A model generated the notes under the pieces. The model saw only the letters and a list, made by a program, of their open reading frames with translations. It made no database searches and was not told where the DNA came from. The position numbers were made by a program, and so were the translations under genes. From a virus (lineage: Duplodnaviria > Heunggongvirae > Uroviricota > Caudoviricetes), in IMG/VR virus record IMGVR_UViG_2609459803_000009: 7,296 nucleotides of DNA. One strand, 5' to 3'. Of the stretch, positions 1-7,296 are shown one piece after another (positions within the stretch are counted from its first letter, which is position 1; each line of letters opens with the position of its first letter).

Positions 1-1170
1 TCACTCCTCATTTTCTTCTGAGCTGTACTCCACATCGGAGAGTTTAACCTCAAGCTCTAAGCCCGTCGTGAAACCGTTATTATTGAGGTTGTGGGTCACC
101 TTGCTGATTAACCATGCCTGCTCGTCTATGACGCGCTTAAAGCCTGACACGCGTACAGGCGTCTCAGGAAATAAATCCGCTCGCCCTAGCGCCAGTGTGA
201 TTGAAAACTCCGCAACGCCTCGCTGCAGTTTATCCCACTTAGCCTGAGCGGCGCGCATTGCCTGTGCCTTTGAGGCATAGACCGTCGTCAGCGCCAGCAC
301 GTTATCGGCTTCACCGGCCATGTACTCACCCTCACGTGCTTCCTGTTCTTTTTTGACCTTTGTCTTTTTGCTGACCGGCTTTGCTTTTGGGTGTTCCAGT
401 GCGCGCAGGTGCTTCTCTTTTGGCTTGCGTTTCAGCGTTACTTTCTGCTTTTGTGGCTTCGGGTCTTTGGTGTGCAACCATTTAGCAGTGACGCCGGTAT
501 AAGCCCCACGGTCGGCAATGGCAAACTGATGACGGTCACCATCACTGCGGGTCAGCGTCATTTGCGGGACGGGTTTGCCGCTGGCCGTCATCGCACTACC
601 GGCTTTCAGAAACAACAGTTTCCCTGCCTTCACCGATACCGTTGCCCCGTTGCGGTCAGCCAGTCGACTCAAAAATACCGCGTCGGATTCCTGCGACTGG
701 TCGATATGCGGTACCGGGATTTTTTTCAGCGATTCCGCAATGTTGGCCGTCAGTTTGTTGCGCTTTGCGATGGTACTGACCAGTTCGCCGATGGTGGTGT
801 CGTGCCATGACTCTTCACGCCTGGAATTTAGCGTGCCGCGAAAGTCCGCGCTGCGCGCCCGGATGGTCAGGGTATCAGGAGCCCCCCGGTGCTCAATCTC
901 ATCGACCGTAAAATCCCCCTTATTCAGCAGCGCCGAACCCTGCCAGCCAAGCCACAACGTCAGCACTGCCCCGCGCAGGGGTAACTCGACTTTCCCATCG
1001 GTGTCATCGAGCTCAATGTCGAGCTGGTCAGCTTCAAAGCCCCTATTGTCCGTCATGGTGAGAGAAATCAGCCGGTCGCTGAAGTTGCTGGTAATGTCCT
1101 GACTGTTCAGCGTCAGCATAAAAGCCGGTGCAAGGCTGGCACCGGCGTCAATTGCCATCCCCGTTATCAT
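1..1170 (-). CDS. D: P2-type late tail protein D (gpD, baseplate/tail-hub family)
   Basis: 389-aa minus-strand ORF with ATG at 1170-1168 and stop at the window edge (3-1). The translation has the conserved gpD character (RGFEADQLDIELDD, GDFTVDEIEHRGAPD, RSADFRGTLNSRRE, GAYTGVTAKWLH, EGEYMAGEADN) and an internal Lys/Pro-rich stretch. It is last in the conserved FI-FII-E-T-U-D order, and its ATG overlaps the U stop (ATGA). Confidence 0.9.
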   Translation of the reverse strand: MITGMAIDAGASLAPAFMLTLNSQDITSNFSDRLISLTMTDNRGFEADQLDIELDDTDGKVELPLRGAVLTLWLGWQGSALLNKGDFTVDEIEHRGAPDTLTIRARSADFRGTLNSRREESWHDTTIGELVSTIAKRNKLTANIAESLKKIPVPHIDQSQESDAVFLSRLADRNGATVSVKAGKLLFLKAGSAMTASGKPVPQMTLTRSDGDRHQFAIADRGAYTGVTAKWLHTKDPKPQKQKVTLKRKPKEKHLRALEHPKAKPVSKKTKVKKEQEAREGEYMAGEADNVLALTTVYASKAQAMRAAQAKWDKLQRGVAEFSITLALGRADLFPETPVRVSGFKRVIDEQAWLISKVTHNLNNNGFTTGLELEVKLSDVEYSSEENEE

Positions 1171-1652
1171 GCAGTGAAACCTCCGGGCATACCCTGCAGT
1201 TTATCTGTCAAATTACCGGCAGAGCCGAGAAGCTCACTGGCCTGTTTATTCAGGTCACCAAACATCTCTGTCAGCGATTCATCAACCCGTTTTAGCGAAA
1301 GCGTGAAATCAATCTTTCTGGCCGCACCATCACTGAAAAACTCGGTGCGTGTAGTCGATACTTTATCGACGATATACATCCCGAGGATATTTCCGGTTCC
1401 CTCTATCAACGGCCACGCTCTGCCTTCATTGGCCATCACCTCTACAGCCTTTAGTGAGATCCAACCGCCAGTGATAGCGGGGTATAGCGTACCAGCAAGC
1501 TGTATCGAGGTTTCCCCCTCGCCAAGAAACTGATAGGCAGGTGGTTTACCCACCCGGTCATTGGACACCCAGCGATAATCTTTCGAATGCTGCATCGACT
1601 GGTAAGGCAGGGTGCGAAGTTCAAACACAAACATTCCGAGAGCAAGCATCAT
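1167..1652 (-). CDS. U: P2-type tail protein U (gpU, tail completion/terminator-like)
   Basis: 161-aa ORF starting ATGATG at 1652, with a strong Shine-Dalgarno (GAGGGGG) about 8 nt upstream and lying 13 nt after the T stop. Position between T and D and a size of about 160 aa match P2 gpU. The stop TGA (1169-1167) overlaps the D start. Confidence 0.85.
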   Translation of the reverse strand: MMLALGMFVFELRTLPYQSMQHSKDYRWVSNDRVGKPPAYQFLGEGETSIQLAGTLYPAITGGWISLKAVEVMANEGRAWPLIEGTGNILGMYIVDKVSTTRTEFFSDGAARKIDFTLSLKRVDESLTEMFGDLNKQASELLGSAGNLTDKLQGMPGGFTA

Positions 1653-1665
1653 CGTTTAATCCCCC

Positions 1666-4110
1666 TCAATAGTCGTGGGTCATGTTGGCACGCTGGCGGG
1701 CGCGTTTATCGCGCTCAATCTGTTCGAGCGTGTCGCGTAGTTGTCTGTCAAGCTGATGCCCCGGCGCAACACCTCCCGGCAGATTGATGTTGTATTCGCT
1801 TTTGCTCTGGTCAATGTAAGAGCGCCCCGCCGGTGCGGTAACTGGCTGATAAGCCTGATAGCCGCCATATGTGCTGGTTGCCGGGATGTAGGAATTACCC
1901 TGTGTGGCGGCATTGGTTTTGGCGGCGGTCTGGTCGAGGCTGTCCGACTCTTTGTTGATGATGCCGAGCTTTTCGAGAAGCCAGTCGACACCGCTGCGCA
2001 GCTTGTTAAAAACATTGAGCGGAGCCATCAAGGCAGAGGCCAGTGCCTGACCAAATATGACGCCGACATTTTTGCAGCTATCAAGCGTTTCCTGCGTGGC
2101 CTTAACCGGTGCTATCAGGTCTTTAAACCACTGCCAGACGCCGCGCAGTTTCTCGCCGAGACCATCAAAAATGGGAGCCAGTGGAGCGAACATTTCCCCG
2201 ACTGGGGCAAAGGCACTCATGATGCCCTCAATCACTCCCGAGAAAAATGCGCTGATGGGCTCCCAATATTTACGGATGAGTAGCGCCCCCGCCACAATCG
2301 CCGCACCGACGGCCACTATCGGCCAGGTAATCGCACCGAGCGCTGTCGCAATGGCACTACCGACGACAGTAAAGACCGTACCCAGCACGCCAGCAGCGGC
2401 GATAATGGCATTAATTCCCATGACAACCGGCCACGCAACGAGACCAATGCCGCCGATGATACCAATCAGCGCCAGCGCACCACCGGCAATAATCCCGATA
2501 GTTGTCGTCAGCCCTTTGTTTTTCTGGATCCAGCCGTCGAGCTTCAACACGTATTGTGTGGCGGTTTGGGTGAGTTTGCGCAGCGAGCCCTCTTGCTGGT
2601 CAAAAAGGTCGGTACCGACAGCCTCATAAGCAGACTGGAACTCTTTAAAATCACCGCCGAGGTTGTCCTGCATAATTTTAACAAGCTCTGCGGTTTTTCC
2701 GTCTGAGGCTTTCAGGGTGGAGGTTAGCTGGTCAAGTTTGCCGGTTGAGGCGGCAGTCATGAGCACTGCCGCCGCCGAACTGGCTTCCTCACCGAATATC
2801 GTTTTCATGTATTCGGCTTGTTGACCGGTGCCGAGATTGTTACGCTCAAAACTGGCCTGCATTTCCTTGAGGATGGTAAAAATCGGGCGCGTGTTGCCTT
2901 TACTGTCGGAAGTTTTGACACCCAGCTCCTTAAGCGCATCCCACGCTTTACCGGTCGGAGCCTGCAGGCGGCTTAAAACCGCACGGCTCCCGGTGCCGGC
3001 CATCGAGCCGGTGATTTTGGCGTCATGCAGGGCGCCCACCATTGCGGCAGTTTCTTCAATGCTGACACCGGCATTTTTCGCCACCGGCGCGGCGTATGTC
3101 AGCGCATCGCTCAGCCCGTCGAAATCGGCAGCAGTTTTATTCATCACCGTCGACAGAACGTCGCCAATGTGCGCCACCTTGTCATTGGAAAGCTGAAACG
3201 CAGAGCGCATCCCCATCAGTAATGCGGCGTTTTCTTCCATCGTGCGACGGTTGGCAAGCGCCATATTGAGGGTGACCGGTGTCGTCGCCTGAATGGCTGC
3301 CGCATCGCCACCCCCTTTGGCGATAATAATCTGCGCACTGGCTGCATCATCAGCAGAAGCGGCTGTATTGTCACCGAGCTGGCGTGCCTGTTTGCGTAGC
3401 GCCTCCATTTCTGGTGACTGCTTATCGACCCCGAGCACAGCCTGCAGCTCGGAGTTTTTTTGCGCAAAGTCATAACCGGGCATCAGCAATTTAACCCCGG
3501 CCATCGTTCCCGCTGTCGCAATACCGACCCCGGCAGCACCTGCAGCGGCCATGTTACCGGCAAGTTCCTTACCCGATTTATATCGCTCTTTCACTCGGTT
3601 TAGGTGCGCCTGCTGTGCGCTGACCTTCGCCAATGCTTCGCGCTGCCGGTTGAGCTGCGCCGTCGTCTCGCTGATGCGTGTTTTAAGCCCCCGCTCATCG
3701 TTTGCCAGATTGCGGGTATTGATACCGGCGGCACCCAGCTCGCGTTGCTGGCGTTTAACCGACTCGGTGAGGCTGTTGTATTTAACCTGCAGCCCCTCGG
3801 CGGCACGTTTTGCGGATTCGAGCACCTGTGCCTGCGCTCGCGTCGGGCGCTCAGTATTTTTGAATTGCGTGGCAAGCGCTTCAGCCTCGCGCTTTGCCTT
3901 CTCCAGCGACTGGCCGGTTACGGCCAGTTGAGCGCTGGTTTTGCGAAAGCCGTCGATTTTCGCGGCCTGCCCGTTCAGGTCACGCAGCCCTTTTTGTGTG
4001 TCGCGAATATCGCCCGACAGGGTTTTACTCGCGGTCTGGATGGATTTAAGCGGTCGGGTCGCCTGGTCGACCGCTTTCAGCAAAACCTCAAGTCTCAGGT
4101 TATTACTCAT
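1666..4110 (-). CDS. T: Tail tape measure protein (gpT)
   Basis: 814-aa ORF. The N-terminal third is charged and coiled-coil-like (repeated Q/R/E/K/A heptad-like runs). A long Gly/Ala/Ile-rich hydrophobic block sits at about residues 534-612, typical of tape-measure proteins. It lies directly downstream of the E/E' frameshift pair, and its ATG (4110-4108) overlaps the E' stop. Confidence 0.92.
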   Translation of the reverse strand: MSNNLRLEVLLKAVDQATRPLKSIQTASKTLSGDIRDTQKGLRDLNGQAAKIDGFRKTSAQLAVTGQSLEKAKREAEALATQFKNTERPTRAQAQVLESAKRAAEGLQVKYNSLTESVKRQQRELGAAGINTRNLANDERGLKTRISETTAQLNRQREALAKVSAQQAHLNRVKERYKSGKELAGNMAAAGAAGVGIATAGTMAGVKLLMPGYDFAQKNSELQAVLGVDKQSPEMEALRKQARQLGDNTAASADDAASAQIIIAKGGGDAAAIQATTPVTLNMALANRRTMEENAALLMGMRSAFQLSNDKVAHIGDVLSTVMNKTAADFDGLSDALTYAAPVAKNAGVSIEETAAMVGALHDAKITGSMAGTGSRAVLSRLQAPTGKAWDALKELGVKTSDSKGNTRPIFTILKEMQASFERNNLGTGQQAEYMKTIFGEEASSAAAVLMTAASTGKLDQLTSTLKASDGKTAELVKIMQDNLGGDFKEFQSAYEAVGTDLFDQQEGSLRKLTQTATQYVLKLDGWIQKNKGLTTTIGIIAGGALALIGIIGGIGLVAWPVVMGINAIIAAAGVLGTVFTVVGSAIATALGAITWPIVAVGAAIVAGALLIRKYWEPISAFFSGVIEGIMSAFAPVGEMFAPLAPIFDGLGEKLRGVWQWFKDLIAPVKATQETLDSCKNVGVIFGQALASALMAPLNVFNKLRSGVDWLLEKLGIINKESDSLDQTAAKTNAATQGNSYIPATSTYGGYQAYQPVTAPAGRSYIDQSKSEYNINLPGGVAPGHQLDRQLRDTLEQIERDKRARQRANMTHDY

Positions 4111-4590
4111 TGTGGTGTCCGCTACGCTGCAGCGCCTTTTCGCGCCATGTGATGAGCTCGGTCAGGCTCAGGGAATAGAGCTCTGATGGCGACCAGTGGA
4201 ATATCACTGCAATATCCGCCATCAGGTCATCGGTCGACAGGTCGGGCGGAAAATCTACTCCGCCGAAGCCGGTGACAAAAAACCAATCACCTTAGCGGCC
4301 AGCGAAAGCATATCGGGCAGGTTCATCGCGGTTAGCTCCTGCGTGGTGAGCGCGGGATAGGTCATGCGGGGCAGCACTTTAATCAGCGCATCGACCTCGG
4401 ACTGCGCCACCGCCGCCAGACTGACACCGCGCAGGGTACCGGCGTTCGGCTCAATCAGGGTGACTTTATCAATCGTCTGACCGGCGCGCTTAATCGGCTT
4501 GTCGAGGGTCACGACGTTCGGGTTTACGGTGTCAATTTCATTGCCAGCCGTATCAACAAATTCAGCGGTTTTACGTGGTGCTTTTGCCAT
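4103..4590 (-). CDS. E+E': Tail assembly chaperone E+E' (gpE+E'), made by a programmed -1 frameshift at 4282-4276
   Basis: Zero frame 4590 to 4279, then a -1 slip on T-TTT-TTG. The -1 frame stays open for 57 codons (VTGFGGVDFPPDLSTDDLMADIAVIFHWSPSELYSLSLTELITWREKALQRSGHHNE) and ends at TAA 4105-4103, overlapping the T start. The predicted product is about 162 aa. This is the canonical arrangement upstream of tape-measure genes. Confidence 0.8.
4255..4590 (-). CDS. E: Tail assembly chaperone E (gpE, unshifted product)
   Basis: 111-aa ORF with ATG at 4590-4588 and stop TAG at 4257-4255. It sits between FII and T, and the slippery heptamer lies 6 codons before its stop. Confidence 0.85.
   Translation of the reverse strand: MAKAPRKTAEFVDTAGNEIDTVNPNVVTLDKPIKRAGQTIDKVTLIEPNAGTLRGVSLAAVAQSEVDALIKVLPRMTYPALTTQELTAMNLPDMLSLAAKVIGFLSPASAE
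4276..4282 (-). promoter_or_regulatory. Slippery heptanucleotide T-TTT-TTG for -1 programmed ribosomal frameshifting (E to E')
   Basis: The plus strand shows AAAAAA at 4277-4282 plus C at 4276, which is TTTTTTG on the coding strand, in the frame GGT-TTT-TTG of gpE. The -1 frame downstream is open until it overlaps the T start. Confidence 0.8.
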
Positions 4591-4638
4591 GATGTTTTTC
4601 TCTGCTCTGAAAGGGGATTAATAACCGGCCAGCCATGC

Positions 4639-4648
4639 TGACCGGTCA
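4639..4648. repeat. Perfect 10-bp palindrome TGACCGGTCA in the FII-E intergenic spacer, within a larger imperfect dyad CCATGcTGACCGGTCATGG (4633-4651)
   Basis: Read directly from the sequence. It lies in the 63-bp untranslated gap between the FII stop (4654) and the E start (4590). Function is unknown. Confidence 0.5.
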
Positions 4649-4653
4649 TGGAA

Positions 4654-5172
4654 TTACAGCCCGATTGCGCGGCGGTGCTGTTCCAGACGGTCGACGCCGT
4701 TCACCTTCTCGACCATGTTGACGGTGTCGATTTCGATGACGTCGCTACCATCAATCGTCAGGCGGTAATAGGTGCAGACCGTCGACAGTTTGGTCGAGGT
4801 GTTTTCACCCTGCTTATTTTCGCCGCCGTCGATTTCTTTATGACGGCCACGCATGACCACCTCGACCGCGTTGATTTCGCCGGTGTCGTCGCGCTGGTAG
4901 GATCCAGCAAAACGCAGCGGCACAGCGTCAGCACCCGGCGCGGCGTACTGCGCCCACAGAGCCACATCAGGCTGGCCACCGACAGACCACTCGACGGTTA
5001 ACGCATCATCGTCGAGACCGAGGTCAATCGCCGCCGCGCCATTCATGCCGCCGCCGCGATAGTTTTCGAGTTTGCGGGTCAGCTTCGGCAGCGTCACGGA
5101 TTCAACAACGCCCATATAGCTAAGGCCGTCGTTAAACATGTTCAGATATTTGAGTTTGCGGGGTAGTGCCAT
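4654..5172 (-). CDS. FII: Major tail tube protein (gpFII)
   Basis: 172-aa ORF with ATG at 5172-5170 and stop TAA at 4656-4654. A Shine-Dalgarno AGGAG lies in the 15-bp gap after FI. Size and position immediately downstream of the sheath gene match P2 FII. Confidence 0.88.
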   Translation of the reverse strand: MALPRKLKYLNMFNDGLSYMGVVESVTLPKLTRKLENYRGGGMNGAAAIDLGLDDDALTVEWSVGGQPDVALWAQYAAPGADAVPLRFAGSYQRDDTGEINAVEVVMRGRHKEIDGGENKQGENTSTKLSTVCTYYRLTIDGSDVIEIDTVNMVEKVNGVDRLEQHRRAIGL

Positions 5173-5187
5173 GTTGTTTCAGGCTCC

Positions 5188-6366
5188 TTAGCTGTTGACC
5201 GATTCGGCCAGATTCACCAGATATTTATCGGTGATACGCTGGCGCAGGGTCAGGCTTTCCAGTGGTGGAACCGGCGTATAGTCGTAGTCGATATACAGTT
5301 TCCCGGCCTTGAGGGTTTCCTTGTCATTCGATTCCTCGTCGAACCAGCATTCACCGTCCACGATGTAGCCATTTGATTTCAGCTCGCGGAATTTGGCATT
5401 AATGCCGTCGACAATGTCACGGATGAGCGATGCGGTAATGGGCTTATCGACCGCCCACATGTGAGCCTCGGCCATCGTGTCGGCCAGCACCTGCGCGGTG
5501 CGGGTGTAGTTCTCAAACAGGAAAAGCGGGTCATCAGAGCAGGTGCGGTTACCCCAAAAGCGGAAACCATCTTTGCGCACCAGCGTCGTGACCCCGGCCT
5601 CGTTGAGCAGGTCAGCATCGGTACCAGATGCCTGCAAATCCCAAAACACTGAGGCGCTGATGCCGGTGACACCCTGCACGCCGACGTTAGACAGGGTTTT
5701 ATGCCAGCCGACGGTCTGGTCGATGTAGGCGCGCAGGCCGAGTGCGCGCGCAGTGGCGTAGGCTGTTGCAGTGGCGTTCGCGGTGGTGTCCCATGCGAGG
5801 AAATCAGGCCAGATAAGCATCAGTTCGCGCTGGCTGAAATTCTCGCGATAGGCCATCGCCTCGGAAATAGTCTTACAGCCCCATGCACTGACATAGCCAA
5901 AGGCGCGCAGGCTGATACAGACCGACGCAAGTGCGACTGCGACCTCTTTGGTATCGAGCCCCGGCACGCCGAGAATGCGCGGCTTAACGCCGGTGACCGC
6001 TTCGGCAGTCAACAGCGCCTTGATACCGGTGTATTTACCGTTCTCATCCGTGCCGCCGATGATATTTGAAATGGTCTGCGCTTCCGCGTCTTCTCCGGTA
6101 CCTTCGGCAACACGCACGACAACGGTGACGGGCTTTGACTGGTCGGCGATGGCCTGCAGGGAGGCAGACAGCGTGCCTTTTTTACCGGCTTTCGCAATGG
6201 CGCTCTGCACATTGGTAATCAGTACCGGCTCGTTGAGGGGGAATGTCGCGGCATCCGCATCGCTGGCCGTGCAGACCATGCCGACAATTGCGGTTGCAAC
6301 AGTGGAAATGACGCGGGTGCCGTCGTTAATCTCAAGCACCTGCACGCCGTGGTGAAAATCACTCAT
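5188..6366 (-). CDS. FI: Contractile tail sheath protein (gpFI)
   Basis: The open frame runs 6393 to 5188 (401 codons from a TTG). The ATG at 6366-6364 (MSDFHHGVQVLEINDGTR...) has a GGAG Shine-Dalgarno about 9 nt upstream and matches the N-terminus I remember for P2 FI (MSDYHHGVQVLEIN), giving about 392 aa. The protein has a sheath-like size and conserved blocks (FRFWGNRTCSDDPLFLFENYTRTAQ, KLYIDYDYTPVPPLE). Confidence 0.9.
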   Translation of the reverse strand: MSDFHHGVQVLEINDGTRVISTVATAIVGMVCTASDADAATFPLNEPVLITNVQSAIAKAGKKGTLSASLQAIADQSKPVTVVVRVAEGTGEDAEAQTISNIIGGTDENGKYTGIKALLTAEAVTGVKPRILGVPGLDTKEVAVALASVCISLRAFGYVSAWGCKTISEAMAYRENFSQRELMLIWPDFLAWDTTANATATAYATARALGLRAYIDQTVGWHKTLSNVGVQGVTGISASVFWDLQASGTDADLLNEAGVTTLVRKDGFRFWGNRTCSDDPLFLFENYTRTAQVLADTMAEAHMWAVDKPITASLIRDIVDGINAKFRELKSNGYIVDGECWFDEESNDKETLKAGKLYIDYDYTPVPPLESLTLRQRITDKYLVNLAESVNS

Positions 6367-6393
6367 CCGGTTAACTCCGTGGTTAGTGGGCAA

Positions 6394-6464
6394 GTGTTAT
6401 TGTCCTGGCTGGTCTGTTGAGGGGCTATTTGTCAGTGTTGGGCGATGTCTGACACATTGAGACA
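6394..6464 (-). promoter_or_regulatory. Candidate late (activator-dependent) promoter region for the FI operon, with overlapping dyads TGTCAG-N13-CTGACA (6430-6454) and TGTCT-N9-AGACA (6446-6464)
   Basis: This is the only non-coding DNA upstream of FI. The dyad elements contain TGT...ACA half-sites resembling the P2 Ogr/Delta-type late promoter element (TGT-N12-ACA near -55), but the spacing here is N13 and no clear -35 is seen. This is a positional and motif inference only. Confidence 0.3.
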
Positions 6465-6707
6465 TCAGCAACGGATGCGGGAAATTTTTTGTATAGCGTT
6501 GAGATACCCGAGGCGATCCAGTTTCCAGACCACAAGCGTATCGCCCTCTGACAAGGTTCTGAGTAACCTCTTTAGCCCCGGCCAGTCTGATGTTTTGCCG
6601 CTGATTTTATCTTCGAAAATCAGCTCACATCCTGCGCACTCCAGTTCATTTCGCTGTAATGCGGTGTTCTGGTCATTTGTTGATACACGTACATAACCGA
6701 TAAACAT
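6465..6707 (-). pseudogene. Truncated serine DNA invertase (Hin/Gin/Cin/Pin family), N-terminal stub only
   Basis: The 80-aa ORF reads MFIGYVRVSTNDQNTALQRNELECAGCELIFEDKISGKTSDWPGLKRLLRTLSEGDTLVVWKLDRLG, which carries the resolvase/invertase N-terminus with the catalytic-Ser motif YVRVSTNDQ. It then diverges into 13 unrelated codons (YLNAIQKISRIRC) and stops. A full-length enzyme is about 185-190 aa and would run into FI. The C-terminal helix-turn-helix and most of the catalytic domain are absent. Confidence 0.8.
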
Positions 6708-6761
6708 GAGAAATAACCCGGTAAAAAGTCGGGATCATGCCAGCTGAACGGAATATCTGCA

Positions 6762-6787
6762 TTTTCTAAAAGGTTGGTTTGGGAGAA
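6762..6787. other. Candidate invertase crossover site (hix/gix/cix-like 26-bp site): TTTTCTAAAAGG-TT-GGTTTGGGAGAA
   Basis: The right half GGTTTGGGAGAA resembles the GGTTTTNGATAA half-site of gix/hix as I recall it; the left half is degenerate. The site sits exactly where the start-less tail-fibre frame opens (after TAA at 6767-6769) and about 60 bp upstream of the invertase ATG, as in Mu and Salmonella Hin systems. Similarity was judged by eye. Confidence 0.35.
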
Positions 6788-7123
6788 TTATCTCTGGCTG
6801 GCACTGCATCGGGTGTCATTGGTCTGAATGGGTATGTAACGATTCCGTTAATTATTTCAGGTTCCCGGAGAACACTGATTATTCAGTGGGGGCAGGCGAG
6901 ATTTGGTGGGTCTGGTGGTGAAGATGCCGGATATCTTAATGATTTTCCTTTTGCCTTTCCGTCAGCATGTTATGGAATGATAGTTAGTCATGTGGGGCAT
7001 ACACCTTCAGGCGCAGGAATCCTGTCGGCTTCTGCAATTACATCAAATCAGTTCCGCGGTTTTTCAAGCATAGCGACTGCTGCAAACGCTGTATTAGGTC
7101 GTTATATCGCTATAGGGGTGTAA
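6770..7123 (+). CDS. Tail-fibre C-terminal (receptor-binding) variable segment, probably the alternative, currently uncoupled arm of an invertible segment
   Basis: The plus-strand frame is open from 6770 and stops at TAA 7121-7123. It has no ATG or convincing ribosome-binding site (the ORF track starts it at TTG 6779). It is oriented opposite to the late operon and is followed 1 nt later by a coupled tail-fibre assembly gene. The region is AT-rich. The product is Gly/Ser-rich, about 115 aa, as expected for a fibre tip domain. Confidence 0.5.
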   Translation, partial: KVGLGELSLAGTASGVIGLNGYVTIPLIISGSRRTLIIQWGQARFGGSGGEDAGYLNDFPFAFPSACYGMIVSHVGHTPSGAGILSASAITSNQFRGFSSIATAANAVLGRYIAIGV

Positions 7124-7124
7124 T

Positions 7125-7296
7125 ATGTTTTATAGTCCATCTTTAAACATTTTTGTGAATCCTGCACTTAAGGATGATTACATTAATGCAAATTCATGGC
7201 CAGATGATGCTCTGGCTGTCAGTGATGATGTTTATAATGAATTTGCAATCAATACGCCTCCAGATGACAAAATTCGTGTTGCAGGAAAAAATGGAT
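7125..7296 (+). CDS. Tail fibre assembly protein (Tfa/gpG-like chaperone), N-terminal 57 codons, truncated by the window end
   Basis: ATG at 7125-7127 with a Shine-Dalgarno AGGGG about 7 nt upstream, directly after the fibre-segment stop (TAATATG). The translation MFYSPSLNIFVNPALKDDYINANSWPDDALAVSDDVYNEFAINTPPDDKIRVAGKNG resembles the N-terminus I recall for the Tfa family (aromatic-Ser start, then SWP.DA...S...Y.E). It is below the ORF-track length cut-off, so it was found by reading the sequence. Confidence 0.6.
   Translation, partial: MFYSPSLNIFVNPALKDDYINANSWPDDALAVSDDVYNEFAINTPPDDKIRVAGKNG

What the first reader, a model, noticed from the sequence alone, without database searches (positions are those of the whole stretch)
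4103..4590. Intact E/E' programmed -1 frameshift feeding into the tape-measure gene
The heptamer T-TTT-TTG sits 6 codons before the E stop. The -1 frame is open for exactly 57 codons and terminates in ATGAGTAA, where the E' stop and the T start overlap. This is the conserved chaperone frameshift of long-tailed phages (P2 E/E', lambda G/GT). Its intactness argues that the tail module is functional rather than decayed. The -1 product is not in the supplied ORF track because it has no start codon of its own.
Basis: partly seen in the sequence, partly recalled or inferred. Interest (0 to 1): 0.45.

Follow-up and report, generated by a model that had tools for sequence, protein, structure and literature searches.

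The report
Known P2/186-type tail chaperone frameshift
This is the well-known "slippery" site at which some ribosomes slip back one base to make a longer version of a phage tail-assembly helper protein; it is intact here, in a phage-186-like prophage of the kind common in E. coli, and it is already annotated in close relatives, so it is ordinary.

Summary
On the minus strand, gene E (4590..4255, 111 aa) carries an in-phase T_TTT_TTG heptamer (4282..4276), six sense codons before its TAG. The -1 frame is open for 57 codons (4276..4106). It ends in TAA (4105..4103) inside ATGAGTAA, which also holds the ATG of the tape-measure gene T (4110..4108).

The fusion protein hits Pfam Phage_TAC_7 and Phage_P2_GpE. 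It aligns without gaps through the junction to P2 gpE+E' (72% identity, E=2e-75). The DNA is 94-97% identical to phages 186, PSP3 and Midge, where this frameshift is already annotated. In all 96 relatives examined, E' lies in the -1 frame with an in-phase XXXYYYZ heptamer in the overlap; 89 have TTTTTTG.

The window's downstream hairpin is weak and not conserved.

One mildly new lead emerged. A Shine-Dalgarno-like AAGGUGAU (4293..4286) sits just upstream of the heptamer. Its synonymous sites are frozen, and it is the strongest predicted 16S-binding site in the E/E' mRNA.

Two qualifications apply. An internal ATG exists in E' at 4222. "Functional module" is shown only as intact genes, and a neighbouring invertase is truncated.

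Verdict: already known, low interest.

The parts
4255..4590 (-). Gene E, the tail assembly chaperone made by normal (0-frame) translation: 111 aa, TAG stop at 4257..4255.
   Evidence: ORF. Pfam PF10109 Phage_TAC_7, E=9.5e-12. Same length and start as phage 186 H/Orf51.
4276..4282 (-). Slippery heptamer T_TTT_TTG, in phase X_XXY_YYZ with gene E. This is the site of the -1 shift.
   Evidence: Same heptamer and position as the annotated P2 site. TTTTTTG is present in 12/16 diverse Peduoviridae and 77/80 IMG/VR relatives. Gly GGT 61/61, Phe TTT 62/62 and Leu TTG 61/62 are synonymously frozen.
4103..4276 (-). E' extension in the -1 frame: 57 sense codons (4276..4106) plus TAA (4105..4103). It is expressed only as the C-terminus of the 162-aa E+E' fusion, join(4590..4276, 4276..4103).
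   Evidence: Pfam PF06528 Phage_P2_GpE, E=2.7e-20. 72% identical to P2 E+E'. pN/pS is lowest in this frame. Conserved residues show synonymous codon variation.
4258..4291 (-). The 34-nt overlap window in which the 0 and -1 frames are both open. It is bounded upstream by a -1-frame TAA (4294..4292) and downstream by the E stop.
   Evidence: The same 34-nt geometry is found in 186, PSP3, Midge, P2 and YenM_201.16.
4286..4293 (-). Shine-Dalgarno-like AAGGUGAU. GGUGAU ends 3 nt upstream of the heptamer. Candidate upstream modulator of the shift; its function is inferred, not shown.
   Evidence: Strongest predicted pairing to the 16S rRNA 3' end in the whole E/E' mRNA (-10.8 kcal/mol against a mean of -2.1, sd 2.2), and strongest in 76/92 relatives. 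Lys codon AAG 58:1 here against about 50:50 at other conserved Lys columns; Val GTG 54/61.
4235..4271 (-). Weak hairpin downstream of the heptamer (core GGCGGAG/UUCCGCC, with the E stop codon in the loop). Probably not a conserved stimulator.
   Evidence: -16.9 kcal/mol, z=-1.8, 8/200 shuffles fold as well. Only 63% of cells are paired across 46 distinct relatives; core pairs are broken in about half, without compensation. No hairpin in P2 and most others. The literature reports none in P2 (PMC3091744).
1666..4110 (-). Gene T, the tail tape-measure protein, 814 aa. Its ATG (4110..4108) overlaps the E' stop within ATGAGTAA.
   Evidence: Pfam PF10145, E=9e-44. Homologue of 186 G and P2 T.
4654..5172 (-). 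Gene FII, the tail tube protein, immediately upstream of E.
   Evidence: Pfam PF04985, E=4e-60. Homologue of 186 gene I.

Best explanation
The window carries the FI-FII-E/E'-T-U-D tail operon of a phage-186-like (Eganvirus, Peduoviridae) prophage on its minus strand.

Most ribosomes translating gene E stop at TAG (4257..4255) and make the 111-aa chaperone gpE. A minority slip on T_TTT_TTG (4282..4276): the P-site tRNA-Phe and the A-site tRNA-Leu re-pair one base back. Those ribosomes read 57 further codons in the -1 frame and make the 162-aa fusion gpE+E', with the junction ...VIGFL|VTGFGG....

By analogy with P2 E/E+E' and lambda G/GT, both proteins bind the tape-measure protein through the shared E part. 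The rare E' domain recruits or organises tail tube polymerisation. The frameshift therefore fixes the ratio of the two chaperones.

What is shown here: the sequence anatomy, the homology of both halves, and conservation of the frame relation and the heptamer.

What is inferred: that shifting actually occurs in this element, its efficiency, and the chaperone roles. These rest on experiments in P2 and lambda.

A conserved Shine-Dalgarno-like AAGGUGAU just upstream may pause or tension the ribosome to tune the shift. That is also an inference.
For: - Exact anatomy.
- Pfam PF10109 on the 0-frame part and PF06528 on the -1 part. The flanking genes are FII (PF04985) and the tape measure (PF10145).
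- 94-97% nucleotide identity to 186, PSP3, Midge and others, with the frameshift annotated in those records and in P2 at the homologous G.
- The fusion aligns ungapped to P2 gpE+E': 72% identity, E=2e-75. My reconstruction reproduces the published 91-aa and 142-aa P2 products.
- tblastn of the fusion finds two-piece matches in 420 phage records.
- In 16 diverse Peduoviridae and 80 IMG/VR loci, E' is always in the -1 frame and an in-phase XXXYYYZ motif always lies in the overlap. Where it is not TTTTTTG, the motif is CCCTTTC, AAATTTT, GGGAAAG or TTTTTTT/A/C, which is what tandem tRNA slippage predicts.
- All seven heptamer bases are frozen at synonymous sites, while other Gly, Leu and Lys columns vary freely.
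- There is purifying selection in the E' frame.
- Literature: P2 shifts -1 at TTTTTTG to give E and E+E' (PMC3091744). The role of lambda G/GT and its 30:1 ratio are described in PMC5009743.
Against: - There is no protein-level or ribosome-profiling evidence for this particular element.
- U_UUU_UUG is not among the efficient -1 motifs measured in E. coli (PMC4066793).
- No conserved downstream stimulator exists, so efficiency is expected to be low. That fits a chaperone needed in small amounts, but it means the shift cannot be inferred from motif strength alone.
- The primary P2 paper (Christie et al. 2002) was not available to read.
- Whether the prophage is ever induced is unknown.
Confidence: 0.93

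Rival explanations
1. RNA polymerase slips on the T6 run and adds one U to a fraction of transcripts. Normal translation of those transcripts then gives E+E' with the junction GFFV instead of GFLV.
For: The site is a homopolymer run of six T. Adding one U would put E' in frame. Sequence alone cannot tell the two routes apart.
Against: - Six T is short for efficient slippage. Established knowledge is that runs of about 8-9 or more are usually needed.
- Relatives place non-homopolymeric X_XXY_YYZ motifs (CCCTTTC, AAATTTT, GGGAAAG) at the same spot. These fit tRNA re-pairing, not polymerase slippage.
- The seventh base G is conserved in 89/96 relatives, and the run is never lengthened beyond 7.
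- P2 is annotated and described as a translational frameshift.
Confidence: 0.03
2. E' is a small independent gene, translated from its own start: the ATG at 4222, or the CTG at 4240 that PGAP uses. No frameshift is needed.
For: PGAP annotates a stand-alone 45-aa 'GpE family phage tail protein' in the identical E. coli prophage, and several phage records do the same. The Pfam GpE domain begins exactly at the internal Met, fusion residue 124.
Against: - There is no Shine-Dalgarno sequence in front of ATG 4222.
- That Met is replaced by V, A, I or Y in 5 of 14 aligned relatives.
- The frame relation (-1, overlapping the end of E) and the in-phase heptamer are kept in 96/96 relatives, which an independent gene would not require.
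- Heptamer bases are frozen at synonymous sites.
- The P2 product is described as a 142-aa fusion.
Confidence: 0.03
3. The signal is intact in sequence but biologically silent here: the prophage is defective or never induced, so the frameshift site is a recently inherited relic rather than a working device.
For: The neighbouring DNA invertase is truncated to 80 aa and is marked as a pseudogene in the identical E. coli locus. The window departs from its closest E. coli matches beyond about 6787, which suggests mosaicism in the tail-fibre region. Only 7.3 kb is visible.
Against: All six tail-operon genes are full length relative to 186 and P2. In strain EC6622 the same element carries a complete late-gene set from D to the terminase. 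Loss of the invertase only locks the tail-fibre switch and does not disable the tail. This rival concerns expression, not the identity of the feature.
Confidence: 0.12

Closest known systems
Bacteriophage P2 gpE / gpE+E' (-1 frameshift in the FETUD tail operon; Christie et al. 2002, as cited in PMC3091744)
   Same: Same heptamer TTTTTTG, same phase, same 34-nt overlap window, same 57-codon E' extension, and the same ATGAGTAA overlap with T. The fusion is 72% identical and aligns without gaps. Same position between FII and T.
   Different: E here has a 20-residue longer N-terminus (111 against 91 aa; 162 against 142 aa for the fusion). P2 lacks the small hairpin seen in the window.
Phage 186 gene H (Orf51/Orf52), PSP3 gp23/gp23.5 and Escherichia phage Midge CPTMidge_024/025
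   Same: Essentially the same genes: 94-97% nucleotide identity, identical lengths (111 and 162 aa), and identical upstream context TAAGGTGATTGGTTTTTTG. The frameshift is already annotated in all three.
   Different: Only a handful of substitutions. For example, E' S134 replaces P, H159 replaces N, and the codon before the E stop is GAG instead of GAA. That last change lengthens the local hairpin stem by two pairs.
Phage lambda gpG / gpGT tail assembly chaperones (Levin 1993; Xu, Hendrix and Duda 2004, 2013, 2014)
   Same: Same logic: two overlapping ORFs between the major tail gene and the tape-measure gene, a -1 shift near the end of the first ORF, and a low-abundance fusion that links the tape measure to the tail tube subunit (PMC5009743).
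   Different: No detectable sequence similarity was tested or claimed here. The heptamer differs (lambda uses G_GGA_AAG, from my own knowledge). Lambda has a non-contractile tail; this element has a contractile tail.
E. coli dnaX -1 frameshift (A_AAA_AAG with an upstream Shine-Dalgarno-like stimulator and a downstream hairpin)
   Same: A Shine-Dalgarno-like sequence lies upstream of a -1 heptamer (PMC4066793; PMC3711429). Here AAGGUGAU is the strongest predicted 16S-binding site in the mRNA.
   Different: By my own alignment of the 16S pairing register, the spacing is about 2 nt shorter than the 10 nt of dnaX. There is no conserved downstream hairpin. The heptamer is different and weaker. A stimulatory role here is untested.

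Membership tests
P2-type E/E+E' tail assembly chaperone pair with a programmed -1 frameshift | Located between the tail tube gene (FII) and the tape-measure gene (T) in a contractile-tail operon | tested here: met
   FII PF04985 at 4654..5172 and T PF10145 at 1666..4110 flank E/E'. The order FI-FII-E-E'-T-U-D matches P2 and 186.
P2-type E/E+E' tail assembly chaperone pair with a programmed -1 frameshift | The upstream ORF is homologous to gpE (Phage_TAC_7) | tested here: met
   PF10109, E=9.5e-12, 45 bits against a cut-off of 25. 70% identical to P2 E by tblastn.
P2-type E/E+E' tail assembly chaperone pair with a programmed -1 frameshift | The second ORF is in the -1 frame, overlaps the 3' end of E, and is homologous to E' (Phage_P2_GpE) | tested here: met
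   -1 frame with a 34-nt overlap. PF06528, E=2.7e-20, 72 bits against a cut-off of 23.
P2-type E/E+E' tail assembly chaperone pair with a programmed -1 frameshift | An in-phase X_XXY_YYZ slippery heptamer inside the overlap (TTTTTTG in P2) | tested here: met
   T_TTT_TTG at 4282..4276, in phase, homologous to the annotated P2 site.
P2-type E/E+E' tail assembly chaperone pair with a programmed -1 frameshift | The conceptual fusion aligns continuously with gpE+E' across the junction | tested here: met
   99/138 identities, no gaps, E=2e-75. 14-sequence alignment A1.
P2-type E/E+E' tail assembly chaperone pair with a programmed -1 frameshift | Frame relation and slip site conserved across relatives | tested here: met
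   16/16 plus 80/80 loci have E' in the -1 frame with an in-phase heptamer. There is synonymous-site freezing of the heptamer.
P2-type E/E+E' tail assembly chaperone pair with a programmed -1 frameshift | The fusion protein is actually produced and required for tail assembly | not testable with these tools
   This needs a protein or genetic experiment. It is reported for P2 in the literature (PMC3091744, citing Christie 2002). The primary paper is not held.
Frameshift signals with a downstream RNA stimulator (hairpin or pseudoknot) | A stable, conserved structure 5-9 nt downstream of the heptamer | tested here: not met
   The window hairpin has z=-1.4 to -1.8. Only 63% of cells are paired, with no compensatory changes, across 46 distinct relatives. 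Family mean z is -0.87. No Rfam family matches.
Frameshift signals with an upstream Shine-Dalgarno-like stimulator (dnaX / IS911 type) | A conserved sequence complementary to the anti-Shine-Dalgarno sequence at a stimulatory distance upstream of the heptamer | tested here: inconclusive
   AAGGUGAU is present, is the strongest 16S-binding site in the mRNA and is synonymously frozen. However, the spacing is shorter than in dnaX, 3 of 13 divergent U6-type relatives lack it, and the sequences are phylogenetically related.

The most novel reading that the evidence does not exclude
The P2/186-type E/E' signal may not be a bare heptamer. It may include a conserved upstream Shine-Dalgarno-like element, AAGGUGAU (4293..4286), that pairs with the 16S rRNA 3' end in the elongating ribosome and sets the E:E+E' ratio.

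Evidence:
- The Lys codon is AAG 58:1 and the Val codon is GTG 54/61 at this spot. Other conserved Lys and Val columns in the same 62 sequences vary freely.
- It is the strongest predicted anti-Shine-Dalgarno binding site in the E/E' mRNA of the window, and of 76/92 relatives.

I found no mention of such an element in the papers I could read. The primary P2 paper and Xu et al. 2004 were not available, so it may already have been noted.
Probability: 0.35. Interest if true: 0.3.

Novelty: already known. Interest (0 to 1): 0.1.

Why it matters
For this window it matters only as annotation. E' should be annotated as join(4590..4276, 4276..4103), a 162-aa E+E' fusion. It should not be left out, and it should not be called as a 45-aa stand-alone 'GpE family' gene as PGAP does in the identical E. 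coli prophage. An intact site fits an intact tail operon.

More generally the feature is a textbook case of programmed -1 frameshifting in tailed-phage tail assembly, and it teaches nothing new. The only part that could add knowledge is the synonymously frozen Shine-Dalgarno-like element upstream of the heptamer. If it is functional, it would explain how a weak heptamer with no downstream structure reaches a reproducible shift frequency in P2-like phages.

Tried and rejected
1. Downstream stimulator. I folded 46-87 nt after the heptamer, folded 50 nt in 17 diverse relatives, and counted pairing of the window's hairpin in 46 distinct relatives with slid-partner controls. The hairpin is weak, lineage-specific and lacks compensation, so I rejected it as a conserved element.
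2. Rfam scan of 3950..4750 at a permissive threshold. The only hit was a sub-threshold flpD match on the opposite strand (21.8 bits against a gathering score of 40), which I take as chance.
3. Solved structures by sequence, using the profile of A1. Nothing significant was found.
4. Promoter and terminator scan of 4000..4750. Nothing was found on the minus strand. The one hit is on the plus strand across the E start, and the number of hits is within shuffle expectation.
5. Heptamer frequency test. TTTTTTG alone is not enriched, so the heptamer count is no argument either way.
6. I tried three identifiers for Christie et al. 2002. The paper is not held, so the P2 facts are taken second-hand from PMC3091744.
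7. Independent initiation of E' and transcriptional slippage were considered and rejected on comparative grounds (see the rival explanations).
8. I did not use the large protein searches or structure prediction, because the identification was already unambiguous.
Full report
**1. The observation**

All coordinates are on the minus strand. Gene E runs from ATG 4590 to TAG 4257..4255 and encodes 111 aa. TTTTTTG lies at 4282..4276 and is in phase as (GG)T TTT TTG. Six sense codons follow it before the TAG.

Reading from the G at 4276 in the -1 frame gives 57 sense codons (4276..4106) and then TAA at 4105..4103. The ATG of the next gene is at 4110..4108, so ATGAGTAA contains both the E' stop and the T start.

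The -1 frame is closed by a TAA at 4294..4292. The two frames are therefore both open for only 34 nt, and that stretch holds one in-phase X_XXY_YYZ motif.

The heptamer on its own is not statistically remarkable: 4 copies in the window against 1.8 expected. The significance comes from phase, position, homology and conservation.

**2. What it is**

Pfam places the 0-frame part in PF10109 (Phage_TAC_7, described as 'tail assembly chaperone proteins, E, or 41 or 14'). It places the -1 part in PF06528 (Phage_P2_GpE, E=2.7e-20). The neighbours are:
- tail sheath FI;
- tail tube FII (PF04985);
- tape measure T (PF10145);
- gpU;
- gpD.

The 701 nt around the site are 94-97% identical to 32 phage records, including Escherichia phage 186, Salmonella phage PSP3, Escherichia phage Midge and Erwinia phage EtG. 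In those records:
- 186 annotates Orf51/Orf52 of gene H as 'probably produced by a translational frameshift';
- PSP3 annotates gp23.5 as a joined -1 frameshift CDS;
- Midge annotates a joined CDS as well;
- P2 marks the 'site of -1 translational frameshift' at the homologous G of TTTTTTG.

I rebuilt the conceptual fusions. The P2 reconstruction gives 91 and 142 aa, matching the published sizes (PMC3091744). The window's 162-aa fusion aligns to P2 gpE+E' at 72% identity over 138 residues, with no gap across the junction, E=2e-75.

The window matches 2309 of 5426 complete E. coli genomes in part and 400 over at least 80% of its length. In strain EC6622 it is 100% identical over 1..6787 and sits in a P2-like prophage next to rplS with a complete late-gene set. 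The element is a common 186-like prophage.

**3. Comparative evidence for the mechanism**

tblastn of the fusion against 50,697 phage records finds 420 records, most of those listed matching as two pieces.

I examined 16 relatives spanning 97% to about 30% identity: Escherichia, Salmonella, Yersinia, Klebsiella, Burkholderia, Ralstonia, Mannheimia and Vibrio phages. E' is in the -1 frame in all 16, and an in-phase X_XXY_YYZ motif lies in the overlap in all 16. Twelve have TTTTTTG. The others have TTTTTTT, CCCTTTC, AAATTTT or GGGAAAG.

In 80 further IMG/VR loci the result is the same. All 80 have E' in the -1 frame. Seventy-seven have TTTTTTG and three have TTTTTTA or TTTTTTC.

Replacement of the U6 run by other tandem-slippery motifs argues for dual-tRNA slippage and against polymerase slippage.

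In 62 distinct sequences with the same geometry, the codons making up the heptamer are frozen: Gly GGT 61/61, Phe TTT 62/62, Leu TTG 61/62. Other conserved Gly and Leu columns use three or four codons.

E' is under purifying selection in its own frame. pN/pS is 0.30 against 186 and 0.51 against P2. In the other two frames it is 0.76-2.1. Many conserved E' residues show free synonymous variation.

**4. Stimulators**

The window has a small hairpin (GGCGGAG/UUCCGCC with outer pairs; 4271..4235) of -16.9 kcal/mol. It is only marginally better than shuffles (z=-1.8; 8 of 200 fold as well).

The hairpin is weaker in 186 and PSP3 and absent in P2 and most others. Across 46 distinct relatives only 63% of cells pair, and core pairs are broken in about half without compensation. 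Lynch et al. likewise report no hairpin in P2 or in Burkholderia P2-like phages (PMC3091744). Rfam has nothing for the region.

Upstream is different. AAGGUGAU (4293..4286) abuts the heptamer.
- Its Lys codon is AAG 58:1, whereas the two other conserved Lys columns are about 50:50.
- Its Val codon is GTG 54/61, whereas other Val columns are mixed.
- Background use of AAG in these loci is 31% and of GTG 37%.
- It is the strongest predicted partner of the 16S 3' end anywhere in the E/E' mRNA (-10.8 kcal/mol; mean -2.1, sd 2.2). The same holds in 76 of 92 distinct relatives.

Shine-Dalgarno-like stimulators of -1 shifts are known for dnaX and IS elements (PMC4066793). U_UUU_UUG is not among the efficient E. 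coli motifs in that study, so a helper element would make sense.

Caveats:
- The sequences are related, so these counts are not independent.
- The spacing is about 2 nt shorter than in dnaX, by my own alignment of the pairing register.
- Three of the 13 divergent U6-type relatives lack the motif.
- I could not read the primary P2 paper to see whether this has already been noted.

**5. Rivals**

- Transcriptional slippage is unlikely. The run is short, the seventh base is conserved, and relatives use non-homopolymer motifs.
- Independent initiation of E' is unlikely. PGAP calls a 45-aa CDS at window 4240..4103, and an ATG exists at 4222. But there is no ribosome-binding site. The Met is not conserved. 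The frame and heptamer conservation would also be unexplained.
- Whether the prophage is ever expressed cannot be told from 7.3 kb. The six tail genes are intact, but the adjacent invertase is truncated.

**6. Verdict**

The finding is correct in observation and interpretation. It is a known, already annotated feature of P2/186-like phages in a very common E. coli prophage type. Novelty: already known. Interest: low. The upstream Shine-Dalgarno-like constraint is the only lead worth a small experiment.

Noticed in passing
window 4286..4293 (-): Shine-Dalgarno-like AAGGUGAU immediately upstream of the heptamer. Its synonymous sites are frozen (AAG 58:1, GTG 54/61). It is the strongest predicted 16S-binding site in the E/E' mRNA, and the strongest in 76/92 relatives.
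   Followed up: partly
window 6465..6707 (-): Truncated Pin/Hin-type DNA invertase. It is 80 aa, and only the N-terminal half of the Resolvase domain remains (profile positions 2-76 of 145). PGAP marks it as a pseudogene in the identical E. coli EC6622 locus. The tail-fibre inversion switch is probably locked.
   Followed up: partly
window 6779..7123 (+), and the identity break near 6787: A gp53-like tail-fibre C-terminal ORF lies on the opposite strand, as in invertible tail-fibre segments. The window is 100% identical to EC6622 and TK3888 only up to 6787 and then diverges. The remaining part matches other E. coli prophages at 88-92%. This is a mosaic junction in the host-range region.
   Followed up: partly
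window 4103..4240 (-); L004 16103..16240: PGAP annotates E' as a stand-alone 45-aa 'GpE family phage tail protein' starting at a non-ATG/GTG/TTG codon, rather than as a frameshifted fusion. Several GenBank phage records do the same (YenM_201.16, vB_CB1, SEN4, ST258-KPC3phi16.2). This is a systematic misannotation.
   Followed up: partly
window 4103..4110 (-) and the homologous junctions in L001-L017: The E' stop and the T start overlap or abut in 13 of 17 sequences (the window and 12 of 16 relatives): ATGAGTAA/ATGAGTGA, ATGA, TAAATG, a 2-nt gap (TGAcgATG, TAAcgATG), or an ATG about 12 nt upstream of the stop. Most ribosomes terminate 145 nt upstream at the E stop, so part of tape-measure translation could be coupled to the frameshifted ribosomes. 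Alternatively this is just ordinary phage gene packing.
   Followed up: no
window about 4617..4643 (-): A GC-rich inverted repeat (accggtcagc...gctggccggt) lies between FII and E. It corresponds to the 'tI partial terminator of pJ transcript' annotated in phage 186. The simple terminator scan did not pick it up. It could lower E/T/U/D expression relative to sheath and tube.
   Followed up: no
window 5188..6393 (-): The mechanical ORF for the sheath gene FI starts at TTG 6393 (401 aa). The annotated start in relatives and in PGAP corresponds to ATG 6366 (392 aa, MSDFHH...).
   Followed up: no
window 4292..4294 (-): A -1-frame TAA (from NNT AAG) sits four codons upstream of the slip site, and most P2/186-clade relatives share it. 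It confines any productive -1 shift to a 34-nt window.
   Followed up: partly

Follow-up and report, generated by a model that had tools for sequence, protein, structure and literature searches.

Does the loss of a DNA invertase gene bring the host-range switch beside it to a standstill? The question is raised by a short open reading frame in the window analysed here, a stretch of 7,296 nucleotides that, when read on the minus strand, represents the tail module of a P2-like (Peduoviridae) prophage and whose positions 1-6787 are 100.000% identical to the prophage beside rplS in E. coli EC6622. Between a tail-fibre cassette and the tail sheath gene FI, the window encodes an 80-aa product that begins as a serine invertase and ends long before one would be complete. 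A first-pass annotation, made from the sequence of the window alone, had taken it for an invertase stub left by a deletion reaching to the FI promoter, with the adjacent host-range segment frozen in one orientation unless an invertase acts in trans. Comparison with related prophages leads to a different answer: the open reading frame is very probably the pseudogene of a switch invertase that suffered an internal, out-of-frame deletion of ~311 bp, and the segment still inverts in carriers of the allele, probably through an invertase supplied in trans. Both this kind of pseudogene and its in-trans consequence are already known from the literature (PMC4134206) and from RefSeq annotation. The features of the window are listed below.

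1-1170, minus strand: gpD
Between gpD and the tape measure gene, minus strand: gpU
1666-4110, minus strand: tape measure gene
Between the tape measure gene and FII, minus strand: gpE
4654-5172, minus strand: FII
5188-6366, minus strand: FI, the tail sheath gene and first of the downstream late operon (Phage_sheath domains; RefSeq coordinates in the EC6622 prophage)
6390-6457, minus strand: FI late promoter region, by homology to phage 186
6425-6508, minus strand: 3' remnant of the invertase gene, out of frame, comprising its last 27 codons (GISTLYKKFPASVADVSMCQTSPNTDK) with the ancestral stop at 6425-6427
6465-6707, minus strand: invertase stub open reading frame, 80 aa, PF00239 match, Gin/Pin-type
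6508-6509, minus strand: deletion junction, where the pairwise match to intact genes is interrupted (between 6509 and 6508)
6622-6689, minus strand: enhancer-homologous stretch, by homology to the putative P7 cin enhancer
6762-6787: 26-bp crossover site at the invertase-proximal end of the segment, reading TTTTCTAAAAGG TT GGTTTGGGAGAA on the plus strand, core dinucleotide at 6774-6775
6779-7123, plus strand: silent tail-fibre C-terminal cassette, gp53-like (PF21882, E 9.4e-13)
7125-7296, plus strand: 5' part of the tail-fibre assembly gene of the silent cassette, running off the window (near-identical copies are annotated 'tail fiber assembly protein')

It is evident that the first part of the stub is authentic. 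The protein, with the N-terminus MFIGYVRVSTNDQ..., retains the nucleophile Ser9 within YVRVSTNDQ, matches PF00239 (Resolvase) over profile positions 2-76 of 145 (E 6.8e-20) and corresponds to residues 1-68 of Mu Gin, the structure of which has been solved (PDB 4M6F, 193 aa; E 2.4e-29), all of which bears out the Hin/Gin/Cin/Pin-type N-terminus with active-site serine that was initially proposed. Residues 1-67, ending in WKLDRLG, can be aligned without a gap to those of five further invertases, namely Cin, Gin and three from prophages (one annotated pinE), and the authentic codons thus number 67 and not the 66 first counted, a difference that is immaterial to the kind of gene. From there on the alignment ends as abruptly as the first-pass annotation had described: codons 68-80 specify 13 unrelated residues (YLNAIQKISRIRC), an out-of-frame read-through, before the stop at 6465, which lies 98 bp from the FI start codon (6366-6364), where about 100 bp had been estimated. 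Residue 68 is Y, and all intact relatives have R in this position, the arginine after DRLG; the catalytic domain is incomplete, profile positions ~77-145 with this arginine and the helix-E oligomerisation region being unmatched. Further, Pfam found no PF02796 (HTH_7) in the 80-aa open reading frame and no detectable HTH domain in the other two frames of the stub tail; its silence on the out-of-frame tail is explained by the fact that only ~12 residues of the HTH region are left there (GISTLYKKFPAS). The Pfam check thus agrees with the predicted absence of the C-terminal domain, PF00239 being partial and PF02796 missing from every frame, and the possibility that the product is a complete protein of another family does not hold, given that it matches Gin residues 1-68 and is truncated. 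RefSeq describes the equivalent locus of sister genomes in the same sense, as a pseudogene ('recombinase family protein; incomplete; missing C-terminus').

The region absent from the stub comprises what we take, from serine-recombinase architecture, to be the helix-E dimer/tetramer interface and the DNA-binding domain. Because these regions are missing, and in view of that architecture, the stub product should be inactive, with no crossover-site binding, dimerisation or catalysis to be expected of it. As judged from its sequence, the stub is a pseudogene derived from a member of the serine invertase family, and no functional member. Codon 42 (6582-6584) carries an additional change, consistent with relaxed constraint: it is TGG (Trp) in the stub, where the other six invertases compared have the Arg of the conserved DRPGL/ERPGL/NRPGL, and the Trp codon is common to all carriers examined.

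How much of the gene has been lost, and from where, could be established from intact relatives. Aligned to the intact genes of SC455 and pro483, the stub follows them as far as gene nt ~200 and picks up again at ~511-512 (alignment positions 291 and 603), and a gap of the same size separates it from the 30EVA2 gene, itself frameshifted (alignment positions 289 to 601). The break falls at the place near 6508-6510 where the junction had been expected. Missing from the ancestral gene are ~311 bp, from codon 68 to ~codon 171 (~104 codons), a length that is not a multiple of 3 and that covers the remaining catalytic domain, helix E and nearly the whole HTH. The junction was placed by custom pairwise alignments and frame translations; in three-way MAFFT alignments the large gap came to lie in the wrong place, and the 3' remnant was obscured. 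A simple frameshift was rejected as the cause of the truncation, ~311 bp (~104 codons) being physically absent and no frame encoding an HTH, and the earlier call of a real deletion, as opposed to an invertase merely continuing in another frame to an intact HTH, is in this respect upheld.

The tail that follows the junction is what remains of the same gene. Frame +1 of the tail, followed by a stop, reads as the C-terminus of intact invertases, of which that of A15 has the sequence DVGISTLYKKFPATN... and those of SC455 and pro483 the sequence GLSTLYKKFPSS...; a tblastn search with the 27 remnant residues gave full-length matches, and these only at the 3' ends of P2-like phage invertase genes. 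By blastn, 6367-6509 runs colinear with the last part of an intact recombinase gene and the FI upstream region (E 2e-6). The remnant has ~70% DNA identity and 52-59% protein identity to the intact genes. The junction itself reads CTCGG/GTATC, where the stroke marks the break, and a 2-3 bp microhomology in the G run is possible. Complete E. coli genomes yielded no near-identical intact ancestor that would fix the breakpoints and the microhomology; the N-terminal match that came closest there was the frameshifted gene of 30EVA2, at 90.4% DNA identity. That gene (locus 4646-5199), annotated as frameshifted, is part of a P2-like tail module of different organisation, in which its neighbour is gpU in place of FI; here too, an invertase beside an invertible tail-fibre segment has been damaged, and independently so.

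The interval between the stub and FI is likewise accounted for. The pJ promoter of phage 186 maps to 6390-6427 and the site of the B protein (the B/Ogr activator) to 6439-6457, both within 6366-6457, a stretch that follows the pJ region of phage 186 colinearly with ~90% identity. The ancestral stop lies inside the pJ-homologous region and downstream of the B/Ogr site homologue, so that in the intact ancestor the FI late promoter shared sequence with the end of the invertase gene. In the intact relatives pro483, SC455 and A15, only ~59-64 bp separate the invertase stop from FI. Going by this homology, the FI late promoter is intact and partly overlaps the 3' remnant. No Z/fun-type cargo gene or remnant of one is present from the tail-fibre module to the FI promoter, this interval running colinear both with relatives that have an intact invertase and with phage 186.

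These observations bear on the extent of the deletion as first conceived, namely one that took the 3' half of the invertase and everything down to the FI promoter, including the Z/fun-type moron slot known from P2, and left the segment frozen. Such a larger deletion would explain why the catalytic-domain alignment stops abruptly after WKLDRLG and why FI begins only 98 bp past the stop. However, the tail is the real 3' end of the gene read out of frame, with the last 27 codons surviving at 6425-6508; the distance and the sequence from the remnant to FI are colinear with those of pro483, SC455 and A15; the pJ promoter and the B site of phage 186 both have their homologues here; the supposed moron slot holds nothing except invertase remnant and FI promoter; and carriers show both orientations of the segment. 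The larger deletion is hence highly improbable. Because the tail is the genuine 3' end out of frame and the promoter region is colinear, the deletion was internal to the gene, and a single out-of-frame event of ~311 bp would have joined codon 67 to the last 27 codons.

On the other side of the stub lies the crossover site at which all matches to sister prophages end (6787). In unrelated prophages, the closest copies of the cassette (99.6-99.8%) begin to be identical at the core dinucleotide, position 6774. The window holds one such site, and its partner would lie beyond the window end at 7296; most sister loci checked, including the EC6622 prophage, have exactly two inverted 26-bp sites that bound a segment of 1.45-1.94 kb, the second being inside the tail-fibre gene. 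The site pair was not seen in two decayed or rearranged loci (L019 and L028). The silent cassette, which lacks the constant N-terminal part and faces the stub, is found 99-99.8% identical and fused in frame to the tail-fibre gene in other prophages. Together with its tail-fibre assembly gene it runs on the plus strand, opposed to the minus-strand late genes, and the full mirror arrangement is found in sister loci.

The cassettes have a history of their own. Copies of the window's cassette (6774-7296) reside in PSJ-12 (L013, 6001-6523), a P2-like prophage with an intact 188-aa invertase, and in PM06121 (L014, 6001-6532), a differently organised prophage with pinE beside ssrA, and cassettes have evidently been exchanged between prophage types at or near such crossover sites. 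Five or more different cassette contents are found on backbones that share at least 99.97% identity with the window. EC6622 (L005) and TK3888 (L006), compared over 7962-8948, share the silent cassette and differ in the expressed one (as seen also in L022 and L024), the replaced block being bounded by the crossover site and the overlapping 3' ends of two tail-fibre assembly genes. The window's own cassette was found beside the stub in none of ten diverse loci encoding the exact stub protein, nor in the other public loci retrieved. In E. coli TW10598 (CP035846.1, L028, locus 1168-4460), one crossover site only was found; a 156-aa Collar-domain fragment adjoins the terminase and portal genes, the baseplate genes and the constant tail-fibre part are absent, and the prophage appears to have been rearranged or deleted from the second-site position on. 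In GCA_014462855.1 (L019, locus ~3409-5920), changes in the stub-proximal crossover site, at the equivalents of window positions 6776 and 6778, and the absence of a called tail-fibre gene between gpI and the stub suggest that the switch has decayed.

Does the segment move where the stub is the only invertase sequence at the locus? Both orientations occur among carriers of the stub allele, in three genome pairs: CH423 and CH425, EC12 and EC15, and E1535 and GCA_038701435. The 8.4-kb locus of CH425 is that of CH423 after one inversion, base for base, with breakpoints inside the crossover sites; these chromosomes, together with that of CH458, stem from one hospital (CH423, 4,740,904 bp; CH425, 4,740,899 bp; CH458, 4,740,891 bp), and CH458 has the orientation of CH423, CH425 being inverted. 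EC15 is similarly EC12 after one inversion, base for base, and in both pairs the flanks are 100% identical and the breakpoints fall within the shared core and inner half-site. Between E1535 and GCA_038701435 the segment is inverted, with 99.67% identity, and carries along a SNP of the inner half-site. The segment in carriers of the stub allele is not frozen, contrary to the fixed orientation that had been proposed for it. Differences in orientation between assemblies are read here as inversion having occurred in these sister lineages; they imply no rate and do not extend to every carrier, and the genome of the window lies outside the three pairs.

It could be argued that no site-specific invertase working in trans lies behind these differences, and that they stem from homologous recombination or from errors of assembly, the more so as such an invertase is known only in the form of counted candidate loci. 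Against this stand several observations. The two segment ends have only 10-15 exact bp in common, which was judged too short for RecA-type recombination and is the reason for regarding the inversions as site-specific; the breakpoints lie inside the 26-bp sites, and a single clean inversion recreates the sister sequence base for base; the inversion is seen in three independent lineages; and long reads provide a precedent in the prophages of EC958, one of which has a truncated invertase (PMC4134206). Recombination or misassembly is, on balance, a very improbable source of the two orientations.

Since residues are missing and the frame is lost, the locus cannot supply its own enzyme, and the source must be sought elsewhere in the cell. 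Complete E. coli genomes were searched with a query made of 12 tandem junction copies, by which carriers rank top, and the deleted central region of four invertase types. Any match to this combined query was returned by 4627 of 5426 genomes, and 34 of the 35 carrier chromosomes had 1-3 further loci matching the deleted invertase region, in terms of locus counts only; in the remaining carrier, AST217, the same search gave no extra invertase-region locus. The junction sequence alone occurs in a single place in each of the 35 carriers, and it follows that what the extra places match is the part of the invertase gene missing from the stub. Most probably, inversion is catalysed by a different member of this invertase family whose gene is located elsewhere in the cell, the candidate loci being known by count, and help in trans, already named as an escape route in the first-pass annotation, is the relevant one. 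Cross-complementation among Gin, Cin, Pin and Hin fits with classical genetics. In EC958, the prophage Phi4 has a truncated invertase and both orientations in PacBio reads, from which it was concluded that the invertase of another prophage brings about inversion in trans (Forde et al. 2014; PMC4134206).

A mechanism can be envisaged along these lines. The stub has kept Ser9 and lost the arginine after DRLG, the helix-E region and the HTH, and would be inactive as an enzyme. The DNA around it would still work in cis, by way of the crossover site at 6762-6787, probably a Fis enhancer in the 5' 200 nt of the gene, and the FI late promoter. A member of this invertase family, supplied from another locus in the cell, would carry out the precise inversion at the two crossover sites that sister genomes display.

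Of 5426 complete E. coli genomes, 35 contain this very junction, as does the phage record vB_EcoM-613R3, and an index of public assemblies lists the 80-aa product, unchanged, in 276 blocks; given these 35 genomes and 276 assembly blocks, the stub is no artefact. The open reading frame exists in three states.

80 aa, as in the window: window, EC6622, TK3888, EC12, EC15
44 aa, through a 1-bp deletion in the G run: CH423, CH425, E1535
104 aa, through a 4-bp ATCA duplication: 613R3

Match lengths among the 35 genomes are 408, 407 and 412 nt, which suggests that the carriers may be assigned to the same three states. The extra frameshifts in sister copies indicate a decaying pseudogene, the open reading frame of which is not maintained.

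This decay also weighs on the idea that the 80-aa product is a functional small protein, for example a catalytic-domain fragment that modulates the inversion carried out by resident invertases. The open reading frame is intact and identical in many assemblies, and the surrounding 500 bp are nearly invariant in carriers with a ~5% difference in their tail genes, as such a function might lead one to expect. However, it has been broken in two other ways (44 aa and 104 aa), and the lineage with the 44-aa version, CH423 and CH425, still inverts its segment. The fragment would moreover have neither the helix-E dimer/tetramer interface nor the DNA-binding domain, going by what is known of the family; W has replaced the conserved R of DRPGL; a simple scan of 6340-6840 returned neither a sigma-70-like promoter nor a terminator; and for the near-invariance of its surroundings it suffices that the deletion arose once, recently, on a mosaic backbone. 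A functional small protein is accordingly difficult to credit.

The near-invariant island extends over ~500 bp (6287-6787) and takes in the 5' end of FI, the stub and the crossover site, over which the window and diverged carriers are 99-100% identical. In the same diverged carriers, FI, FII and gpE are ~5% different from the window and gpT up to 16% (compared over 1666-6286), and the SNP density falls sharply past 6286. The loci compared for the island were L001, L004, L008, L011, L019-L021, L025 and L028. The pattern looks like a mosaic breakpoint around a recent, shared deletion allele.

Part of the island may matter in cis. The P7 record places the recombinational (Fis) enhancer of cin, labelled 'putative', at gene nt 19-86, that is in the 5' coding region, and the homologous stretch of the stub is likewise in the 5' coding region, with 56 of 68 positions identical over 6622-6689 and 142 of 200 over the first 200 nt overall. 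Two G-N13-C motifs fall inside this stretch, in 6623-6686. The retained 5' 200 nt are where cin and hin have their Fis enhancer (PMC2724282; PMC3798978), and the distance of the stretch from the core of the crossover site, 86-153 bp, is in line with that of the Hin enhancer, which lies ~100 bp from its site (PMC3798978). The stretch is presumed to be the cis-acting Fis enhancer of the switch, and since it is kept within the 5' 200 nt, the presumptive enhancer was spared by the deletion.

One may then ask whether the stub DNA has been kept by selection as a cis-element, with the Fis enhancer at its 5' end, the FI promoter at its 3' end and the invertase function outsourced, such that deletions removing the 5' part abolish switching and get lost. 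The deletion spares exactly the stretch homologous to the cin enhancer and the FI promoter, switching persists in carriers, and a near-identical island of ~500 bp sits on diverged backbones, all of which would fit. The allele would then be a selected minimal cis-module made up of the site, the enhancer and the FI promoter in its last 80 nt, spread as a ~500-bp island over backbones that are ~5% different; this form of the idea is possible and at the same time rather unlikely. If true, it would mean that a P2-like prophage keeps host-range switching while relying on the invertases of co-resident prophages. The island pattern, however, is predicted just as well by a single recent origin and ordinary phage mosaicism, and there was only one deletion event, and therefore no replication from which selection could be inferred. 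Maintenance of the stub DNA by selection is thus regarded as unlikely, and the pseudogene left by one internal deletion, with inversion probably provided in trans, remains the preferred reading.

The locus can be placed among known switches of this kind. It is like the G segment of Mu with Gin, the C segment of P1 and P7 with Cin and the P segment of e14 with Pin, which are host-range switches operated by Fis-dependent serine invertases, and the gapless alignment of the first 67 stub residues holds for Gin, Cin and the pinE-annotated invertase. With these switches it shares the 26-bp site with a central dinucleotide at the boundary of constant and variable tail-fibre parts, and opposed cassettes of a tail-fibre C-terminus and an assembly gene. 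As in the Mu-like phage D108, the 5' end of the invertase gene abuts one of the sites. Unlike in the G, C and P switches, the invertase here is without residues ~68-171 and has its last 27 codons out of frame, and the switch lies in a P2-like (Peduoviridae) prophage, between the tail-fibre genes and FI.

Closer counterparts exist with the gene intact, in ORF35 of pro483 and in E. coli SC455 (WP_063108162.1), A15 (WP_047674571.1) and PSJ-12 (WP_102597147.1). These P2-like invertases occupy the position of the stub, from the silent cassette to FI, with the same site architecture and with a 3' end that is colinear with the FI upstream region. They are 188-197 aa in length as compared to the 80 aa of the stub, and their N-terminal nucleotide identity to it is ~74-80%; the pro483 invertase (197 aa) has both PF00239 and PF02796 (HTH_7, E 4.4e-13), and the stub has no HTH_7. 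The nearest precedent for the damaged state is EC958_1582 of EC958 Phi4, a severely truncated invertase without PF02796 beside a tail-fibre switch that is found in both orientations (PMC4134206). Phi4 is a different prophage, the crossover site of which reads TTATCGAATACCTC GGTTTACAGGAA, as against TTTTCTAAAAGGTT GGTTTGGGAGAA here.

For annotation, this means that the 80-aa open reading frame should count as a pseudogene. A host-range switch is not necessarily locked because its local invertase is dead, and the orientation recorded in one assembly is a snapshot only. Further, co-resident prophages are functionally coupled through shared invertases, as has been argued before for EC958 (PMC4134206). 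Finally, and as a more modest point, a dead gene may still carry DNA that acts in cis, in this case a presumptive enhancer and part of the FI promoter region.

Follow-up and report, generated by a model that had tools for sequence, protein, structure and literature searches.

The locus described here raises the question of why the 5′ end of a serine DNA invertase gene should persist, beside an invertible tail-fibre segment, when the gene can no longer make an enzyme. The earlier note on this DNA, a stretch of 7296 nt that is referred to below as the window, proposed that the stub is retained because it carries the cis-acting, Fis-dependent recombinational enhancer. The results presented below support that proposal and none of them overturns it, the causal part of the claim being drawn from comparative evidence.

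The DNA of the window is a tail module from a P2/186-like E. coli prophage, and the invertible segment that belongs to it is comparable to the G segment of Mu and the P segment of e14. The tail genes D, U, tape-measure, E, tube and sheath all lie on the minus strand, and positions 1–6787 are 100% identical to a prophage located beside rplS in E. coli EC6622; this identity ends at 6787. The tail sheath gene (P2 FI / 186 J; Pfam Phage_sheath_1, Phage_sheath_1C and Gp18_domIII_N) occupies 5188–6366 on the minus strand. Alignment to the 186 J gene places its start at the ATG at 6366, not at the TTG at 6393 that was chosen by the ORF tool, and a 1179-nt sheath coding sequence is annotated in the identical EC6622 prophage. 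A homologue of the phage 186 late promoter pJ maps to 6390–6427 (minus strand), with coordinates transferred from the 186 record via alignment, and would be expected to drive the sheath/tube/tape-measure operon from a predicted transcript start near 6390. The homologue of the pJ site for the 186 B protein, an Ogr-type late activator, lies at 6439–6458 (minus strand; the aligned protein_bind feature of 186) and by homology probably serves the same role. The invertible tail-fibre segment is positioned between the tail-fibre genes and the sheath gene. In sister prophages, where the full layout can be followed, the sheath gene is succeeded by the invertase gene, a crossover site and cassette 1 with its assembly gene, and then by an inverted assembly gene and cassette 2, the partner site inside the tail-fibre gene, and the baseplate genes.

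The boundary of the segment in the window is a 26-bp crossover site of the pix/gix type, TTTTCTAAAAGG TT GGTTTGGGAGAA, at 6762–6787, with its centre at 6774/6775. The inversion end-points of two pairs of isolates considered below (EC12/EC15 and CH423/CH425) map to this same interval. An inverted partner site is found 1.54–1.87 kb away in 11 of 11 sister prophages examined, a distance that takes it beyond the window end. Inside the segment, a silent alternative C-terminal tail-fibre cassette occupies 6788–7123 on the plus strand (Pfam Gp53-like_C, E 9e-13); its reading frame enters via the crossover site (ORF 6779–7123), and it is 99% identical to the cassette of the sister prophage L003. The cassette is followed by the start of the matching tail-fibre assembly gene (7125–7296, plus strand), which is colinear with the annotated L003 gene and runs off the window end. 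A Pfam search with the 57-aa fragment of this assembly gene returned no match, and a tandem-repeat scan of 6700–7296 found nothing. One site and one silent cassette of the G/C/P-type structure are present in the window, the full structure being seen in the sister prophages.

Examination of the invertase gene itself showed that an ORF at 6465–6707 on the minus strand matches the Pfam Resolvase family (PF00239) over residues 3–67, corresponding to profile positions 2–76 of 145 (E 6.8e-20), and that the first 67 residues align gap-free with Gin, Cin, PinE, Hin and the intact sister invertase. The intact gene of L003 (594 nt) was taken as the reference for the lesion. Window positions 6507–7296 align to the first 200 nt of the L003 gene and to all of the DNA upstream of it, and colinearity ends at 6507. 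The 5′ remnant extends over 6507–6707 on the minus strand (codons 1–67, ATG at 6705–6707), so that the assignment of an invertase stub to 6510–6707 in the earlier note was essentially right. On the other side of the break, blastn aligned window positions 6302–6502 to L003 5001–5202, which comprises the last 78 nt of the gene and all downstream DNA. The lesion is accordingly a 315-bp internal deletion (L003 5203–5517) rather than a simple truncation. It removes codons 68 to about 172, and the break falls between 6506 and 6507 (junction at 6500–6513).

This anatomy corrects the supposition that the rest of the gene was lost, since about 110 nt of its 3′ end remains at 6397–6506 on the minus strand, as judged from blastn, translation and alignment. 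The 3′ remnant is out of frame (+1) and comprises the end of the helix-turn-helix region and the ‘...YTKNFP...’ tail. Moreover, it overlaps the pJ late promoter of the tail-sheath operon, and its survival can be attributed to this overlap with the promoter of an essential tail operon, with no need to appeal to inversion.

The stub contains neither a complete Resolvase catalytic domain nor helix E, as the limits of the profile match make plain, and the in-frame DNA-binding helix-turn-helix domain is also absent, with only its last few codons surviving in the other frame. Only half of the catalytic domain is left, and with helix E and the DNA-binding domain also lost the remnant cannot make an enzyme. 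PGAP calls the gene an incomplete or frameshifted pseudogene in sister genomes, and the stub carries replacements (A21E and R42W) at two positions on which all five of the intact genes under comparison agree, as would be expected for a pseudogene. The invertase 5′ untranslated and promoter region (6708–6761, minus strand) is colinear with the regions upstream of pinE, gin and the L003 gene; no match to the sigma-70 consensus was found in 6708–6761, and a promoter and terminator scan of 6300–6900 found nothing.

Does this remnant contain an enhancer? The P1 genome record (NC_005856) annotates the Cin enhancer at cin nt 19–90, and the homologous nt 19–90 of the stub correspond to window positions 6618–6689. 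The stub was compared with gin, cin and pinE taken from annotated records, with the intact sister gene, and with hin from a Salmonella contig. Over nt 19–90 its identity is highest with the sister gene (85%), stands at 82% with both cin and pinE, and falls to 72% with gin and 69% with hin, in keeping with the similarity to known invertase enhancers that the earlier note had asked after. For each of the five reference genes the identity over nt 19–90 exceeds that over nt 91–198, and this interval is the best-conserved part of the stub. The stub had also been said to cover ‘exactly’ the enhancer region; the enhancer does lie within it, but the fit is a loose one, as the stub measures 201 nt and the enhancer spans nt 19–90.

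The classical Fis consensus, (G/T)NNYRNN(A/T)NNYRNN(C/A), is matched at nt 23–37 and again at nt 71–85 in all six sequences, with the two centres exactly 48 bp apart, which is the arrangement that had been put forward as a check in the earlier note (a Fis-site pair with centres about 48 bp apart). In the window, core I, the crossover-proximal core (TATCAACAAATGACC), lies at 6671–6685 and core II, the crossover-distal core (GCGCAGGATGTGAGC), at 6623–6637, both on the minus strand. At core I the stub has exactly the 15 nucleotides that Mu gin and e14 pinE have there, and at core II it has exactly those of P1 cin. The positions used here fit the published description of the Hin enhancer, in which two 15-bp Fis cores have ATTTA and TAATG between them (PMC3798978). 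A Fis pair at 48 bp arises in 0.76% of shuffles of the 198-nt stub. The placement of the cores relative to the crossover site is likewise that of the family: the ATG lies 67 bp, the core I centre 96 bp and the core II centre 144 bp from the crossover centre. The same 67, 96 and 144 bp are found in gin and pinE, and the same Fis distances in the invertase stub of the EC958 prophage Phi4 (discussed below); the corresponding core distances in hin are 106 and 154 bp.

The 15-mer that the earlier note had picked out by eye as Fis-like (GCTGATTTTATCTTC, 6600–6614) is indeed present, but it corresponds to gene nt 94–108, lies just outside the enhancer and misfits the consensus. A crude Fis score (G at −7, C at +7, Y-R steps and an A/T-rich centre) ranks the true cores in the top 3.4% and 0.7% of window 15-mers and the 6600–6614 site in the top 1.8%. 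As this score fails to separate the true cores from the 6600–6614 site, the case for the enhancer rests on homology and geometry. Three further consensus matches spaced 48 bp apart, at 6975, 7023 and 7071, were judged to be due to chance, as two of the three score poorly.

Within the family the Fis cores are the most conserved nucleotides, being 83% invariant compared with 50–57% elsewhere. In intact genes, the cores have a coding role too, for the catalytic-site motif VSTNDQ and for CAGCE, and their conservation in a young pseudogene is for that reason expected in any case. Taken together, homology and geometry indicate that the 5′ remnant holds what appears to be a complete and correctly placed homologue of the Fis-dependent enhancer; Fis would be expected to bind to both cores, and inversion at this locus probably needs the enhancer.

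Whether the segment is still active could be judged from other prophages with the same lesion. The deletion junction was identified in 35 of 5426 complete E. coli genomes, and was matched exactly in six IMG/VR contigs as well as in further contigs of the survey described below. The carriers were sampled on four continents, from river water and from human, calf and pig hosts, and their tail genes differ from those of the window by 3–7%. In three near-clonal groups of carriers, the segment was found in both orientations. EC12 and EC15 are 100% identical over flanks of 7395 and 5158 nt and differ by inversion of a 1877-bp segment. An inversion of 1873 bp distinguishes CH423 and CH458 from the near-clonal CH425, and one of 1550 bp distinguishes strains 222 and 5283 from the near-clonal FDAARGOS_1280. 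Across the three groups the flanks are 99.6–100% identical, a segment of 1.55–1.88 kb is flipped exactly at the crossover sites, and the identity shared at the flip end-points amounts to only about 15 bp.

Because the deletion is common to all carriers and the flips separate clonal isolates, the flips postdate loss of the invertase; and because the resident invertase is dead and the segment is still flipping, the enzyme must come from elsewhere in the cell. Inversion must therefore be going on in prophages with this dead gene, catalysed in trans, which is the opposite of the outcome that the earlier note had named as refuting its idea, a failure to detect inversion even with an invertase in trans. 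An independent stub allele of 147 nt gives a parallel, in that two related contigs (L034 and L056) carry the segment in opposite orientations. The stub also occurs in a phage record, vB_EcoM-613R3, which is 100% identical to the prophage of strain 222 over the 7398 nt compared. As counted by blastn, the chromosomes of EC12, EC15 and the CH42x isolates contain one or two further places that are similar to the invertase region, and no second gin/pin-like place was detected at blastn sensitivity in the chromosome of the strain 222 group.

The fate of the enhancer in other damaged invertase genes was addressed by a survey anchored on the invertase-side half of the pin-type crossover site together with the start of the 5′ untranslated region, an anchor that is independent of the downstream sequence. 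The survey drew on IMG/VR and metagenome contigs and yielded 256 distinct sites, each with the next 760 nt available. An intact invertase ORF is present at 203 of these; a further 11 genes are full-length with a frameshift or stop, one has an IS insertion and two are relics. The remaining sites reduce to 18 different alleles that are truncated or have an internal deletion. The gene is retained as far as nt 95, 105, 112, 113, 115, 115, 121, 147 or 159 in the first nine of these and 184, 199, 202 (the allele of the window), 237, 237, 247, 267, 273 or 470 in the other nine.

All 18 alleles keep nt 1–95 or more, and so their truncations stop short of the enhancer. No breakpoint falls in nt 19–90, compared with nine in the equal-length interval nt 91–162 (one-sided binomial P 0.002), and seven are concentrated in one 27-nt window just past the enhancer, 5–31 nt from its edge (scan P 0.0017). 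Under a uniform model, the probability that 18 of 18 would spare the enhancer is 0.009. If the two enhancer-less relics (L165 and L258) are counted, the depletion is not significant (P 0.12). Since junction sequences differ among the alleles, and most stubs resemble some intact gene more than they resemble any other stub, these appear to be largely independent events. The partner crossover site is kept in nearly all of the alleles for which there is enough flanking sequence. Our literature search found no paper linking truncated invertases to enhancer retention, and this pattern of breakpoints across the family may be the one new result of the present analysis.

Several apparent exceptions were examined and set aside. 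One candidate enhancer-less allele (L276) turned out to be a gene that an IS interrupts at nt 12 and that resumes 2 kb further on. The two relics, L258 and L165, have no invertible segment and were not accepted as enhancer-less truncations of a switch. Other E. coli remnants that lack the first 62–74 nt are those of WP2-S18 (nt 63–201 and 300–373) and DETEC-C31 (nt 75–287), and at both of these loci no invertible segment is left. A count of places in E. coli genomes that match the 5′ 200 nt (9331) against those that match the deleted middle 316 nt (5307) was discarded, as the comparison is confounded by the better conservation of the 5′ part and by its matches to distant resolvases.

How far do these data distinguish retention of a working enhancer from a neutral outcome? 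One random deletion may have left 201 nt of 5′ sequence in which the enhancer is perhaps used and yet unselected, in a lineage too young for decay. Several features of the window allele taken by itself are compatible with this. The carriers all go back to one deletion event, with the same junction throughout; a 315-bp deletion placed at random between promoter and crossover site would leave the enhancer untouched in about 53% of cases; and no cis role is known for 111 nt of the 5′ remnant, beyond what the enhancer needs, or for about 48 nt of the 3′ remnant. The within-allele tests do not reach significance either. No variable site occurs in 6618–6689 among 12 carriers (about P 0.13, with some 10 independent variable positions in 394 nt), and the changes that only the stub shows, at positions invariant in the other genes, are few, with none in the Fis cores, one in the rest of the enhancer and six outside it. 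Invertase remnants without a 5′ end do exist, as WP2-S18 and DETEC-C31 demonstrate; however, the enhancer-less remnants are all at loci without an invertible segment, whereas every one of the 18 independent truncations beside a crossover site keeps the whole enhancer, seven of them ending almost at its edge. Moreover, the divergence of the carriers' tail genes and the spread of their hosts over four continents show that the allele is not very young. On this balance we consider a neutral relic to be rather unlikely.

A different kind of objection is that the stub is irrelevant to the flips, these being made by a recombinase independent of Fis and the enhancer, with the help of an enhancer elsewhere, or by homologous recombination of the inverted repeats. 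That blastn detected no second gin/pin-like chromosomal region in the strain 222 group could mean that the enzyme there is of another kind; PinQ is only 38% identical to PinE and yet inverts the e14 segment (PMC12529663), and enhancer-independent invertase mutants are known (PMC3798978). Against this, all of the end-points fall at the 26-bp sites, where the approximately 15 bp of shared identity is too short for efficient RecA recombination, and wild-type enzymes of the Hin/Gin/Cin family need the enhancer in cis (PMC3798978; likewise the title of Kahmann et al., 1985). Flips of this kind would also leave the avoidance of the enhancer by the breakpoints unexplained, and we regard them as improbable. 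Still less credible is retention of the stub for some other function, whether as a small protein of 80 aa (104 aa in a sub-allele) or as a promoter or terminator element for the neighbouring genes. An ORF with the native start codon does remain, and the 104-aa version is annotated ‘DNA invertase’ in vB_EcoM-613R3; but the frame varies among sub-alleles (by a 4-bp indel, and by a 1-bp deletion in other carriers), in line with the PGAP calls, and the encoded fragment has replacements at two invariant residues and neither helix E nor a DNA-binding domain. In addition, 6300–6900 contains no promoter-like or terminator-like match, and other stub alleles end at many different codons.

The reading that we prefer is that of a switch served in trans, in which the remnant retains a working enhancer, the segment still inverts, and deletions that remove the enhancer lock it; we put the probability of this at roughly two in three. 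The survivors on the 5′ side would then constitute the complete cis apparatus of the switch, comprising the crossover site (6762–6787), the spacer and the enhancer (6618–6689). An invertase encoded by another prophage or a plasmid would bind both crossover sites, and Fis, sitting on both cores of the orphan enhancer, would assemble the invertasome and activate strand exchange. In this way the phage would go on switching its tail-fibre tip, together with the assembly protein that matches it, between two forms. Any deletion that removed the enhancer would lock the segment, so that the lineages still switching would be those with an enhancer in the remnant, and the 3′ remnant would have been kept for the separate reason given above, its overlap with the late promoter. 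That selection is the cause of enhancer retention is suggested by the comparison across the family.

The locus is best regarded as a further case of the known Gin/Pin-type switch, here served in trans, and not as a new kind of element. Its architecture is very close to that of Mu Gin and the G segment, where the enhancer (sis) also lies inside the 5′ part of gin: the crossover site, the 67 bp to the start codon and the Fis cores at 96 and 144 bp all correspond, core I is identical, and the 72% identity over nt 19–90 was noted above. As in Mu, a segment with alternative tail-fibre tips and assembly genes adjoins the 5′ end of the gene. Unlike in Mu, the invertase here is dead as a result of the 315-bp deletion and the enzyme comes from elsewhere, and the element is a P2/186-like prophage. 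The P1 Cin system and its C segment share an identical core II, a core I that differs by one base, 82% identity over nt 19–90 and the same position of the enhancer within the gene. In P1, by contrast, Cin is intact, and it is the 3′ end of cin that abuts the segment, so that the enhancer is about 0.5 kb from cixL.

The e14 Pin system and its P segment in E. coli K-12 share with the window the segment-side half of the crossover site (TTCTCCCAAACC), the same geometry, 82% identity to pinE over nt 19–90 and tfa genes that are likewise arranged as an inverted pair; they differ in that pinE is intact and e14 is cryptic, whereas the stub described here is also present in a deposited phage genome. 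PinE, PinQ and PinR can each invert the e14 P segment, and deletion of the whole pinE ORF locks the segment even though pinQ and pinR remain (PMC12529663); the enhancer is not discussed by the authors. Locking of this kind is what loss of an enhancer in cis would predict, but the observation is ambiguous, as PinE may simply be the main enzyme.

The nearest precedent is the EC958 prophage Phi4, which has a truncated invertase and a segment seen in both orientations in PacBio reads, and for which the authors, who make no mention of an enhancer, inferred action in trans (Forde et al., 2014; PMC4134206). Inspection of that locus here showed that its 5′ stub of about 190 nt keeps both Fis cores in the same geometry. 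It nevertheless represents an independent event, as the gene is gin-like and belongs to a lambdoid prophage, and the lesion consists of a truncation and nonsense mutations with no internal deletion. A parallel for the trans activity is offered by the Fels-2 invertase Fin, which inverts the Salmonella H segment without Hin (Kutsukake et al., 2006, as cited in PMC3535392). According to that citation, an enzyme from a P2-like prophage acts there on a segment whose own invertase is absent; action in trans is what the two cases have in common. The Fin case differs in having been established by Salmonella genetics, in mutants of hin that keep the H-segment enhancer inside hin; going by the same citation, the direction is also reversed, the P2-like element being here the recipient of the trans action.

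Beyond this locus, the survey raises the possibility that invertase-less tail-fibre switches are a recurrent, selected state, in which phages repeatedly shed the gene at a cargo hotspot that lies between the tail-fibre and sheath genes, a stub of about 95–120 nt is kept for its enhancer, and the switch comes to rely on Pin-family enzymes from other prophages or plasmids of the host. The limit at nt 95 would on this view show how much of the enhancer is required in vivo, and the bias towards short stubs would reflect selection against catalytic leftovers. We advance this only tentatively and think it somewhat doubtful. The cluster of breakpoints at nt 95–121 could be a mechanistic hotspot, such as cargo insertion at a phage hotspot, instead of a boundary set by selection.

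Overall, stubs such as this one are labelled by annotation pipelines as remains of a dead recombinase. Should the stub work as an enhancer, the tail-fibre segment would still be a live host-range switch, dependent on co-resident prophages or plasmids. This would have a bearing on the prediction of phage host range, and on the reading of tail-fibre regions in long-read assemblies, where the orientation of the segment differs between clonal isolates. The truncations that stop at the enhancer edge would amount to a natural deletion series for a classic cis element, and the pattern across the family may provide a simple and testable example of selection on a non-coding function within a pseudogene.

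Among truncated pin-type invertase genes, seven independent alleles stop within a single 27-nt span just beyond the enhancer homologue (gene nt 19-90, window 6618-6689). The stubs in loci L361, L319, L247, L213, L200, L222 and L040 all end between gene nt 95 and 121, which is equivalent to 6587-6613 of the window. Moreover, the lengths of the surviving stubs are far below the prediction of a uniform model (KS P 9e-6), and only one stub is longer than 273 nt. The shortness of the stubs and the clustering of their end points past the enhancer may mark a selection edge or, alternatively, a mechanistic hotspot for truncation. At the other end of the gene, the invertase 3' end overlaps a homologue of pJ, the phage 186 late promoter of the sheath operon, together with its B/Ogr activator site (window 6390-6458), and this overlap limits how far deletions can reach towards the sheath gene. 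A sheath start at TTG 6393, as proposed in a mechanical ORF list, was rejected in favour of ATG 6366 on the basis of the annotation of identical prophages and alignment with phage 186.

Further invertase remnants in E. coli chromosomes (L019, L020 and L021) have genes of probable defence or toxin-antitoxin function immediately after them, encoding a DUF262 protein, a TIR-domain reverse transcriptase and RnlA/RnlB, which suggests that the invertase is truncated by cargo insertion at this position of the phage. Carriers of the 315-bp internal deletion can be sorted into sub-alleles at window 6577-6587, where they differ in a CCGG indel, in the loss of one base pair and in five substitutions crowded into 8 bp. 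These differences look like a small patch replacement. They also alter the frame: the ORF comes to 80 aa in one sub-allele and to 104 aa in the other.

The prophage in E. coli EC6622 was found by sequence comparison to be 100% identical to the window over positions 1-6787, that is, up to the last nucleotide of the crossover site (6762-6787), and window residues 6788-7296 have no counterpart in EC6622. Instead, the cassette of the SC455 prophage (L003) is 99% identical to window 6788-7296. SC455 carries a different prophage, with an intact invertase, which shares only about 80% identity with the window across the stub. The cassette was swapped precisely at the crossover site (6787/6788), and the lineage in which this happened has no invertase of its own. 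Loose Fis consensus matches within the tail-fibre cassette at 6975, 7023 and 7071, spaced 48 bp apart, were judged to be chance, given the poor scores of two of the three and the absence of a tandem repeat.

The orientation of the segment is also flipped among the related E. coli strains 222, 103, 5283 and FDAARGOS_1280 (L014, L022 and L023). At blastn sensitivity, no second region resembling the stub and crossover site was present on the chromosomes of these four strains, and the invertase acting in the strain 222 group may be encoded on a plasmid or be only distantly related to Pin. Among the IMG/VR and metagenome loci (for example L039, L045, L065, L095 and L103), contigs frequently break off in the 5' UTR of the invertase gene, no more than about 45-130 nt from the crossover site; assemblers produce such breaks when both orientations are present in one sample.

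In L276, an IMG/VR contig, the invertase gene is complete except for an IS21-family insertion at nt 12, which puts the enhancer about 2 kb from the crossover site. Two further IMG/VR contigs, L258 and L165, are relics. In each, the crossover site together with part of the invertase 5' UTR has been joined to other sequence: directly to an ogr-like gene in L258, with gpV on the other side, and to the constant part of a tail-fibre gene in L165. Aberrant site-specific recombination may have produced both. Phage 186 lacks an invertase, yet its record places a 'Mu-like inversion crossover site' within the tail-fibre gene (L017, 2461-2486). This site is probably the fossil of a lost switch.

Follow-up and report, generated by a model that had tools for sequence, protein, structure and literature searches.

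The P1 C segment with its invertase Cin, Min of p15B, Hin of Salmonella with its hix sites and Fin of Fels-2 all belong to the same Din invertase family, share a class of 26-bp site and show cross-complementation; Min serves six sites, and Hin flips a promoter rather than fibre tips. Din invertases act across systems: Pin complements Gin, and Fin of Fels-2 acts on hix, a cross-action said to have been reported by Kutsukake in 2006. In the G segment of phage Mu (invertase Gin, genes S/U and S'/U', gix sites), a constant fibre part is followed by a site, a tip, Tfa (the tail-fibre assembly chaperone), an opposed Tfa', an opposed tip', a second site and the invertase gene gin, which is transcribed away from the segment. 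The same fusion logic is used by the P segment of e14 in E. coli K-12 (invertase Pin, gene pinE; stfE/ycfK; PMC4272514). In P2-like prophages of E. coli, inversion within clonal cultures has been shown by sequencing and PCR; both two-site and three-site versions are described for the P2-like prophage loci of EPEC E2348/69, and three-site versions give three alternative C-termini (Goldberg et al., 2014; PMC4272514).

The window analysed here is a stretch of phage DNA 7,296 nt in length. Its right end is very probably the invertase-proximal end, together with the silent arm, of a Din-family invertible tail-fibre segment in a P2-like prophage of E. coli. By descent and anatomy the locus is a member of the class outlined above. 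It is no autonomous switch, however: it lacks an intact invertase of its own and is therefore an orphan, a trans-dependent or a frozen copy. The features identified, with the evidence for each in brackets, are as follows.

1–1170, minus strand: gene D (ORF list and Pfam)
1167–1652, minus strand: gene U (ORF list and Pfam)
1666–4110, minus strand: tape measure gene T (ORF list and Pfam)
4255–4590, minus strand: gene E (ORF list and Pfam)
4654–5172, minus strand: tube gene FII (ORF list and Pfam)
5188–6366, minus strand: sheath gene FI (ORF list and Pfam)
6425–6506, minus strand, approximate: deletion junction (about 6503–6506) and out-of-frame 3' invertase remnant (alignment and BLAST to the intact gene)
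6507–6707, minus strand: N-terminal 67 codons of a Gin/Pin/Hin-type serine DNA invertase (Pfam Resolvase, PHROG 125, Gin)
6762–6787: 26-bp Din-type (hix/gix-like) crossover site, the predicted invertase-proximal end of the invertible segment
6762–6773: outer half-site, TTTTCTAAAAGG
6774–6775: core, TT
6776–6787: inner half-site, GGTTTGGGAGAA
6770–7123, plus strand: predicted silent variable C-terminal part of fibre gene H (Hv'), a Gp53-like_C receptor-binding tip (Pfam, PHROG, PDB and fusion)
7125–7296, plus strand: first 57 codons of Tfa', a tail-fibre assembly chaperone gene cut by the window end (PHROG 188 and a relative)

Judging from its gene content and its relatives, the window is almost certainly the tail module of a P2-like (Peduoviridae) prophage from E. 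coli (or Shigella). The earlier note on this DNA had placed all tail genes on the minus strand, and in the six-frame ORF list, read with Pfam, genes D, U, T, E, FII and FI do lie on that strand only, in the same order as is annotated in relatives. The window ORFs and Pfam matches follow the P2-like tail order, H-G ... FI-FII-E/E'-T-U-D-ogr, on one strand. In annotated E. coli loci, the relatives' tail genes have ogr at one side and H-I-J-W-V at the other, and the full P2-like order, including ogr and V-W-J-I-H, is present in the related loci L010 and L012. L010 is part of the chromosome of E. coli EC6622 (NZ_CP096587.1), to which window positions 1–6787 are 100% identical. Positions 1–7211 are 96.8% identical to E. 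coli E1535. L012 is collinear with the entire window, at 94.6% identity overall and 99–100% between the invertase remnant and the window end. Contigs scanned for exact copies of the 64-nt junction gave no hit; look-ups with the sheath protein and with the 114-aa product of the tip frame led to close relatives, of which EC6622 and L012 are the best proxies. By interval, its identity to the window is 99.7% in D, 90.6% in U–T, 95.0% in E–FI, 99.7% in the invertase remnant, 100% in the site, 99.1% in the tip and 100% in Tfa'. Such a mosaic profile points to recombination inside the tail operon among related prophages.

Also present in the tail module, at 4110–4590 on the minus strand, is gene E (111 aa) followed by a short GpE-family ORF, for which relatives annotate an overlap with the start of T. 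We take this to be the usual P2 E/E+E' tail-chaperone frameshift layout.

A hix/gix-like site had been proposed at the point where the fibre frame opens, and one can be read there in full. Positions 6762–6787 are TTTTCTAAAAGG-TT-GGTTTGGGAGAA, a half-site, a core and a half-site as in gix, which in the Mu record (NC_000929) is TTATCCAAAACC-TC-GGTTTACAGGAA. As in other sites of the Din class, the 12-bp halves form an imperfect palindrome around a 2-bp core. The conserved 19-nt core of the site has one copy in the window and none in 200 shuffles. The inner 14 nt, TTGGTTTGGGAGAA, are invariant across related loci save for single-base variants, each of them seen at one site. Nearly all related loci with the site have a second, inverted copy inside H, 1.5–1.9 kb away. 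Relatives from the window's own prophage family have TTCTTAAAAACC-TT-GGTTTGGGAGAA as this H-side partner, which forms a good palindrome. H and the tip frame read the site in the same codon phase: H encodes ..KNLGLGE.., and the S gene of Mu encodes ..QNLGLQE.. in the matching phase. An inverted-repeat search within the window found none, as expected with the partner beyond it. Only one direct repeat turned up in the window, a pair of 15-nt stretches (6792 and 7210; 87% identity) that is probably fortuitous.

The fibre frame on the plus strand does open directly after a stop, as had been claimed: a TAA at 6767–6769 precedes the opening at 6770, which is inside the site, and the frame closes with a TAA at 7121–7123. 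Its product matches Pfam PF21882, Gp53-like_C ('tail fiber protein gp53-like, C-terminal'; E = 1e-12) and, in PHROG tail-fibre families, the very C-terminus (last ~100 residues); there are also weak matches to two structures of R-type pyocin fibres, 6CXB and 6CL5. A search of the plus strand upstream of the tip gave no sigma-70-like promoter. The ATG of Tfa', at 7125, is one base past the tip stop and is preceded by GGGGTG. That a coupled Tfa begins here is confirmed by its 57 codons, which match PHROG 188, tail fibre assembly protein (E = 2e-14), and are 100% identical in product to the start of a 145-aa Caudo_TAP protein of L012. The 57-aa fragment has no Pfam match; PHROGs and the full-length relative gave its identity. 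Each tip has its Tfa and the arms converge, given Tfa' at 7125 and, in L012, the 145-aa Tfa' on the plus strand facing a 200-aa Tfa on the minus strand.

On the other side of the site we identified a serine invertase gene (ORF 6465–6707, minus strand), which starts 55 nt left of the site and is transcribed outward, away from the segment. The remnant matches Pfam Resolvase (E = 7e-20) and PHROG 125, DNA invertase (E = 1e-34), is 78% identical to residues 1–67 of Mu Gin and contains the catalytic-serine motif YVRVSTNDQ. The gene is not intact: 67 native residues are followed by 13 out of frame. Alignment with L002 and L022 indicates that ~311 nt are gone, corresponding to nt 202–516 of the intact 594-nt homologue, and that the frame is lost thereafter. 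With the deletion went the remainder of the catalytic domain, the oligomerisation helix and the greater part of the DNA-binding domain. The earlier note had suggested that the window captures one end of a host-range switch. The anatomy agrees with this, but the note overlooked the adjacent Gin-like pseudogene, and the switch is no longer self-sufficient.

Five loci share the deletion junction, namely the window, EC6622 (L010), L012, E1535 and E1739 (the loci aligned with the window being L001, L010, L012 and L021), and the phage record vB_EcoM-613R3 has it in identical form. A 1-nt frameshift in the pseudogene is common to L012, E1535 and E1739. In E1535, E1739 and EC6622, the gene carries the RefSeq label of an incomplete pseudogene. 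E1739 also contains a second partial match, the only hint of a trans-acting invertase.

The first 201 nt of the invertase gene are retained in the window. The Fis-dependent enhancer of the Hin and Gin systems sits in the 5' part of the invertase gene, and thus a cis enhancer may survive here. By analogy, retention of a Fis-dependent cis enhancer at the window locus is plausible; that of Hin is ~100 bp from hix (PMC3798978).

The layout had been likened to that of the non-expressed arm in Mu G, P1 C and e14 P, a comparison that anatomy and homology uphold. Shared with Mu G are the order of parts from the constant fibre region to the invertase, outward transcription of the invertase gene, a 12-2-12 site in the same reading phase with the motif (Q/K)NLGL(Q/G)E, and an invertase N-terminus that is 78% identical to Gin. 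Unlike Mu, the window phage is P2-like, its core is TT (TC in Mu), the segment is ~1.8 kb (3 kb in Mu), the tip families (Gp53-like_C and Collar) differ from those of Mu, and the invertase is a pseudogene. Among many E. coli genomes, pinE is found beside a gp53-like tip and Tfa that are ~91% identical to window 6507–7296. However, e14 itself is a lambdoid remnant, whereas the window segment lies between H and FI of a P2-like operon and has a truncated invertase. The EPEC E2348/69 loci are, by description, alike in phage type and mechanism (Goldberg et al., 2014; PMC4272514), and three-site versions also occur among the relatives considered here (L014, L011). Those loci flip in clonal cultures, presumably through their own invertase, whereas that of the window lineage has been lost.

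There is a gap of 1.3 kb between the window end and the position expected for the partner site, and the right-hand half of the segment is reconstructed from relatives. For this region the earlier note had predicted another Tfa and fibre tip in the opposite orientation, the 26-bp site in an inverted copy and the constant region of H, and L012 contains them in this arrangement. Beyond the equivalent of the window, the rest of Tfa' (145 aa, plus strand) precedes an opposed Tfa (200 aa, minus strand), an inverted site occurs 1831 nt away inside H, and H (367 aa, minus, the late-operon strand) is followed by I, J, W and V. This layout is shared by L001, L002 and L010, and an inverted site is found 1538–1873 nt away in all four collinear P2-like relatives checked (L012, L001, L010 and L002). 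EC6622 was considered as the inverted state of the window's genome and rejected, as window 6788–7296 matches nowhere in L010.

That inversion would fuse the constant part of H to the tip frame had also been proposed. In-silico inversion of the L012 segment, with exchange at the core dinucleotides, gives an open, in-phase fibre of 318 aa that ends in the window-type tip; variable C-termini with no expression signals of their own can thus be joined in phase across the site. Natural fusions of H to a tip occur in L021 and L022. In the latter (E. coli GPEC1035), the P2-like prophage has an intact invertase; the annotated H is 391 aa long, its last 115 residues agree with the window frame at 115/115 positions, and a Collar-type tip occupies the silent position. 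Across E. coli genomes, the window's tip is found both silent and fused to H. Among complete genomes, E1535 has the gp53-like tip beside the invertase pseudogene; E1739, JKHS016 and N21 have a Collar-type tip in that place and the gp53-like tip as part of H.

One pair of strains, E1535 and E1739, carries the same prophage (flanks 99.9% identical, same protein accessions) with a 1814-nt segment precisely inverted. The breakpoints are within the sites, the outer half-sites remain with the flanks, and an A/G difference in the inner half-site moves with its cassette, a pattern that places the exchange at or near the central TT. Both orientations therefore occur among carriers of the same invertase deletion and the same 1-nt frameshift. 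The difference might also stem from general recombination, through rare RecA-mediated exchange at the identical repeats of 20 nt, or from gene conversion among prophages.

Two further arrangements were observed among the relatives. L014 and L011 have a third crossover-like site, at 8074–8099 besides the one at 9984–10009 (L014 also has one at 11841–11866), together with extra small ORFs between the invertase and the gp53-like tip. These features suggest a multi-cassette (three-tip) version like that of an EPEC P2-like prophage. L019 and L013, in a prophage near trp/ompW, are a second case of one tip in both positions. In L019 (site 9984–10009), the outer half-site joined to the window-type tip is the H-side one, GTCTCGCAAACC; in L013 it is the invertase-side one. 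Neither locus has a long ORF called upstream for the constant part of H.

Based on these comparisons, we propose the following mechanism. The site at 6762–6787 would be one of two inverted crossover sites, the other being located, as judged from relatives, ~1.8 kb to the right inside H. Its sequence is expected to be TTCTCCCAAACCAAGGTTTTTAAGAA, or a close variant, on the plus strand ~1.8 kb right of 6787. In the captured orientation, the tip (6770–7123) and Tfa' would face against late transcription, have no promoter and be silent. The expressed arm, with another tip and Tfa, would lie beyond the window, fused to the constant part of H. Inversion would involve cleavage of both sites by a serine invertase at the central TT and rotation of the halves. 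The ...KNLGLGE of H would then be joined in phase to the tip, tip and Tfa' would come under the late promoter, and receptor specificity, and with it probably host range, would change.

As the resident invertase is a deletion pseudogene, this copy could switch only through the action in trans of a related invertase encoded by another prophage. The oppositely oriented E1535 and E1739 share the invertase deletion, and flipping has thus probably continued via an invertase supplied in trans. Adjoining the site, same-deletion lineages have no fewer than four types of cassette (those of the window/L012, L001, L010 and L025); EC6622 and vB_EcoM-613R3, for example, have the same deletion and quite different cassettes. 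Both orientations and at least four cassettes among carriers of one deletion indicate that recombination at or near the site went on after the deletion. We tentatively suggest, at somewhat less than even chances, that after its own invertase died the segment was still flipped by the invertases of other prophages in the same cell, and that 1.87-kb cassettes were swapped between unrelated prophage types.

With its invertase dead, the window copy may instead be frozen, its orientation locked since the loss of ~311 nt, and the tip and Tfa' would then be decaying leftovers that are never expressed. We consider this rather unlikely. The internal-deletion pseudogene, flagged as such in RefSeq relatives, is as expected of a relic, and no second invertase has been demonstrated in any carrier. 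However, the tip and Tfa' frames are intact and 99–100% identical to copies that are expressed or beside intact invertases, and Din invertases are known to cross-act. Orientation and cassette content both vary among strains with the same deletion (and, for orientation, the same frameshift).

The L012 segment (9991–11859, 1.87 kb) is 99.8% identical in L013, a non-P2 myovirus-type prophage, and in L014, another P2-like phage, and 99.0% identical in L018, a lambda-like prophage with gpJ. In these three loci, homology to the L012 segment ends exactly at both crossover sites. The window tip and Tfa' are also found, at 99% identity, in the Mu-like prophages L015, L017 and L020. The site coincides with two independent homology breaks: unrelated prophages with this cassette match the window from 6767–6774 onwards, and identity to EC6622 ends at 6787, the final base of the site, beyond which EC6622 has an unrelated cassette with a 112-aa tip and a 65-aa ORF. 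The 100% identity that stops at the site end implies a very recent cassette replacement bounded by the site. The shared segments fit the long-known mosaicism of fibre genes around Din sites. In L011, a degraded P2-like prophage, the gp53-like tip is kept (9992–10392), the match to the window ends at 7170 in Tfa', and most tail genes are missing; this is a cassette surviving in a decaying element.

Homology that starts and stops exactly at the sites, in unrelated prophages as in EC6622, would also be expected if the 'site' were only a conserved motif (NLGLGE) where homologous recombination swaps tips, the opposed tip and Tfa being a by-product of such exchanges with no site-specific inversion. 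We judge this reading improbable. An invertase gene or remnant adjoins the site in most loci examined, including every P2-like one (none is called in L017, and a further site or ORFs intervene in L014 and L016). Like gix, the sites have a 2-bp core and an imperfectly palindromic sequence; the difference between E1535 and E1739 is a clean reciprocal inversion, and inversion in such prophages has been observed within clonal cultures (PMC4272514). Site-specific inversion and mosaic exchange are not mutually exclusive.

It is very improbable that 6779–7123 is an independent small gene encoding a free-standing 114-aa protein from TTG 6779, with no fibre fragment awaiting fusion: the TTG has AAGG five bases upstream, the exact 114-aa product is recorded by gene callers in 182 blocks of the collection and PGAP annotates equivalents as CDSs, but the product matches only the last ~100 residues of fibre families, the TTG lies within the invariant recombination half-site, the identical sequence ends full-length H proteins in other genomes, and no promoter-like site is found upstream on the plus strand. 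The earlier claim that the frame has no initiation codon accordingly holds only in part. A TTG does exist at 6779, but its presence follows from the site: as a Leu codon (motif NLGLGE) it belongs to the invariant inner half-site, and the strand has no promoter-like sequence upstream. Gene callers and RefSeq/PGAP nevertheless call a CDS from this TTG, as a 114-aa or shorter 'gp53-like domain-containing protein'. RefSeq CDSs with that name, or named 'hypothetical protein', beside recombinase genes in P2-like prophages are silent fibre tips.

In summary, we read the right end of the window as the silent arm of an invertible fibre segment whose own invertase has been lost. The kind of switch is textbook, inversion has already been demonstrated in P2-like prophages, and the findings leave current understanding unchallenged; the orphan aspect is a modest addition. 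If segments like this one are indeed flipped by foreign invertases, the host range of one prophage would be controlled by the enzyme of another, and the conserved 14-bp inner half-site would serve a pan-phage pool of fibre-tip cassettes as a common docking point. One and the same pseudogene accompanies both orientations as well as different cassettes, which suggests that fibre switching, like cassette exchange, can rely on the invertases of co-resident prophages. Such dependence, if true, would matter for predicting the host range of prophages and for engineering the specificity of phages and tailocins.
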